Notes: generated by a model not told the origin, from the letters alone. DNA of 64,000 bases from Frankiales bacterium (GCA_025465465.1 JAODND010000045.1:14098-78097); one strand, 5' to 3'. Shown: positions 1-64,000, counted from the first letter of the stretch. Numbers and translations are program-made.

Positions 1-267
1 GACGCCCTGGAGGGCGACGGCGATCTCGTTGGCGTCGCGCTGCTCGGTGCCCGACAGCAGGGTGTCGGCGAGCAGGTGCGCGCGGGCGACGTGCGTCGCC
101 GAACCCTTGGCCGGCGCGGCGAAGGGGATCCGGAGCCGCACCTCCGCGAGCGGCACGCCCGGTCGGCGTACCGCCAGGACGCGCAGGCCGCTGTCGAGCA
201 CCGTGTCGCTGACGGCGGGCAGGCGGACCGCCCTGGCCTTGGCCAGGGCGGGGACGGTGCGGGTCAT
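1..267 (-). CDS. M16 family peptidase, second (probably non-catalytic) subunit, 5' part only (runs off window)
   Basis: Translates MTRTVPALAKARAVRLPAVSDTVLDSGLRVLAVRRPGVPLAEVRLRIPF...LLADTLLSGT; ATGA overlap with the upstream M16 gene stop; lacks HXXEH at the equivalent position. Confidence 0.85.
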   Translation of the reverse strand, partial: MTRTVPALAKARAVRLPAVSDTVLDSGLRVLAVRRPGVPLAEVRLRIPFAAPAKGSATHVARAHLLADTLLSGTEQRDANEIAVALQGV

Positions 268-1565
268 GCAGGGCTCCCGGGACGCAGCTCGAGGACAGCG
301 CGGTTGTCGGTGCGGAGGGTGCCGGCGGCCTTCTTGACCTGCGCGGCGGTGACCTTGGCGAGCAGGCCCGGGAGCTCGTTGACGAGCTCGGCCCTGCCAC
401 GCTGCTGCTCGAACACCGCGGCGTGCGTCGCCCTGCCGAGGACGGGATCGACGTCACGGAAGTAGCGGGCGGTCATGCGCGCGACGGTGCGGTCGACCTC
501 GTCCTGGTCCAGGCCCTGCGTCGCCAGGCGCTCCAGCTCCTCATCGATGGCCCTGATCACCGTGTCGGCCTCGACGTCGGGCGCGTGGTGCACCTCGAGG
601 AGCAGCGGGGTGGGGTCCCGGGCGTCCAGCGGCTCGCCCATGATGCCGAGGTAGCCACCCACGCTGGTCGCGATCCTGTCCTTGAGCAGCAGCCGGTTCT
701 GGAGGCGGGAGGCGTCGCCGTCGGTGAGCACCTCCGTGAGCACCACGTAGGGCAGGTAGGTCGTGAGGTTCTTGGGGTCGGGGGTGCGCCACGCCAGCGC
801 CACCGCGGGAGCCGGGGCGAGCGTGTCGTGCACGACACTGCGGCGCTCCTCCGTCAGCTCGGGCTCAGCGAACGGCGCCGGCGACCCGCCCTTGCGCTTC
901 GGGATGTCCCCGAAGTGCGCCTCGACCCAGGCCATCACCTGGTCGGGGTCGACGTCGCCCGCGATCGCGAGCACGGCGTTGGCCGGCGCGTAGTAGCGGT
1001 CGAAGAACGACTGCGCGTCCTCGAGCGTCGCGGCCTCGAGGTCGACGAACGACCCGTAGCCGTCGTGGGTGTTGGCGAAGGACTCGAACAGCACGGGCGG
1101 GATCTGCAACCAGGGGAAGCCGCCGTAGGGTCGGTTCTGGACGTTGACGCGGATCTCGTTCTGGACGACCGCGACCTGGTTGTCGAGGTTCTCCTGCGTG
1201 AGCGCGACCGACCGCATCCGGTCGGCCTCGAGGAACAGCGCGAGCTCGGTCGCGGTGCTCGGGAGCACCTCGTAGTAGTTGGTGTAGTCGACGTGCGTCG
1301 AGCCGTTGAGGACGCCGCCGGCGCCCTGCACGTGGGTGAAGTGGTCGGTCTTCTTGAGGTTTGCCGAGCCCTGGAACATCAGGTGCTCGAAGAGATGCGC
1401 GAAGCCGGTGCGGCCCTCCGGCTCGGACCGCATGCCCACGTCGTAGTAGACGGCGACGGCGACGACGGGACTGGTCGGGTCCGGCAGGATCACGACCCGC
1501 AGCCCGTTGCTGAGGCGACCGCGTGAGATCGCATAGGACAGATTCCGGGTGGTGACGGTCGACAC
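264..1565 (-). CDS. M16 (pitrilysin/insulinase) zinc peptidase, catalytic subunit
   Basis: LSNGLRVVI, GFAHLFEHLMFQGS (HXXEH), NGST, YYAPANAVLAIAGD; GTG start at 1565 preceded by a TAGCGT -10. Confidence 0.93.
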   Translation of the reverse strand: MSTVTTRNLSYAISRGRLSNGLRVVILPDPTSPVVAVAVYYDVGMRSEPEGRTGFAHLFEHLMFQGSANLKKTDHFTHVQGAGGVLNGSTHVDYTNYYEVLPSTATELALFLEADRMRSVALTQENLDNQVAVVQNEIRVNVQNRPYGGFPWLQIPPVLFESFANTHDGYGSFVDLEAATLEDAQSFFDRYYAPANAVLAIAGDVDPDQVMAWVEAHFGDIPKRKGGSPAPFAEPELTEERRSVVHDTLAPAPAVALAWRTPDPKNLTTYLPYVVLTEVLTDGDASRLQNRLLLKDRIATSVGGYLGIMGEPLDARDPTPLLLEVHHAPDVEADTVIRAIDEELERLATQGLDQDEVDRTVARMTARYFRDVDPVLGRATHAAVFEQQRGRAELVNELPGLLAKVTAAQVKKAAGTLRTDNRAVLELRPGSPA

Positions 1566-1657
1566 CCGCACGACGCTAGTGCCTGTGGACGGCTGCCCGT
1601 GGCGGTTGGTCCTGGAAACGTGGACACCTCCCGGCGGAGAGGCGCACGATGCGGGCC

Positions 1658-1895
1658 ATGAGCGGTGGGATCGACCGCGAGAAGCGCTACACGATGGCCG
1701 ATCTCGCAGACCTCCCCGGAGGACGGGCGACGCGACGAGCTGGCCGACGGATAGCTCCTCGTGAGCCCCTCGGCACGGCGGTTGCACCAGATCGGATGCA
1801 AGGAGATCGGCCGGGCACTCGACATGGCTTGTCCGGAAGACCTGTACGTCTTTGGACTGCCCATCAACGTCGACGACCCCGAGGCCACCCTCTGA
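1658..1895 (+). pseudogene. Degraded Uma2/DUF820 family endonuclease fragment
   Basis: YTMADLADLP/EDGRRDELADG*LLVSPSARRLHQ after removing one C at 1714-1717; in-frame TAG at 1752-1754; truncated at TGA 1893-1895. Confidence 0.75.
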
Positions 1896-1935
1896 TCAGG
1901 TCTGCCGCGCGGGCCTGCGGGATACGTTGCCTGGC

Positions 1936-4185
1936 GTGACACAGCCGTATGAGGGGTTCGAGGGAAAGGTCGGGCGCACGGTCGCCGGGTCGGAGTCGTG
2001 GTGGCCGCCTCGGGCATCGGCCGCCGGCAAGCCGAACGTGGTGGTGGTGCTCTGCGACGACCTCGGGTTCGCCGACCTGGGCTGCTACGGCTCGGAGATC
2101 GCCACGCCTCATCTGGACGCGCTGGCCGCCCGCGGCCTGCGGTACACGAACTTCCACGTGACCCCCATGTGCTCCCCGACGCGGGCCGCCCTGCTGACCG
2201 GCATCAACCCGCATGCCGTCGGCGTCGGTCACGTGGCTCACTCGGACCCCGGCTTTCCCGGCTATGCGATGGAGCTGTCGGACAACGTCGCGACCTCGGC
2301 CGAGATCCTTCGCAACGCCGGCTGGGCGACGCTGATGGTCGGCAAGTGGCACCTCGCGAAGGACAGCGACTGCAGCGATGCCGGCCCACGGCACTCCTGG
2401 CCGTGCCAGCGCGGCTTCGAGCGGTTCTATGGCTTTCTCGACGGGTTCACCAACCTGCACCAGCCGCACCGGCTGCTCCAGGACAACTCCCCTGTCGTCG
2501 TCGACGAGTACCCGCCGGACTTCTACCTGACCGACTCCCTCACGGACCGGGCCATCGAGATGGTGCAGTCGGTCAAGGCGTCGGACCCGTCCAAACCGTT
2601 CTTCCTGTACTTCGCACACGGCGCCGTGCATGCGCCTCTGCATGCCAAGGCCACCGACATCGCCCGCTATGAAGGGCGCTATGCCGACGGCTGGGACGCC
2701 TTGCGCGCCGAGCGCTTCGCCCGCCAGAAGGCGATGGGGGTGGTGCCGGAGGGCACCGTGCTGCCACCGCGCAACAGCGAGCCGGGCAATGACGTCGTGC
2801 CCTGGGATTCGCTGCCCCCCGAGCAGCAGGAGCTGTTTGCGAAGTACATGGCGGTGTATGCCGGCATGGTCGACAACATCGACCAGCAGCTCGGCCGGCT
2901 CATGACGGCGCTCGAGGCGATGGGTGAGCTCGACAACACCATCGTGCTGTTCACCAGCGACAACGGCGCGTCCCGCGAAGGTGAGGCGGAGGGCACGACG
3001 GCGTACTACCAGCACCTGCTCGGCGCGACCGACCTCGAGGCGGACCTCGCGCGGCTGCCCGAGATCGGCGGACCGACGACCACGCCCCACTACCCGCGCG
3101 GGTGGGCGATGGCGTCGGGCACGCCGTTCCGGCTCTACAAGATCAACACCCACCAGGGCGGGCACAGCGTCCCGATGCTGCTGGCCGGGCCCGGCGTCCC
3201 CGCCGACGGCTTCCGGCGTCAGTTCGCGCACGTGACCGACGTGCTGCCCACGTTGCTCGACCTGCTCGACCTACCAGCTCCGACGGAGCGCAACGGCAAG
3301 CCGCTGAAGCCGATGGCGGGCACGTCGTTCGCAGCAACGCTGGCGGACGGACCCACGGGTCACCGTGAGCAGCACTACGAGATGGTCGGGCACCGCGGCT
3401 TCTACCGCGACGGTTGGGAGGCAGTCACGCTGCACCAGCCGTTCACGCCGTTCACGGATGCGGAGTGGGAGCTCTACGACCTCGCGAACGACCCGACGGA
3501 GACGACGGACGTCGCGGACCAGCACCCGGAGAAGCTGCGGGAGCTGGCCGATGCGTGGGAGCAGGCCGCCCGGGACAACCAGGTCTACCCGCTGGACGAG
3601 GGCACGGGGCTGAAGTTCATGCTGCGGCCGGAGCGCTCCGCTGTCTTCTCCGAGACCGTGACCATCCTGCCGGGCACGCCGACGCTCGAGCGATGGCGCT
3701 GCCAGCAGCTCGTGGCCAACCGGTCGTTCACGGTGACGGTCCGGCTGGCCTCGCCCGGCTCCGGGGTGCTCGTGGCCCACGGCGACCAGGGCGGCGGCTA
3801 CTGCCTCTCCGTCGAGGACGGCGCCCTGGTGCTCGCCCACAATGACGGCCGTGGTCGGGTGCGCTCGTGCTCAGGTCCGGCCGGTTCGCCGTCGGTCGTG
3901 GAGGCACGCTTCGTCGCGCCGGGCGGCGGCACGTGGTCGGCATCGCTGCACGCCGACGGCACCGAGGTCGCTTCCATCGCAGGTCTGCCGCTGCTCTTCC
4001 CGATGGCACCGTTCCAGGGCATCGACGTCGGCGCCGACCGCGGCTCGCCGGTGGTGTGGGGGCGGGGATCGTTCGCCTACGACGGACAGCTCACGTCCGT
4101 CACCTATGCACCGGGCGACCACGCGCCTGACTCCCCCGCGATGCTGGTCGACGTGCTTCGTCAGCTCGGCCTGAAGTACGAGTGA
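1936..4185 (+). CDS. Arylsulfatase (Cys-type, formylglycine-dependent)
   Basis: PNVVVVLCDDLG, CSPTRAALLTG, GKWHL, SDNG motifs; GTG 1936 preceded by TACGTT. Confidence 0.95.
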   Translation: MTQPYEGFEGKVGRTVAGSESWWPPRASAAGKPNVVVVLCDDLGFADLGCYGSEIATPHLDALAARGLRYTNFHVTPMCSPTRAALLTGINPHAVGVGHVAHSDPGFPGYAMELSDNVATSAEILRNAGWATLMVGKWHLAKDSDCSDAGPRHSWPCQRGFERFYGFLDGFTNLHQPHRLLQDNSPVVVDEYPPDFYLTDSLTDRAIEMVQSVKASDPSKPFFLYFAHGAVHAPLHAKATDIARYEGRYADGWDALRAERFARQKAMGVVPEGTVLPPRNSEPGNDVVPWDSLPPEQQELFAKYMAVYAGMVDNIDQQLGRLMTALEAMGELDNTIVLFTSDNGASREGEAEGTTAYYQHLLGATDLEADLARLPEIGGPTTTPHYPRGWAMASGTPFRLYKINTHQGGHSVPMLLAGPGVPADGFRRQFAHVTDVLPTLLDLLDLPAPTERNGKPLKPMAGTSFAATLADGPTGHREQHYEMVGHRGFYRDGWEAVTLHQPFTPFTDAEWELYDLANDPTETTDVADQHPEKLRELADAWEQAARDNQVYPLDEGTGLKFMLRPERSAVFSETVTILPGTPTLERWRCQQLVANRSFTVTVRLASPGSGVLVAHGDQGGGYCLSVEDGALVLAHNDGRGRVRSCSGPAGSPSVVEARFVAPGGGTWSASLHADGTEVASIAGLPLLFPMAPFQGIDVGADRGSPVVWGRGSFAYDGQLTSVTYAPGDHAPDSPAMLVDVLRQLGLKYE

Positions 4186-4228
4186 ACACCGCTCCGGGTC
4201 GCAGCTTCGTGATGGGCTCCGACCGCCA

Positions 4229-4729
4229 CTAGTCTCCGGTCGCGCCGTCGATCCGCTCGCGGAGGAGGTCGGCGTGGCCGTTGTGCCGGGCGTACTCCTC
4301 GATGAGGTGCACGAGCACCCAGCGCAACGAGACCTCCTCACCCCGTCGGTGTCCGACGTCGTCCAGCGAGGCATGCGCCTCCAGCACGTCGTCGCCATGG
4401 GCGCACTCGGCCTCCCAGGCGGCGAAGGCCTCCTCGATGGACGCCTCGTCGACGCCGTCGAACTCGCCGTCCGGATGGCTGTCGTCGTAGAACAGGCCGG
4501 CCACGGTCTGCTCCTCCATCGTCCGGCGCCACCAGCTGCGCTCGACGTCGGCGCAGTGCCGAACCAGGCCGAGGAGCGAGAGCGAGGACGGCGGTACGGA
4601 GCGGATCCGCAGCTGGTCGTCGGTGAGTCCCTCGCACTTCAGGCGGAGGGTGTCGCGGTGGTAGACGAGCCAGGAGACGAGCATCGCCCGCTCGTCTCCG
4701 AGGAAGGGCGGATCCACACGATCGGTCAT
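4229..4729 (-). CDS. DinB/DUF664 family protein
   Basis: KCEGLTDDQLR, SLLGLVRHCADVE, LRWVLVHLIEEYARHNGHADLLRERIDG. Confidence 0.92.
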   Translation of the reverse strand: MTDRVDPPFLGDERAMLVSWLVYHRDTLRLKCEGLTDDQLRIRSVPPSSLSLLGLVRHCADVERSWWRRTMEEQTVAGLFYDDSHPDGEFDGVDEASIEEAFAAWEAECAHGDDVLEAHASLDDVGHRRGEEVSLRWVLVHLIEEYARHNGHADLLRERIDGATGD

Positions 4730-4754
4730 GTCATCGATCTTGCCCCACGTCGCC

Positions 4755-5489
4755 TCAACCGGTCGTCGCGTCCAGCTGCTCGGCCATCGCCACGAGCTGG
4801 TCGGTGGAGTAGAGCGGCTCTGCCGAGCCGACCGTCCCACGGCCCAGCGCACGCTTCTGCTCCGGAGTCGCGACGATGAGCCCGTCGGGGACGTCGGGGA
4901 GGACGGCGTTGTCGTCGCTGACGTTCACGCCGTAGCCGTTCGCGTGCACGATGACGACTTGGATGTCGTTGATCGGGTCCGTGTGCGAGACGGTCCGGAC
5001 GATGAGCCGCGTGTCGGCGTCGAGCATGGTCTCCGTGCAGCTCGTCGCCCTCGCCACGAACTCCGCGTCGGAGCAGGGGTGCAGCTGGAGCTGGCCATTG
5101 CTGCGGAACATGCCGAGCCGACCCGGGCCGTGCACGCCGTCATCGACGTCGGCCCAGAACCCGTCGCCGTCGACCTTCGCCTTGCTGATGGTCCAGCCGT
5201 CGGGAGTGTGTGCCCGAGCCACCGCGTAGTAGGGGTTGTCGAGCTCACCGCTGTCCGCGTTCGCCGCGGCCGTCGGCGTGCCGGCGAACCCCACGGTCGC
5301 GGGTGCGGTCCCCGGGGCGGCCAGCACGAGCGTGCCGACGGCGACCGAGGCCGCGACGGCTGCGGTGCCGACGACCGTGACGGCACGGCCACGGCGACGG
5401 CGGCGGCCCGCTGCCATCGCCTCGTCGGGACGGAGGACGAAAGGCGGCTCGTCGGCGACGAGGTCGCGCAGGGTGTCGTGGACGTTCAC
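4755..5489 (-). CDS. Putative anti-sigma factor / single-pass membrane protein
   Basis: N-terminal [15 protein letters not shown] followed by a TM helix; overlaps the ECF sigma stop codon (GTGA). Confidence 0.7.
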   Translation of the reverse strand: MNVHDTLRDLVADEPPFVLRPDEAMAAGRRRRRGRAVTVVGTAAVAASVAVGTLVLAAPGTAPATVGFAGTPTAAANADSGELDNPYYAVARAHTPDGWTISKAKVDGDGFWADVDDGVHGPGRLGMFRSNGQLQLHPCSDAEFVARATSCTETMLDADTRLIVRTVSHTDPINDIQVVIVHANGYGVNVSDDNAVLPDVPDGLIVATPEQKRALGRGTVGSAEPLYSTDQLVAMAEQLDATTG

Positions 5490-5959
5490 AGCAGCTCCTT
5501 GGTGGGGACGATCTCGCGCAGCGCATCGAGGCCGCGGGACGTCTGGCTCTTGACGGTGTTCTCGTTGATCCCCAGCGCTCGGGCGGTGTCGGCGACGCTG
5601 AGGTCGTCGAAGAACCGGAGCACGAGGCAGGCACGCTGTCGGGGCGGGACGCGCAGCAGCGCTGCCTTCAGCAGCTCCCTGTCCTCAAAGCTCGAGCCCG
5701 GGGAGATCGGTCCGTCCGGGAGGTCGGCAGAGGGCCGCTCCCGGCGGTGCGGCTTGCGGGTCTCGTCGATCCAGGACCGCACCAGGACCTGCCGCAGGTA
5801 GGGCTCCGGGCGGTCGACCCGACGCCACGCGGCGTACAGCTTGGCGAACGACACCTGGACGAGGTCCTCGGCCTGGTGCCAGTCGCCGCAGAGCAGGAAG
5901 GCCGTACGACGAAGAGCCGCCGCTCGCGCGACGTAGAGCTCCCTGAAGTCGTCCTCCAC
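5486..5959 (-). CDS. ECF RNA polymerase sigma factor (SigE family)
   Basis: LRRTAFLLCGDWHQAEDLVQ, LRVPPRQRACLVLRFFDDLSVADTARALGINENTVKSQTSRGL; start GTG 5959 (TTG 5968 is an alternative). Confidence 0.92.
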   Translation of the reverse strand: MEDDFRELYVARAAALRRTAFLLCGDWHQAEDLVQVSFAKLYAAWRRVDRPEPYLRQVLVRSWIDETRKPHRRERPSADLPDGPISPGSSFEDRELLKAALLRVPPRQRACLVLRFFDDLSVADTARALGINENTVKSQTSRGLDALREIVPTKELL

Positions 5960-5968
5960 GTCCTTCAA

Positions 5969-5996
5969 GACGGAGCGGGACCCCCGGGAGGTTGCA
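5969..5996 (-). promoter_or_regulatory. Putative autoregulatory ECF promoter (TGCAACC-N17-CGTC)
   Basis: Minus strand reads tgcaacc tcccgggggtcccgctc cgtc ttgaaggac GTG, resembling the AAC...CGTC consensus of SigE-type ECFs. Confidence 0.5.
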
Positions 5997-5999
5997 CGG

Positions 6000-7589
6000 T
6001 CAGCGCGGAGCTGCCCGTTCGATGATCTCGGCGAAGGCCGTGCCGCGCGGGAGCGTCCCGAAGGCGGAGCCCCAGTCACCCTCGATCCGCGAGGCGAGGA
6101 AGGCGTCGGAGACCGACGACGGCGCATAGCGCACCAGCAGGGAGGCCTGCAGGGTCATGGCAAGTCGCTCGACCAGTCGGCGGGCACTCACCTCGTCGGC
6201 CTCGCCGAGGTCCTTGGACAGGTCGCTCACCGCGGCGGTGATGCGGGCGTCGTCGGCCAGCTCGACCTCGGCGAAGAACGCCTCCACCGACTCGGGCTCC
6301 CGGGCCATCGCGCGCAGCACATCGAGGGCGTTGACGTTGCCGCTGCCCTCCCAGACCGAGTTGAGCGGGGCCTCGCGATAGAGCCGCGGCATGCCGGACT
6401 CCTCGACATAGCCGTTGCCGCCCAGGCACTCCAGGGCCTCACCGGCATAGACCGGGCAGCGCTTGGTCACCCAGTACTTCCCCACCGCGACGGCCAGCCG
6501 CTTGAAGGCCGCCTCGTCGCGGTCGACCGCGCCGGCGAGCCGGAGCATGAGGGTGGTCGCGGCCTCCGACTCGAGCGCGAGGTCGGCGAGGACGTTCTGC
6601 ATCGCGGGCTTGTCGACGAGCAGTCCGCCGAACGCGCTGCGGTGCTTCGCGTGGTGGATCGCCTGCGACAGCGCCTGCCGCATCAGGGCAGCGCTCCCGA
6701 TGACGCAGTCGAGTCGGGTCATGCCGACCATCTCGATGATGGTGCGGACCCCGCGACCCTCCTCGCCGACGAGCCAGCCGACGGTGTTGTCGAACTCGGG
6801 CTCGGAGCTGGCGTTGGAGCGGTTGCCGAGCTTGTCCTTGAGGCGCTGGATCCGGAACGTGTTGCGAGAGCCGTCCGGCAGGACCCGCGGCACGAGGAAG
6901 CAGGACAGGCCGCCCGGCGCCTGGGCGAGGACGAGGAACAGGTCGCACATGGGGGCGCTCGTGAACCACTTGTGGCCCGTGAGTCGCCACGTGTCGCCGT
7001 CGGGCACCGCTGAGGTCGTGTTGGCCCGGACGTCGGAGCCGCCCTGCTTCTCGGTCATCCCCATGCCGGCGAGCAGTCCGGCCTTCGACGTCGGGACGCG
7101 CAGTCCCGGGTCGTAGGTCCGGGACTGCAGCAGGGGCTCGTACACCGCAGCCAGGTCGGGCTGCATCCGCAGCGCCGGGACGACGGCCGCCGTCATCGAG
7201 ATCGGACAGCCGTGGCCGCCCTCGACCTGCGACCAGGTGTAGAAGCCGGCGGCCCGCGCCACGTGAGCACCCGGTGCGCCGCTCCACGGAGCCGCCAGGC
7301 CCTCGCCCACCGCGACCTCCATGAGCTGGTGCCAGGCCGGGTGGAACTCGACCTCGTCGATCCGGTGGCCGTAGCGGTCGTGCGTGACGAGGACCGGCTC
7401 GTTCACGTTCGCCTGGACGCCCCAGGCCTGCGCCTGCGCCGTACCCGCCCGTCGGCCGAGGCGGTGGAGGTCCTCGGCATACCAGCCGGCACCCTCGCGC
7501 TCGAGGCCGCTGAGCAGCGCCACGTCCTGCGCCACGTCGTGACCCACGAGCGGCGGAGCCTGGTTGGTGACATCGTGCGTGACTGTCAT
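6000..7589 (-). CDS. aidB: AidB-like acyl-CoA dehydrogenase family protein
   Basis: THDVTNQAPPL start, GHGCPISMT, GMGMTEKQGGSDVRANTT, GHKWFTSAPMCD, KDKLGNRSNASSE, REAPLNSVWEGSGNV. Confidence 0.9.
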   Translation of the reverse strand: MTVTHDVTNQAPPLVGHDVAQDVALLSGLEREGAGWYAEDLHRLGRRAGTAQAQAWGVQANVNEPVLVTHDRYGHRIDEVEFHPAWHQLMEVAVGEGLAAPWSGAPGAHVARAAGFYTWSQVEGGHGCPISMTAAVVPALRMQPDLAAVYEPLLQSRTYDPGLRVPTSKAGLLAGMGMTEKQGGSDVRANTTSAVPDGDTWRLTGHKWFTSAPMCDLFLVLAQAPGGLSCFLVPRVLPDGSRNTFRIQRLKDKLGNRSNASSEPEFDNTVGWLVGEEGRGVRTIIEMVGMTRLDCVIGSAALMRQALSQAIHHAKHRSAFGGLLVDKPAMQNVLADLALESEAATTLMLRLAGAVDRDEAAFKRLAVAVGKYWVTKRCPVYAGEALECLGGNGYVEESGMPRLYREAPLNSVWEGSGNVNALDVLRAMAREPESVEAFFAEVELADDARITAAVSDLSKDLGEADEVSARRLVERLAMTLQASLLVRYAPSSVSDAFLASRIEGDWGSAFGTLPRGTAFAEIIERAAPR

Positions 7590-7596
7590 CGCACCA

Positions 7597-8943
7597 TCAT
7601 CCACGCTGACCGTCGGTTGCCGCGAGCCCCTGCAGCAGCAGGGCCTCCGCCAGGCACGCCTTCTGCCACATCGACAGGTCGAGGCTCTCGTCGATCCCGT
7701 GCCAGCGCGAGGCCGGGTCACCGACACCGGTGACGAGCACGGTCGCCCCCGGGTAGGTCCGCGCAAACTCCGCGATGAACGGGATCGACCCGCCGATGCC
7801 GCTCTCCACGGCCGTGTTGCCGTAGGCCTCGCCGAAGGCCTGCCGCGCCAGGTCGTAGACCGCGCCGGTCGTCTCCAGGGCAAACGGGTCGCCCGCACTG
7901 CCCTCGGTCACGCTGAGCTCGGCACCCCACTCGACCCGCGACTCGAGGTGCTGCGTCAGCGCCTTCATCGCCGAGGAGGCGTCGTCGCCGGGGGCGATCC
8001 GGAGGCTGACCTTTGCCCGCGCCCTGGGGAGGAGCACGTTCGAGGCCTGGGCGGTCGAGGGCGCGTCGATGCCGAGCACCGAGACAGCGGGCTTGTCCCA
8101 CAGCCGGTCGACGATCGAGCCGCAGCCCAGCAGCTGGGCCGCCGGGATCAGGGTCGTGTCCGCGCGGTAGACCGCCTCGTCGATGTCCGGGGCGCTCGAG
8201 CTTCCGACGTGCAGGCCCTCGATCGCGACGTCGCCGTCCTCGTCGTGCAACGTCGCGAGCAGCCGGCACAGGACGGTGAGGGCGTCACCCGCCGGCCCAC
8301 CGAACATGCCCGAGTGCACCGGGCGCTCCAGGAGCCGGACCTCGACATAGACGTCGACGAGCCCGCGGAGGCTGGTGGTGAAAGCGGGTACGTCGACGGC
8401 GGCGTTGGCCGAGTCCGCGATCACGATCACGTCGGACCGCAGCGCGTCCCTGTGCTCCGCGAGCAGCCGGGTCAGGGTCGGCGAGCCGATCTCCTCCTCG
8501 CCCTCGATGAACAGCACGACGCCGACCGGCGGTGTCCCGCCGAAGGCCCGCAGCACCGCCAGGTGCAGCATGACGCCCGCCTTGTCGTCGGCGGCACCTC
8601 GGCCGAACAGCCGGCCGTCGCGCCGGGTCGGCTCGAACGGCGGGCTCGTCCACTCCTCCAGCGGTCCGGTCGGCTGCACGTCGGCGTGCGCATAGAGCAG
8701 CACCGTCGGCGTGCCCGCTGGCGCCGGCCAGTGCGCGATGAGCGCGGGATGCCCGCCGGCCGCCACGACGTCGAGGCTCCCAGCACCTGCGGCGCGGGCG
8801 AGCTCGGCGACCCGGTCGATCGCCGCCCGGACGTCGCCCTCGTGCTCCGGCTCGGAGCTGATCGACGGGATCCGGGCGAGCGCCTCGAGGTCGGCGAGGC
8901 AGCCGTCGTGGACGTCTGCGAGGGCGGCGCGCAGGTCGGTCAT
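7597..8943 (-). CDS. M20 family dipeptidase
   Basis: LLYAHADVQP, GRGAADDKAG, EGEEEIGS, HSG, GGSIP, HGIDES. Confidence 0.93.
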   Translation of the reverse strand: MTDLRAALADVHDGCLADLEALARIPSISSEPEHEGDVRAAIDRVAELARAAGAGSLDVVAAGGHPALIAHWPAPAGTPTVLLYAHADVQPTGPLEEWTSPPFEPTRRDGRLFGRGAADDKAGVMLHLAVLRAFGGTPPVGVVLFIEGEEEIGSPTLTRLLAEHRDALRSDVIVIADSANAAVDVPAFTTSLRGLVDVYVEVRLLERPVHSGMFGGPAGDALTVLCRLLATLHDEDGDVAIEGLHVGSSSAPDIDEAVYRADTTLIPAAQLLGCGSIVDRLWDKPAVSVLGIDAPSTAQASNVLLPRARAKVSLRIAPGDDASSAMKALTQHLESRVEWGAELSVTEGSAGDPFALETTGAVYDLARQAFGEAYGNTAVESGIGGSIPFIAEFARTYPGATVLVTGVGDPASRWHGIDESLDLSMWQKACLAEALLLQGLAATDGQRG

Positions 8944-8976
8944 GCCTCCCACCGTAAGACCTGAGAGGGTCCTGCC

Positions 8977-9792
8977 ATGGAGCTCAGCGCGCGGGGTCTG
9001 GTCTTCGACGTCGACGTCACCGGTCCGGAGGACGCTCCTGCCGTCCTGTTGCTGCACGGCTTCCCGCAGACCGCGCACAGCTGGCGGCACGTCGTGCCGC
9101 ACCTCCGGGGGTATCGGACGATCGCCCCCGACCAGCGCGGCTACTCCCCCGGTGCCCGGCCGGCCGAGGTCGAGGCCTATCGCGTGCCGGAGCTCGCCCA
9201 GGACGCCCTCGCGATCCTCGACGCGCTCGGCATCGGAAAGGCGCACGTGGTCGGCCACGACTGGGGTGCCGCGGTCGCCTGGCAGCTCGGCTCCCGGCAC
9301 CCGGAGCGGCTCCGGACCCTGAGCATCGTGTCCGTCCCGCACCCGCGGGCCTTCATCGAGGCGCTCCACACCGACGACGACCAACGCCGGAAGTCGCTCT
9401 ACATGCGCGACTTCGCGCGACCCGGCTATGCCGACGAGCTGCTGGCCGACGGTGCTGCCGGCCTGCGCGGCCTGTTCGGCGGCCTACCCGAGGTCGACGT
9501 CGACCACGTCGTCGCCAGGGCCCAGCAGCCGGGAGCGCTCGCGGCCTGGCTGCGCTGGTATGCCGCGCAGCGGCTCGAGGACATCGCCGACACGCCGGCT
9601 GTCGCCGTACCGACCCTGTATGTCTGGTCCGACGGCGACGTGGCGCTCGGACGCGCCGCCGCGGAGGGGACGGCTGCGTGGGTGACAGGTCCCTACCGCT
9701 TCGAGGTCCTGGAGGGCGTCTCCCACTGGGTCCCCGAGCAGGCAGCCGGCCCACTGGGCCGGCTGCTCAACGAACACCTCCAGGACCGGTGA
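8977..9792 (+). CDS. Alpha/beta hydrolase (epoxide hydrolase-like)
   Basis: LLLHGFP, PDQRGYS, VGHDWGA nucleophile Asp, SHWVPE. Confidence 0.92.
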   Translation: MELSARGLVFDVDVTGPEDAPAVLLLHGFPQTAHSWRHVVPHLRGYRTIAPDQRGYSPGARPAEVEAYRVPELAQDALAILDALGIGKAHVVGHDWGAAVAWQLGSRHPERLRTLSIVSVPHPRAFIEALHTDDDQRRKSLYMRDFARPGYADELLADGAAGLRGLFGGLPEVDVDHVVARAQQPGALAAWLRWYAAQRLEDIADTPAVAVPTLYVWSDGDVALGRAAAEGTAAWVTGPYRFEVLEGVSHWVPEQAAGPLGRLLNEHLQDR

Positions 9793-10463
9793 GCGCGCAG
9801 CCCCGTACGGTCTTTTCCGTGGAACCGCTGCTGGAGATCTATCGCGCCGCTCAGGCCGCCCGAGGCCGACGGCCGTCAGCCGAACGGCTCGCGCGGGTCC
9901 GCGAGAAGCTCGACGAGGGCCTGGTGGTCGTCGACGACGAGCTCCGCGGCTTCGCCCTGGGCGAGCCCGGCCGCGAGGACGACGGCTCCGGAGAGCCTGT
10001 TGCGGGGCTGCTGCACCTCAGCATGGTCTTCGTCCACCCCGACGCACAGCGCCACGGCCTCGGTCTCCAGCTGGTCGAGGCGCTTGCCGACGAGGCCTGG
10101 GACCTCGGTTATCGACGAGTCTCGGTGTGGTCCGCCACTCCCGAGTTCTATGAGGCCTGCGGCCTCGAGCGCACCGGTCGGACCCAACAGGTCCAGGCGG
10201 GTACGGCGTTCCAGCTGGTCGCTGACCTGGAGGCACCGCTGCGCGAGGTCGTGGTGAACGATGACGCGATCCGGCTCGGTCAGCTCCTCAAGCTGGCAGA
10301 GCTGGTCGAGACCGGCTCGGAGGCCAAGGAGCTGCTAGCCACCGGCGCCGTCGAGGTCAACGGCGAGCAGGAGGTACGGCGAGGCCGGCAGCTGCAGGAC
10401 GGGGACGAGGTGCGGGTCGCCGACCGGGCGGTGCTGGTCCGGCTCAGCCCGTCCGACGCCTGA
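9789..10463 (+). CDS. GNAT acetyltransferase fused to a C-terminal S4 (YaaA/YbcJ-like) RNA-binding domain
   Basis: VFVHPDAQRHGLG acetyl-CoA motif A; C-terminal IRLGQLLKLAELVETGSEAKELLATGAVEVNGEQEVRRGRQLQDGDEV; single open frame; start 9789 or 9819. Confidence 0.85.
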   Translation: MSAQPRTVFSVEPLLEIYRAAQAARGRRPSAERLARVREKLDEGLVVVDDELRGFALGEPGREDDGSGEPVAGLLHLSMVFVHPDAQRHGLGLQLVEALADEAWDLGYRRVSVWSATPEFYEACGLERTGRTQQVQAGTAFQLVADLEAPLREVVVNDDAIRLGQLLKLAELVETGSEAKELLATGAVEVNGEQEVRRGRQLQDGDEVRVADRAVLVRLSPSDA

Positions 10464-13400
10464 CCGCGAAGCCGGTGCCGAGCAGCAGGAGCGCGAGGAC
10501 GACCAGTCCGGTCGGCAGACCGGTCGCGGCCAGGTTGCCACCGTTGCCCTTGCCGCCGGCCTTGGTCGGCGGGCGGCCGCTGGTCGCGCCACCGAGGACG
10601 CTGCCGGCCTTGAGCTTGATGACATAGGCACCTCGCCCGTAGGACGCGGCCAGCAGCTCGTCGCGGCTGCGGGGCGTGATCTGCAGGTGCACGACGGGCG
10701 CCTTCGGCAGGCCCTTGCCGACGACGTAGTAGGTCGCCGTGCTGCTCGTGGCCTTGGCGACGTTGGCCAGGGAGTAGACGCCGAGGTCGTTGGCGACGAT
10801 CAGGTCGCCGTCGTGCAGCACGGCGAAGTTCGCGGCCAGGTCCGGAAGGTTTCCGGAGATGTCGGTGAAGTGCTCGCCCGCGTCATGGCTGACGAACACG
10901 TGCCCCTCGCCGACCTTGCTGACGTCGTCACCGAGCGATCCCGGCGGGATCCACCGACGGCCATAACCGCCGAGCGTGACGTAGACCGTGCGGTTGTTCT
11001 TCGGGTCGATCGTGACGCTGTTGACGATGCGCTGCGGCAGGCCGATGGCAGACGCCTTGTGCCAGCCGTTGCTCGTCATCCGCTTCGGGTCCTTGCTGCC
11101 CCCGACGTTGGTGGCGATCCCGGAGTGGAAGGGAAGGCCCTGCGTGACGATGTCGCAGGAACCGCAGAAGCCGGCGTAGACCGCGTCGTCACGCACGTCG
11201 ACCGCACTGGCGGTGTTGGTGAAGCCGTTGGTGGCGCCGAGGTCGTAGACCAGCTTCCAGTCGGTCGATGCGGAGAACACCGGCGCACCGGGACCGCAGG
11301 TCAGCTGGGTGTCGGTGCCGGTGAGCCCGAGGAAGGCGGCAGTCGTGGTGCCGGGGCCATAGACCGTCTCCGCGATCTGGCTGCCCCCTGCGATGAGGTG
11401 CTTCGCGTTCAGGGGGTCCATGAGGAACGGCGCCGAGAACTGCGCCTCGGTGTAGCAGGGCTGGATGTCGGTCCAGCTCTTGCCGCCATCGGTCGTGACG
11501 CTGATGTCACCACCGGTGTACTCCTCGTACGCCACCTTGGAGTTGTCCGGGTCGACCGCCGAGAAGAAGCCGTCGCCGCCCATGCTCATGATCTGCTTGC
11601 CCTCAGGGGTGATCTTGAGCTCGCCGTTGTCCTGCAGGCCGCCGTAGACGGTGCCGTCGCTGCTCATCTCGGCGTCGTAGGGCAGCAGGGTGTGCAGCCC
11701 GTGGTTGATGCCGTCGGCCCAGTGGTCGTTGTCGTAGGGCGTGCTGGAGCCCTGCGCCTGCTGCTTCTGCAGGAACGCGCCGCCGTCGTTGCCGACGACG
11801 AGAGTCGCGTTCTTGCCGTCAGGCACGTACATCACCGCGTGCTGGTCCGGGTGGACCGTCGAGCCCTGCGGCGAGGTGGGACTCGTCGTCGGGCAGAAGC
11901 CCATCAGCTCCGGCAGGTTGAGCGCCGCACACGAGCTGCCCGAGAAGTAGCGGCCGAAGACACCGAAGTTCGACGTGTTCGGGACCGTCGGGATCGCGGC
12001 GCTGCCGCCCCAGACCTCCTCGAGCCCGAACGACAGGAACATCGGCGAGCCGTCCTCGTTGGTCTCGCTCGAGGCCGGGCTGGGCTGGACCCACTCGTTG
12101 TACCAGGCCTGCACGCCCGCGCAGTAGCCGAGCACGCACTCGGTGCCGCCGAGCGCGGACTGGTGCGTCGGCGCGTCCATCTGGTCGGCGTTGGCCATCA
12201 GGGTCCAGTGCTGACCGAAGTCGCTGGAACCGTAGAGGCCGTTGAGCACCGTGGGGTTGAGCGTGTTGTTGATCGGGGTGCCGGTCGGCGGCAGCGCCGG
12301 GGTGTCACCGATCTGGGTCTGCTTGTTGAAGCGGCTCGGGTCCTCGACCAGGGCGTAGACGTAGTCGTGGTTCTGCGAGGGGCCGTAGGCGATGCCGAGG
12401 GCGGTGCGACCGGCCCGGGCGACGGACGGGAAGCCGGTCGCCGCCGGGTCCAGGAAGGTGAAGGTGCCAGGTGCGCCGTTGGCCGAGACGTAGATGCCGT
12501 CCCGCGGGGCCTGCGGGGTGCCCGCGGCGTTGAGCTTGTTGCCGGCGCGCCAGCCGACGGCGGCCAGCACCTGCCCACCGGACCTGTTGGGCCCGGAACC
12601 GCCGAAGGGGCGGACCACGACGTCGCTGACGATGTTGGCGAAGAAGCAGGTCGGCTTGGTGAGCGACGTGCAGGTGGTGGGGAGCACGACGTTGCGGTAG
12701 CTGTGGCCGGCGTCGGTGGAGCGCCACAGGCCCTTGCCGGTCGCCTGGTAGACGATGCCGGTGTGGATCGGGTCCACCGCGATCCGGAAGGTGATGGTGC
12801 CGTTCGGTACGCCCGTGGCGTGATGCCACGTGGTGCCGTGGTCGCTGGACCAGAAGGCGCCGAGGCCGGCGTAGGAGTCGCCGCCGAAGGCCGGGTCGCC
12901 GCTGCCCACGACCAGGGTGCCGCCCTTGGCGACCGCGATGCTGCCGATGATCTGGCTGGGCAGGCCCTCGCCGATCGAGGACCAGCTGCTGCCGGAGTTG
13001 GTGCTGCGGAACAGCCCGCCGTTGGCCACCGCGGCATACCAGACCTTGAGGTTGGCCGGGTCGTAGGCGAAGCCCTGGATGCGTCCGGAGAGGTTGTGGA
13101 GTCCGGTGCCGTTGGTGCGCGTGTATCCCGCGACGTCGGAGTAGAGGGCATCGGTGCCGAGCGGCTGCCACGTGCTGCCGCCGTAGGCCTTCGAGGCGGA
13201 CAGCGAGGCTGTCTGGGACACCGCGCTGGCGAAGGCCTCGCCGGTCACGGGGTAGGTGCCCTGGTGCTTGACCTGCAGCGCGTGGCTGATGGTCAGCTGG
13301 TCGTTCGCGCTCTCCGACTCGGTGGCTGGGACACACCGGATCGTGACGCCGGCGCCGGCGAACTGGCCCAGCTTGTCGAGGTGCTGGCCGGTCGGGCAGG

Positions 13401-13518
13401 CGCTGCGCGGCGTGGGGACCGCAGCGACCGTCCCGGTCGGCGCGGGGGCCAGCGCAGCCCCGAGCAGCGCAAGAGCAGCAGCGCCGCCGAACAGCGAGCG
13501 AACGAGCTTGTGCGACAC
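10444..13518 (-). CDS. Large secreted Asp-box (BNR) beta-propeller protein with LAXTG-type cell-wall sorting signal
   Basis: Signal peptide; Asp boxes STNSGSSW, SSDHGTTW, STDAGHSY, SSDFGQHW, TTDGGKSW, SHDAGEHF; C-terminal LAATG + hydrophobic helix + RRR. Confidence 0.85.
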   Translation of the reverse strand: MSHKLVRSLFGGAAALALLGAALAPAPTGTVAAVPTPRSACPTGQHLDKLGQFAGAGVTIRCVPATESESANDQLTISHALQVKHQGTYPVTGEAFASAVSQTASLSASKAYGGSTWQPLGTDALYSDVAGYTRTNGTGLHNLSGRIQGFAYDPANLKVWYAAVANGGLFRSTNSGSSWSSIGEGLPSQIIGSIAVAKGGTLVVGSGDPAFGGDSYAGLGAFWSSDHGTTWHHATGVPNGTITFRIAVDPIHTGIVYQATGKGLWRSTDAGHSYRNVVLPTTCTSLTKPTCFFANIVSDVVVRPFGGSGPNRSGGQVLAAVGWRAGNKLNAAGTPQAPRDGIYVSANGAPGTFTFLDPAATGFPSVARAGRTALGIAYGPSQNHDYVYALVEDPSRFNKQTQIGDTPALPPTGTPINNTLNPTVLNGLYGSSDFGQHWTLMANADQMDAPTHQSALGGTECVLGYCAGVQAWYNEWVQPSPASSETNEDGSPMFLSFGLEEVWGGSAAIPTVPNTSNFGVFGRYFSGSSCAALNLPELMGFCPTTSPTSPQGSTVHPDQHAVMYVPDGKNATLVVGNDGGAFLQKQQAQGSSTPYDNDHWADGINHGLHTLLPYDAEMSSDGTVYGGLQDNGELKITPEGKQIMSMGGDGFFSAVDPDNSKVAYEEYTGGDISVTTDGGKSWTDIQPCYTEAQFSAPFLMDPLNAKHLIAGGSQIAETVYGPGTTTAAFLGLTGTDTQLTCGPGAPVFSASTDWKLVYDLGATNGFTNTASAVDVRDDAVYAGFCGSCDIVTQGLPFHSGIATNVGGSKDPKRMTSNGWHKASAIGLPQRIVNSVTIDPKNNRTVYVTLGGYGRRWIPPGSLGDDVSKVGEGHVFVSHDAGEHFTDISGNLPDLAANFAVLHDGDLIVANDLGVYSLANVAKATSSTATYYVVGKGLPKAPVVHLQITPRSRDELLAASYGRGAYVIKLKAGSVLGGATSGRPPTKAGGKGNGGNLAATGLPTGLVVLALLLLGTGFAVRRRTG

Positions 13519-13579
13519 GGTCAGGACCCCCTCAGGAAGGGCACAGGGTACGACGGTTCCGGTCGCGTCCCCACCCTTG

Positions 13580-16500
13580 TCACAGAAGCGTCAGATCCTC
13601 CGCCTCGGGTCGTCCGGTGAGCAGCTTCTCCAGCTCCGCCTCGCCCGGCAGGTCCTCGTGGAGGTCCTCCTTGCCGGTGCGGACGTAGAGGAACAGCCCG
13701 CTCACGCACTCGGGCGCGACACCGACCAGCCGGGCCCACGCCAGTCGGTAGACGGCGAGCTGCACCGGGTCAGCGCTCTCCCGCCCGGTCTTCCAGTCGA
13801 CGACCTGCCAGCGCCCGTCGCCGAGGTCGTAGACGGCGTCGATGCGCCCCCGGACGACGCGGCCCGCCAGCGGGAGCGAGAACGGCGCCTCGACCGCATA
13901 CGGCTTGCGCCCGGACCAGGGCCCGGCCTGGAACGCCTCCTGCAGCGCCTGCAGGTCCTCGTCGGTCCCGAGCTCGTCGTCTTCGGCGCCGGGCAGCTCG
14001 TCCGGGTCGAGCAGCGGCCGCTCCTCGAACAGCGTCTCCACCCAGGCGTGGAAGCGGGTGCCGCGGCGGGCAGCCGGAGCCGGCGGGCGCGGCATCGGCC
14101 GCGCCAGCTCACGGGCGAACGCCTCGGGGTCCTGGTGCAGCCGCATCAGGCCAGACGCGGACAGCGAGGAGGGGAGCCGCACGGTGCGTAGGGCGCCGCG
14201 GGCCTCGCGCTCCTCGTCGAGCAGCAGCTTGGCCTCCTTGTCGAGCCGGTCGAGCTCCTCGCGCTCCCAGGCCGTGAGTCCGAGGTCGTCGTCGAGCGGC
14301 ACGCCGGCGGCCAGCGACTGGAGGTCGGCCCTGACCTGTCCGGCCGCGGAGCGCCGGCGTCGCAACGCGTCGGGCTCGTAGGGCGCGGGCCAGACGAAGG
14401 TCGGCCGCTCTGCCAGGGCGGGGTTGCCGTCGTCGTCGGACGGCGGTGCAGCCCAGCCGTCGACGAGGCCGTGCCCTGCCTCGGCGTGCGTCTTCAGCGA
14501 CTCGAGGAACGGGGAGGGGCCGCGCCGCTTCTTCTGGGTCGGGCCCCACCAGTGCCCGCTGCCGACGAGCACGTGCCGGGCCCGGGTGAACGCGACGTAG
14601 CCGAGCCGGCGCTCCTCCCGCTCCAGGTGCTCGCGGCAGGTCGACTCGTAGTCGGCCAGCGCCTCCTTCGTCAGCTGCTCGTCGAGCACCGGCAGGTCGT
14701 GGGCGTCGCCTCGCAGCGGGGCGGGCAGCACGCTCGCGGTGGTCGGCCAGCGTCCCTTGAGCACGTCCGCCGGGAACACCCCCTTGGTGAGGTCGGGGCA
14801 CACCACGACGTCCCACTCGAGGCCCTTGGACTTGTGCGCCGTCATCAGCTGCACCGCGTCGCTGCCGCTCGGAGCGATCGTGTCGAGACCGCGCTCGTGC
14901 TCGTCGGCGGCCCGGAGGAAGGCGAGGAACGACGTCAGGGACGTCTCGCCGTCGAGGTCGGCGAAGCCCGCCACCACGTCGAGGAACGACGACAGCGACT
15001 CCTTGCGCCGGGCCGCAACCGCGTCGGGCGAGGCGGCCAGCTCGACATCGAGGCCACTGGCCTCGACCACCCGGTGGACGAGGTCCAGGAGCGGCTCGCC
15101 ACGGTGCCGGCGCAACGACCGCAGCTCGGCCCCGAGTGCCGTCACGCGATGCACGCCGTCGAGCGACCACCCCTTGTGCCCGGGGCGGTCGAGGACGTCG
15201 GCCAGCGACACCACGTCGCAGGGGTCGATGCCGGCCACGGCCTCCTCGAGTGCCGTGTCGTCGACGTCGAGGTCGGTCTCGTCGATCTCGGGGGGGTCCT
15301 GCTCGTCGAGCCGCGGGTCGAGCACGCCGCTGCGCAGCAGCTCCTTGCCGCGACGCCCGAGCTGCGCCAGGTCGCGCACCCCGAGCCGCCAGCGCGGACC
15401 GGTCAGCAGCCGGAGGAGCGCGGCGTTGGCGGTCGGCTCCTCGATGATCTCGAGTGTCGCGACGACGTCGGCGACCTCCGGCAGCTGCAGCAGACCTCCG
15501 AGCCCGACGACCTCGACCGGGATGCCCCGCGCAACGAGCGTCGCGTGCAGGTCGCCGAAGTCACGACGCGCACGGACCAGCACCGCGATCTCCCGCCACG
15601 GTGTCCCGGCCGCGCTCGCGGCGCCGACCTGGTCCGCGACCCACGCCAGCTCGTCGCTCCACGACTCCCGCAGCGAGACCCGCGTGTCGCCGAGTGCCGC
15701 CTTGGCCTCCGGTGCCCGCAGCTCCACGACCCGGTGCTTTGCCCGCAGCGCCTCGGCGACCTGGTTGGCGAGCTGGAGCAACCTGCCGCCGGAGCGCTGG
15801 TTGACCGAGAGGCTGTAGACACCGGCCGGCTCGCCGGACGCCGACGGGAAGTGCCCGGGGAAGCCGTCGAGGTTGGAGACGGACGCCCCGCGCCAGCCGT
15901 AGATCGCCTGACAGGGGTCGCCGACCGCCGTGACCGCATGTCCGCCACCGAAGAGCCCGGCAAGCATGCGGCGCTGCGCCACCGAGGTGTCCTGGTACTC
16001 GTCGAGCAGGACGACCTTTGCCGTCGCCCGCTCGAGGGCCCCCACCTCGGGGATCTCCTCCGCGAGCCGTGCACCGAGCGACACCTGGTCGCCGAAGTCG
16101 ACGGCGTCGAGGTCGCGCTTGGCCTCGCGGTAGGCGGCCACGACCTGGGCGAGCTCCTGGCGCTGCTGCGACACACTCAGCCAGCGGGCGAGGGTGTCGG
16201 TGTGGGTCTTGGTGCCCTTGACGCCCTCGAACGACGCGGCCACCGCGGTGAGGCGGTCGGCCCACCCGGCTTCCCAGGCCAGCAGCTCGTCGGGCGTCAC
16301 CAGGTGCTCGGACAGCTCGGAGTCGAGTGACACGACCTCGCCCACCAGCATCGACAGCGGCCTGGTCAGCGCGCGCACCGGACCGCGGTGCCGTCGCAGC
16401 ACCCGGCCCGCGAGCTGGAAGCGCGTTGCGTCGGCGAGCAACCGCGACCGCGGCTCGACCCCGAGGCGCAGTCCGTGCTCGGTGACGAGCCGGCCGGCAA

Positions 16501-16813
16501 AGGCGTGGTAGGTCGACACCACTGGTTCGCCGCGGTCGTCACGGCGTACGGAGATCCCCGCAGCCGCAAGCGATCTGGCGATCTTCGCCGCCAGCTCGGC
16601 CGCGGCCTTGTTGGTGAAGGTGAGGCCCAGGACCTCCTCGGGGGCGACCAGCTCGTTGGTGACGAGCCACACGACTCGCGCGGCCATGACAGTGGTCTTG
16701 CCGGAGCCGGCGCCGGCCACGATGAGCCCGGGCGCGAGCGGGGCCGTGATCGCCGCGAGCTGCTCCTCGTTGAAGGGGAGGTCGAGGACGCGGCACAGCT
16801 CGTCGGTGTTCAC
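13580..16813 (-). CDS. adnB: ATP-dependent helicase-nuclease subunit AdnB (UvrD-like + PD-(D/E)XK)
   Basis: AGAGSGKT, LTFTNKAA, DEYQDT, GDPCQAIYGWRGA, TAHKSKGLEW, GRIDAV..VVDWKTG; GTG at 16813 overlaps the adnA stop. Confidence 0.92.
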   Translation of the reverse strand: MNTDELCRVLDLPFNEEQLAAITAPLAPGLIVAGAGSGKTTVMAARVVWLVTNELVAPEEVLGLTFTNKAAAELAAKIARSLAAAGISVRRDDRGEPVVSTYHAFAGRLVTEHGLRLGVEPRSRLLADATRFQLAGRVLRRHRGPVRALTRPLSMLVGEVVSLDSELSEHLVTPDELLAWEAGWADRLTAVAASFEGVKGTKTHTDTLARWLSVSQQRQELAQVVAAYREAKRDLDAVDFGDQVSLGARLAEEIPEVGALERATAKVVLLDEYQDTSVAQRRMLAGLFGGGHAVTAVGDPCQAIYGWRGASVSNLDGFPGHFPSASGEPAGVYSLSVNQRSGGRLLQLANQVAEALRAKHRVVELRAPEAKAALGDTRVSLRESWSDELAWVADQVGAASAAGTPWREIAVLVRARRDFGDLHATLVARGIPVEVVGLGGLLQLPEVADVVATLEIIEEPTANAALLRLLTGPRWRLGVRDLAQLGRRGKELLRSGVLDPRLDEQDPPEIDETDLDVDDTALEEAVAGIDPCDVVSLADVLDRPGHKGWSLDGVHRVTALGAELRSLRRHRGEPLLDLVHRVVEASGLDVELAASPDAVAARRKESLSSFLDVVAGFADLDGETSLTSFLAFLRAADEHERGLDTIAPSGSDAVQLMTAHKSKGLEWDVVVCPDLTKGVFPADVLKGRWPTTASVLPAPLRGDAHDLPVLDEQLTKEALADYESTCREHLEREERRLGYVAFTRARHVLVGSGHWWGPTQKKRRGPSPFLESLKTHAEAGHGLVDGWAAPPSDDDGNPALAERPTFVWPAPYEPDALRRRRSAAGQVRADLQSLAAGVPLDDDLGLTAWEREELDRLDKEAKLLLDEEREARGALRTVRLPSSLSASGLMRLHQDPEAFARELARPMPRPPAPAARRGTRFHAWVETLFEERPLLDPDELPGAEDDELGTDEDLQALQEAFQAGPWSGRKPYAVEAPFSLPLAGRVVRGRIDAVYDLGDGRWQVVDWKTGRESADPVQLAVYRLAWARLVGVAPECVSGLFLYVRTGKEDLHEDLPGEAELEKLLTGRPEAEDLTLL

Positions 16814-19800
16814 GAGACCACCTGCCTGCCGTCGGGCTGGGCGGGGCAGGCGACTCTGAAGGCGCACCGGTCGCAGCGCTCCTGCGGTGTCGGCGGGAAG
16901 GACTCCCCGAGCACCCGCACGACGGCCTTCTCGATGAGCTGTTCGACCCAGGTCGGACCCGCAGGCAGGGCAGCCTGCTTCGGCACCTTGGGGCCGCCGC
17001 CCTTGTCGTCGAGCCTCAGCATGACCAGCTCGGCACCGCCGGGGACGGCATCCTTCACGTGCTCGTCGAGCGCGCCCTCCCGGACGGCGAGCTGGTAGGT
17101 GCCGAGCTGCGGGTGCTCCTCGACCTCCCGCGCCTTGGGAGGCGTCTTTCCTGTCTTGAGGTCGACGACGTGGACCAGCCCGTCCTCGTCGACCTCCACC
17201 CGGTCCATGAAGCCGCGCAGCTCCACGGTGGTCCCGGCGACCGGCAGGCTGACGGTGAAGGGGACCTCGGTGGCGACCAGCTCGCGACCGCGCTCGGCCG
17301 CGTGCCAGACGAGGAAGCGCCGCAGGCCCTCGCGGGCCTCGTCGTGCTGCTGCGCCGACTGCCATGGCGCGTCGTAGGCGAGCTGCCCCCAGACCTTGTC
17401 GAGCCGCGCCATCAGGACGTCGAGGTCGGGCAGCGTGCTCCCCTTGGCGACCTCGTGCGCCAGCGCGTGCAGCACGCCGCCGAACCCCATCGCCGTGCTC
17501 GTGGGCGACTCGGCGTGCACCTCGTGCTCGAGGAACCACCGCAGCGGACACTCTTCGAGCTTTCCGAGCGACGTGCCCGACAGCCGGACCGGCTCGTCCG
17601 GGCCGAGCAGCGCGGTGTCGGACTCCGTGCTGTCCAGCAGCCCCCACCAGCGGTCCGGTGTGGCAGCCGGGACGAGCAGCCGGCCGCTGTCGTCGGCAGC
17701 CGTCGCGAGCCGCGCGAGCCGGGCGGCCACCGCCCGCTGCATCGCTGGGCTCGACGAGGGATCCACGGCCCGACGCCGCAGCGTCGCGACCAGCGATGGC
17801 AGCGAGAGCGGCCGGGCGACCCGGTCGAGGTGCTGGGTCACGGACAGCCCCGTCTCGGCAAGCAGCCGGGAGGGGCGCTCGCCGTCGTCCTCGGGGCTGT
17901 CGACGGCCGTCACGACGAGCCGTCGACGCGCGCGGGTGCAGGCGACGTAGAACAGCCGGCGCTCGTCGGCCAGCAGCTGGGCCCTGTCGAGCGGCTCGCG
18001 CAGGCCGTGCCGGTCGAGCCGTTCGGACTCGAGCAGCGTCGACCGCCGTCGCAGGTCGGGCCACACGCCTTCCTGGACGCCACAGACCACGACGACGTCC
18101 CACTCGAGCCCCTTGCTGCGGTGCGCGGTGAGCAGGCGCACGGCGTCACCGCGTACGCCCGACTCGGCGAGGGTGTCCCCCGGGATCTGCTGGGCCTCGA
18201 TCTCGTCGAGGATCGCGGTGACGTTGCCGGTGCGGCGCTCCGATGCCCGCGCGACCGTGGCAAACAGCGAGACGACGGCATCGAGGTCACGGTCGGCCGC
18301 GCGGCCGGCGTTGCCGCCGGCGAGCGACGCGGCTTCGAGGCGGTCGGGCCAGGGGCTGCCGTGCCAGAGCTCCCACAGGGCCGCCTCGGGCCCCTCCGGG
18401 AGCTTCGCCCGCGCCGCGGCCAGCAATCCCGCGAGCCGGGCGGCGGGCCGGGCGACCTGGGCGTCGAGGGTGATCAGGTGCCGGGGATCGGCGACCGCCT
18501 CGCGCAGCAGCTCCGCCGACGGAGCCGGCAGTCGTGACGGTGCGTCGGCCTCCCGCTGCCCGATCCGGTCGAGCTCGCGCAGGTCGCGGCCGAGCCGTCG
18601 GAGCGCGCCGGGGTCGGCCCCACCCAGGGGAGACAGCAGCAGCTGCCTGGCCGCCTCGGTGGTGAGCAACGCCTGATCGTGCACGACCCGCAACGCGAGC
18701 AGCAGCGGGGCCACGGCGGGTTCCTGGGCGAGTGGCAGCTCGTCACCCGCGACCTCGAGCGGCACCCCGGCGGCGGTCAGCACGCGGCGCAGCAGCGGCA
18801 CCGATCGCGCACCGGACCTGACCAGGACGGCCATCCGCGACCAGGGCGTGCCGCGCTCGAGGTGCTCGCGCCGCAGCAGGTCGGCGACGGCATCTGCCTC
18901 GGCGCCGACCGACGGGTGCGTGTGCACCTCCGCCGTGCCGGCGACGGCGGTCCCGGAGTCGAGGGCGCGCAGCTCACGGAGGCTGGGCACCAGCGGGATC
19001 GGGTCGGCCAGCCGTCGCGACACCGCGAGCAGCTCGGCGCCGGAGCGACGGCAGGTCCGCAGAGCCAGCACCGGTGCAGCCGTCCCGTCGACCCGCAGAA
19101 AGCGCTCGGGGAACTCGAGCAGCCCGGAGACCTCGGCCCCGCGAAAGGCATAGATGGCCTGGTCGGGGTCGCCCACCACGACGAGGTCGCGGCCCTGGCC
19201 GGCGATCGCCTGCAGCAGCCGCTCCTGCGCCGGATCGGTGTCCTGGTACTCGTCGACGTAGACGGCGCGGTAGCGGCGGCGCAGCTCCTCGGCGACCGCC
19301 GGCTGCTCGGCGAGGAGCACCGCCCGGTGCACGAGCTCGGCGTAGTCGACGGCTCCCTGGGCGTCGAGCACGTCGAGGTACTCACCGAAGAACGACGCCA
19401 TGGCTGCCCAGTCGTCGCGGCCCTCCCGCACCGCCAGTGCCCCGAGATCGGCGGGGTCGAGGCCGACCTCGCGGGCCCGCGACAGCAGCGCCCGCACCTC
19501 CTCGGCGAGCCCGCGGGTGGTCAGCGCGGCGCGCAGCTCCGGCGGCCAGCTGCGGCCGACGTCGAGCGAGCCTCGCAGCAGATCGCGAAGCGCGACGTCC
19601 TGCTCGGGGCCGGACAGCAGGCGCAAGGGGTCGTTCCAGAGGTCGACCGGCTGGTGCTCGCGCACGAGGGCATAGCAGAACGCGTGGAACGTCCACGCCG
19701 ACGGACCAGCGGTCGGCAGGTCGAGCCGGGCGCTGATGCGCTCGCGGAGCTCGGCTGCGGCCTTCCGGCTGAACGTGAGGACGAGCACCTCGTCGGCGCG

Positions 19801-19977
19801 CAGCCCCTGCTTCTCGACCCGCTGCGCGACGGCCTCGACGAGGGTCGTCGTCTTGCCGGTCCCAGGACCGGCGAGGACCAGCAGCGGACCGCCGGGATGA
19901 TCGAGGACGGCCTGCTGCGCCAGATCAGGAGTGAGGCGCCCCGCGCTGGGTGGCCGGGTGCGGTCGAGGCGGTACAT
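16810..19977 (-). CDS. adnA: ATP-dependent helicase-nuclease subunit AdnA
   Basis: AGPGTGKT, DEYQDTD, TAHRSKGLEW, GFMDRV..VVDLKTG, Fe-S staple Cys (CPLRW...CDRCAFRVAC); paired with adnB. Confidence 0.92.
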   Translation of the reverse strand: MYRLDRTRPPSAGRLTPDLAQQAVLDHPGGPLLVLAGPGTGKTTTLVEAVAQRVEKQGLRADEVLVLTFSRKAAAELRERISARLDLPTAGPSAWTFHAFCYALVREHQPVDLWNDPLRLLSGPEQDVALRDLLRGSLDVGRSWPPELRAALTTRGLAEEVRALLSRAREVGLDPADLGALAVREGRDDWAAMASFFGEYLDVLDAQGAVDYAELVHRAVLLAEQPAVAEELRRRYRAVYVDEYQDTDPAQERLLQAIAGQGRDLVVVGDPDQAIYAFRGAEVSGLLEFPERFLRVDGTAAPVLALRTCRRSGAELLAVSRRLADPIPLVPSLRELRALDSGTAVAGTAEVHTHPSVGAEADAVADLLRREHLERGTPWSRMAVLVRSGARSVPLLRRVLTAAGVPLEVAGDELPLAQEPAVAPLLLALRVVHDQALLTTEAARQLLLSPLGGADPGALRRLGRDLRELDRIGQREADAPSRLPAPSAELLREAVADPRHLITLDAQVARPAARLAGLLAAARAKLPEGPEAALWELWHGSPWPDRLEAASLAGGNAGRAADRDLDAVVSLFATVARASERRTGNVTAILDEIEAQQIPGDTLAESGVRGDAVRLLTAHRSKGLEWDVVVVCGVQEGVWPDLRRRSTLLESERLDRHGLREPLDRAQLLADERRLFYVACTRARRRLVVTAVDSPEDDGERPSRLLAETGLSVTQHLDRVARPLSLPSLVATLRRRAVDPSSSPAMQRAVAARLARLATAADDSGRLLVPAATPDRWWGLLDSTESDTALLGPDEPVRLSGTSLGKLEECPLRWFLEHEVHAESPTSTAMGFGGVLHALAHEVAKGSTLPDLDVLMARLDKVWGQLAYDAPWQSAQQHDEAREGLRRFLVWHAAERGRELVATEVPFTVSLPVAGTTVELRGFMDRVEVDEDGLVHVVDLKTGKTPPKAREVEEHPQLGTYQLAVREGALDEHVKDAVPGGAELVMLRLDDKGGGPKVPKQAALPAGPTWVEQLIEKAVVRVLGESFPPTPQERCDRCAFRVACPAQPDGRQVVS

Positions 19978-19987
19978 CGCAGGTCAT

Positions 19988-20287
19988 TCAACCGCGCGCG
20001 TCGGACATCCCGTCCCAGCGGCACTCGGCCAGCACGACCCTCTCCCCGCGCACCGGGCAGCCCTCGGCGACCAGCAGCGGGAGCCCGCCGTCGTACGGCA
20101 CGCCGCTGGACCGCAGGACCCGCTGCCACGGCACCTCGTGACCGTGCTTCGCCATCACCATGCCGACCGTGCGGGCCGACCCGGAGCCGAGGTACTCGGC
20201 CACGTCGCCGTAGGTCATCACCTTGCCCCGCGGGATCCGCGCGACCAGGTCCAGCACCGACAGCGCGTACGGCGTCGGGGGTTCCAC
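19988..20287 (-). CDS. Alkyltransferase-like (ATL/MGMT family) DNA-binding protein
   Basis: IPRGKVMTYGDVA, ARTVG, VPWQRV (Trp replaces the catalytic Cys of PCHRV). Confidence 0.9.
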   Translation of the reverse strand: MEPPTPYALSVLDLVARIPRGKVMTYGDVAEYLGSGSARTVGMVMAKHGHEVPWQRVLRSSGVPYDGGLPLLVAEGCPVRGERVVLAECRWDGMSDARG

Positions 20288-20297
20288 CCCCGTGAGG

Positions 20298-21110
20298 CTA
20301 GAGGAGGGCGCTGGGGTTGAACGCCTTCGTGCCGGCGACCAGCGTCAGTCCCGGTACCCCGTGCGCCCGCGCGAAGGCGATCTCCTTGGCGAGGTTGCCG
20401 ACGCCGTTGTCGAGCGGGTACGGCGCGAGGCCGACCGTCGACAGCACGCCGAGCGCGCGGCCCGAGCTGTCGAGGAAGCCCGAGCCGGAGTCGCCAGGGA
20501 TGCCGGGGGTCACGGTGTAGACGGTCGTCGTCCAGCCGCCGGCGCTGTCGCCGAGGGAGACGCCCTGCTTCGGGCTGGTGGGCGTCAGGCCGAACCGCAG
20601 GCTGGAGTTGCCGTAGCTGTAGACGTTCTCGAGGGGCGACGTCCCCGTCGCGAGGCCGGTGGGACCGCCGAAGACCGGGATGGTCGGGTTGGTCTGGGCG
20701 ACCGCCGCGGCCGGCAGCTTGATGAGCGCCAGGTCGTTGTAGGCGCAGGTGCTCGCGTCGCGGGTCTTCGCAGCCTTCATCGCGAGCCACGAGTTGTAGG
20801 CGAGCGTGCCGGTGTAGCCCTCGACCGCCACGGGGGTCCCGAGCTTCAGCGAAGCCGTCGAGCAGCCGTTGGTGTCTGTCGAGGTGCCGGTGCTCGAGCA
20901 GTGCGCCGCCTGGCCGAGGTAGACGGCCGTACCTGCGGTGAAGACGAAGTTGCCCGTGCACTGCGCACCGGCGGTGAGGGTCTGCACGCCGGGGTGGATC
21001 TTCGCGGACCCCTCGGCCGCCCACCGCCTGGTCGCGGCGTCGGAGGGAACGGCGGTGATGCCGACGGCGAGAGCGAGGCCGGCGCTGAGGACGAGCATGC
21101 GGGGGGACAT
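20298..21110 (-). CDS. Secreted trypsin-like (S1) serine protease, paralog 1
   Basis: Signal peptide; QAAHC, NDLAL, GDSGSG catalytic triad motifs. Confidence 0.88.
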   Translation of the reverse strand: MSPRMLVLSAGLALAVGITAVPSDAATRRWAAEGSAKIHPGVQTLTAGAQCTGNFVFTAGTAVYLGQAAHCSSTGTSTDTNGCSTASLKLGTPVAVEGYTGTLAYNSWLAMKAAKTRDASTCAYNDLALIKLPAAAVAQTNPTIPVFGGPTGLATGTSPLENVYSYGNSSLRFGLTPTSPKQGVSLGDSAGGWTTTVYTVTPGIPGDSGSGFLDSSGRALGVLSTVGLAPYPLDNGVGNLAKEIAFARAHGVPGLTLVAGTKAFNPSALL

Positions 21111-21124
21111 GCCCGGGACAACGA

Positions 21125-21159
21125 CGAAGCCCCCACCCGGGGTGCGGGTGGGGGCTTCG
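21125..21159 (-). terminator. Intrinsic terminator-like hairpin between protease paralogs
   Basis: Perfect 15-bp inverted repeat CGAAGCCCCCACCCG/CGGGTGGGGGCTTCG with a 5-nt loop, followed by tcgttgt on the minus strand. Confidence 0.75.
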
Positions 21160-21176
21160 GCTGTCAGGTTCAGCGA

Positions 21177-21212
21177 GCTGTGAGTGTCGCTGTGATTGTC
21201 GCTGTGAGTGTC
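21177..21212. repeat. 3 x 12-bp tandem repeat at the protease stop codon
   Basis: GCTGTGAGTGTC GCTGTGATTGTC GCTGTGAGTGTC. Confidence 0.9.
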
Positions 21213-22023
21213 AGAGCAGGGCGCCGCTGTTGAACGCCTCGGTGCCGGGGACCAGGGCCAGACCGGCGACGCCGTGGGTCTGGGCGTAGGCGATCTCCTT
21301 GGCGAGGTTGCCGATGTTGTTGCTCAGCGGGAGCGGGGCGATCGCGATGGTCGACAGCACGCCGATGGCCTTGCCACTGGCGTCGAGGAAGCCGGAGCCG
21401 GAGTCACCGGGGATGCCGGGGGTGACGGTGTAGACGGTGGTGCTCCAACCGCCCGGGGTCGTGCTGATCGCGATGCCGCGCTTGGGGCTCAACGGGGTCA
21501 GGCCGAGGCGCAGCGACGAGTTGCCGTAGCTGTAGACGTTGGAGCCGGTGCCCGCCGTCGTGCCGAGCGCCGTCGGGCCGCCGTAGACAGGGACGCTGGG
21601 GTTGGTCGTGGCGACCGCTGCTGCCGGGAGCGCGATGAGCGCCAGGTCGTTGTAGGCGCAGGTCTCCGCGTCCTTCTCACCGGCGGACCGCATCGCCGCC
21701 CAGGAGTTGTAGGCCATCGTGCCCTGGAAGCCGGCCACATCGACGGGTGTACCGACCGGCAGCGTCGCGGCCGTGCAGCCGTTGGTGTCGGTGGCCGCAC
21801 CGGTGCCCGAGCAGTGGGCGGCCTGGCCGAGGTAGGTCGTCGTGCCGGCGGTGAAGACGAAGTTGGCGGTGCACTGCGAGCCGCCCGTGATGGTCTGGAC
21901 GCCGGGATGGACCTTGGCGGTGGCGGCGGGGGCCCAGCCCGCTGCGGACGCCGGGGTGGAGGCGGTGAAGGCGAGCGCGAGCAGCGCTGCCCCAAGCGAG
22001 ACGAGCAGGTTGAGACGAGGCAT
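21211..22023 (-). CDS. Secreted trypsin-like (S1) serine protease, paralog 2
   Basis: Same length (270 aa) and motifs as its neighbour: QAAHC, NDLAL, GDSGSG; AGGAG RBS. Confidence 0.88.
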   Translation of the reverse strand: MPRLNLLVSLGAALLALAFTASTPASAAGWAPAATAKVHPGVQTITGGSQCTANFVFTAGTTTYLGQAAHCSGTGAATDTNGCTAATLPVGTPVDVAGFQGTMAYNSWAAMRSAGEKDAETCAYNDLALIALPAAAVATTNPSVPVYGGPTALGTTAGTGSNVYSYGNSSLRLGLTPLSPKRGIAISTTPGGWSTTVYTVTPGIPGDSGSGFLDASGKAIGVLSTIAIAPLPLSNNIGNLAKEIAYAQTHGVAGLALVPGTEAFNSGALL

Positions 22024-22048
22024 CGGGGGGATTCTCCTGTCAGGTTTG

Positions 22049-22065
22049 ACCGGTGTTACACCGAT
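22049..22065. promoter_or_regulatory. Palindromic operator candidate upstream of the protease pair
   Basis: ACCGGTGTTACACCGAT, core CGGTGT-T-ACACCG dyad. Confidence 0.45.
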
Positions 22066-22100
22066 CTTGCCCTATAGGTGGGGTTTCCACCCCCGCTGGG

Positions 22101-23291
22101 TCAGTACGTCGGCAGCGACGGGTCGACCTGCGCCTGCCACGCGATGACGCCGCCCTGCACGTGCACGGAGTTGCCCAGGCCCGCGGCCTTCAGCGCCGCG
22201 AGGGACTCCGCGGAGCGGATGCCGCTCTTGCAGTAGAGGACGATCTCCTTGTCCTGCGGGAGTCCGGCCAACGCGTTGCCGTTGAGGATCTCGCCCTTGG
22301 GGATGAGCACCGCGCCGGGGATCTGCATGATCTCCCACTCGGCCGGCTCGCGGACGTCGACGAGGTAGAAGTCGTCGCCGCGGTCCATCTTGTCCTTCAG
22401 CTCGGTGGCGAGGATGGTCGACCCGATGGCCGCCTCCATCGCCTCCTCGCTGACGGCGCCGCAGAACGACTCGTAGTCGATGAGTCCCGTGATCGTCGGC
22501 TCCTTGCCGCACAGCGGGCACTCCGGGTCCTTGCGGACCTTGATCTTGCGGTAGGTCATCTCGAGGGCGTCGTAGACCATGAGGGAGCCGACCAGCGGGT
22601 CACCGATGCCGGTCAGCAGCTTGATCGCCTCGGTCGTCTGGATCGCGCCGATGGACGCGCACAGCACGCCCAGCACGCCACCCTCGGCGCAGCTCGGGAC
22701 CATGCCCGGCGGCGGCGGCTCGGGATAGAGGCAGCGGTAGCAAGGAGCCTCGGTGCCCTCGAGTGTCGGCCAGAACACCGAGGCCTGGCCGTCGAAGCGA
22801 TAGATCGAGCCCCAGACGTAGGGCTTGTTCAGGAAGTAGGCCGCGTCGTTGACCATGTAGCGCGTCGCGAAGTTGTCGGTGCCGTCGACGATGAGGTCGT
22901 ACTGGCTGAAGATCTCCATCACGTTGTCGTTGTCGAGCCGCGTCTCGTGGACGACGACGTTGATCAGCGGGTTGATCTCCCTGACGGAGTCGCGCGCGCT
23001 CTCGGCCTTGGACCGGCCGATGTCGCTCTGGCCGTGGATGATCTGGCGCTGCAGGTTGCTCTCGTCGACGGTGTCGAACTCCACGATGCCCAGCGTGCCG
23101 ACCCCGGCGGCCGCCAGGTACATCAGCGTCGGGGAACCGAGGCCGCCGGCACCGACGGCGAGGACTCTGGCGTTCTTGAGCCGCTTCTGCCCGGTGGTCG
23201 CGACGTCCGGGATGATGAGGTGGCGGCTGTAGCGCATCACCTCGTCGCGCGTCAGCTCAGCTGCGGGCTCCACCAGGGGCGGCAGGGACAC
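22101..23291 (-). CDS. moeZ: Adenylyltransferase/sulfurtransferase MoeZ (ThiF + rhodanese)
   Basis: RYSRHLIIP, GAGGLGS, SNLQRQ, PCYRCLYP, CKSGIRS rhodanese active site; GTG start with AAGGAG RBS. Confidence 0.95.
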   Translation of the reverse strand: MSLPPLVEPAAELTRDEVMRYSRHLIIPDVATTGQKRLKNARVLAVGAGGLGSPTLMYLAAAGVGTLGIVEFDTVDESNLQRQIIHGQSDIGRSKAESARDSVREINPLINVVVHETRLDNDNVMEIFSQYDLIVDGTDNFATRYMVNDAAYFLNKPYVWGSIYRFDGQASVFWPTLEGTEAPCYRCLYPEPPPPGMVPSCAEGGVLGVLCASIGAIQTTEAIKLLTGIGDPLVGSLMVYDALEMTYRKIKVRKDPECPLCGKEPTITGLIDYESFCGAVSEEAMEAAIGSTILATELKDKMDRGDDFYLVDVREPAEWEIMQIPGAVLIPKGEILNGNALAGLPQDKEIVLYCKSGIRSAESLAALKAAGLGNSVHVQGGVIAWQAQVDPSLPTY

Positions 23292-23438
23292 GGGGGTTGC
23301 TCCTTCGTCAGGCTTCTCTGTGCACAAGCCTCGCAGAGCGCTCGGGATTCCCTTTCGTGACCTCCACCACGTTGTAGCCCTCGCAGAGTGGGCAGGCTCC
23401 TTCTCGAAGCACCAGTGCACCCGATCCGAGGAGGAACG

Positions 23439-23609
23439 ATGAGCGCCACTGACAAGCTGAAGCACACCGCCGAGGAGCTCCAGGGCAAGGCCAAGCAGGC
23501 TGTGGGAGGGGCGACGGGCGACCGCGACACCCAGGCTGAAGGCCTCAAGGACGAGAAGATGGGCCAGCTCAAGGGCGTGGGCGACAAGCTCAAGGACGTC
23601 GCCAAGTAG
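23439..23609 (+). CDS. csbD: CsbD family general stress protein
   Basis: GKAKQAVGGATGDRDTQAEG..GQLKGVGDKLKD; GAGGAGG RBS. Confidence 0.9.
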   Translation: MSATDKLKHTAEELQGKAKQAVGGATGDRDTQAEGLKDEKMGQLKGVGDKLKDVAK

Positions 23610-23632
23610 GCGCCAAGTAAGCGCCAAGTAGG
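23600..23632. repeat. 3 x 11-bp tandem repeat containing the csbD stop codon
   Basis: CGCCAAGTAGG CGCCAAGTAAG CGCCAAGTAGG. Confidence 0.9.
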
Positions 23633-23644
23633 CACAGCTCGTAC

Positions 23645-23684
23645 GACGAGGGCCCCGCACCCATCAGGGCGCGGGGCCTTCGTC
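23645..23684. terminator. Hairpin terminator between convergent genes
   Basis: GACGAGGGCCCCGCACCC-ATCA-GGGCGCGGGGCCTTCGTC. Confidence 0.75.
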
Positions 23685-23711
23685 TGTGCCTTCGTGTGTG
23701 CCTTCGTCTTT
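23676..23711. repeat. 3 x 12-bp tandem repeat of the terminator right arm
   Basis: GCCTTCGTCTGT GCCTTCGTGTGT GCCTTCGTCTTT. Confidence 0.85.
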
Positions 23712-23725
23712 CCTGAGCCGTTCGC

Positions 23726-25609
23726 TCAGCCGCCCGGCCGCCACCACGGCTTGCGCTTCGGAGCCGGTGCGGGCGGCGAGGGAGGCGGGGACGCCACCGA
23801 CGGTGCCGGCGGCGGGGGCTGCGCCGGCCGCGGCGGCGCGGGAGGCAGGTTCGGGGTGCGCTCGAGAACGACTGGCTTCGCCGCCGGCCGGGTGGCCTTC
23901 TTGACGGGCGCGGCGACCCGCTTGACCGGGGCTTTCGTCGGGGTCTTCTGAGGGGGCTTCGAAGGCGCTTTCGCGGGAGCCTTCGCCACCTTCTTCGGCT
24001 GCTCCGTCGGGCTCTCTGCCACCGGCTCGGGGGCCGCGGGCGGTCCCGCCGACGGCGCGGGCGGTGCGAGGCTCGACGTCACCGCCGGGCGGTCGTCCGC
24101 CGGCGGCTCGGGTGCCGCGTTGATCCGGTCGAGCACGTCCGCGACGGACTCCTGCGACACGGGCTCCGGAGGCGCCGACTGCTGGGGTGCCGGCTCCGGG
24201 GGTGGTGGCTCGACAGCCTTCTCGGCGGCGGGTTCCTCGGCTTCCTCGAGAGCGCCACCGAGCTCCTCGAGAGCAGCTTCCGCCGTGCGCGTGCCACGCC
24301 GCCGTCGCAGCAGCGCCTCGGCCAGGGCGAGGACGGCCTCGTCGACGTGGGCGAGCACCCGGCGCTCGCTGTCAGCGGTGGCGGTGCGGACGATGTCCTC
24401 GGTGTCGGCCTTGACCCGCGGCGACAGCGCCTCGCCGAGCTGCGTGACGAGAGCCGCGGAGACCCGGGTCAGGACCACATCGGCGATGCGCGGGGCGAGG
24501 GTCTCCACGAGCCTGTCGGCGACCCGCTGGCCGACCAGGCCGGCGATCTCCTCGGCGGTCGGCAGGGTCTGCTCGGCGAGGTGCGTGCCGAGGTGCTCCA
24601 CGTCCTCGCGGAGGGCGGCGAGGCCGAGCGTGAGTGTGGTGTCCGAGCTGTCGTCCTGCAGCGCCACGACCTGGACGCCGAGCTTGGTGACCAGCTCGCG
24701 GACCGTCTGCACCTCGTCGAAGCGGGCATGCAGCCGGGCGATCTCCGCGGAGACGGCGGGGATGCCGCCGGCAGCGTCGCCGACGTCGGCGAGGCGCTCG
24801 CCGACCTGGCCGAGGCGGTTCTCGACGGCGCCGAGGGTCGCCTGCACCTCGTCGAAGCGGTCACCGGTCTGGCTGTCGAGAGCAGCCCGCATGTCACCGA
24901 AGTGCGCCTTGAGGGCTTCGGGGCCGACGACCGGGCGCTCCGCGGCCTCCGCCAGCCTGTCCAGGCGCGCCCCGAGGGCGTCGACGACCGCGTCCCGCAG
25001 CCGCTCCGCATCCGGCACTGTGCCGATCGCGTCGAGCTTGGCCGACAGCCCCTCGACCTGTGGGCGGAGCTGCTCGAGGGAGTGGGCGGTGCGGGCGCCG
25101 AGGTCGCTGAGGCCGGATCGGAGCTCGGTGAGCGGCTGCAGCCGGTCGTGCAGACCGGCGACGTCGTTCTGCAGCGACGCCAGGGCGCTCGGGAAGCCGG
25201 CCAGCTGACGGAGCGCGGCAGTCATCTGTGCGACGAGCTCGCCCTGGGCGGCGACGTCGGCCGACAGCGCTGCAAGGCGCACGACGGCCTGCTCGGTCGG
25301 GACGGCGGTGTCGGCGCCGACCGCATCGATGCGCTTGGAGAGGGCCTCGATCCGCTGCCCGAGCAGCGAGGTCGAGGTGCGCAGGTCGGCGACCACCGTG
25401 CTGACCACGCCGCCGAGGCGCTCGACGGTCGCGTCCGTCGCTGCGGCCCGCACGCTCTCGCTGAGGGCGGCGACCTGCCCGCGGAGCTCGCCGAGGACGG
25501 CCGAGACCGCGCGCTGCTCGCGGACCTGCTCCTCGGCGGCGGCGGAGAGGAGAGCCTGCATGCGGTCGGACATCTGCCCGCCCGCAGGCCCAGCTGGGAT
25601 GTCGGTCAC
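23726..25609 (-). CDS. Hypothetical long coiled-coil protein with Pro/Ala/Lys-rich tail
   Basis: Heptad-rich N-terminal region of about 400 aa, DEAVLALAEALLRRRR, low-complexity tail ending KRKPWWRPGG; GGGAGG RBS before the GTG. Confidence 0.8.
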   Translation of the reverse strand: MTDIPAGPAGGQMSDRMQALLSAAAEEQVREQRAVSAVLGELRGQVAALSESVRAAATDATVERLGGVVSTVVADLRTSTSLLGQRIEALSKRIDAVGADTAVPTEQAVVRLAALSADVAAQGELVAQMTAALRQLAGFPSALASLQNDVAGLHDRLQPLTELRSGLSDLGARTAHSLEQLRPQVEGLSAKLDAIGTVPDAERLRDAVVDALGARLDRLAEAAERPVVGPEALKAHFGDMRAALDSQTGDRFDEVQATLGAVENRLGQVGERLADVGDAAGGIPAVSAEIARLHARFDEVQTVRELVTKLGVQVVALQDDSSDTTLTLGLAALREDVEHLGTHLAEQTLPTAEEIAGLVGQRVADRLVETLAPRIADVVLTRVSAALVTQLGEALSPRVKADTEDIVRTATADSERRVLAHVDEAVLALAEALLRRRRGTRTAEAALEELGGALEEAEEPAAEKAVEPPPPEPAPQQSAPPEPVSQESVADVLDRINAAPEPPADDRPAVTSSLAPPAPSAGPPAAPEPVAESPTEQPKKVAKAPAKAPSKPPQKTPTKAPVKRVAAPVKKATRPAAKPVVLERTPNLPPAPPRPAQPPPPAPSVASPPPSPPAPAPKRKPWWRPGG

Positions 25610-25754
25610 CGTGGTCGTTCCTCCCTTGTCCGCACGGGGCGGACAGAGTGGCAAGAGCTGTCGCGGCGAGTTTCGCACCGAACGGGGCTCGACGGGCTCA
25701 CCGCGCCCGCGGGACGCAGCGCGTCGGCGTCGGACATCCGGGCAACGGTCCCGC

Positions 25755-26432
25755 TCACAGCGGCAGCTCCTCGCCGACAGCGACCTCACGATCCTCGCCG
25801 AGGACCCGGCTGGCGGACTGCCCGAGCGCGACCGCCGTACCTGCCGTGAACAGCGCGCCCGACTCCTCGGGCAGGCCCAGCACGGTCAGCGGGTCAGGTG
25901 CTGTCGCGAGAGCGCGCAGCCAGTCGGCCCGGCCCGAGCGGGCGTCCCAGTGCGGGACGACGGCGACGCCCGGGACGAGACCCAGACCGCGTTCCAGGGC
26001 GAGGCCACCGTCTGGGTCGCGACGGTCGGGCAGCACGGTCCAGGAGCCGAGCACCATGGCGCCGGCACTGGCGCCCATCACGGCGCCGCCGCCGGCGACG
26101 AGGTCGCCGATGAGCCGGCCGACCGGCGAGGCCAGCAGGGTGGTGAGCAGCCGGGAGGGCGAGCCGCCCGGGAGCACGACGAGCCTGGCCCGCTGCAGCG
26201 CCGCGAGCGCACCGGCACTGTCCTCGCGCACGTCTGGTGCTCCGGTCACGTCGGCGGCGCCGCAGGCCCGGAAGTGCGCGATGCCGTGGTCGGTGGCCGT
26301 GCGGTATTCGCGACCGGGCGCACCGGCCAGCGCCGTGACGACCACAGGCCCGTCCACGAGCTCGAGCAGGCGGCGGTCCATGTCGCGGCAGCCGGGTGAG
26401 AACTCACCACCGCCCTGCAGGAGCACCGTCAC
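25755..26432 (-). CDS. Peptidase S51 / cyanophycinase-like (class I GAT-like fold)
   Basis: LQGGGEF, LPGGSP, GASAGA nucleophile, VVPHWD, LGLPE. Confidence 0.8.
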   Translation of the reverse strand: MTVLLQGGGEFSPGCRDMDRRLLELVDGPVVVTALAGAPGREYRTATDHGIAHFRACGAADVTGAPDVREDSAGALAALQRARLVVLPGGSPSRLLTTLLASPVGRLIGDLVAGGGAVMGASAGAMVLGSWTVLPDRRDPDGGLALERGLGLVPGVAVVPHWDARSGRADWLRALATAPDPLTVLGLPEESGALFTAGTAVALGQSASRVLGEDREVAVGEELPL

Positions 26433-26445
26433 CGGACGGACGCTC

Positions 26446-27108
26446 TCACACCTCGGTGAGCAGCATCTCCAGGCGCCGGTTCAGGGCGTCGAGGGTGGCG
26501 CGGATGACGGCCTGGCGGACGTCCTCACGGACTCCGGCTGCGCCGGTGAGGCGCTCGGCGCCACGACCGGTCAGCAGGGTGAGTGCGACCACGACGGTGC
26601 GCTCGTTGCCCATCGGGGTCACTTCGAGGTGGTCGAGCTCGAAGCGCACCTGGCCCTCGACGAGCTGCTCGACGGCACGCAGCGTCGCCGTGGCGACGGC
26701 CCGGTGCACGCCGGTCTGCGAGGCAGCGCCGCGCGCCTCTCCCGTCGCATGCGCCTCGCCGGAGGACAGGGTGACGCTGGCCGTCACGTCGAGCCCGGAG
26801 CTGACGAGATGCATCCGGGCGATGGACGGCCGGGCAGCAGAGCGCTGCTCCGGCACGCTGGGCAGCGGCGTGTGGTCGACCACCGCGTCTTCGACGACCT
26901 GCACGCGGTCGGCGTCGACACCGAGCCCGAACTGCTCACGCAGCAGGCGCCCGACGGAGCTCGCGACGGCGGCCTCATCGACGCCCTCCTCGAGGTCCAG
27001 GCGCAGCGTGCCCAGGCCACCCTCGGCGTCCGGAGTGACGTCTGCGTCACTGACACCCGGGACAGCGCGGAGAGCAGCGATGAGCTCGCTGTTGTCCATC
27101 ACGCTCAC
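26446..27108 (-). CDS. Conserved hypothetical protein; C-terminus resembles the LeuA allosteric domain
   Basis: GGAG RBS, GC3-biased frame; ends EDVRQAVIRATLDALNRRL. Confidence 0.7.
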   Translation of the reverse strand: MSVMDNSELIAALRAVPGVSDADVTPDAEGGLGTLRLDLEEGVDEAAVASSVGRLLREQFGLGVDADRVQVVEDAVVDHTPLPSVPEQRSAARPSIARMHLVSSGLDVTASVTLSSGEAHATGEARGAASQTGVHRAVATATLRAVEQLVEGQVRFELDHLEVTPMGNERTVVVALTLLTGRGAERLTGAAGVREDVRQAVIRATLDALNRRLEMLLTEV

Positions 27109-27265
27109 GGGTGCTCCAGGTCGGCGAAGTGCGACGCAGTCTGCGTCCTCTTCAGCATCGCTCGTACCGCCTGTCCCCAAGAGGGCCGAACGGTAGGGGG
27201 AAGCGGACCTCTCCTGCATCCAATCGGGCTAACTCCGAGGACAGATCAGTCTGACTTGTCCGGGT

Positions 27266-28183
27266 TCAGGCGGACTTGCGTACTGGGGCCTTCTTCGCCC
27301 CCACCTTCTTGGCGGGCGCCTTCTTCGCCGCCGCCTTCTTCGCCGGTGCGGCAGTGGAGGAAGCCTTCGAGGAGGCCTTCTTGGCCGCCGGCTTGCCCGT
27401 GCCGGTCGCGCCCTTCTTGGCCGCTTCGACGCTCGCGCGCAGGGCCGCCATCAGGTCGACGACGGTACCCGTGCTCGGCTGCGCCTCCTCTGGCTGCACG
27501 ACCTCGCGGCCCTCGACCTTGGCGTCGATGACCGACTGCAGCGCGTCGCGGTAGGAGTCGGAGTAGTGGCTCGGGTCGAACTCGCCCGAGAGGGTCTCGA
27601 TGAGCGAACCAGCCATAGCGAGCTCCTGCGGCCGCACTTCGACGTCCTCGTCGAGGAAGGCGAAGTCGGGGGCACGCACCTCGTCGGGCCACAGCATCGT
27701 CTCCAGCACGAACACGCCGTCGCGGACCCGGAGCGTCGCGAGCGACTCGCGGCTGCGCAGCGCCACCTTGACGATCGCGACCTTGCCGGACTCCTCGAGG
27801 GCTTCGCGCAGCAGCACGTACGGCTTCGTCCCGGTCTTCTCCGGCTCGAGGTAGTAGCTCTTCTCGAAGTAGATCGGGTCGACCTCCTCGAGCGGCACGA
27901 ACGTCAGGACGTCGATGGCCTTGTTGGTCGACAGCGGCAGGTCCTTGAAGTCGTCGTCGGTGAGCACCACCGTCTCGCCGCTCGGCAGCTCATAGCCCTT
28001 GGCGATGTCGCCATACGCGACCTCCTCGCCGTCGGAGGCGGCCACCCGCTTGTACTTGATGCGGCTGCCGTCGGAGCGACGCACCTGGTGGAAGGTGACG
28101 TCCTTCTGCTCGGTCGCGCTGTACAGCTTCACCGGGATGGTCACCAACCCGAAGCTGATCGCGCCCTTCCAGATGGACCTCAT
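27266..28183 (-). CDS. ku: NHEJ DNA end-binding protein Ku
   Basis: MRSIWKGAISFGLVTIPVKLYSAT, KGYE, DPIYFEKSYYL, VVDLMAALRAS, PAKKA-rich tail. Confidence 0.97.
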   Translation of the reverse strand: MRSIWKGAISFGLVTIPVKLYSATEQKDVTFHQVRRSDGSRIKYKRVAASDGEEVAYGDIAKGYELPSGETVVLTDDDFKDLPLSTNKAIDVLTFVPLEEVDPIYFEKSYYLEPEKTGTKPYVLLREALEESGKVAIVKVALRSRESLATLRVRDGVFVLETMLWPDEVRAPDFAFLDEDVEVRPQELAMAGSLIETLSGEFDPSHYSDSYRDALQSVIDAKVEGREVVQPEEAQPSTGTVVDLMAALRASVEAAKKGATGTGKPAAKKASSKASSTAAPAKKAAAKKAPAKKVGAKKAPVRKSA

Positions 28184-28328
28184 AGCTGCGCTCCTACCCG
28201 TGTGCCGGAACGATCACGCTAGGCGGAGCGACCGGGACGGGTCCACACACCCGCCCCGGCCGATGGTGCCGAAGGTAGGGCAGAACGGACACCGCCCGCG
28301 CCCCCCGTCGGGTTGGCAGGATGGGTCG

Positions 28329-29258
28329 GTGATCCCCCATGACCTGTCGCCGATGCTGGCGACGACCGGACCGCTGCCGGGCGGCGACTCCTGGGCCTAC
28401 GAGGTGAAGTGGGACGGGGTGCGGGCACTCGTCGCCGTCGAGGACGGCGCAGTGCGGGCCACCAGCCGCAACGGCAACGACGTGACCGGCGGCTACCCGG
28501 AGCTGCGCACCCTGACCGGCCTCCCGGACGTGCTGCTCGACGGCGAGATCGTGGCCTTCCGCGACGGCCGCCCCGACTTCGGCCTGCTCCAGAACCGGAT
28601 GCACGTGCGCTCCCCCTCCGCAGCCCTCGTCGCGGCCACTCCGGTGGCCTTCCTCCCGTTCGACGTCCTGCACGTCGAGGACTCATCGCTGCTGTCACAT
28701 TCGTACGAGGACAGGCGAGCCGTGCTCGTGGACCTGGTGCCCGACGCACCCGAGCGCTTCCACGGCGACGGTGCCCTCCTCATGGAGATGACCCGCGCGC
28801 AGGGGCTCGAAGGGCTGGTCGCGAAGCGGCGCGACTCGACGTACCAGCCGGGACGGCGCACCGACGCGTGGGTGAAGGTGAAGCACGTGCATCGGCAGTC
28901 GGCCGTCGTGGGCGGCTGGCGCGAGGGCGAGGGCGGAAGGTCGGGGCAGCTGGGCGCGCTGCTGCTCGGCGTCCACGGTCCCGACGGCCTCGTCTTCTGC
29001 GGTCGCGTCGGGACCGGGTTCAGCGCGGCGACGCTGCGCAGCACGGCGAAGCGGCTCGCAGCGGTGGCCCGGCCGACCTCGCCGTACGACGTGCCCGTTC
29101 CTCCCGAGGAGGCGCGGCTGGCGCACTGGGTCGAGCCGGAGCTCGTCGTCGACGTCGAGTTCACCGCCTGGACCTCGGACGGCAAGCTGAGGCACCCGTC
29201 GTTCAAGGGGTTCCGGGACGACCTCGACCCGCGGGAGGTGCGACGTGAGCCCCAGTGA
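28329..29258 (+). CDS. ligD: ATP-dependent DNA ligase, LigD ligase module (stand-alone)
   Basis: YEVKWDGVR, LDGEIV, FDVL, EGLVAKR, WVKVK, GRVGTGF, LRHPSFKGFRDD. Confidence 0.93.
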   Translation: MIPHDLSPMLATTGPLPGGDSWAYEVKWDGVRALVAVEDGAVRATSRNGNDVTGGYPELRTLTGLPDVLLDGEIVAFRDGRPDFGLLQNRMHVRSPSAALVAATPVAFLPFDVLHVEDSSLLSHSYEDRRAVLVDLVPDAPERFHGDGALLMEMTRAQGLEGLVAKRRDSTYQPGRRTDAWVKVKHVHRQSAVVGGWREGEGGRSGQLGALLLGVHGPDGLVFCGRVGTGFSAATLRSTAKRLAAVARPTSPYDVPVPPEEARLAHWVEPELVVDVEFTAWTSDGKLRHPSFKGFRDDLDPREVRREPQ

Positions 29259-30102
29259 GGTGCTGGTCGACGTCGAGGGACGGACGCTCAAGCTGACGAA
29301 CCTCGAGAAGGTGCTCTATCCCAGCGGGTTCACCAAGGGACAGGTCATCGACTACTACTCGCGCATCGCGCCGGTGATGCTCCCGCACCTGGCGCAGCGG
29401 GCACTGACGCGCAAGCGCTATCCGAACGGCACCGAGGGCCCGATGTTCTTCGAGAAGAACCGGCCGCAGGGGACGCCGCCGTGGGTGCGCACCGTGACGC
29501 TGCCGTCTCCGGGATCGACGAAGAACCGCGAGACGATCGAGTACGTCGTCTGCGACGACCTGGCCACCCTGGTCTGGACCGCCAACCTCGCGGCGCTGGA
29601 GCTGCACACCCATCAGTGGAAGGTCGGCCGGAAGACCCCCGACCTGCTCGTGTTCGACCTCGACCCCGGGCCGCCGGCGACCATCGTCGAGTGCTGCCGG
29701 GTCGCGGAGCTGCTGCGCGACGAGCTCGACCTCGAGCTCTACCCGAAGACCTCCGGCAACAAGGGGATGCAGCTGGTGGCGCGCGCTCCGCTGCGGGACA
29801 CCTCCGAATACGCCCGCAAGGTCGCCGAGGCCTTGGAGAACAAGCACCCGGAGCTGGTGGTCTCGAGGATGACCAAGGCCGTACGCCCGGGGAAGGTGTT
29901 CGTCGACTGGTCGCAGAACAACGGGGCCAAGACGACCGTCACGGTCTACTCGCTGCGCGCCCGGCACGAGCCGTCGGTGTCGACGCCCGTGACCTGGGAG
30001 GAGGTGGGCTCGTGCTCATCAGCATCGGACCTGGTGTTCCTCAGCGAGGACGTGCTCTTTCGCGTGGAGGAGCTGGGCGACCTCTTCGAGCCCTTGCTGT
30101 AA
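29245..30102 (+). CDS. LigD primase-polymerase (AEP) module (stand-alone)
   Basis: LTNLEKVLYP, KRYPNG, FFEKN, PDLLVFDLDP, KTSGNKGMQ, VFVDWSQN, YSLRAR. Confidence 0.93.
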   Translation: MSPSEVLVDVEGRTLKLTNLEKVLYPSGFTKGQVIDYYSRIAPVMLPHLAQRALTRKRYPNGTEGPMFFEKNRPQGTPPWVRTVTLPSPGSTKNRETIEYVVCDDLATLVWTANLAALELHTHQWKVGRKTPDLLVFDLDPGPPATIVECCRVAELLRDELDLELYPKTSGNKGMQLVARAPLRDTSEYARKVAEALENKHPELVVSRMTKAVRPGKVFVDWSQNNGAKTTVTVYSLRARHEPSVSTPVTWEEVGSCSSASDLVFLSEDVLFRVEELGDLFEPLL

Positions 30103-30141
30103 TCGCCCTCGCGGTGTTCCCTCGAAGTCGGAGGTGTTCTC

Positions 30142-30384
30142 GTGACCGGTGTCCCCCCGCCCGCCCTGACCGACGAGGCGCTCGAGCGCGAGCTCCTGCA
30201 CCTGCACGAGACCCGCAACGACACCTTCCTGCACGGCAGCGACGACGCTCTCGCCTTCCACACCTGGCGGATGGGCGAGCTGGAGGGTGAGTACCTCCGC
30301 CGCAACCCCGACCGCGTCCTCGATGCCCGGCGCACCCGGCACGGATCGCGCGAGCTCGCCGGTCAGGACGCCTCAGTCGTCTAG
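30142..30384 (+). CDS. DUF6158-like small protein
   Basis: LERELLHLHETRNDTFLHGSDDAL..HT.RMGELEGEYLRR; GGAGG RBS. Confidence 0.8.
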   Translation: MTGVPPPALTDEALERELLHLHETRNDTFLHGSDDALAFHTWRMGELEGEYLRRNPDRVLDARRTRHGSRELAGQDASVV

Positions 30385-30416
30385 GTGTCGCCTCGGTGCC
30401 GTCTAGGCTCGCGGGC

Positions 30417-31034
30417 ATGACCGCCAGCGAGGTGCCTGCCCGCGGGCAGCGCTTGCCCCGGCCCGCGCGGCGCAAGCAGCTGCTCGGCGCGGCGCAGGAG
30501 ATCTTCGTGGCTCAGGGCTACCACGCAGCGGCGATGGACGACATCGCAGAGCGCGCCGGCGTCTCCAAACCGGTGCTGTACCAGCACTTCCCGGGCAAGC
30601 TCGAGCTCTACCTCGCGCTGCTCGAGGAGCACGCCGCAGCCCTCACGCAGCGGGTCCGCGTCGCGCTCGACTCGACGACCGACAACCAGAAGCGGGTCGC
30701 CGCCTCGATCGAGGCCTACTTCGACTTCGTCGACGGCGACGGCGAGGGGTTCCGCCTCGTCTTCGAGAGCGACCTGCGCAACGACCCCACCGTCCGCGAG
30801 CGGGTCGAGCGGATGACTGCCGACTGCGTCGAGGCGATCACCGAGGTCATCGCGCACGACACCGGGCTGCCCCAGGACGAGGCCCGGCTGCTGTCGGTCG
30901 GCCTGACCGGCCTGGCCGAGATCGGCGCCCGCTGGTGGCTGTCGTCGGCCGACCGCCTCGAGAAGCGGCGCGCTGTCGAGCTGCTCGTCACGCTCGCCTG
31001 GCGCGGCATCTCGGGCGCGCCCCTCCACCCCTAG
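30417..31034 (+). CDS. TetR/AcrR family regulator (Rv3208-like)
   Basis: GYHAAAMDDIAERAGVSKPVLYQHFPGK, FRLVFESD; TAGGCT -10 7 nt upstream. Confidence 0.93.
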   Translation: MTASEVPARGQRLPRPARRKQLLGAAQEIFVAQGYHAAAMDDIAERAGVSKPVLYQHFPGKLELYLALLEEHAAALTQRVRVALDSTTDNQKRVAASIEAYFDFVDGDGEGFRLVFESDLRNDPTVRERVERMTADCVEAITEVIAHDTGLPQDEARLLSVGLTGLAEIGARWWLSSADRLEKRRAVELLVTLAWRGISGAPLHP

Positions 31035-31045
31035 CCCCCCTCAGG

Positions 31046-31109
31046 TGATCAACAGGTGATCGGCGGGGCGGCGCGCCGACGTGTCGCACCACCGACGCCC
31101 TGTTGATCA
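31046..31109. repeat. 64-bp imperfect palindromic (REP-like) element
   Basis: Perfect 11-bp terminal inverted repeat TGATCAACAGG/CCTGTTGATCA with further internal pairing. Confidence 0.6.
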
Positions 31110-31214
31110 TGGGCGGTGGGGTTCTGCCCTCGGCTGACAGCCGCCCGCTGGGCCGGACGCCTCGGTTAGCCTCGCAGCAACGACTCACGAACGACTCACG
31201 ACGGAGGCTCTGCG

Positions 31215-31442
31215 GTGGAGGTCAAGATCGGCGTGCAGTTCGCGTCACGCGAGCTGGTGCTCGAGAGCGGGCAGAGCCCCGACGAGGTCGCGAAGGCCGT
31301 GGCCGACGCCCTCAAGGCCGACCTCGGTGTGCTGACGCTGCAGGACGAGAAGGGCCGGCGGGTGCTGGTGCCCGCCGACAAGCTGGCCTACGTCGAGATC
31401 GCCGAGTCCGAGACCCGCAAGGTCGGCTTCGGCGCGATGTAG
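31215..31442 (+). CDS. DUF3107 family protein
   Basis: MEVKIGV..SRELVLES..DEKGRRVLVP..LAYVEI..RKVGF. Confidence 0.93.
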   Translation: MEVKIGVQFASRELVLESGQSPDEVAKAVADALKADLGVLTLQDEKGRRVLVPADKLAYVEIAESETRKVGFGAM

Positions 31443-31448
31443 CTCGGC

Positions 31449-32087
31449 TCAGGCCTCGAGGCCGAGCGACTGCATCCGCTCGGTGTGCTTGTTGGTGATG
31501 GACGTCAGCAGCCGCGAGATGCCGGCCAGGTCACCCGAGCCGACGAGCAGCTCGAGCAGCGCGTCCCGCTCGACAGCGACCTGCTGCGCCTGGATCAGCG
31601 CCTCCCCCACGAGCCGGCGCGCCCACAGCGCGAGCCGCCCGCCGACCGAAGGCTCCTCGGCGATGATCTCCTTCACCTTCGCCACCGCGAACGACGCCTG
31701 ACCGGTGTCGGCGAGCGATGACTCGATGAGGGCGCGGGTCTCGTCGTCCTTCACGTAGGTCGCGACCTCGCGGTAGAAGTCGGTCGCCATCCCGTCCCCG
31801 ACATAGGCCTTGATGAGGCCCTCGTACCAGTCCGACGGCTGGGTTGAGTCGTGGAAGCTGTCGAGGGGCTCGACGAACGGCGCCATCGCCTCGAACGGGT
31901 CCACGCCCCGCGACCGCAGGAAGGCCGTCAGCTTCTGGAAGTGCACGAACTCGACATTGGCCATGGTGCCGAGGGCGACCTTGTCCTCCACGGTCGGCGC
32001 GAGCTGCGCATCGGTCGCGAGTCGCTCGAAGGCGATCAACTCGCCGTACGCAAGCACGCCCAGCAGGTCGATGACAGCGGCATCCAT
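31449..32087 (-). CDS. Ferritin-like fold protein (MiaE-like, Rv3210c-like)
   Basis: DLLGVLAYGELIAFERLA, PSDWYEGLIKAYVGDG..DFYREV, LALWARRLVGEAL, HTERM. Confidence 0.9.
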   Translation of the reverse strand: MDAAVIDLLGVLAYGELIAFERLATDAQLAPTVEDKVALGTMANVEFVHFQKLTAFLRSRGVDPFEAMAPFVEPLDSFHDSTQPSDWYEGLIKAYVGDGMATDFYREVATYVKDDETRALIESSLADTGQASFAVAKVKEIIAEEPSVGGRLALWARRLVGEALIQAQQVAVERDALLELLVGSGDLAGISRLLTSITNKHTERMQSLGLEA

Positions 32088-32207
32088 GCCCCAAAAGGTA
32101 GGCTGGGTCCCACAGACACGAGTGTTGACCCTCACCTGGGACGCGCGCCCTTCCGGAGCTGCGCTTCACGACCGGCGGTCGGCACGCCAGCCAGGTAGAG
32201 GAAATCC

Positions 32208-33740
32208 ATGTCAGAAGAGAACGGTTTCGCCGCGCTCGGCGCGCGCCCGGAGACAGTCGAGGCGCTCGCCGCCGTCGGCATCACGCAGCCCTTCCCGATC
32301 CAGAAGATGACGCTGCAGATCGCGATGGGCAAGCACGACCTCATCGGTCAGGCCCGCACCGGCACCGGCAAGACGCTGGGCTTCGGCGTGCCGATGCTGC
32401 AAAACGTCAAGAGCAAGGAGGAGGGCAGCAACGGCGTCCCGCAGGGGCTCGTCGTCGTCCCCACCCGCGAGCTGTGCGTCCAGGTCGCCAGCGACCTCGA
32501 GATCGCCGGCAGGACCCGCGGCATCCGGGTGCAGAGCATCTACGGCGGCCGGGCCTTCGAGCCGCAGGTCGAATCCCTCAAGAGGGGAGTCGAGATCGTG
32601 GTCGGCACCCCGGGCCGGCTGCTCGACCTGGCCCGCCAGGGCCACCTGAACCTCGGCCAGGTCGAGATGCTCGTCCTCGACGAGGCCGACGAGATGCTCG
32701 ACCTCGGCTTCCTCCCCGACGTCGAACGCATCCTCGACCTGACGCCCGACGAGCGGCAGACGATGCTGTTCAGCGCGACGATGCCGTCACCGGTCGTGGC
32801 GCTCGCCCGCCGCTTCATGCGCCAGCCGACGCACATCCGTGCCGAGGAGGTCGACGAGGGCCGCACCGTGCCCGACACCGAGATCTTCGTCTACCGCTGC
32901 CACGCGATGGACAAGGGCGAGATGCTCGCGCGCATCCTGCAGGCCGAGGGCCGCGGACTGACGATGGTCTTCTGCCGCACCAAGCGCACCTGCGACAAGG
33001 TCGCCGAGGACATGAACGACCGCGGCTTCGCGGCCGCCGCTGTGCACGGAGACCTCGGCCAGGGCGCGCGCGAGCAGGCGCTCCGCGCGTTCCGCAGCGG
33101 CAAGATCGACGTCCTCGTCGCGACCGACGTCGCGGCCCGGGGCATCGACGTGCAGGACGTCACGCACGTCATCAACTACCAGTGCCCCGACGAGGAGCGC
33201 ACCTTCCTGCACCGCATCGGCCGTACAGGCCGGGCGGGCGCCAAGGGCGTGGCGATCACGTTCGTCGACTGGGACGACATGCCCAAGTGGGGCCTGATCA
33301 ACAAGGACCTCAACCTGCCCTTCCCGGAGCCGCTGGAGACCTACTCGTCGTCCAAGCACCTCTACGACGACCTCCACATCCCGGTGGGCACCACGGGCAG
33401 GCTGCCGCGCGCCGCGCGGACCCGCGTCGGCCTGGAGGCCGAGGAGCTCGAGGACGTCGGCGAGACCGGGCGCAAGCCCCGCAAGGCCGCGCCGAGCCGT
33501 CGTACCCCCGACGCGGTCGGGACCGCGGACGGGCCGGACGCCCCCGCACTGCCCAAGCGCACCGGTGCTCCCCGCCAGCGCACCCGAGGCAGCGGCGCCG
33601 CTGTCGCTGCTGCGCCCGCGTTCAGCGACTCCGACAGCGGCGAGGGCCGCTCCGCCGCTGAGGGCGACGCCCCACCGCGCCGCCGGCGGCGCGGTGGCCG
33701 TGGCCGCGGTGGCGCTGGCGGCACCAGCTCCGAGGGCTGA
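32208..33740 (+). CDS. DEAD-box RNA helicase
   Basis: PFPIQ Q-motif, ARTGTGKT, PTRELC, TPGRL, DEAD, SAT, ARGID, HRIGRTGR; basic tail. Confidence 0.97.
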   Translation: MSEENGFAALGARPETVEALAAVGITQPFPIQKMTLQIAMGKHDLIGQARTGTGKTLGFGVPMLQNVKSKEEGSNGVPQGLVVVPTRELCVQVASDLEIAGRTRGIRVQSIYGGRAFEPQVESLKRGVEIVVGTPGRLLDLARQGHLNLGQVEMLVLDEADEMLDLGFLPDVERILDLTPDERQTMLFSATMPSPVVALARRFMRQPTHIRAEEVDEGRTVPDTEIFVYRCHAMDKGEMLARILQAEGRGLTMVFCRTKRTCDKVAEDMNDRGFAAAAVHGDLGQGAREQALRAFRSGKIDVLVATDVAARGIDVQDVTHVINYQCPDEERTFLHRIGRTGRAGAKGVAITFVDWDDMPKWGLINKDLNLPFPEPLETYSSSKHLYDDLHIPVGTTGRLPRAARTRVGLEAEELEDVGETGRKPRKAAPSRRTPDAVGTADGPDAPALPKRTGAPRQRTRGSGAAVAAAPAFSDSDSGEGRSAAEGDAPPRRRRRGGRGRGGAGGTSSEG

Positions 33741-33781
33741 TCGGCTCAAGCCCGACGTCGTGCCGCGCCGAAGCAGCATGC

Positions 33782-34222
33782 ATGGTGCTACGACTGGTCG
33801 GTGGCGTGCGGACGGGCGAGGACTCGGAGGACCTCCGGGCCTTCCTCAGGACGCTCGAGGGCTCTGCCGAGGTGCACGAGACCGCCTTGCTCGCCTGCGG
33901 CAACCACGGCGACGAACGGCCCACCTGGACCTACATCGAGGCCGACCCGGCCACGGGCGTCGCCCGTCGCCGCTGCCTGCAGTGCGCGGCCAACGTGTGG
34001 GTTCTCGACTCCGAGGGCCGCTGGACGTTCCCGCGCATGTGGAGCTGCGGCACCTGCGGCCAGTCGATAGCGGAGGTCGCCGCCGGGCTCGCCATGCCCG
34101 ACGGCGAGCATGTCGAGTGGGTCGTGCTCGGCGCCCGCTGCGTCGACTGCGGTCGCGTCGACGGCCTGACCGACATGGTGCTGCCGGGTACCCCGCTCAG
34201 AGAGGTCCTGGACGCGCTCTGA
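33782..34222 (+). CDS. Hypothetical multi-cysteine (putative zinc-ribbon) protein
   Basis: CGNH, CLQC, CGTC, CVDC pairs; GC3-biased frame. Confidence 0.75.
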   Translation: MVLRLVGGVRTGEDSEDLRAFLRTLEGSAEVHETALLACGNHGDERPTWTYIEADPATGVARRRCLQCAANVWVLDSEGRWTFPRMWSCGTCGQSIAEVAAGLAMPDGEHVEWVVLGARCVDCGRVDGLTDMVLPGTPLREVLDAL

Positions 34223-34265
34223 CGGTCGCGGTGTCGTGCGGCAGGCCGCTGCATAGGCTGGGTGC

Positions 34266-35129
34266 ATGAGCGCGGTCGACAACAGTCCCTTGCCCGAGGG
34301 CGTCCGGCGGACCGCCGTCGACATCCCGGGCGGGCCCCTCGCGATACTCGATGCCGGTGCCGCTGAACGCGGGACCGTCGTGATGGTGCCCGGCTTCACC
34401 GGCAGCAAGGAGGACTTCCGGCTGCTCGTGAAGCCGCTTGCGGACGCCGGCTTCCACGTCGTCGCCGTGGACCAGCGGGGGCAGCACGAGTCCGACGGCC
34501 CCGACGACGAGGCTGCCTACACGACCGAGGTCCTGGGCGCCGACCTGATCCAGGTGGTGAAAGCCCTCGGCGAGGGCCCCGTGCACCTGGTCGGTCACAG
34601 CTTCGGCGGACTCGTGGGACGCGCCGCGGTGCTGCAGGAGCCGTCGGCGTTCAGGTCGTTCGTGCTGATGGGCTCCGGTCCCGCCGGTCTCACCGGCGCC
34701 CGCGCAGACGTGATGCCCTTCATGCGCGCGATCCTGCTCGACGGTGGTCTGGAGGCGGTCTGGGAGGCGGCACTGCAGCTGCCGCCGCACCCCGACAAGC
34801 CTGCGGTCACCGCTGAGGTCCAGGACTTCCTGCGTGCCCGGATGCTCGGCAACACCCCCGCCGGACTGCTCGGCACCGCCGCTGCCCTCACCTCTGAGCC
34901 CGATCGGGTGGAGGAGCTGCGGGCCACCGGGATCCGCTGCCTCGTCGTCTACGGCGAGCGCGACGATGCCTGGAGCCCGGCACAGCAGTCCCAGATGGCC
35001 GAGCGGCTCGGCTGCGAGACCACGGTCATCGCGGGGGCCTGGCACTCCCCCGCCGCCGAGCAGCCCGAAGCGACCCTCGCCGCCCTGCTCGCCTTCCTCA
35101 CCCGACTTCCCGCGTCGGACGCCGGCTGA
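34266..35129 (+). CDS. Alpha/beta hydrolase
   Basis: VPGFTGSKEDF, DQRGQHES, GHSFGG, HSPA. Confidence 0.92.
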   Translation: MSAVDNSPLPEGVRRTAVDIPGGPLAILDAGAAERGTVVMVPGFTGSKEDFRLLVKPLADAGFHVVAVDQRGQHESDGPDDEAAYTTEVLGADLIQVVKALGEGPVHLVGHSFGGLVGRAAVLQEPSAFRSFVLMGSGPAGLTGARADVMPFMRAILLDGGLEAVWEAALQLPPHPDKPAVTAEVQDFLRARMLGNTPAGLLGTAAALTSEPDRVEELRATGIRCLVVYGERDDAWSPAQQSQMAERLGCETTVIAGAWHSPAAEQPEATLAALLAFLTRLPASDAG

Positions 35130-35163
35130 GATCAGCACCAGTTCACGGAAGTGGGTGGTCAGG

Positions 35164-35928
35164 ATGGCGGACGCCGGCCTCTACGGCCCCGGCTCGGTGA
35201 CCTGGCGGGTCCACGGCGACCCGGTGATGGCGCTGGCGGGTCCCCGCGCGCTGCTGCTGCAGGCCCTGCAGCCCGACGCGATGGCCGGGGTGGCAGGCAG
35301 CTCCGGCTTCCGTGACGACCCCTGGGGCCGACTGCACCGCACGGCCGAGTACGTCGGCGTCACGACCTTCGGCACCACCGCCGAGGCCGAGCGCGCGGGC
35401 GCGCGAGTGCGGGGCATCCACCACAGGCTGGGCCTCGACGATCCGCACCTGCTGCTGTGGGTGCACTGCACCGAGGTCGAGTCGTTCCTCACCACCGTGA
35501 CTCGGTGCGGTCTGCGGCTGTCCGGCGAGGAGAAGGACCAGTACTACCTCGAGCAGGTGGCGAATGCCCGGCTGGTCGGGCTCGAGACGGCACCGACGAG
35601 CCGCGAGGCGATGGCGGAGTACTTCCGCACCATGCGCCCCGAGCTGCACGCCACGCCCGCGGCACGAGAGGCCGCGCGCTTCGTGCTCTCCCCGCCGCTG
35701 ACCGGACGGCTCCGGACCCTCAAGCCCGCCTGGTTCGGCATCGCGGGCATCTCCGTCGCGATGCTGCCGCGGTGGGCCCGGCGGATGTATCGGCTACCCG
35801 GCCTCCCGACGACCGACGTCGGTGCGACGGCGGCCGGGATCGCCTTGCGCACCAGCCTTCTCGCGCTGCCGGAGCACCTGCGCCATGGCCCGCACTTCCG
35901 CGAGGCCCTGGAGCGACTGGCGAGCTGA
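35164..35928 (+). CDS. Oxygenase MpaB/DUF2236 family protein
   Basis: GLYGPGSVTWRVH, RALLLQALQP, DPWGRL.RT, DPHLLLWVH. Confidence 0.88.
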   Translation: MADAGLYGPGSVTWRVHGDPVMALAGPRALLLQALQPDAMAGVAGSSGFRDDPWGRLHRTAEYVGVTTFGTTAEAERAGARVRGIHHRLGLDDPHLLLWVHCTEVESFLTTVTRCGLRLSGEEKDQYYLEQVANARLVGLETAPTSREAMAEYFRTMRPELHATPAAREAARFVLSPPLTGRLRTLKPAWFGIAGISVAMLPRWARRMYRLPGLPTTDVGATAAGIALRTSLLALPEHLRHGPHFREALERLAS

Positions 35929-35929
35929 G

Positions 35930-37618
35930 CTACTTGACGGTGAAGGTCTGCTTCGTCTCGTAGCTGTCGAGATCGCTCACCCGGATCTGAAGGTCGATGA
36001 CGTAGGTGCCCTTCGACGGGATCACCAGGTTCAGGTCCTCGTAGTGGCCGATCGACTTCAGCGGCGGCGTGACCGTGATCTGGTCGGAGCTGCCCTTCTT
36101 CTGCAGGAAGCCGCTGACCTCGGCGACGGTCTTGGTGAGCCCACTGCTGGTCAGGACGGTGTAGACGTGCAGCCCGTTGACGCCCTTGCGGGCCGGATAG
36201 ATGTCGACGGCGACGGTGTAGGGACCAGCGATCGACTTGCCGGTGTACGGCGGCGCGAAGGCCTCCTTCGCGGGGATGCTGTTGACGAGGAAGGCCGTCA
36301 CGACGAGCACCACCACGCTGAGGGCCGCCTCGACGCCGACGCTGCGGCGCAGTCCGGCCACGTCGTCGCCTCCGGGTGCTTCGGGTGGCGCGGCTGTCTC
36401 GGTCGCCGCGGCCACGACCGGCCGGGTGTAGTGCGACCTCACATAGGCGCGTCCGACGAGCGCGAACAGCAGCATCAGCCCGACGAGGGCGTACTTCGAG
36501 ACGAGCAGCAGCCCGTACCGCGTGCTGAACAAGGCACCGACCTCGCCCACCTCGCGGATCGTGGCGAAGACCCCGGTGGCGACAAGCAGCACCACCGACC
36601 AGAAGGCGAGCCGTGACCAGCCGGGCAGCAGCGCCGCCTGCTCGTCCTCGGTCCACGAGCGCAGCCCCCGCCTCAGGACGACGAGCCCACCGACCCAGGC
36701 GCTGACGAACACGAGGTGGACGGTGTCGAACACGTCGGTCCACGGTTCCCACGAGCCGACGCCGGCATGCCCGGCCGCCGACCAGGTCATCGCCATCACC
36801 AGCCCCAGGCCGGCGAACAGCCCCGCCGAGGCCCGACCGAGGCGCTTGCCGACCGCGAGCACGGCGACGGCTGCCAGGGCAGCGACCGCGATCCGGGTCG
36901 AGGTGGCCTCTCCGTACTTCGTCTTCATGACCGCCGACAGCAGGCTCGTGTCGAAGGTCTTGCCGAGTCCGTCGCCGGCCGCATAGGGCCCCTCGAGGAA
37001 CAGCGCGAGGGCTGCCGTGACGGACTCGACGAGGGCCGCACCGAACAGCATCTTGCGCAGTCTCGGCACGCCCGCGGGCCAGAGGAGCAGGCAGAAGATC
37101 GCGCCGCCGAGGAAGACGAGCAACGCGGCGAACCCGAGGAAGCGGGTCGTCCCCAGGGCGATGCTGGGCGCGCGGGGGGCGGCGTTCAGCGACGTGAGGT
37201 TTCCTCGTCCGACCCGCGCAGCGAGGTCACCACTTGCCTTGCCGACGCTGAACGTGAAGGCGCCCGACACCGGGTGGCTGTCTGCGGACACGACCCGCCA
37301 GAGGACGACGTACGAGCCTTGCGCGAGTCCGCGGCTCAGGGGGATGTGCACGACCGAGCCGCCCCCGCTGAGGAAGGGCACGCCGTTGTCGACCCGGGCG
37401 CCCTGGGCGGTCTCGACCTTGAGCTGGCCGAGCCCGATCGAGACGGCCTCCCCATAGGTGAGGGTGACCTCCGTCGGGGCGCTGTCGAGGATCTGCGAGT
37501 CCTGCGGGGTGGTCTTGAGCAGCGCCGCGTGGGCCATCGCCTCGGGAGCGGCCAGACCGAGCAGGAGCAGCGCGGACAGAAGCGCTCCCATCAGGGCGCC
37601 TGCGCGGCGCATCCTCAT
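35930..37618 (-). CDS. CopC/CopD fusion copper resistance/uptake protein (YcnJ-like)
   Basis: Signal peptide then HAALLKTTP, WRVVSADSHPVSG (CopC); multi-TM CopD region with GHA, HLVFVSAWVGG, YGLLLVSK. Confidence 0.92.
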   Translation of the reverse strand: MRMRRAGALMGALLSALLLLGLAAPEAMAHAALLKTTPQDSQILDSAPTEVTLTYGEAVSIGLGQLKVETAQGARVDNGVPFLSGGGSVVHIPLSRGLAQGSYVVLWRVVSADSHPVSGAFTFSVGKASGDLAARVGRGNLTSLNAAPRAPSIALGTTRFLGFAALLVFLGGAIFCLLLWPAGVPRLRKMLFGAALVESVTAALALFLEGPYAAGDGLGKTFDTSLLSAVMKTKYGEATSTRIAVAALAAVAVLAVGKRLGRASAGLFAGLGLVMAMTWSAAGHAGVGSWEPWTDVFDTVHLVFVSAWVGGLVVLRRGLRSWTEDEQAALLPGWSRLAFWSVVLLVATGVFATIREVGEVGALFSTRYGLLLVSKYALVGLMLLFALVGRAYVRSHYTRPVVAAATETAAPPEAPGGDDVAGLRRSVGVEAALSVVVLVVTAFLVNSIPAKEAFAPPYTGKSIAGPYTVAVDIYPARKGVNGLHVYTVLTSSGLTKTVAEVSGFLQKKGSSDQITVTPPLKSIGHYEDLNLVIPSKGTYVIDLQIRVSDLDSYETKQTFTVK

Positions 37619-38328
37619 GACTCAGCTCTTCCGCTGCGGCCGCTGCGCACCAGCGCCCCGAGGGCGAGCAGCGCCGCGAGCACGGCGACGGCCAGCCCCG
37701 CGCCGCCAAGAGCCTTTGCGGTGCTGTCGTCACTGGCGGTCTTTGTCGCGATCGGCGCTGCGGAAGCGCTGACGCTGACCTGAGGAGAGGCCGTCACGGT
37801 CGGCGTGCCCGGTGTGGTCGGCGTCCCGAGCATGAGCACGGGAGCCGGGTGCTCGGCTGACGCGCCGGTCTCGATCCAGCGGACGACGGTGCCGTCCTTG
37901 TAGGTCTGCACGGCCTTGAACGTGATGCTGTCGGTCTCCGGCAAGTGGCCGGCAGCGAGGGTGAAGTCGTCATACCCGCCGGGCGGGATGCCGCCGGCCG
38001 TGGCGGTCCAGACCACATCGACCACGGCGGTCGTGATGTCGCCGTCGTCGGTCTTGATCGGCGTCGCGAGCTTCGTGCTCTTGACGGTGAACGTCCAGCC
38101 GGTCTTGGCCTCGGCATAGACGCCGGCGATCGGCTTGTCGGCAGGCAGCGCGATCTCGACCTTGGTCGTCGGTGCGGGCTCCTCGTTGGGCACACGGAAC
38201 ACGATCTCCGCGTCGTCGCCGCCCGGGGTCGCGTCACCACTGTGCACGGTGACGTGGGCGGCGGCGGGCAGGGCGAGCAGGATCACGGCAGCGGCCGTGG
38301 CGGGCAGGGCAAAGCGCTTGGTGTGCAA
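37615..38328 (-). CDS. ycnI: YcnI/DUF1775 copper-binding membrane protein
   Basis: AAAHVTV, FRVPNE, FKAVQTYKDG..VRW, EHPAP, C-terminal TM; AGGAG RBS and TTG start. Confidence 0.9.
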   Translation of the reverse strand: MHTKRFALPATAAAVILLALPAAAHVTVHSGDATPGGDDAEIVFRVPNEEPAPTTKVEIALPADKPIAGVYAEAKTGWTFTVKSTKLATPIKTDDGDITTAVVDVVWTATAGGIPPGGYDDFTLAAGHLPETDSITFKAVQTYKDGTVVRWIETGASAEHPAPVLMLGTPTTPGTPTVTASPQVSVSASAAPIATKTASDDSTAKALGGAGLAVAVLAALLALGALVRSGRSGRAES

Positions 38329-38329
38329 G

Positions 38330-38393
38330 GGAACTCCTGGTCTGAGTGCGGGACGGGTGACTACTGCGCGGAGGCGAGTAGCACCGGAGGTCC
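38330..38393 (-). promoter_or_regulatory. Predicted SD-sequestering RNA structure linking the leader RGPP codons to the ycnI RBS
   Basis: mRNA GGACCTCCGGT (38393-38383) is complementary to ACCAGGAGTTCC (38341-38330); inner hairpin GGTGCTACT/AGTAGTCACC. Confidence 0.55.
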
Positions 38394-38951
38394 ACGCCGC
38401 GGCGGCTGCGCAGCGACCCAGGAAGTGCGAGGTGCAGCGATGACGAGAACGTGAGGGGCACGCCGCACCGGTGCCGGCACCGTCGGCAGCGCCAGCCGAC
38501 GTCCGAGCCGGAGCGCCTTCGCGCCGGCGCGCACGATCGCATCGGCGGTCCAGAGGCCCGCGTCGGCGCGACCGAGCAGCACGCTGGTGAGCACGACAGC
38601 AGCGCCGTGGCTCATCAGCATGGTCGGGGTGACCCCGACCAGCAGGTGCGGCACCCACGAGGCGCGGCCGGACGTGACGTCGGTGCACATCGCCTCGAGC
38701 AGCAGGTGTGTGACGACCTGCGCCGTGAGCACCCAGGCGGCGAACGCGGGAACCCGACGGCGCGACCCGAGGAGGGCGACCGCTGCGGGCCAGCAGACGC
38801 CCGCCGCCACGAGCAGCGCGAAGACGCTGTCGCAGCCGTCGACGAAGGAGTGGGCGATCGCCGCGCCGCCGACCGTCGGGACCGTGAGCACGGCCGCGCG
38901 CACCCCGCGCACCACACCGGAGTGCGGGTCGACGCGGAGGGAGTCGCTCAC
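38361..38951 (-). CDS. His-containing multi-TM leader protein with C-terminal RGPP motif
   Basis: Hydrophobic segments with AIAH, VVTH, MLMSH; ends AAQPPRRGPPVLLASAQ directly upstream of ycnI. Confidence 0.82.
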   Translation of the reverse strand: MSDSLRVDPHSGVVRGVRAAVLTVPTVGGAAIAHSFVDGCDSVFALLVAAGVCWPAAVALLGSRRRVPAFAAWVLTAQVVTHLLLEAMCTDVTSGRASWVPHLLVGVTPTMLMSHGAAVVLTSVLLGRADAGLWTADAIVRAGAKALRLGRRLALPTVPAPVRRAPHVLVIAAPRTSWVAAQPPRRGPPVLLASAQ

Positions 38952-39011
38952 GCCCCCATCGTGCCCGAGAATCGGTCGCGATGCAGCACGGGGTGCGCAA
39001 GAGTGCCGCTC

Positions 39012-39857
39012 GTGACCTGGACGACCCGACCGTGCACCCTCGACGACGCGGCTGCCGTGAGCGCGGTGTACACCGCTTTCGACACGGTTGAGTTCGGTGA
39101 GCAGACCTTCGACGAGGATGACGTGCGCACGATCCTGGGACAGGGCTACGAGTGCTGGGTCGCCCTCGAGGACGGCATCGTCGGATTCGCCTCGGTGCAC
39201 CGCGAGGGCGATGTCGAGACGCTCACGCTCCCGTCGTACGACCCTGCCCTGCGCGCGCAGCTGCTGGCCCTCGTCCTCGGACGCGCCCGCGAGCACGGAC
39301 TGGGCAAGGTGTCGCACTGGGCCGGGCTCGGTGGGCTCAGCGGGCCGTTCCTGGAGTCGCACGGCTTCCAGGACGCGAGCATCAGCTGGAAGCTGGTCCG
39401 CGTGCTGCCCGCACCCGAGCCGAGCTGGCCGGAGGGGATCGAGGTCCGGCCGTTCGTGCAGGAGCGTGACGCAGTCGCCGTATGGGAGTGCGTCACAGAG
39501 GGCTTCCGCGGCACCAGCTTCGGCCGCCCCCGGTCGTTCGAGGAGTGGTCGGAGGTGCACCTTCAGCACCTCATCGACGTCGTGTGCGCCTGGTGCGGCG
39601 GCGAGCTGGTCGGCGTCTCGACCCGCGGCACGCTGCTCGGGCAGGGGTATCTCGCGCAGTTGGCAGTGCTGCCCTCGCAGCGTGGTCTCGGGCTGGGCCG
39701 GGCGCTGCTTCTCGAGACCTTTGCGCGAGACACCGCAGACGGGCACCGGCTCACGTCGCTGTCGGTGGACGGCGACAACGACGGCGCCCGGCGGATCTAT
39801 GACAGCGTGGGCATGACGGTGGACTCTGAGATGCACCGGTGGGACCTCCACCTGTGA
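39012..39857 (+). CDS. Tandem-domain GNAT acetyltransferase
   Basis: LAVLPSQRGLGLGRALL, LSVDGDN.GARRIYDSVGM. Confidence 0.85.
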   Translation: MTWTTRPCTLDDAAAVSAVYTAFDTVEFGEQTFDEDDVRTILGQGYECWVALEDGIVGFASVHREGDVETLTLPSYDPALRAQLLALVLGRAREHGLGKVSHWAGLGGLSGPFLESHGFQDASISWKLVRVLPAPEPSWPEGIEVRPFVQERDAVAVWECVTEGFRGTSFGRPRSFEEWSEVHLQHLIDVVCAWCGGELVGVSTRGTLLGQGYLAQLAVLPSQRGLGLGRALLLETFARDTADGHRLTSLSVDGDNDGARRIYDSVGMTVDSEMHRWDLHL

Positions 39858-39869
39858 GCGGCGCGGGGC

Positions 39870-40706
39870 TCAGGCCGCCTCGTCGTCGAGCGGGGCGAGC
39901 TCTTCGGCGAGTCCTGCCCACGGCTTGTGCGGTCCGCCCGACGCGGCCATGCCCGTCGGGCAGACGCGCACGAAGTCGCACCAGCCGCACAGCGTCGAGG
40001 GACGGGCTGGGTAGTCGGTGGCGGCACTGATCTCGGCAGCGATGGCCTCGGCTCGACCGACATGCCGCTGCAGGGACTCCTCGCTGTGCTCCCAGCGGTG
40101 CACGGTGCCGGTGGGCAGGTGGTGCAACTCGACCACGGTGCAGCCGCCACGGAAGGTCCGCCGCACGCCGAGGGCGTAGAGCGCGAGGGCGAGCGACCCG
40201 CGGGCGTCGTCCTCGGACAGGACGGAACGTCCGGTCTTGTAGTCGACGACGACCAGCTCGTGACCGCGGTCGTCGACGCGGTCGATGCGGCCGCTCACCG
40301 CGAGGGTCGCGGTCTTGAAGGCCACGGTGCGCTCGATGCCACGCGGCTCGTGCTCCGGGTCGACCTCCTCGACGTACCTCGCGACCATGTCACCGGTGTA
40401 GCCCTTCCACCGGTCGGCCTGACCACCGTCGGAGAACCCGTCCGTGGACCAGGCATCGTGCAGCAGTCCACGCGCGGCCGACGGTGTGCGGCGGGGCAGC
40501 GGGAGGTCCCACCACCTCGCGAGCGCCAGGTGGGCGGCGGCGCCGACGCTGTTGTGCGCCCACCCTGGTCCCTTGGCCGGCGCCGGCCTGTCGAGGTAGG
40601 TGAACCGGTAGCGCCGCGGGCAGTCGAGCCAGGTCGTCAGCCGGGACGGCGTGCAGCTGAACAGCCGCGCCGGCATGCCCTCGAGACCCAGCTGCTCCAC
40701 GGTCAC
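39870..40706 (-). CDS. RecB-family PD-(D/E)XK exonuclease (stand-alone)
   Basis: TPSRL..WLDCPRRY, GRIDRVD, VVDYKTG, CGWCDFVRVC Fe-S Cys set. Confidence 0.9.
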   Translation of the reverse strand: MTVEQLGLEGMPARLFSCTPSRLTTWLDCPRRYRFTYLDRPAPAKGPGWAHNSVGAAAHLALARWWDLPLPRRTPSAARGLLHDAWSTDGFSDGGQADRWKGYTGDMVARYVEEVDPEHEPRGIERTVAFKTATLAVSGRIDRVDDRGHELVVVDYKTGRSVLSEDDARGSLALALYALGVRRTFRGGCTVVELHHLPTGTVHRWEHSEESLQRHVGRAEAIAAEISAATDYPARPSTLCGWCDFVRVCPTGMAASGGPHKPWAGLAEELAPLDDEAA

Positions 40707-40745
40707 ATCCTCGCGGACGGGGACGACAGACCGGGTCAGTGTGGG

Positions 40746-41366
40746 TCAGGGTGTGGACGCGGCGATGAAGCCCATCACGCTGTTCGCGAGCAGCTGCACC
40801 GCGATGGCCGAGAGCAGCAGACCGGCGATCCGGGTGAGCAGCACGATGCCCGACTCGCGGATGACCTTGGTGATGGTCACGCTGAAGAACAACGACAGGA
40901 ACACGAGCAGGTGCACAGCCACGATGCCGGCGCCGATCGCCACCCGGCCGCCGGTCGTGTGGTGCTGCTGGACGAAGACGATCGTGGCCACGATCGTGCC
41001 GGGGCCCGCGAGCAGCGGCGTGCCCAGCGGCACGAGGGCCACGCTGACGTCGTCGATCTCGCTCGGGTCGTCCTGCTTCCCGGTGAGCAGCTCGAGGGCG
41101 ACGATGGTGAGCAGCAGGCCACCGGCGCCCTGGAGCGCCGGGATGGTGATGCCCAGGTAGTTCAGGATCTGCTGCCCGAGCAGCGCAAAGACCGAGATGA
41201 CCGCCAGCGAGACGAGCACGGCCTGGCCGGCGAGCTTGCGGCGCTTCTTGTTGGACCGCCCGGCGGTGAGCGACAGGAACAGCGGGACGTTGCCGACGGG
41301 ATCCATGATGACCGTCAGGGTCACGAGCACGGTGCCGAAGACGGTGGCGTCGAAGTACTGGCTCAC
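40746..41366 (-). CDS. MarC family membrane protein
   Basis: VIMDPVGNVP, AGGLLL, VPLGTPLLAGPG, TRIAGLLLSAIAVQ. Confidence 0.93.
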   Translation of the reverse strand: MSQYFDATVFGTVLVTLTVIMDPVGNVPLFLSLTAGRSNKKRRKLAGQAVLVSLAVISVFALLGQQILNYLGITIPALQGAGGLLLTIVALELLTGKQDDPSEIDDVSVALVPLGTPLLAGPGTIVATIVFVQQHHTTGGRVAIGAGIVAVHLLVFLSLFFSVTITKVIRESGIVLLTRIAGLLLSAIAVQLLANSVMGFIAASTP

Positions 41367-42205
41367 AGCACGTCCACGCCGGTCGCTCGGGACGCGATCT
41401 CGTCGAGAACGCCTGGCGCGGTGGCGTTCTCACCCAGCCGCACCTGCTTGTTGCTGCCGTGGAAGTCGCTGGAGCCGGTCACGAGCAGGCCGAGCGAGCC
41501 GGCCATCGCGCGCAGCCGTTCGCGGGTCTCGGGTGTGTGGTCGACGTGATCGACCTCGAGGCCGCCGAGACCGGCCGCCGCCATCTCCTCGATGACGTCG
41601 TCTCCCACGGTGCGGCCCCGGCCGTCGGCGCCGGGGTGGGCAAAGACGGTGACGCCACCCGCTGCGTGGACGAGATGCATCGCGTCGATCACGTCGAGCT
41701 CGTGCTTGCCGGCCCAGTAGCGGCCGCGCGTCCCGATCCAGTCGGACGTGAAGGCTTCCTCGATCGTGGCGACGAGACCGCTGTCGATGAGAGCCCGCGC
41801 GATGTGCGGCCGCCCGACGGTGCCGTCGGCGTGTTCGCGGACCTGCTCCCAGCTGACGGGATGGCCGTCTGCAACCAGCATCGCGACCATCCGCTCGGCG
41901 CGGGACACCCGGCTGTCGCGAAGCACCCCCAGCTGCTCGGCCAGCGCGGCGTCATCGGGGTCGAAGAGATAGCCGAGCAGGTGCAGCGAGACCCCACCGC
42001 GACTGCAGGAGATCTCGGCACCCCGGACGAGGCGCAGACCGTCGGGCAGCGCGGCCGCTGCGGCGTCCCAGCCCTCCGTGGTGTCGTGGTCGGTGAGGGC
42101 GACCACCGCCAGGCCGGCCTCGGAGGCAGCACGGACCAGCGTCTCGGGCGGGGTGGTGCCGTCGGAGGCGGTGGAGTGCGTGTGGAGGTCGATCGAGCCG
42201 GGCAC
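41363..42205 (-). CDS. PHP domain phosphoesterase
   Basis: DLHTHSTASDG, ALTDHDT, GRPHIA, FAHP, TGSSDFHG. Confidence 0.94.
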   Translation of the reverse strand: MPGSIDLHTHSTASDGTTPPETLVRAASEAGLAVVALTDHDTTEGWDAAAAALPDGLRLVRGAEISCSRGGVSLHLLGYLFDPDDAALAEQLGVLRDSRVSRAERMVAMLVADGHPVSWEQVREHADGTVGRPHIARALIDSGLVATIEEAFTSDWIGTRGRYWAGKHELDVIDAMHLVHAAGGVTVFAHPGADGRGRTVGDDVIEEMAAAGLGGLEVDHVDHTPETRERLRAMAGSLGLLVTGSSDFHGSNKQVRLGENATAPGVLDEIASRATGVDVL

Positions 42206-42241
42206 GCGGCCAGGCTAGGTCACGTCAGCGACTCAGCGGAG

Positions 42242-42850
42242 TCAGTGGAGTCTCGGTGACGGCGCTCCGGCCGCGAGCGCGAGCTGGTCGCGCCGCAGGT
42301 CGTGCAGCTCGACGTGCTCGAGCAGCACGAGCTCGGCCGCGGGGGGCCAGAGCACCGCCCAGAGCCACACCCCGCTCGCCTCGCCGACGAACGCCACCCG
42401 GTCCGCAGCCGAGTCGCACCGCCACAGGGGGGTGGGGTGGTTGGCCGCCAGGATCTTGGCGTCAGGGGCGCCCTCCGCGCAGCTGCCCGGGTCGAGAGCC
42501 GGCAGGCCCGCCAGACCGGCGCCGAGGCCGACGCCTGGCTCCTCGCTGACGAGCAGCATGTCGGCCGGACCACCGAGGGGCGACGGACCCGACACGGCGA
42601 GCACGGTGGCGCTGGCACCCGTGCGCTCGTCGCCGCACCAGCCGACCCCTCCGACCGTCCACCCGGCGATGAGCAGCTGCGGAGACCACAGCGGCACGCG
42701 CGACGTCGCGGCCACCTTGGGGATGACATCTGCCGATCCGACGTACCAGGGCTGCACCTTGCCGTGGTCGGCGCAGGTCCAGTCGCTGGACATCAACCCC
42801 GGAGCGCGAAGAGCGCCGGAGCACCGTGGGCACCGTGGAGCGACGCTCAT
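42242..42850 (-). CDS. DUF6758-like conserved actinobacterial protein
   Basis: CPRC..C..HG, GPSPLGG, EEPGVGLGA, HPTPLW, GEASGVWLW; syntenic with PHP-MarC. Confidence 0.8.
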   Translation of the reverse strand: MSVAPRCPRCSGALRAPGLMSSDWTCADHGKVQPWYVGSADVIPKVAATSRVPLWSPQLLIAGWTVGGVGWCGDERTGASATVLAVSGPSPLGGPADMLLVSEEPGVGLGAGLAGLPALDPGSCAEGAPDAKILAANHPTPLWRCDSAADRVAFVGEASGVWLWAVLWPPAAELVLLEHVELHDLRRDQLALAAGAPSPRLH

Positions 42851-42898
42851 ACCCTGACGGTCCGCTCCCAGGAGCCCTGGGTCAAGAGCCCGGCGGTG

Positions 42899-43399
42899 CT
42901 ACTCCTGCAGCACCGGGCGACCGGGCTGCTCACCACCGCGCGCGTCGAGGTAGCTCTGCTTGGGCACCATGACCTTGCGACGGAAGATGCAGACGAGCAC
43001 ACCGTCCTGGTTGTAGCCCTTGGTCTCGACATAGACGATGCCGCGGTCGTCCTTGCTCTTGCTCTCGGTCTTGTCGAGGACCTCGGTCTGGCCATAGATG
43101 GTGTCGCCGTGAAACGTCGGGAAGACGTGCTTGAGCGACTCGACCTCGAGGTTGGCGATCGCCTTGCCGCTGACGTCGGCCACGGACATCCCGAGCAGCA
43201 GCGAATAGACGTAGTTGCCGACGACGACGTTCTTGCCCTGGGGAGTCGTCGCCGCATAGTTGGCATCCAGGTGCAGCGGGTGATGGTTCATCGTCAGCAG
43301 GCAGAACAGGTGGTCGTCGTACTCCGTGACGGTCTTGCCTGGCCAGTGCTTGTAGGTCGCCCCGACCTCGAACTCCTCGTAGCTGCGACCGAACTGCAC
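42899..43399 (-). CDS. MaoC-like dehydratase (mesaconyl-CoA hydratase-like)
   Basis: QFGRSYEEFEVG..HWPGKTVTEYDDHLFCLLTMNHHPLH, PTFHGDT; AGGAGG RBS. Confidence 0.88.
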   Translation of the reverse strand: MQFGRSYEEFEVGATYKHWPGKTVTEYDDHLFCLLTMNHHPLHLDANYAATTPQGKNVVVGNYVYSLLLGMSVADVSGKAIANLEVESLKHVFPTFHGDTIYGQTEVLDKTESKSKDDRGIVYVETKGYNQDGVLVCIFRRKVMVPKQSYLDARGGEQPGRPVLQE

Positions 43400-43486
43400 A
43401 ACTGCCTCCTGGTACGGCGGATCTGTTGCTGCCCAGTGTCGCAGCGTGATCGCCGTCACGACCGAGCCGGGTCTCGGGTCGAGCGC

Positions 43487-43729
43487 TCAAGACCTGGGGA
43501 GCTCCCACAGCTTCACGGCGTCGCCCGCGAATTCGTGGACGTAGCCACAGGAGGCACAGATCAGTCCCAACGCAGACTGGTTCGCCCAGCCGAGGTCAAG
43601 GAACTCCATGCCGCTGGTGTTGAGCTTGACCTCCTGGTCCCAGAACTGTCCGTGGCCGCAGACGAGGCAGACAAGCGCTCGGTCAGCGATCGTCGCGGTC
43701 ACCGGCTGCTTGCTCTTGAACAGTCCCAT
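43487..43729 (-). CDS. Small zinc-ribbon protein
   Basis: CLVCG..LNTSGMEFLDLGWAN..CASCGYVHEF. Confidence 0.8.
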   Translation of the reverse strand: MGLFKSKQPVTATIADRALVCLVCGHGQFWDQEVKLNTSGMEFLDLGWANQSALGLICASCGYVHEFAGDAVKLWELPRS

Positions 43730-43775
43730 GCCGGGTGAGTCTGCCGTGCGAGCCGAGTCTCGGCACGCACTTGCC

Positions 43776-44132
43776 TCAGCCGGTCTGGATGCTGACGTGC
43801 TCAGTGATCTGGTCCCCGGCGAACCTGAAGACGTCGATCCACTCGCTCCGGCTGGCCGACCCGGCGGACGTGACAGTGGCGGTCGTGAACACCGCGACAG
43901 CATCGTCCCGATCGGCGATCTGGTCGATGACCTGCCGGGTTTCGATCCCGCCGAGAGCCGACTGAAACCACTCGGCCACGCCTTCGGGACCGGTGACCGA
44001 CGCAGCATCGGTCACGTCGTTGGCGAGTATGTGCCACCGGCAGTCCGGTGCGAGGTAGGCCGTCGCGCGACGCCAGTCCTTCTCGTCGATGGCCAGGTAG
44101 AAGTCGCGCAGGAGCGCTGTCCGATCTGTCAT
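43776..44132 (-). CDS. SnoaL/NTF2-like protein
   Basis: FYLAIDEKDW..LAPDCRW, GPEGVAEWF, WIDVFRFAGDQITE. Confidence 0.82.
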   Translation of the reverse strand: MTDRTALLRDFYLAIDEKDWRRATAYLAPDCRWHILANDVTDAASVTGPEGVAEWFQSALGGIETRQVIDQIADRDDAVAVFTTATVTSAGSASRSEWIDVFRFAGDQITEHVSIQTG

Positions 44133-44139
44133 CACCGCA

Positions 44140-44499
44140 TCACGCAGCTCTCTTGCAGGCCGGTGTTCCCCCGGGAAGCGACATCCGATGGGCGGCGACC
44201 CAGTCGTAGAGGCGGGCGGCCGCCCACGAGACGCCAGGCGCGAGCAGCAGCCAGCCCACCGGCTGCCAGCCACGGCTCCCGAGCAGCAGCTGCGCGACCG
44301 CCTCGTGACCGCTGCGGTGCCCGCCGTCGTCCGACACCCACTGCAGCTTCTCCGTGCACTCCTCCGGGGTGAGGTCCAACGCCTCGAGATCCGCGTGCTG
44401 CCAAGGGATCACGGCATCCGCGTGGATGCGCAGCCGTGCCATCAGGCCCACCGAGGTCGTGCAGAAGCCGCAGTCGCCGTCGTACACGAGGGTGCTCAC
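44140..44499 (-). CDS. DCC1-like/DUF393 thiol-disulfide oxidoreductase
   Basis: LVYDGDCGFC, YDWVAAHRMSLPGGTPAC. Confidence 0.9.
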   Translation of the reverse strand: MSTLVYDGDCGFCTTSVGLMARLRIHADAVIPWQHADLEALDLTPEECTEKLQWVSDDGGHRSGHEAVAQLLLGSRGWQPVGWLLLAPGVSWAAARLYDWVAAHRMSLPGGTPACKRAA

Positions 44500-45518
44500 A
44501 CGTCTATCGTCGCACCGGTCCAGTGCACGGGCGGGCCGTGGCCGAGCGCGTCGGCGAGGTGGACGCGACGACCGGACGGGTAGGTCGTCGCGTGCACGCG
44601 GAAGGCATAGCTGCGCGGCTCGGGCTCGAGGCTGATCCTGACCAGCGAGTGCCCGACGTCGTGGAGCAGCTCGTCGACGGCCGTGCGCTCGGCAGGGTCG
44701 ACGTACTGCCAGACGACGCTGTGCCACACGACGGTCGTGACGTCGTCGCGGCCCTGGGCGAGCTCACGAGTGAGGAAGTCCAGGGCACCGGACTGCACGA
44801 CGGTCGCCGGCACGCGGGCTGCGATGTCGAGCGCGCCTCGCAACCGCTCGAGCCGTGCGACCTGATCGGCCCAGACATAGGAGGTCAGGGTCAGCCGTCC
44901 GTCCGCGGTCGTCGGGTCGACGGGGTTGGGGTCGCAGCCGCGCCGCTCGACGACCTGGACGTCGTGGCGCACGGGAGGCTCGTTGTCCCAGGGCTCCTCC
45001 AGGACGACCGCGCTCGACGGGTCGCCGAGCACGAGATCGCCTGTGACGTAGGCGAACCGGTCGCAGCGCAGGTTGAGGCCGGCCGAGGCCCCCACCTCGA
45101 GCAGCCGCACCGGGCCCGGGATCATCCCGAGCGCGCCGAAGAGCACGGCCGAGCGCCCGACCTCGTTGGTCTGCACGCTGTGCGTCATCCGCTCCTGCAG
45201 CTCCGGCAGGTGCTCCCGGCAGGCCCGGGCGGCGGCCGGCCACACCCGCTCGACGTGCGCGGTCCCGCCGACGCTCGGGTAGTGCAGCGCGAGCTCGGGC
45301 GCCTTGCCTTCGAGCACCAGCCGATGGAGGGCACCTGCGAAGCGCAGCGAAGGCACAGCGCCGGCGGGGAGGTCGAGCGATGGAGCCACCAGGTCGGCGA
45401 CGACGCCGCCCGCCCTCATGTCCCCGGCCGCACCCTCCAGCAGCGCCCCGGTCAGCGGGCTGCCCATGAGCCGGCACTGCTCGGCCTGCAGCAGCAGGCG
45501 GTCGACGAAGTCGTTCAC
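44496..45518 (-). CDS. DUF2332 family protein
   Basis: LRFAGALH, QTNEVGRSA, LLEVGASAGLNL, GCDPNP, SYVWADQ, WHSVVWQY. Confidence 0.9.
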   Translation of the reverse strand: MNDFVDRLLLQAEQCRLMGSPLTGALLEGAAGDMRAGGVVADLVAPSLDLPAGAVPSLRFAGALHRLVLEGKAPELALHYPSVGGTAHVERVWPAAARACREHLPELQERMTHSVQTNEVGRSAVLFGALGMIPGPVRLLEVGASAGLNLRCDRFAYVTGDLVLGDPSSAVVLEEPWDNEPPVRHDVQVVERRGCDPNPVDPTTADGRLTLTSYVWADQVARLERLRGALDIAARVPATVVQSGALDFLTRELAQGRDDVTTVVWHSVVWQYVDPAERTAVDELLHDVGHSLVRISLEPEPRSYAFRVHATTYPSGRRVHLADALGHGPPVHWTGATIDV

Positions 45519-46075
45519 GCCAGGTCGGCCTCGGGCCGCGACGGGTCGCGCAGGTCGCAGCCCTGGGCCAGCCAGCGCTCCTCGAGCGCGGTCGCCCCGT
45601 GGACCCGCTTCCAGGCCGCCTCGTTGGGGGTCATCGGCAGCAGCGGCAGGAACGTCACGTCCTCGGCATCGGGCACCAGGCCGCCGGGCTCACCGACGAG
45701 CACCGCTGTGAAGCGACTCCCGTCCCACAGCGGCTCCCCCAGGTCGAGGCCCGCCCCCGCGGTCAGCACGACTCCCTCGACCGCAGGGCTGGCCGCCACC
45801 GCCCCGAGCCGCCGGAGCACGGTGTCGTGGACGCCGCGGACGCTGAGCACGAGCTCCGCCCGCGGGCCTTCCGTGAGGAGTTCGGAGCTGCCGCTCATCG
45901 GGTGCCGGGACATGCCGAGGGTCGCGTACCGGACCAGCCCGTCCTGGTCCGGGCCGAACCTCAGGACGTCGATCGGGTCGGTGCCGAGAAAGGAGACGCT
46001 CGCGCGCCCGCTGTCGAGGCCGAGGACGCGCAGGAGATGTGCCTCGACGAGCACGAGCAGCTCGTCGGGGTCCAC
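45515..46075 (-). CDS. Suppressor-of-fused (SUFU) domain protein
   Basis: ASVSFLG..IDVLRFG, YATLGMS, PRAELVL, LAASPAVEG-like motif, EAAWKRVHG. Confidence 0.88.
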   Translation of the reverse strand: MDPDELLVLVEAHLLRVLGLDSGRASVSFLGTDPIDVLRFGPDQDGLVRYATLGMSRHPMSGSSELLTEGPRAELVLSVRGVHDTVLRRLGAVAASPAVEGVVLTAGAGLDLGEPLWDGSRFTAVLVGEPGGLVPDAEDVTFLPLLPMTPNEAAWKRVHGATALEERWLAQGCDLRDPSRPEADLA

Positions 46076-46096
46076 CCGGTCAACCTAGCGAGCACC

Positions 46097-46175
46097 CTTT
46101 CCTGCTCATGTTCGAGGTGGGCGGGCCAGGCCACGCTCAGGATGGGGCACTGCTGCTCATAGAGCAGCAGGGAAG
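46097..46175. repeat. 79-bp hairpin element copy 1 (REPIN/MITE-like)
   Basis: Ends CTTTCCTGCT...AGCAGGGAAG, central GCCACGCTCA. Confidence 0.65.
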
Positions 46176-46176
46176 G

Positions 46177-48318
46177 TCAGGGGAAGGGGATGCTTGTCGG
46201 AGGCGGACCGAGCGGCTGCCCGCCGTAGACGACCCGGCCGCGGGCGTCCTGGTAGGTCAGCCAGGCGGTCGCGCCCCGCTGCGCGACCCCGGGCTTGGAG
46301 TAGTCGCAGACGCCCTTGGCGAAGACCGTCTTGAGCGATGCCCACTGGGCGTCGGTGAAGACCACGTTGTAGTCGTCGCGGCGCAGCGGCTTGAGCTGGC
46401 ACTGCATGACGTCGTCGGCCAGCGGGCCACCGGCCGCGATCCGGGGTGAGGCATAGGCGGCGACCGTCTCGTCGCAGACCTCGCCGGGTACGGAGACGCC
46501 GGTCCCGTCGGTGCAGCGCTCACCGATGTCGCTCGGCTTGTCGGCGATGATCTTCTTCGCCAGCGGCCTGCCGCTCTGGTCGTGGTCGACCCGGTCCAAC
46601 CACTTGTCGAGGGCGAAGATCGCCTGGTCGACGTAGTCGGCGTCGCCGAGCAGCGGGACCTGCCCGCGCCAGAGGACCTGGTTGGCGGAGGTGCCGAAGT
46701 TGCGCAACAGCCGGGCACGCAGGGCATAGGTGCGGTAGACGTCGTGGAACGCGCCCGGGTCGGGGCCTCGCAGGTCGATGATCGCTACTTTGTCGAGGTT
46801 GTTGGCGCTGTCGACGGCGCCGGTCGAGTAGACCCTCTTGAGCCCGTCGGGGTCACCCGTGAGCCGCTGCTTCGAGATGTTGCCCTGGATGTCGATGCCG
46901 CCGAGGTGGGCGTTCAGGTCGGCGAACTGCGCGGGCGTGATGAGCCCGTTGCGCAGGCCCGCCAACCCGTACTGGATCCCGACATTGCCGAGGCCGCGGT
47001 TCGCGAAGCCGTCACGCCGCTTGCCGAACACGTTGACCATGTAGTCCTGGAGCGTGCACTTCACGCCCTTCGGGTTGGTCTTCGGGTCGTAGACCTTGCC
47101 GGCCGGCACTCCGGTGCACGACCGCGACGGGTCGGAGCTGTTTGGGATCGCCGTCGTGAAGGTGACGGGGTTGGCGACGTTGGGGTGGCCGAGGACCTGG
47201 CTGATGGCGGCCGGGTCCCATGCCGTGCCAGGGGTCCAGCGGGAGGGGTCCTTGAAGTAGCCGAGCAGCATCACGTAGTCGACGTACTGCTGGGCACTGC
47301 TCCACGCGTCCGTGAAGGAGCACTGTGGCGAGATCCCTTGGTACATGCCGGGGTAGGCGTTGGCGACCTGCTGCTGGACGAGCGAGCCACCCGAGCAGCC
47401 GGAGCCGATGGTGTAGCGCAGCGTGCCGTACTGCTCGATGACCCGTTCCTTGGTCATGTAGAGGGCCTCGGCCTGCACCGCGAGGTTGCAGTTGTGCCCC
47501 GCGTTGTCGAGCGCGTGCGACGCGACGACGAAGCCCGCGCCGAGGGCCGCGACGTTGAGGGTGTCGGGCGCCGTGCCCGACTGGTACTCGGTGTCGCAGC
47601 TGGCCCCGTGCGTCAGCACGAGCTTGTGGTTGAACTGCGGCTGCGGCGTGGTGCCGTCCCACTTCTTGCCGGGCTGGAACAGCGCCGAGATCGAGTACTG
47701 GTCACGGTCCATGTAGCCGGTCTCGGTGCGCACGATGAAGGGCACGGTGAGGCCCGTCTGCGTCTTCGTCGTCGCGATCAGGGGGGCCGGGGGCGGGTTC
47801 GACGGGTCGTAGGGCTGCAGCGCGGACTGGTTGCCGACGGCGGTCCCGGGGGTGCCGGCGGTGCCGACTGGCAGGAAGCGGTACGCGTAGGTGGGCTTGG
47901 CGTCACACTGCTTGCCGCGCGTGCCGGCAGCGCAGGCCCACGGCTGGATCTGCGGACCGGCAAACACGGGGCCACCGATGGCGTGGTCGACGAGGGTGAT
48001 GCGGGCACCTCGCCCGCCGTCGATCGTGGCGGTGAGAGTGGTGCTGCCGAGAGGCAGGCCGTTGACCAGACCCCGGACTTGGCCGTCCGACCGCTTCGCG
48101 AACGCCTTCGTGACGTCTCGGGCACCGGCCTTCACCGTCAGCCCGCGCGCCCCCGCCGGCAACGACACGGCGACCAGCGCATCACCGGCCGACACCAGGT
48201 CGGCCCGGCTGGACAGGACGGTGATGACCACGTTGCCGCTGCTCGCGGACGCGGTGGGCAGGAAGGGCACGACCGCGGCACTGGCGGCGGCAAGCACGAG
48301 GGCGAGGACACGACGCAT
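46177..48318 (-). CDS. Secreted DUF6351 family protein (tannase-like alpha/beta hydrolase motif)
   Basis: Signal peptide, LSSRADLVSAGDALV, GGPVFAGPQ, KERVIEQYG..YTIGSGCSGGSL, NVGIQYGL, GVCDYSKPG. Confidence 0.85.
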   Translation of the reverse strand: MRRVLALVLAAASAAVVPFLPTASASSGNVVITVLSSRADLVSAGDALVAVSLPAGARGLTVKAGARDVTKAFAKRSDGQVRGLVNGLPLGSTTLTATIDGGRGARITLVDHAIGGPVFAGPQIQPWACAAGTRGKQCDAKPTYAYRFLPVGTAGTPGTAVGNQSALQPYDPSNPPPAPLIATTKTQTGLTVPFIVRTETGYMDRDQYSISALFQPGKKWDGTTPQPQFNHKLVLTHGASCDTEYQSGTAPDTLNVAALGAGFVVASHALDNAGHNCNLAVQAEALYMTKERVIEQYGTLRYTIGSGCSGGSLVQQQVANAYPGMYQGISPQCSFTDAWSSAQQYVDYVMLLGYFKDPSRWTPGTAWDPAAISQVLGHPNVANPVTFTTAIPNSSDPSRSCTGVPAGKVYDPKTNPKGVKCTLQDYMVNVFGKRRDGFANRGLGNVGIQYGLAGLRNGLITPAQFADLNAHLGGIDIQGNISKQRLTGDPDGLKRVYSTGAVDSANNLDKVAIIDLRGPDPGAFHDVYRTYALRARLLRNFGTSANQVLWRGQVPLLGDADYVDQAIFALDKWLDRVDHDQSGRPLAKKIIADKPSDIGERCTDGTGVSVPGEVCDETVAAYASPRIAAGGPLADDVMQCQLKPLRRDDYNVVFTDAQWASLKTVFAKGVCDYSKPGVAQRGATAWLTYQDARGRVVYGGQPLGPPPTSIPFP

Positions 48319-48380
48319 ACCTGGGCCTTCGACATGCAGGCGCGTGTTCCTGCCACGTTGCACCGTCCCCGTTTCAGCTG

Positions 48381-48459
48381 CTTCCCTGCTGACGTGTGAC
48401 CCTGAGGTTCCGCAGCCACGCTCACGGACGACCTGCGGGGTCGAACACGAGCAGGGAAG
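48381..48459. repeat. 79-bp hairpin element copy 2 (REPIN/MITE-like)
   Basis: Perfect 10-bp terminal inverted repeat CTTCCCTGCT/AGCAGGGAAG, central GCCACGCTCA. Confidence 0.7.
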
Positions 48460-48469
48460 GGGGGCGGGG

Positions 48470-49672
48470 TCAGGTCTTGAGCTGGTAGTCCTTGAGCAGG
48501 CCGCGGCTGATGATCGTCTTCTGGATCTCGCTGGTGCCCTCGCCGATCAGCAGGAACGGCGCCTCGCGCATGAGGCGCTCGATCTCATATTCCTTGGCAT
48601 AGCCATAGCCGCCGTGGATGCGGAACGCCTCCTGCGTGACCTCGGCGCAGTACTCCGACGCGAGCAGCTTGGCCATGCCGGCCTCGACGTCGTTGCGCTT
48701 GCCGGCGTCCTTGAGGCGGGCGGCGTTGACCATCAGTGCGTGCGAGGCCTCGACCTTGGTCGCCATCTCGGCCAGCTTGAACTGGATCGCCTGGTGGCCG
48801 GTGAGGGGCTTGCCGAACGTGTGGCGCTGCTGGGCATAGCTGATGGCGAGCTCGAAGGCGCGGATCGAGATGCCGCAGGCGCGGGCGGCGACGTTGACGC
48901 GGCCGACCTCGACCCCGTCCATCATCTGGTAGAAGCCCTTTCCGCGGCCCGCCTCGCCACCGAGGATCGACGACGCCGGGACGCGGGCTCCCTCAAGGAC
49001 CATCTCGGTGGTCTCGACGCCCTTGTAGCCCATCTTCTCGATCTTGCCGGGGATCGTGACACCGGGCGCGGTCTCGCCGAAGCCGGGCTCCTTCTCGACG
49101 AGGAAGGTCGTCATGTTCTTGTAGACCGACTCGCCGCCCTCGTCGGTGCGCACGAGCGTCGCGACGACGCCGGCGCGGGCGCCGTTGGTGAGCCACATCT
49201 TCTGGCCGTCGAGCACCCACTCGTCACCGTCCTGCACGGCCTTGCTCTTGATGGCGGCCACGTCGGAACCGCAGTGCGGCTCCGACATCGAGAAGGCGCC
49301 GCGGACCTCGCCCGTCGCCATCTTGGGCAGCAGCCGGTCCTTCTGCTCCTGGGTGCCGTGCTGCTTGAGCATGTACGCCACGATGAAGTGCGTGTTGATG
49401 ACGCCGGAGACGCTCATCCAGCCGCGGGCGATCTCCTCCACGACGAGGGCGTAGGTCAGCAGCGACTCGCCGAGGCCGCCGTACTCCTCCGGGATCATGA
49501 GGCCGAACAGCCCCATCTCCTTCATGCCCTCGACGATGGCCTCGGGGAACTCGTCCTTGTGCTCGAGGTCGGTGGCGTAGGGGATGATCTCCTTGTCCAC
49601 GAAGGTCCGGACCGCCGACAGGATCTCGGTCTGGATCTCGGTGAGGCCCTCGGTGTTGGCCAGGCGTCCCAT
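48470..49672 (-). CDS. Acyl-CoA dehydrogenase (methylsuccinyl-CoA dehydrogenase-like)
   Basis: IPEEYGGLG, FSMSEPHCGSD, GQKMWLTNG, RIHGGYGY..EY..ERLMRE, IGEGTSEIQ. Confidence 0.92.
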   Translation of the reverse strand: MGRLANTEGLTEIQTEILSAVRTFVDKEIIPYATDLEHKDEFPEAIVEGMKEMGLFGLMIPEEYGGLGESLLTYALVVEEIARGWMSVSGVINTHFIVAYMLKQHGTQEQKDRLLPKMATGEVRGAFSMSEPHCGSDVAAIKSKAVQDGDEWVLDGQKMWLTNGARAGVVATLVRTDEGGESVYKNMTTFLVEKEPGFGETAPGVTIPGKIEKMGYKGVETTEMVLEGARVPASSILGGEAGRGKGFYQMMDGVEVGRVNVAARACGISIRAFELAISYAQQRHTFGKPLTGHQAIQFKLAEMATKVEASHALMVNAARLKDAGKRNDVEAGMAKLLASEYCAEVTQEAFRIHGGYGYAKEYEIERLMREAPFLLIGEGTSEIQKTIISRGLLKDYQLKT

Positions 49673-49716
49673 CGCACGTGCTCCCTCGTCTGCGTTTCGA
49701 AAGAGTGTCCCACCGG

Positions 49717-50637
49717 CTACTGACCGGTAGCCACCTCGGGCGCGTGAGCCTGATCACCCAGACCGGCGGCCTCGCCGCGCGCGACGGTGCGGGCGGCGAG
49801 CTTGCGGCTCGCCTCGTCGACCATCACGTCGCCGAGCATCGCGACCCCGCGCCCCTCGGCGACCGCGGCGATGACCTCACGAGCACGGTCGAAGGCCTCG
49901 CGGGTGGGGGTGAAGGCCTCATGGGCGACCTCCACCTGTGACGGGTGCAGCACCCAGGTCCCGTCGAAGCCCAGGGCCGCGCTGCGGGTCGCCCGGGCAC
50001 GGAACCCGTCGACGTCGGCCACCCGCTGCCACGGACCGTCGACGGCCAGGACCCCAGCCGCCGTCGCCGCCGCCCTGATGCCCAGCAGCGCGGAGTCGAA
50101 CGCCCCAGGGAAGGGCTCGGCTCCGACGAAAGGGGAGGCGAGCCCGAGGTCCGCGGCGAAGTCGCCAGGGCCGAAGACGAGCGAGACGACACGGTCGCTG
50201 GCACCGGCGATGTCGCTGGCCCACACCAGCCCAGCAGCGGACTCGACCTGCGCCTCGATCCCGATCCTCCCGACGTCGTAGCCCATGGTCTGCTCGATCT
50301 GCGTCAGGAGCAGGTCGAGCCAGACGACGTGGTCCGGCGCCTGCACCTTGGGCAGCACGATCGCGTCGACGTGTCTGCCGGCGCCCTCGACGACCTCGAT
50401 GACGTCGCGGTAGGTGTGCTTCGTCGACAGGTCGTTCACCCGGACCGTGAGCACGCGGTCGCCCCAGCCGCCGGAGGTCAGGGCTTCGACGACGTTGCCG
50501 CGCGCCCGTGACTTGTCGGCAGGAGCCACCGCGTCCTCGAGGTCGAGAAAGACCGCATCGGTGCTGATGCCCTTGGCCTTCTCGAGCTTGTGCGGGTCGC
50601 TGCCGGGGACGGCAAGCACAGAACGCCTGGCACGCAA
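49717..50637 (-). CDS. CitE/HpcH-HpaI family acyl-CoA lyase
   Basis: RRSVLAVPGS, FLDLEDAV, VRVN, LPKV, QVES, FGPGDF, HPSQ. Confidence 0.9.
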   Translation of the reverse strand: MRARRSVLAVPGSDPHKLEKAKGISTDAVFLDLEDAVAPADKSRARGNVVEALTSGGWGDRVLTVRVNDLSTKHTYRDVIEVVEGAGRHVDAIVLPKVQAPDHVVWLDLLLTQIEQTMGYDVGRIGIEAQVESAAGLVWASDIAGASDRVVSLVFGPGDFAADLGLASPFVGAEPFPGAFDSALLGIRAAATAAGVLAVDGPWQRVADVDGFRARATRSAALGFDGTWVLHPSQVEVAHEAFTPTREAFDRAREVIAAVAEGRGVAMLGDVMVDEASRKLAARTVARGEAAGLGDQAHAPEVATGQ

Positions 50638-50646
50638 GGGGATCTC

Positions 50647-51576
50647 CTACTCGACGGGAACGCTGGGTGTCGTGGTCCGGGTGTTGGCGCGGATGACGAG
50701 CGCCAGTCCGGCCACGAGGAGCGCAGCGGACGGGACAGCCAGCCAGGGGACGTGCTGGTTCTTCACGAACAGCGCGGCGATGACGGCGGCGCCGGGGATC
50801 TCGAACAGGATGGAGAGGCTGACGACCGTCGGGCTGGTGGTGCGCAGCACGACGTTGAACAGCGAGTGCCCGAGCAGCTGCGCTCCGGCCGTCAGAGCCA
50901 CCAGCTTGAGCCAGTCGCGACCGTCGTAGCCGGCCAGGCCCTGGCCGCCCACGAGGCAGGACACGAGGAGCAGCAAGGCGGTCGTGGAGTAGCAGACGGC
51001 GGTGTAGCTGGTGGTGGACACCGAACGGCGCACCTCGCTGCCGGCGGTCATGTATGCCGCGGCGAAGATGCCGCCGAGGATGGCGAGACCGTCGCCGAGC
51101 AGCGCGTCGCCCGACACGCGGAGGTCGGCGCCGGTGAGCAGCAGGGCGCCGGCCAGCGACACCGCGATGCCGAGCCAGACCTGGCGTCCGATCCGCTCGC
51201 CTCGCACGGTGCCGATGAGGGCAGACCAGACGGGCTGGGTCGCGACCAGGGCCGTGGCGCTCGCGACCGAGGTGTAGGAGAGCGCGGGGATCCACGTCGC
51301 GAAGTGGAGAGCCAGCATGAGCCCGGCCAGCAGCGCGAGCCCGCGCTCCCGCGCCGTCAACCCGCGCAGCTCGGACCGGTTGCGGACCAGCGCGACCGGC
51401 AGCAGCACCGCCGCACTCATCGCGTTGCGCCAGAACGCGATGGCCAGCGCGGGCACGACGGTGACAGCGATGAGTGGCCCGCTCGTGGACACGGCGAGCA
51501 GGGCGATGACCATCAGCCCGAGGTCGCGGGTCGGTGGCCGCGCGACGCCCTGCTGCGGGAGCGCCGTCACCGTCAT
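50647..51576 (-). CDS. DMT/EamA family transporter
   Basis: About 10 TM; AIAFWR, LALHFATW, TSVASAT, QLLGH, LFEIPGA. Confidence 0.9.
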   Translation of the reverse strand: MTVTALPQQGVARPPTRDLGLMVIALLAVSTSGPLIAVTVVPALAIAFWRNAMSAAVLLPVALVRNRSELRGLTARERGLALLAGLMLALHFATWIPALSYTSVASATALVATQPVWSALIGTVRGERIGRQVWLGIAVSLAGALLLTGADLRVSGDALLGDGLAILGGIFAAAYMTAGSEVRRSVSTTSYTAVCYSTTALLLLVSCLVGGQGLAGYDGRDWLKLVALTAGAQLLGHSLFNVVLRTTSPTVVSLSILFEIPGAAVIAALFVKNQHVPWLAVPSAALLVAGLALVIRANTRTTTPSVPVE

Positions 51577-51589
51577 GGGCTCGATGATG

Positions 51590-52435
51590 TCAGGCGGGCA
51601 CCCTGATCTCGCCACGTGCCACGGGCGCGACGTGACCACTCACCGTCGTGCGGGTCGCCGTCCCGTCGACGACGGTGACCGTGACTCGCAGGACCGACGG
51701 GCGTCCCAGCTCGATGCCCTGCTCGACGACATAGCTGTGCTCCCCGTCGCCCAGCGACGCGGCGAGGAAGACCCCGAGCCCCAGGGCAGCCGAGCCGGTG
51801 GCCGGGTCCTCGACCACCCCGACGCCGCCGGGGAAGACGCGGCTGCGCGCGACCGATCCGTCCCAGCTCACCAGCGCGATCCCCGTGCGCCCCACCGCCG
51901 CCACCCGCGAGACGTCGACCCGGGCCCGCCCCAGCGCTTCGGGTCGTACGAGAAGGAACGCCCAGTCGATGCCGACCCCCGCCCACCGCGGCGGCGGGCC
52001 GGCGAGGTCGTCAGCGCCGAGACCGACCGCCTCGAGCAGCGGCGAGGGGTCGAGCGGTGCGCTCAGCGACGGGGCGCCACCCGTCAGCGTCGCGCCGTCG
52101 GTGCTGACGTCGACGGGCAGCAGACCGGCACCGCACGCCTGGACGTTGGCGCCGGCGTCGATCCGGCCGAGCCGGTGCAGCACCCAGGCCGACCCGACCG
52201 ACGGGTGACCCGCGAACGGCAGCTCGGCGCGTGGCGTGAAGATCCGTAGGCGGTAGGTCGCGCCCGCCGGCGCCTTGAGGGGGAACGCGGTCTCGCTGAG
52301 GTTGAACTCCCGCGCCACGGCCTGCAGCTGCTCCACCGCGAGGTCGTCGGCGTCGAGCACGACAGCGAGTGGGTTGCCGGCGAAAGCACGGTCCGTGAAG
52401 ACATCCACGACCTCGTACGCGAGCGTTCGGCTCAC
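51590..52435 (-). CDS. PhzF family isomerase
   Basis: VVDVFT..AGNPLAVV, NLSETAF, RIFTP..ELPFAGHP, EDPATGSA, QGIELGRPS. Confidence 0.94.
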   Translation of the reverse strand: MSRTLAYEVVDVFTDRAFAGNPLAVVLDADDLAVEQLQAVAREFNLSETAFPLKAPAGATYRLRIFTPRAELPFAGHPSVGSAWVLHRLGRIDAGANVQACGAGLLPVDVSTDGATLTGGAPSLSAPLDPSPLLEAVGLGADDLAGPPPRWAGVGIDWAFLLVRPEALGRARVDVSRVAAVGRTGIALVSWDGSVARSRVFPGGVGVVEDPATGSAALGLGVFLAASLGDGEHSYVVEQGIELGRPSVLRVTVTVVDGTATRTTVSGHVAPVARGEIRVPA

Positions 52436-53202
52436 GGCATCACCATGCCGCCGTCCACGCAGAGCGAGACGCCGGTGATGTACGACGACGCCTCGCTGCC
52501 GAGGAACACGCACGCGTCTCCGACCTCGTAGGGCTCGCCGTAGCGGCCGGCCGGCGTGATGAGCTTGACCAGCTCACCCTCGCGCGCGTCGAGGTCGTCC
52601 GTCATCTCGGTGGGGAAGTAGCCGGGGCAGATCGCGTTGACGCGGATGCCCTTGCGGCCGGTCCACTGCGCCGCGAGGTCGCGGGTGAGGCCGAGCAGCC
52701 CGGCCTTCGAGGCCGCGTAGGCGGCCTGCGGGATGGAGCCCGGACGGAGGCCCAGGACGCTGGAGATGTTGACGATCGAGCCGCCCTCGGTGGCGGCGCG
52801 CCCGAAGGCCTGAGCCATCCAGTACTGGCCGTTGAGGTTGACGTCGATGACGTTGCGGAACTGCTCAGGTGTCTCCCGGGTGGCCGGCACGGCGGTCCCG
52901 ATCCCGGCGTTGTTGATGAGCACGTTCACCTTGCCGAAGGCCTCGACCGCGGCAGCGACCATCGCCGTGCACTGCGCGGGGTCCACGACGTCGGTCTGCA
53001 CGGTCAGGGCCCGTCGGCCGGTCGCCTCGACGAGCCGTTTGGTCTCCTCGAGCTTGTCGACGCGGCGGGCACCGAGGACGACGTCGGCGCCGGCCTCGGC
53101 GAGGCACTGCGCGATGGCGACCCCGAGGCCAGAGGAGGCACCGGTGACAAGAGCCACCTTGCCGGTCAGTGAGAAGCGGTCGAGGACGGTGGTGGAGGGC
53201 AT
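52432..53202 (-). CDS. Short-chain dehydrogenase/reductase
   Basis: TGASSGLG, NNAG, YAASK, RVNAICPG. Confidence 0.94.
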   Translation of the reverse strand: MPSTTVLDRFSLTGKVALVTGASSGLGVAIAQCLAEAGADVVLGARRVDKLEETKRLVEATGRRALTVQTDVVDPAQCTAMVAAAVEAFGKVNVLINNAGIGTAVPATRETPEQFRNVIDVNLNGQYWMAQAFGRAATEGGSIVNISSVLGLRPGSIPQAAYAASKAGLLGLTRDLAAQWTGRKGIRVNAICPGYFPTEMTDDLDAREGELVKLITPAGRYGEPYEVGDACVFLGSEASSYITGVSLCVDGGMVMP

Positions 53203-53258
53203 GTACGGCATCGTGCCGTACCCGGGTTCGGGGCCTCCCCAGCGGTAGCGTTCGTCGC

Positions 53259-54497
53259 GTGAGCAGCGGCCGGGTCTTCGTGGCACGCCTCGCCGGGCTG
53301 CCCGTCTTCGACCCGAACGGCGACCCGGTCGGACGGGCCCGCGACGTCGTCGTTGCGCTCCGGCCAGGTGGCGAGGCGCCGCGCGTGCTGGGGATGGTGC
53401 TCGAGGTGCAGGGCCGGCGCCGCATCTTCGTACCGATGGGTCGTGTGACCTCCGTCGACAGCGATGCGGTCATCCTCTCCACCGGCTCGATCAACATGCG
53501 CCGCTTCGAGCAGCGCGCCGGCGAGACCCTCGTCCTCAGCGAGCTGCTCGACCGGAGCGTGACCGTCAACGAGGACGGCTCCGAGGCAACCGTCGTCGAC
53601 GTCTCCATGGAGCAGACCCGCACCGACTGGCTCGTGACGAAGGTCGCCGTCCGCAAGGGCCGCGGTCGCCGTCGCAGCGAGCTGCTCACCGTCGACTGGG
53701 ACGAGGTCACCGGGCTGGGCGTGCCGGAGCACGAGCAAGGTGCCGCCAACCTGCTCGCCGTGCTCGCGAAGCTCCGCCCCGCGGACCTCGCCGGTGTCCT
53801 GCACGACCTCTCGGACAAGCGACGGGGCGAGATCGCGGCGGCGCTCGACGACGAGCGGCTCGCCGATGTCCTCGAGGAGATGCCCGAGGACGAGCAGGTC
53901 GAGCTGCTGTCCGGCCTCGCCGACGAGCGCGCCGCCGACGTGCTCGAGGCGATGGCGCCCGATGACGCGGCCGACCTGCTCGGCGAGATGCAGCCCGCCG
54001 ATGCCGAGCGGCTGCTGGAGCTGATGGAGCCGGACGAGGCGGAGCCGGTGCGGCAGCTGCTCGCCTACGGCGAGGACACAGCCGGCGGTCTCATGACCAG
54101 CGAGCCCGTCATCCTCGGCCCCGGCGCGACCGTCGCCGAGGCGCTGGCCCGCATCCGGCACGTCGACATCGCTCCCTCACTCGCCGCCCAGGTCTATGTC
54201 GTGCGGCCACCGTTCGAGACCCCCACCGGCCGCTACCTCGGCACCGCGCACTTCCAGCGGCTGCTCCGTGAGCCGCCCTCGACCCTGCTCGGTGCCACGC
54301 TCGAGACCGACATCGACCCGCTGCTGCCGGAGTGCCCGCTGCACGACGTGACCCGGCACCTCGCGACCTACAACCTGGTCGCCGTGCCGATCGTCGACCC
54401 GGACGGGCACCTGCTCGGGGCCGTCACCGTCGACGACGTGCTCGACCACGTGCTGCCCGAGGACTGGCGTGACGGGATGGTGCGCAGCCATGGCTGA
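53259..54497 (+). CDS. MgtE N-terminal/CBS domain protein (no TM domain)
   Basis: PRC-like N-terminus, RPADLA, MAPDDAADLL, TAGGLMT, YNLVAVPIVD, GAVTVDDVLDH. Confidence 0.92.
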   Translation: MSSGRVFVARLAGLPVFDPNGDPVGRARDVVVALRPGGEAPRVLGMVLEVQGRRRIFVPMGRVTSVDSDAVILSTGSINMRRFEQRAGETLVLSELLDRSVTVNEDGSEATVVDVSMEQTRTDWLVTKVAVRKGRGRRRSELLTVDWDEVTGLGVPEHEQGAANLLAVLAKLRPADLAGVLHDLSDKRRGEIAAALDDERLADVLEEMPEDEQVELLSGLADERAADVLEAMAPDDAADLLGEMQPADAERLLELMEPDEAEPVRQLLAYGEDTAGGLMTSEPVILGPGATVAEALARIRHVDIAPSLAAQVYVVRPPFETPTGRYLGTAHFQRLLREPPSTLLGATLETDIDPLLPECPLHDVTRHLATYNLVAVPIVDPDGHLLGAVTVDDVLDHVLPEDWRDGMVRSHG

Positions 54498-55140
54498 GCG
54501 CCACCCCCGTCGGTCGGTCTCGCGGGCCCGGCTCGACCAGCCGGTCGCCCCTCGTGGCGCGATCCCGCGCCCCCACTACGACCCGGAGGCCTTCGGACGG
54601 CTCTCGGAGCGGATCGCGCGGTTCCTCGGGACGAGCCGCTTCCTCGTCTACCTCACCCTGTTCTGCGCGATCTGGATCCTCTGGAACGCCGCGGTGCCAC
54701 CCAAGCTGCAGTTCGACAGCTATGCCAACAAGTTCACGCTGCTCACCCTCATCCTGTCGTTGCAGGCGTCCTACGCCGCGCCGCTCATCCTGCTGGCGCA
54801 GAACCGGCAGACCGACCGCGACCGGGTGGCCATGGAGGAGGACCGCGGGCAGAACCAGCGCCTGCAGGCCGACGTGGAGTACCTCACCCGGGAGCTCGCG
54901 TCTCTGCGGCTCTCGCTCGGTGAGACCGCCACCCGCGACTTCCTGCGCGACCAGCTGCGCGACCTCGCGGAGGAGGTCGTCGCCCGCACGAGCGAGGGCG
55001 TCTTCGACCAGCAGGCTCGCCTGCAGCGCGAGGAGCGGGAGCGCCGCGCCGAGCGCAAGCGCCGCCGCAGCGACAAGGACAAGACCGAGACACCCCAGAA
55101 GCTGTCCGAGCCGTTCGACGGGGAAGCAGACAGCGCCTGA
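54490..55140 (+). CDS. DUF1003 membrane protein
   Basis: FGRLSERIARFLGT, LLTLILSLQASYAAPLILLAQNRQ..RDR. Confidence 0.92.
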   Translation: MAERHPRRSVSRARLDQPVAPRGAIPRPHYDPEAFGRLSERIARFLGTSRFLVYLTLFCAIWILWNAAVPPKLQFDSYANKFTLLTLILSLQASYAAPLILLAQNRQTDRDRVAMEEDRGQNQRLQADVEYLTRELASLRLSLGETATRDFLRDQLRDLAEEVVARTSEGVFDQQARLQREERERRAERKRRRSDKDKTETPQKLSEPFDGEADSA

Positions 55141-55185
55141 GCATCGGTCCTTCACTTCTGGCCCGAACTGGTCGAAGAGGACAGC

Positions 55186-57558
55186 GTGAGCGCCGTGCCT
55201 GCCGAAAACGGACTACCCAGGGTGGTCCCGCTGTCGGCTGCCTCCGGGAAGCCTGCCGGACCCACTCGACGCCGGATCGGCGAGGTGCTGGTCGACTCCG
55301 GCCTGTTGACCGCTCTCCAGCTGTCCGACGCGTTGTCCAAGCAGCGCGACGTGCTGCCGGGACAGCCCCGTCCGCGGCTCGGCACGGTCGTGATCGAGCT
55401 GGGCCACGTGACCGAAGCGCAGGTCGCGGAGGCGCTCGCCACCGCGCTGGGCCTCGACCTGGTGGACCTGGGGCGCACCATGGTCATCCCCGAGCACGTG
55501 CGTCTGCTGCCGCGTCAGGTCGCCGAGCGCAGCAACGTGCTGGTCCTGTCCAAGGACGGCAACCGCCTCAAGGTCGCGACCTCCGACCCCACCAACGTCG
55601 TCGCCCTGGACGACGTGAAGCTCTACGCGCGGGCCGCCGAGATCGAGGTCGTCGTCGCCACCGAGAGCCAGGTGCGCGAGCAGCTGGCCCGGGCCTGGTC
55701 GTTGTCGGAGGACCGCGGCGACGTCAACACGATGTTCGAGGGAATCGACGACGACCTGGAGTCGAACGACGAGCTGGCTCAGGGCGGCACCGACGCCGCC
55801 CCGATCGTCCGGCTGGTCGACGTGATCCTGGCCGACGCGGTGCGCGCCCGGGCGTCGGACGTGCACGTCGAGCCGCAGGCCGGTGAGCTGCGCATCCGCT
55901 ACCGCGTCGACGGCCTGCTCCGGGATGTGATGACGGTCCCCAAGAACGCCACCGCCGCCGCGGTGAGCCGCATCAAGATCGTGTCCGGCCTCGACATCGC
56001 CGAGCGGCGGCGTCCGCAGGACGGCCGCGCCAAGCTGACGGTCGACGGCTTCACGGTCGAGGCCCGCATCTCCACCCTGCCGACCCTGCACGGCGAGAAG
56101 GTCGTCGTCCGGCTGCTCCCCCGCGCCGAGAACGTCCCTCTGCTCAACAAGACCGGCATGACCCCGATGCAGCTGGAGACGCTCGGCAGTGCCCTGATCC
56201 AGAGCCAGGGGCTGGTGCTCATCACCGGCCCGACCGGCTCGGGCAAGACAAACACGCTGTACGCCGCGATCCAGCAGGTCAGCACCCCCGACCGCAACAT
56301 CGTGACCCTCGAGGACCCGGTCGAGGTCCAGGTCGCGGGCATCACGCAGGTGCAGGTCCACGAGCGGTCCGGCATGACGTTTGCGCGTGGTCTGCGCTCG
56401 GTGCTTCGGCAGGACCCCGACATCGTCCTCGTCGGCGAGGTCCGCGACCATGAGACCGCCGAGCTCGCGCTGCAGGCGTCGCTCACCGGTCACCTCGTCC
56501 TCACGACGCTGCACACCAACGACGCCGTCAGTGCCATCACCCGCCTCGTGGACATGGGCGTCGAGCCCTTCCTCGTGGCGTCCTCGCTCACCCTGGTCGT
56601 CGCCCAGCGGCTGGTCCGTCGGCCGTGCGCGTCGTGCGCCGCCGAGTATGTCCCGTCGCCGCGCACCCTCTCGCTGCTCGGTCTCGCCGCGGCCGACCTC
56701 GAGGGTGCGACGCCGACCCGCGGCAAGGGCTGCGGCGAGTGCGGTGGCACCGGCTACCGCGGCCGCACCGGCATCTACGAGGTCCTGCCCGTCACGGCCG
56801 CGCTCCGCAAGGTGCTCCTGACCACCCCGACCGAGGCCGCCATCGGCGCGGCGGCCCGCGAGCACGGCATGACGACGCTTCGGGCCTCCGCGCTCGCTGC
56901 CGCACACCGCGGCGAGACGACCTACGAGGAGGTCCTGCGGACCACCCACGTCGACGCTGTTGCCGGTCCGCGCTGCCCCACCTGCGCCCGCGCCCTCGCC
57001 GACGACATGATGTGCTGCCCCTGGGACGGCGCGCTGGTCGAGCGCGACCGCTGCCGCGGCTGCGAGCGGCAGCTCGACGCCGAGTGGGCGACGTGCCCCT
57101 GGTGCCGCACCGAGGTGGACCGCCCCGTCAGTCAGCCGGCCGTTCCCACCCAGCTGCCCCGACTGCTCGTGGTCGACGACGACCCGAGCGTCTGCCAGTT
57201 CGTCACCGCTGCCCTTGCCGGCTCGGCCGAGGTCGTGACCGCGTTCACGTCCGACATGGCGTTGAACCTGCTCGGGACCCAGCCGTTCGACGGCGTGCTC
57301 GTCGACAACGGTCTGCCCGACCTGTCCGGCGTCGAGTTCATCCGGCTCGTCCGGTCCGACCCCAAGACGCTGACCCTGCCCCTCGTGCTCTTCACGGGTG
57401 CGTCGTCGGCCGACATCGAGCGCGAGGCCCGCAACGCCGGCGCCGACGACTTCCTCGCCAAGCCGGTCGAGCCGGTCCTGCTCGAGGAGCGCGTCATGTC
57501 ACTGCTCACCCGCGAGACCCGCTCCCTGCCGACCGCCATGGGTGGCGCGTCCACCTGA
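55186..57558 (+). CDS. PilB/GspE-family ATPase with N-terminal MshEN, C-terminal double zinc ribbon and receiver (REC) domain
   Basis: RIGEVLVDSG...RLGTVVIELG; ASDVHVEP; GPTGSGKT; EDPVE; LRQDPD..VGEVRD; GHLVLTTLHTN; CASC/CGEC; CPTC..CCPWD..CRGC..CPWC; LLVVDDD..VLVD..FTG..AKP. Confidence 0.93.
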   Translation: MSAVPAENGLPRVVPLSAASGKPAGPTRRRIGEVLVDSGLLTALQLSDALSKQRDVLPGQPRPRLGTVVIELGHVTEAQVAEALATALGLDLVDLGRTMVIPEHVRLLPRQVAERSNVLVLSKDGNRLKVATSDPTNVVALDDVKLYARAAEIEVVVATESQVREQLARAWSLSEDRGDVNTMFEGIDDDLESNDELAQGGTDAAPIVRLVDVILADAVRARASDVHVEPQAGELRIRYRVDGLLRDVMTVPKNATAAAVSRIKIVSGLDIAERRRPQDGRAKLTVDGFTVEARISTLPTLHGEKVVVRLLPRAENVPLLNKTGMTPMQLETLGSALIQSQGLVLITGPTGSGKTNTLYAAIQQVSTPDRNIVTLEDPVEVQVAGITQVQVHERSGMTFARGLRSVLRQDPDIVLVGEVRDHETAELALQASLTGHLVLTTLHTNDAVSAITRLVDMGVEPFLVASSLTLVVAQRLVRRPCASCAAEYVPSPRTLSLLGLAAADLEGATPTRGKGCGECGGTGYRGRTGIYEVLPVTAALRKVLLTTPTEAAIGAAAREHGMTTLRASALAAAHRGETTYEEVLRTTHVDAVAGPRCPTCARALADDMMCCPWDGALVERDRCRGCERQLDAEWATCPWCRTEVDRPVSQPAVPTQLPRLLVVDDDPSVCQFVTAALAGSAEVVTAFTSDMALNLLGTQPFDGVLVDNGLPDLSGVEFIRLVRSDPKTLTLPLVLFTGASSADIEREARNAGADDFLAKPVEPVLLEERVMSLLTRETRSLPTAMGGAST

Positions 57559-57579
57559 GCCATCGGGTACGAAGGACGC

Positions 57580-58326
57580 GTGTCACCATCCCGCCACGAG
57601 GCCTACGGCTCGGCGCCGCGCCAGCGGGGTGAGTGGTGGGTGCCGGCGGGTCGCACGACGCCTGGCCCCCTCGTCGTGCTCGTGCACGGCGGCTACTGGC
57701 GCGACAGCTACGACCTGACCCTCGAGGACGACCTCGCCGACGACCTCGCGGGCCACGGCTTCCTCGTCTGGAACATCGACTACGCCCCCTCGGTCGAGGC
57801 CTGGCCGGCGACGCTTCAGGACGCGGCGGCGGCGTATGACTTCGCGTTCCACGGCCGGTACGCCGCACTGGTGGACCGCACCAGGGTCGCCGTCGCCGGT
57901 CACTCCGCAGGCGGCCAGCTCGCGTTGTGGCTGGCCTCCCGCTCGCGACTCCCTCCCGGTGCTCCGGGTGCCGGCAGCCACGTCGTACCGAAGCTCGCGG
58001 TGCCGCAGGCTCCGGTTGCCTCGCTGGCGCAGGCCTATGCGCTCGGCCTCGGCGGCGGAGCGGTGGGCGCGCTGGTGGGCGGCGGCCCGTCGGACCTGCC
58101 CGACCGCTATGCGGTCGCCGATCCCGTGGCGCTCGCACCGGCGGTCGTGCCGACGACCATCGTGCACTCCACGGAGGACGACGTCGTGCCGTTGAGCCAG
58201 AGCGAGGACTACGTGCGGGCGTCGCCCGGCACGGTCCTCGTGACGGTGCCGGGCGACCACTTCACGCACCTGGATCCTTCGTCGGAGGCCTGCGAGGCGC
58301 TCCGCCGCGCCCTCACAGCGCTCTGA
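57580..58326 (+). CDS. Alpha/beta hydrolase (S9/esterase-like)
   Basis: LVHGGYW, WNIDY, GHSAGG, DDVVP, GDHF. Confidence 0.88.
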   Translation: MSPSRHEAYGSAPRQRGEWWVPAGRTTPGPLVVLVHGGYWRDSYDLTLEDDLADDLAGHGFLVWNIDYAPSVEAWPATLQDAAAAYDFAFHGRYAALVDRTRVAVAGHSAGGQLALWLASRSRLPPGAPGAGSHVVPKLAVPQAPVASLAQAYALGLGGGAVGALVGGGPSDLPDRYAVADPVALAPAVVPTTIVHSTEDDVVPLSQSEDYVRASPGTVLVTVPGDHFTHLDPSSEACEALRRALTAL

Positions 58327-58612
58327 CCGCCGCGGCCGCCGCGGCCGCCGCGAGCACCACGACCAGGAACGGAAGCCGGCGCCACAGGCAGAGTGCGCCG
58401 ACAGCGAGGGAGACGACGCGCGCGTCGAGTGTCAGCGATCGGCCATGCGCGAAGACCTGCGTGATGACGAGCGCTGCCAACAGCGCGGCCGGGAGCAGCG
58501 TTGCCGCCTTGCGCAGGGCCGGCCGATCCAGGACGGTCGACGGGACGGCCCAGCCGGCGGCCTTGAAGCCGAAGCAGCCGGCGGCCGTGAGCAGCACCGC
58601 TGACCAGATCAT
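58313..58612 (-). CDS. azlD: AzlD family membrane protein
   Basis: LLPAALLAALVITQ, PFLVVVLAAAA; ATGA overlap with azlC. Confidence 0.85.
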   Translation of the reverse strand: MIWSAVLLTAAGCFGFKAAGWAVPSTVLDRPALRKAATLLPAALLAALVITQVFAHGRSLTLDARVVSLAVGALCLWRRLPFLVVVLAAAAAAAAVRAL

Positions 58613-59256
58613 CGGCGCACCAGGGCAGGGAGGACCGCCAGTCCGGCCACGAGCACCGGGATTCCCGGAGGCGTGAGGGGCACCGCGACGAGTGCGAGCA
58701 CGGCACCACCGAGCGCGACCGGCCAGGCCTCGCGCAGCCGTGGCCACAGCAGCCCGAGGAACGCGGCACCGACGGCACCGTCGAGCCCGACGGCAGCAGG
58801 GTCGACGGCCGACGCGGACGCCGCACCCACCAGTGTCGACAGGTTCCAGACGACATAGACCGTGAGCCCCGTCCACCAGAAGCCGACGTGCGTCCAGGCC
58901 GGCGGCGAGGTCGTGGCGATCGCGGTGCTCTCGTCGATCGTGATCTGCGCAGCGACCGCGCGCCGCCACCCGCGCACCGGGATGCGCTCCTTGAGGATCA
59001 CGGCATACAGACCATTGCGGCCACCGAGCAGCACCGCGCTCGCGACGCCCGCCGCGACCGAGCCGCCCGCGCCGAGGACGCTGACCAGTGCGAACTGTGA
59101 CGCCCCCGTGAAGACCAGCAGCGACACCGCACAGGCCTGCACCACGGAGAAACCGGCCACCACCGCGGCCGCGCCGAACGAGGCGCCGTAGAGGCCCACC
59201 GCGACGCCGAGCGACAGCGAGCGCCGCACGACCTCCCGGCGGACGGCTTCGGTCAG
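58609..59256 (-). CDS. azlC: AzlC family branched-chain amino acid exporter
   Basis: YGASFG, SLLVFTGASQFA, RNGLY, IDESTA, VWNLST, GLD; start uncertain (CTG 59256 or GTG 59229). Confidence 0.87.
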   Translation of the reverse strand: MTEAVRREVVRRSLSLGVAVGLYGASFGAAAVVAGFSVVQACAVSLLVFTGASQFALVSVLGAGGSVAAGVASAVLLGGRNGLYAVILKERIPVRGWRRAVAAQITIDESTAIATTSPPAWTHVGFWWTGLTVYVVWNLSTLVGAASASAVDPAAVGLDGAVGAAFLGLLWPRLREAWPVALGGAVLALVAVPLTPPGIPVLVAGLAVLPALVRR

Positions 59257-59756
59257 CGCATCCCCTCGGCCTCGCCGCAGCCGCCGACCGGGGGCGCGAG
59301 CGAGCCGACCCCGAGCTTGAGCATCAGGCGTTGGAGCTCGTCGAGCTCCGCAGGCGTGAGCCGTGAGGTCATGTGCTCGCTGATGCCGCGCAGATGCGTC
59401 GGCGCCGCCGACCGCAACCGCGCCAGCCCCGCCTCGGTGAGGACCGCGAGGGTGCCCCGGGCATCGCTGGGGCAGGCCTCCCGCTCCACCAGCCCGTCGC
59501 GCTCGAGCCGGTCGACGAGCCGCGTGAGACCGGACCGGGACAACAGCACCCGATCGGCGAGCTCGGTCATCCGCAGCCGCCTCGCATCCGACTCGGCGAG
59601 CTGCAGCAGGACGTCGTAGGAGGCGAGCGGGAGGTCGTGCTCGGCGACGAGCTCGGCCTCGAGCTCGCGGCTGATCTGGGAGTGCGCACGGAGGAAGGCG
59701 CGCCACGCACCGAGCTCGCGGACCGTGAGCCGCTCGGCTGTCGCCTTCATCACCAC
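59253..59756 (-). CDS. MarR family transcriptional regulator
   Basis: [51 protein letters not shown]. Confidence 0.93.
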
Positions 59757-59762
59757 CTGCTC

Positions 59763-59794
59763 ATGTTACTTGCGCCTGCAACACTGAGTAACGT
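59763..59794. promoter_or_regulatory. Back-to-back leaderless promoters with a central dyad
   Basis: TAACAT (minus, 59768-59763) and TAACGT (plus, 59789-59794) lie 6-7 nt from the GTG starts; TTGC-N4-GCAA at 59770-59781. Confidence 0.55.
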
Positions 59795-59801
59795 CTTTTC
59801 C

Positions 59802-60851
59802 GTGCGCAACGCCAAGGACTTCTTCCAGCCGCTCGCCGTCGGTGCACCTGCGCCGCTGCGCGAGATCCCGTGGACGCCGTCGCGGATGCTCCACTTCTTC
59901 GACCCGTCCAACGAAAAGATGGTGTCGAAGCTCCCGGACCTCGCACCAAAGGTCGATGTGCTCCTGGGCAACCTCGAGGACGCCATCCAGGCCGGCAACA
60001 AGGTCGCCGCCCGCGAAGGCCTCGTCAAGGTCGCCACGTCGATCGACCTCGGCGCGACCGCGTTGTGGACGCGGGTCAACGACCTGGGCAGCCCGTGGGT
60101 GCTCGACGACCTGACCACGCTGGTGCTCGAGGCCGGCGAGGCGATCGACGTCATCATGGTCCCGAAGGTCGAGGGACCTGAGGACATCCACTACGTGGAC
60201 CGCCTGCTCGCCCAGCTCGAGGCGAAGGCGGGGCTGTCCCGACCGCTGCAGGTGCACGCCATCCTCGAGACCGCCCGGGGCGTCGCGAACGTCGAGGAGA
60301 TCTGCGCGGCGAGCCCGCGCATGCAGGGCATCTCACTCGGCCCGGCCGACCTCGCCGCCAACCGTCGCATGAAGACCACGCGAGTCGGTGGTGGCCACCC
60401 CGGCTACCTGGTCCGCGAAGACCCGGGAGCCGACGAGAGCGCGCCGCGAGCGACCTTCCAGCAGGACCTGTGGCACTACACAGTCGCCCGGATGGTGGAC
60501 GCCTGCGCCAGCAACGGCATCTACGCCTACTACGGCCCCTTCGGCGACATCAAGGACACCGTCGCCTGCGAGGACCAGTTCCGCAACGCCTACCTGCTCG
60601 GGTGCGTCGGCGCCTGGTCGCTGCATCCGGTGCAGATCGACATCGCCAAGAAGGTCTTCTCCCCTGAGCCTGCGGAAGTGGCCTGGGCGCGGCGCGTGGT
60701 CGAGGAGATGGGCGAGGACGGCCGAGGCGCGGTGATGATCGACGGCAAGATGCAGGACGACGCGACATACAAGCAGTGCAAGGTCGTCCTGGAGCTCGCG
60801 ACGCGGCTCGCCGCCCGCGACGCCGACCTGAGGGAGGCGTACGGGCTGTGA
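59802..60851 (+). CDS. mcl: Malyl-CoA/beta-methylmalyl-CoA/citramalyl-CoA lyase (Chloroflexus Mcl-like)
   Basis: [85 protein letters not shown]. Confidence 0.85.
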
Positions 60852-61687
60852 CCGTCCTGCGCTCCGTGCTGTACATGCCCTCGAGCAATGAGCGGGCGCT
60901 CGAGAAGGCCAAGACGATCCCCGCCGATGCGATCATTTTCGACCTCGAGGACGCCGTCGCGCCTGACGCCAAGGAAGCCGCGCGGGCCAACGCCGTCGGA
61001 GCCGTCCAGTCGGGCGAGTACGGCGGGAAGGTCCTCACCATCCGATGCAACGGCCTCGACACCCCTTGGGGCGCAAGCGATCTGGCCGCCGCCGCCGGTG
61101 CTGGGCCCGCGGCCGTCGTCGTACCGAAGGTGTCCGGGCCCGACCACCTGGAGAAGGTCGTGGCGATCACGGGCGACGTGCCGGTCTGGGCGATGGTCGA
61201 GACGCCCGCCGCGCTGTTCGCGATCCGTGAGATCGCGCAGTTTCCGCAGGTGTCGGTCCTCGTGATGGGGACCAACGACCTCGTGAAGGAGCTGCGGGCC
61301 TCGATGGTGCCCGGCCGCGCGCCGCTGCTGCCGCACCTCGCGACCGCCCTGCTCGGCGCCCGGGAGGCCGACAAGGCCATCCTGGACGGTGTCTACAACG
61401 ACGTGAAGGACCTCGACGGCTTCCTCGCGGAGTGCCGACAGGGCAAGGAGCTCGGCTTCGACGGCAAGACGCTCGTGCACCCGACGCAGGTCGAGGGCGC
61501 CAACGACACCTGGGCACCCACCGAGGACGAGGTGACGCACGCCAAGAAGGTGATCGAGGCCTTCGCCGAGGCCGAGCGCGACAGCCGCGGCGTCGTCACC
61601 GTCGACGGGCGGATGGTCGAGAACCTGCACCGGGACATCGCCTTGCGCACCCTCGAGACCGCTGAGGCCATTGCCGGCCTCGCCTAG
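60848..61687 (+). CDS. CitE-family (3S)-malyl-CoA thioesterase-like (Mcl2-like)
   Basis: [59 protein letters not shown]; GTGA overlap with mcl. Confidence 0.82.
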
Positions 61688-61699
61688 GCTGAACGCATC

Positions 61700-62836
61700 A
61701 TGACGCTTCCCACGCACGACCAGCTCCAGGCCGCGCTCGCCACGGTCGAGGACCCCGAGATCCGGCGACCCATCACCGAGATCGGCATGCTCAAGAGCGC
61801 GACCGTCGACGCCGACGGCACCGCACGCATCGGCGTCTACCTGACGATCAGCGGCTGCCCGATGAAGGACACCCTGACGCAGCGCGTCACGGACGCGGTG
61901 TCACCGCTCGAGGGCGTCACGAGCGTCGTCGTGGAGCTGGACGTCATGAGCACCGAGCAGCGCCAGGAGCTGCAGACCCTGCTGCGCGGTGACAACCCGA
62001 CCCGCGAGATCCCCTTCGCGCAGCCGGGCAGCCTGACGCGGGTGTTCGCCGTGGCATCCGGCAAGGGCGGTGTCGGCAAGAGCTCGGTCACCGTCAACCT
62101 GGCCGTCGCGCTGGCCGCCAAGGGGCTCCGGGTCGGTGTCGTCGATGCCGACGTCTATGGCTTCAGCGTCCCGCGCATGCTCGGCGTCGAGCACCGTCCG
62201 ACGCAGGTCGAGCAGATGATCCTGCCGCCGTCGGCGCACGGCGTGAAGGTCATCAGCATCGGGATGTTCACCAAGGACAACACCCCTGTCGTGTGGCGCG
62301 GGCCGATGCTGCACCGCGCGCTGCAGCAGTTCCTGGCCGACGTCTACTGGGGCGACCTCGACTACCTGCTGATGGACCTGCCGCCCGGCACCGGAGACAT
62401 CGCGATCTCGGTCGCGCAGCTGGTCCCCACCGCGGAGATCCTCGTCGTCACGACGCCCCAGCTGGCGGCGCAGGAGGTGGCCGAGCGGGCCGGCTCGATC
62501 GCCCTCCAGACCCACCAGCGGATCGCCGGCGTCGTCGAGAACATGAGCTACTTCCCGTGCCCGCACTGCGGCGAGCCGGTCGACGTCTTCGGGTCGGGCG
62601 GCGGCGAGGCGGTCGCGGGGAGCCTCAGCAGGCTGCTCGGGGCCGAGGTGCCGCTGCTCGGTCAGGTGCCCATCGACAAGCGCCTGCGCGAGGGCGGAGA
62701 CAACGGCATACCGCTGGTGCTGTCCGACCCCGACAGCGCCGCGGGCAAGGAGCTGCTCATGATCACCGAGAAGATCTCCGGCAAGCCGCGTGGCCTCGCC
62801 GGCCTGTCGCTCGGACTCAGCCCCGCGAAGCGGTAG
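61700..62836 (+). CDS. mrp: Mrp/NBP35 Fe-S cluster carrier ATPase
   Basis: DPEI..CPM N-terminal domain, ASGKGGVGKS, WRGPML, DLPPGTGD, VENMS..CPHC. Confidence 0.96.
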   Translation: MTLPTHDQLQAALATVEDPEIRRPITEIGMLKSATVDADGTARIGVYLTISGCPMKDTLTQRVTDAVSPLEGVTSVVVELDVMSTEQRQELQTLLRGDNPTREIPFAQPGSLTRVFAVASGKGGVGKSSVTVNLAVALAAKGLRVGVVDADVYGFSVPRMLGVEHRPTQVEQMILPPSAHGVKVISIGMFTKDNTPVVWRGPMLHRALQQFLADVYWGDLDYLLMDLPPGTGDIAISVAQLVPTAEILVVTTPQLAAQEVAERAGSIALQTHQRIAGVVENMSYFPCPHCGEPVDVFGSGGGEAVAGSLSRLLGAEVPLLGQVPIDKRLREGGDNGIPLVLSDPDSAAGKELLMITEKISGKPRGLAGLSLGLSPAKR

Positions 62837-63289
62837 CTACAAGCTGAACTTGTAGCGGATCCGGTCATAGCCCTGGCACTGGGGCTGGACCTGGATCGTC
62901 CCGTTCACCGCGCCGCTGAACTGGCCCTCGGCCTCATACGTCGGCTCCTGGTCCGTTGCCGAGGCGGTCAGCCCCCGGGCCGTGAGCTGCGCGACCACCT
63001 TGTCCCGCAGCGACACCAGGTCCTTGCGCGACCCCTTCGTGATCGCGTAGACGACGAGGGTCTTTCCCTGGCTGTCGACCTCGAGCAGGGTCTGGTCGGA
63101 GGGGAGGGCGAAGCTGCCGAGCCCGGTCGGCAGCGCGACCCCGGGCGCCGGACTGGTCAGGGAGCCGCAGGCCCGCTCGGCGTCCTTGACCTTCTCGTGG
63201 TGGTCGAAGTATTCGAACACGAAGAAGCCGGCGACAGCGACCGCGGCGATGACGACGAGGGTGATCAGGACCTTCACGAGACGGCTCAC
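62837..63289 (-). CDS. Hypothetical membrane-anchored exported protein
   Basis: N-terminal TM helix, two Cys; TACGCT -10 upstream; GC3 bias. Confidence 0.7.
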   Translation of the reverse strand: MSRLVKVLITLVVIAAVAVAGFFVFEYFDHHEKVKDAERACGSLTSPAPGVALPTGLGSFALPSDQTLLEVDSQGKTLVVYAITKGSRKDLVSLRDKVVAQLTARGLTASATDQEPTYEAEGQFSGAVNGTIQVQPQCQGYDRIRYKFSL

Positions 63290-63381
63290 GAGGCAGGAGC
63301 GTAGGCGGTCGCGGTGGCCCATGACCCACGGTCCGGAACCAGACCTGGACGCCGTGAACCGCCCCCGAGGTTGACCGCGGT

Positions 63382-63708
63382 TCAGGTCGTGTCAGGGTCC
63401 CAGGGGGCGGTCTCGCCGGGGAGCAGCACGGCCTGCCGGGCACCGGCCGTGACGAGCTCGTCCGGGTCGTCCTCGAGCAGGTGCTTGCGGACGAACTCGC
63501 GCGGGTGGAGCGACCGCAGGTCCAGGTCGGCGACCTCGGGCCCGAGCTCGGCCTTGAGGTCGGAGCTCATGGTCTTGAGGTAGGTCCGCAGCTTGCGCAG
63601 GGTGCGACCAGCATCGGCGGCAATGCCGGGAAGGCGATCGGGACCGAAGACGAAAAGCCCGAGCAGCAGGAGCACCGCGGCTTCAGGCCACCCCAGACCA
63701 CCCAGCAC
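63382..63708 (-). CDS. tatB: Sec-independent translocase subunit TatB
   Basis: GWPE..LLGLFVFGPDRLP, ELGPE..DLDLRSLHPREFVRKHL, PWDPDTT; position between htrA and mrp. Confidence 0.9.
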   Translation of the reverse strand: MLGGLGWPEAAVLLLLGLFVFGPDRLPGIAADAGRTLRKLRTYLKTMSSDLKAELGPEVADLDLRSLHPREFVRKHLLEDDPDELVTAGARQAVLLPGETAPWDPDTT

Positions 63709-63736
63709 GTCGGCCTCCTCGTCCGTCCGTCACAGC

Positions 63737-64000
63737 CTACGAGGACTGCTTGTCCTGCAGGACGACCCGGGCGGTGCGGGTGGAGCCGCCGCGCAGGTAG
63801 GTCACCGGGACGGTGTCGCCGACCCGGTGCTCGCGGAGCGCGACGACCAGCTGGTCGACGCTGTGCACGGCCGTGCCGCCCACGCCGGTGATGATGTCCC
63901 CCGGGCGCAGGCCGGCCTTGGCTGCCGCACCCCCGGAGGTGAGCGAGATGAGCCGAGCACCCCGCGGACCGTTGCCGTCGGCGCCGACGGTGCGCGCGAG
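63737..64000 (-). CDS. C-terminal PDZ domain of an HtrA-like S1C protease (partial)
   Basis: GAAAKAGLRPGDIITGVGG..VDQLVVALREHRVGDTV.VTYLRGG; upstream of tatB. Confidence 0.82.
   Translation of the reverse strand, partial: LARTVGADGNGPRGARLISLTSGGAAAKAGLRPGDIITGVGGTAVHSVDQLVVALREHRVGDTVPVTYLRGGSTRTARVVLQDKQSS

Follow-up and report, generated by a model that had tools for sequence, protein, structure and literature searches.

Why does a copper operon open with a gene for a small membrane protein whose sequence ends a few residues beyond Arg-Gly-Pro-Pro? We analysed this operon within its window, meaning the whole stretch of 64,000 nucleotides of DNA. Our answer, to which we give a probability of about 0.7, is that the protein is a ribosome-arrest leader of the RAPP/RGPP class, whose stall would alter expression of ycnI-copCD and would itself be tuned by metal or by folding. 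By analogy with characterised leaders, it is most likely a built-in metal-sensing switch. The sequence comparisons set out below support the arrest reading. From the likeness to known systems we infer arrest in the leader protein, the direction of control and the RNA route, and we infer copper as the signal only from the neighbouring genes and from the His, Met and Cys ligands.

The leader gene, its operon and its family

The leader gene (38361-38951, minus strand; GTG start, TAG stop) encodes a predicted four-helix membrane protein of 196 aa. It comes first in the copper operon and is followed on the same strand by ycnI and then by copC-copD. The conceptual translation ends in QPPRRGPPVLLASAQ, that is, RRGPP followed by VLLASAQ and the stop codon. 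The first-pass annotation had described the same 196-aa product, the same C-terminus of RRGPP plus a seven-residue tail, and three histidines at helix ends, AIAH (His34), VVTH (His82) and MLMSH (His115); all were found in place. We regard the gene as real because its GC3 is 0.88 and a protein search returned 46 homologues, each of about 195 aa. Profile searches placed the protein in no Pfam family at E up to 1 and in no NCBIfam family.

The ycnI gene (37615-38328, minus; DUF1775, Pfam PF07987, E 2.4e-39) encodes a protein with a signal peptide and a mature N-terminal His. Its initiation region (38326-38338, minus) consists of the ribosome-binding sequence AGGAG at 38338-38334 and a TTG start at 38328-38326, the weak start codon that the earlier annotation had pointed out. 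This TTG lies 32 nt beyond the leader stop, and TTG is the start codon in all seven of the closest loci that have ycnI. The copC-copD fusion gene (35930-37618, minus; Pfam CopC 4.9e-22, CopD 6.2e-17; NCBIfam matches below the NCBIfam cut-offs) begins in an ATGA overlap with the ycnI stop. An Rfam search of 38200-39100 gave no match, and consensus scans found no promoter-like or terminator-like sites, such consensus being of little weight for this phylum. One RNA-library run contained three read-sized contigs identical to 38497-38651, 37107-37254 and 36919-37069, for which DNA carry-over is possible; these contigs and the uncovered stretches were left out of the evidence on expression or termination.

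Of 401 genomes sampled from the class, 188 contain a member of the leader family, and a profile search of protein clusters matched 844 cluster representatives. The close relatives come from uncultured soil 'Frankiales/Mycobacteriales' MAGs, the ESM Atlas matches are confined to actinobacterial clusters, and Streptomyces members are present, with no SLIV locus tags among the Streptomyces cluster members looked up. At 29 diverse loci the gene downstream is PCuAC (10), DUF1775 (7), ECF sigma (6), CopC (2), Sco (2), PepSY_TM (1) or FecCD (1). A metagenome scan yielded 3 loci and a genome-contig scan 10, largely repeats of loci from the genome search; the set of independent DNAs for RNA comparisons is therefore small.

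The C-terminal motif and the membrane domain

The codons for Arg185-Arg186-Gly187-Pro188-Pro189 (38385-38399, minus) mark the predicted arrest point. R186, G187, P188 and P189 are the same in every one of the 43 close homologues, while residues 150-184 are variable. In the wider A2 alignment (112 sequences, preselected for a length of 165-215 aa and for presence of the motif), R186, P188 and P189 are invariant, and G187 and Q78 are conserved at 90% or more. The RGPP motif is kept at 15/15 close and 29/29 diverse genome loci. Among the best 150 of the 844 profile matches, 141 carry R[AG]PP, and in 132 of these carriers it stands 1-12 residues from the C-terminus; seven residues follow it in the leader, the family mode being five. 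Judged from these alignments, conservation of RGPP is far beyond chance. Relatives use the Gly-Pro-Pro codons without constraint at synonymous positions (GGA CCT CCG, GGA CCG CCG, GGG CCC CCG, GGT CCA CCG, GGC CCA CCC and others), which argues for selection on the peptide and not on an anti-Shine-Dalgarno (anti-SD) function of the RNA. At the predicted arrest, the P site would hold Pro188 (38390-38388) and the A site Pro189 (38387-38385), an assignment modelled on the CruR toeprint reported in PMC12992588.

The AF2 model of the leader (pLDDT 89.6) has helices at residues 12-38, 43-60, 67-87 and 109-154. Positive charges count +3, +3 and +11 on the inside as against 0 and 1 on the outside, and the predicted topology is N-in/C-in. 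Alignment conservation points to six putative metal ligands (codons within 38607-38852, minus): His34 (38852-38850), Cys40 (38834-38832), His82 (38708-38706), Cys89 (38687-38685), Met111 (38621-38619) and His115 (38609-38607). Under the predicted topology, all six sit at the outer ends of helices. The histidines highlighted at the outset are conserved throughout A2 (H34 112/112, H82 111/112, H115 112/112), M111 is present in 95/112, and invariance of C40 and C89 is confined to the close set A1; Cys40, Cys53 and Cys89 lie far apart in the leader sequence. The cytoplasmic linker is nearly constant in length, with a median of 57 residues from the end of helix 4, and in the preselected A2 set, whose mean identity is 24%, D/E130 and the last Pro are separated by 49-65 residues (IQR 55-59). 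A Foldseek search of the AF2 model against the PDB returned no relative, the best E being 0.95.

Comparison with characterised arrest leaders

Release by pulling force is the accepted mechanism for SecM, ApdA and ApdP. Like the leader, these are membrane-targeted proteins with an arrest core of the same kind (RAGP/RAPP) near the C-terminus. They differ in that their downstream genes belong to sec/yidC and their pull comes from the translocon and not from ligand-dependent folding; the leader is followed by DUF1775 and CopC-CopD, with no Sec or YidC component.

The closest likeness lies elsewhere. The RAPP/RGPP arrest-protein class first appeared in print in 2025 (Fujiwara, Tsuji, Sakiyama, Niki and Chiba, EMBO J 2025, PMC12992588). 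That paper ranks RGPP as the most potent arrest core, one that EF-P does not relieve, and reports an over-representation of RGPP uORFs, mostly transmembrane, in front of YcnI genes. All seven Streptomyces lividans proteins tested there stalled both in vitro and in a B. subtilis reporter, unless the Arg was replaced by Ala; for such members of the class, arrest has been demonstrated on Streptomyces and on Bacillus ribosomes. For one protein of the organism, SLIV_18480, the paper describes four TM segments and predicts a copper site made of three His and one Met. Likened by these descriptions, the leader shares with the SLIV_18480 class an RGPP a few residues before the stop, a length below 300 aa (here 196 aa), four TM helices, three His plus one Met, an origin in Actinomycetota and a co-directional YcnI-type gene downstream (DUF1775, then CopC-CopD). 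The PCuAC, Sco, PepSY and ECF-sigma genes headed by other family members are likewise classes named there. The leader differs in its MAG lineage and in the two extra invariant Cys, Cys40 and Cys89, of its close subfamily. It most likely belongs to this already known transmembrane class, within the subgroup upstream of YcnI, and the device would not be new in kind. PMC12992588 already contains transmembrane RGPP proteins encoded ahead of YcnI-family genes.

That annotation had also proposed a multi-TM actinobacterial counterpart of CruR (Bp2923 of Bordetella pertussis, DUF2946; Roy et al., mBio 2022, PMC9426467). Both proteins are encoded by the first gene of a copper operon and carry a C-terminal R-x-P-P, which in CruR is described as necessary for regulation, the spacing from metal site to motif also mattering. 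As described in PMC9426467, CruR is small and exported, bears a signal peptide and a CXXC motif, and acts via Rho, its gene being followed by a spacer of 162 bp, whereas the leader has four TM helices, His/Met ligands, no CXXC and a 32-nt spacer. It gave no DUF2946 match in Pfam (E up to 1) or in NCBIfam, so the counterpart stands as an analogue but not as a homologue. A second copper-sensing leader is CutF of Rhodobacter capsulatus (Ozturk et al., mBio 2023, PMC9973294; bioRxiv 10.1101/2025.02.05.636593), whose C-terminal proline-rich stall is reported to melt an mRNA stem-loop beside the downstream RBS. CutF is reported to be an exported DUF2946 protein with a stem-loop that covers the RBS itself and a stall that lasts longer with copper; the robust stem-loop of the leader, in contrast, stops 10 nt short of the SD. 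CruR and CutF, the two copper leaders that have been studied, are described as responding to copper in opposite directions (PMC9426467; PMC9973294).

RNA around the leader stop codon and the competing readings

How might a stall reach ycnI? In both the MFE and the centroid structure a stem-loop (38348-38397, minus) begins in the Arg/Gly codons, extends across the seven-codon tail and the stop codon, and ends 10 nt short of the ycnI SD, which it does not include. Its inner stem (38385-38374 / 38369-38356) has a pairing probability of at least 0.96 in four sequence contexts. The hairpin across the leader stop codon, already remarked upon in the earlier annotation, is robust. The outer GGAC/GTCC stem is found at probabilities of 0.28-0.82 across contexts. 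A 60-nt window taken from the Arg codons folds with z = -3.4 against shuffles, and the entire 101-nt region is no more stable than shuffled sequences (z = -0.43). In 12 close loci RNAalifold missed the hairpin, the tails being of unequal length, and gave no covariation evidence for or against it.

The SD is mostly paired in every folded context, and its partner shifts with the context. Its two neighbouring G residues (38337-38336) are unpaired with a probability of about 0.1 or less in each of the three contexts that exceed 101 nt; for the first of the two, the value in the 101-nt context is 0.46. The best-scoring alternative partner in a duplex scan is TTCCTGG (38418-38424, minus; Ser-Trp codons), which pairs with the SD at a probability of 0.8-0.98 in the 121- and 171-nt contexts and of about 0.01 in the 241-nt context. 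It is the top 12-nt window against the SD at L001, L003, L004 and L006, with a register that differs among relatives. A C-rich, G-poor tract (38233-38388, minus) extends from the arrest codons across the spacer into the ycnI signal-peptide codons; its C/G ratio in 78-nt sliding windows is 1.7-2.1, compared with 0.76-1.5 in the rest of the operon.

On the arrest-leader reading, the ribosome would stall, by analogy, while Pro188 occupies the P site and Pro189-tRNA the A site, and would cover the 5' arm of the stem-loop at 38397-38348. The stem-loop would thereby be kept open just upstream of the weak, TTG-started ycnI site, and expression of ycnI-copCD would change. Metal binding, putatively by His34, His82, His115 and Met111 close to the outer face, or the membrane domain as it folds, would alter the pull on the nascent chain and so the duration of the stall.

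Several other routes from the same sequence have to be weighed. The first-pass annotation had taken the Gly-Pro-Pro codons (38393-38383) themselves for the ycnI anti-SD, which a ribosome stalled there would directly unmask. An interrupted duplex of -9.7 kcal/mol can indeed form (its probability reaches 0.29 with 101 nt of context and 0.21 with 241 nt), and some relatives do show pairing between arrest-site codons and the downstream SD, namely L013 and L015 (Ser-Arg-Arg-Gly codons) and L055 (Gly-Pro-Pro codons). The duplex appears, however, in neither the MFE of the 101-nt region nor the centroid, has zero probability in the 121- and 171-nt contexts, and ranks 10th of 139 12-nt windows drawn from the last 150 nt of the leader. 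On these grounds the complementarity is no more than chance expectation. Nor is it kept in relatives: its rank ranges from 10 to 134 of 139 over 15 loci, and the CCUCC string is gone from 10/15 loci through synonymous changes. Masking a stalled ribosome in silico opens nothing in the window, SD accessibility going from 0.31 to 0.27, and adds at least 0.15 in only 6/15 close loci. The complementarity first noted thus exists as an interrupted duplex, but the part assigned to it is very unlikely. A CruR-like route, in which the C-rich tract loads Rho and the position of the ribosome gates transcription into ycnI-copCD through termination or polarity, is unlikely, if better placed. The tract is the strongest of its kind in the operon, and the C-over-G peak after the arrest site exceeds every window within the leader ORF at 15/15 close loci. 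CruR is reported to use Rho, its rut site mapping to a C>G bubble (PMC9426467), and our consensus scan, of little weight for this phylum, found no intrinsic terminator. Yet the peak is present at only 10/29 diverse loci, and the skew is partly due to Pro-rich linker codons and to Ala, Leu and Pro codons of the signal peptide. The 32-nt spacer compares with 162 bp in cruR, and the stalled ribosome would have the greater part of the tract still ahead of it, which leaves the polarity of the effect ambiguous.

The stall could also be a brake, with ycnI translated mainly by re-initiation 32 nt past the leader, so that arrest would lower and release would raise ycnI-copCD output. The retained TTG start and the largely paired SD would suit such coupling, as would the stop-to-start spacing of 29-38 nt in 11/15 close loci and of 30-34 nt in 3/7 diverse DUF1775 loci. 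Spacers of 63-90 nt in four close loci are long for coupling, though, and the characterised arrest leaders compared here, so far as their published descriptions extend, all turn downstream genes on while stalled; we hold the brake to be quite unlikely. It is hardly probable that RGPP instead serves the completed protein, perhaps as a docking site in the cytoplasm, and that the gene simply encodes a membrane protein for copper handling whose synthesis involves no regulatory stall. The membrane domain shows good conservation and a confident predicted fold, unlike CruR, which is described as short-lived and unstructured, and a function of the protein beyond sensing is therefore plausible. Against a docking surface, PMC12992588 presents RGPP as the most avoided tetrapeptide of bacterial proteomes and as an EF-P-resistant staller, and all seven Streptomyces proteins of the same layout that were tested arrest. 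The position of the motif 1-12 residues from the end in 132/141 members, between a variable linker and a variable tail, likewise argues for an arrest module.

The arrest-leader reading can be extended, tentatively and with considerable doubt, to the family as a whole. Its members would be ligand-gated force sensors built from four TM helices, an outer-face His3-Met site and a linker 'ruler' of about 57 residues, in which closure of the helix bundle on copper would tug at the nascent chain and lift an RGPP stall resistant to EF-P. Such a module would serve no fewer than six classes of downstream gene (YcnI, PCuAC, CopC, Sco, PepSY and ECF sigma), with the hairpin and the C-rich tract as the RNA output. 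Metal would then be sensed by a membrane protein during its own synthesis. If the stall is copper-responsive, copper-chaperone and copper-uptake genes would be under post-transcriptional control in about half of the sampled genomes of the class, and such co-translational control would explain why many of these operons have no adjacent regulator gene. The family offers handles in its invariant ligands, its fixed-length linker, its robust hairpin and its C-rich tract. A six-frame scan of the whole genome for ORFs ending in RGPP or RAPP was too noisy without gene calls; an HMM search of the same genome identified one further paralogue, and this second copy is followed by a thioredoxin-type gene.

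An RGPP-tailed leader ahead of ycnI

The copper operon opens with a minus-strand gene that runs from a GTG at 38951 to a TAG at 38363-38361 and encodes a membrane protein of 196 residues. The reading frame has a GC3 of 0.88 and is therefore taken to be coding; GC3 drops to 0.63-0.73 across its final 45 codons. Translation gives the C-terminus ...QPPRRGPPVLLASAQ, exactly as in the first-pass annotation, whose sequence observations on the leader are correct. Upstream lies a divergent GNAT acetyltransferase gene. On the other side, a spacer of 32 nt separates the leader stop from the TTG start of ycnI at 38328 (minus strand), which is preceded by the Shine-Dalgarno (SD) sequence AGGAG at 38338-38334 (minus strand). 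The 237-aa YcnI combines a signal peptide with a DUF1775/YcnI domain (E 2.4e-39), and its stop codon is overlapped by the ATG of a minus-strand gene for a 562-aa CopC-CopD fusion. The C-terminal ~130 aa of this fusion (35930-36330, minus strand) include an extra domain of ~110 residues beyond the CopD domain (residues 329-444), which had no Pfam match in our scan. Three read-sized contigs from X17, a soil metatranscriptome run of the study that also includes the likely source sample, are identical to 38497-38651, 37107-37254 and 36919-37069 of the window and cover parts of the leader and of copCD; they give a weak hint of transcription, with DNA carry-over possible.

No Pfam or NCBIfam model matched the leader protein at E up to 1. 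A word-indexed search identified 46 homologues of ~195 aa, all of them in soil 'Frankiales/Mycobacteriales' MAGs and metagenomes. Forty-three of the homologues were aligned: L22, H34, C40, W54, V58, Q78, H82, C89, H115, A129, D130 and R186-G187-P188-P189 are invariant and residues 150-184 are variable. A profile built from this alignment and run over 1.84 billion cluster representatives matched 844 with E no higher than 0.001; 90 of these stay at or below 1e-10 and 30 at or below 1e-30. Among the best 150 of the 844, 138 carry RGPP, three RAPP and nine neither; five of these nine are shorter than 150 aa (likely fragments) and four have 175-245 aa. The motif ends 12 or fewer residues from the C-terminus in 132 of the 141 motif carriers. 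It is also present in every copy at 15 close-relative genome loci and at 29 loci from across the class. Is the constraint on the RNA or on the peptide? The Gly-Pro-Pro codons are GGA CCT CCG in four of the close loci and GGA CCG CCG, GGG CCT CCG, GGG CCC CCG, GGG CCA CCG, GGA CCA CCA, GGT CCA CCG, GGC CCA CCC and others elsewhere; since they differ while the motif is kept, the constraint acts on the peptide.

This conservation, together with published work, makes it well supported that the leader is an arrest leader of the RGPP class, as the first-pass annotation had proposed, and it is a further example of the kind that Fujiwara et al. described in December 2025 (EMBO J 2025, PMC12992588). 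The main text of that study reports RGPP as the motif with the strongest arrest, refractory to EF-P, and as the tetrapeptide that bacterial proteomes avoid most. RAPP/RGPP motifs are concentrated close to the C-terminal end of small proteins that are secreted or lie in the membrane. Enrichment of such uORFs is seen ahead of genes for YcnI-family proteins, PCu(A)C, PepSY and TonB receptors, and most of the YcnI-upstream proteins have transmembrane segments. Seven Streptomyces lividans proteins arrest in PURE systems with Bacillus or Streptomyces ribosomes and in a B. subtilis reporter, and replacing the Arg abolishes arrest. One of the seven, SLIV_18480, is a four-TM protein encoded ahead of a metal-related gene, and AlphaFold3 predicts in it a site made up of three His and one Met. 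Our leader agrees with this class feature by feature, its likeness to SLIV_18480 being one of description. Beyond the printed main text lie the observations that one homologous four-TM, His3-Met family heads YcnI, PCuAC, CopC, Sco, PepSY and ECF-sigma genes, that it occurs in about half of the class's sampled genomes, that its linker length is tightly kept and that, in this lineage, the arrest site is followed by a hairpin over the stop codon and by a C-rich tract.

Predicted topology and putative metal site

Alignment A2 comprises the leader and 111 family representatives, which were chosen beforehand for a length of 165-215 aa and for presence of the motif, a selection that bears on all its counts. 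In this motif-selected set H34, H115, R186, P188 and P189 never vary, H82 and Q78 occur in 111 of 112 sequences, G187 in 110 and M111 in 95, and every sequence has Asp or Glu at position 130; the conserved positions include the membrane-protein histidines singled out at first pass. With A2 as input, AlphaFold2 predicts helices at 12-38, 43-60, 67-87 and 109-154 (pLDDT 89.6, pTM 0.74), and a Foldseek search of the model against solved structures found no relative (best E 0.95). Lys and Arg number three in the N-terminus, three in loop 61-66 and 11 in the tail, and none and one in the remaining two loops, which fits an N-in/C-in topology. With this topology, helices 1, 3 and 4 would carry His34, His82, Met111 and His115 at their outer ends, and Cys40 and Cys89, likewise putative ligands, would lie in outer loops. 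In A2, 49-65 residues (median 57, IQR 55-59) separate D/E130, where helix 4 ends on the inner side, from the motif's last Pro; the linker sequence is not conserved despite this near-fixed length. Tails after RGPP, in A2 and in the 132 tails, are short (mode 5 residues), 62% nonpolar and 29% Ala, with acidic residues at only 5 of 704 positions and an Ala-Ala end in 17 of 132; they may be a degradation signal of the finished protein or may reflect mere composition.

From a stalled ribosome to ycnI

The motif and the published assays on other members predict a ribosome stall at Pro188/Pro189. The model and the fixed linker length suggest that residues roughly 150-189 would then fill the exit tunnel, with all four helices out and the cytoplasmic extension of helix 4 just emerged. 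The pull on the chain, and hence the duration of the stall, could change when the helix bundle packs or when a metal binds to the putative His3-Met site, a hypothesis voiced by Fujiwara et al. (PMC12992588), who leave open whether and how arrest controls the downstream gene; their main text does not mention 'Shine-Dalgarno' or 'secondary structure' and has a single match starting 'rho'.

How might such a stall reach ycnI? The first-pass annotation held that the Gly-Pro-Pro codons mask the ycnI SD until a stalled ribosome covers them, and our folding analyses do not support this switch. The 101-nt region 38410-38310 folds at -31.9 kcal/mol, no better than its shuffles (z = -0.43), and in this fold the Gly-Pro codon stretch GGAC pairs with GUCC 3' of the stop codon, not with the SD. 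The codon:SD duplex (-9.7 kcal/mol, with two interruptions) ranks only 10th of 139 windows in the leader, and folding contexts of 101, 121, 171 and 241 nt give it ensemble probabilities of 0.29, 0, 0 and 0.21. Nor is the pairing conserved: the codons vary, and over the 15 close loci the duplex ranks 10, 17, 52, 11, 11, 11, 17, 26, 134, 17, 133, 49, 72, 131 and 129. A stronger SD partner is TTCCTGG in the Ser-Trp codons (38424-38418, minus strand), with P 0.8-0.98 in two contexts and ~0.01 in the largest (241 nt); its register varies among relatives. The two adjacent G of the SD (38337-38336) have an unpaired P of at most ~0.1 in the three contexts longer than 101 nt, and the first of them 0.46 in the 101-nt context. 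Masking the footprint of a Pro188 ribosome in silico moved mean SD accessibility from 0.31 to 0.27 in the window and from ~0.32 to 0.43 over the 15 close loci, with a rise of at least 0.15 in six. At three loci (L013, L015, L055) the SD does pair with the codons of the arrest site, so a layout like that of SecM, the RAGP arrest leader, occurs in some members and is not a family rule.

The inner hairpin noted over the leader stop did stand. It belongs to a stem-loop at 38397-38348 (minus strand) that extends from the Arg/Gly codons through the tail and stop codon and stops 10 nt short of the SD; its inner stem reaches P of at least 0.96 in every context folded, and the 60-nt window that holds it has z = -3.4. 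The z of this region is negative in all 15 close loci (median -1.4) and averages -0.69 over the 44 loci and -0.18 over 132 control windows taken within the leader ORFs (one-sided Mann-Whitney p = 0.002, which overstates the case because the loci are related). RNAalifold gave no covariation support for the hairpin region. A ribosome stalled at the motif would cover the 5' arm of the stem-loop, and the output would most likely be a change of RNA structure directly 5' of ycnI's weak TTG site.

Two further routes are live alternatives to this remodelling. A Rho-type route would act through a C-rich, G-poor tract at 38388-38233 (minus strand), the strongest of the operon, which reaches from the arrest codons into ycnI with C/G of 1.7-2.1 versus 0.76-1.5 elsewhere. 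Its post-arrest C/G peak exceeds all leader-ORF windows in 15 of 15 close loci and in 10 of 29 diverse ones, and the tract may serve to load Rho or may simply result from the Pro, Ala and Leu codons; no intrinsic terminator or Rfam family was found at the locus. In a coupling route, the stall would itself be a brake. Of the studied copper leaders, Bordetella CruR stalls at RAPP without copper, its stall blocks Rho and copper relieves it (PMC9426467), whereas in Rhodobacter CutF copper lengthens the stall, which melts a stem-loop over the next gene's ribosome-binding site. Because the two differ, the sign of the copper response here cannot be deduced. Our leader is not a DUF2946 protein.

Family distribution and downstream genes

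By profile, 188 of the 401 genomes sampled from this class carry the family (186 of 399 without G300 and G341, two genomes flagged as unpublished on which no other result depends), as do 87 of 175 genera, and a single genome can have as many as seven copies. Members with a named source belong to Streptomyces, Nonomuraea, Streptosporangium, Catenulispora, Kitasatospora, Microbacterium, Cellulomonas and Nocardioides. At the 29 diverse loci the next co-directional gene encodes PCuAC (10), DUF1775 (7), an ECF sigma factor (6), CopC (2), Sco1/SenC (2), PepSY_TM (1) or FecCD (1). At the 15 close loci it is ycnI in nine, a family-less membrane protein of ~471 aa in four and, in two, a small lipoprotein with a weak cupredoxin-like match. 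The ~471-aa protein, encoded after the RGPP leader at L010 (2081-3496, plus strand) and L012 (39-1451, minus strand) and also in place of ycnI at L008 and L011, opens with a conserved HAFGERYELPIP-like stretch; two were scanned against Pfam, with no family above threshold, and the other two were assigned by N-terminal sequence. It may be an unrecognised copper-related membrane protein.

The window's own genome has a second paralogue on another contig, C73 (locus L059, 2501-3127, minus strand; hmmsearch E 1.2e-12), whose RGPP lies 14 residues ahead of the stop. A gene for a MauE/DoxX and thioredoxin/DsbA-like fusion (1261-2445, minus strand) follows 55 nt downstream, and a 'thioredoxin' downstream context is among those listed in the main text of Fujiwara et al. 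2025 (PMC12992588). At three loci (L033, L036, L037) two paralogous RGPP leader genes adjoin in divergent orientation, and in each pair one or both stand ahead of a PCuAC gene.
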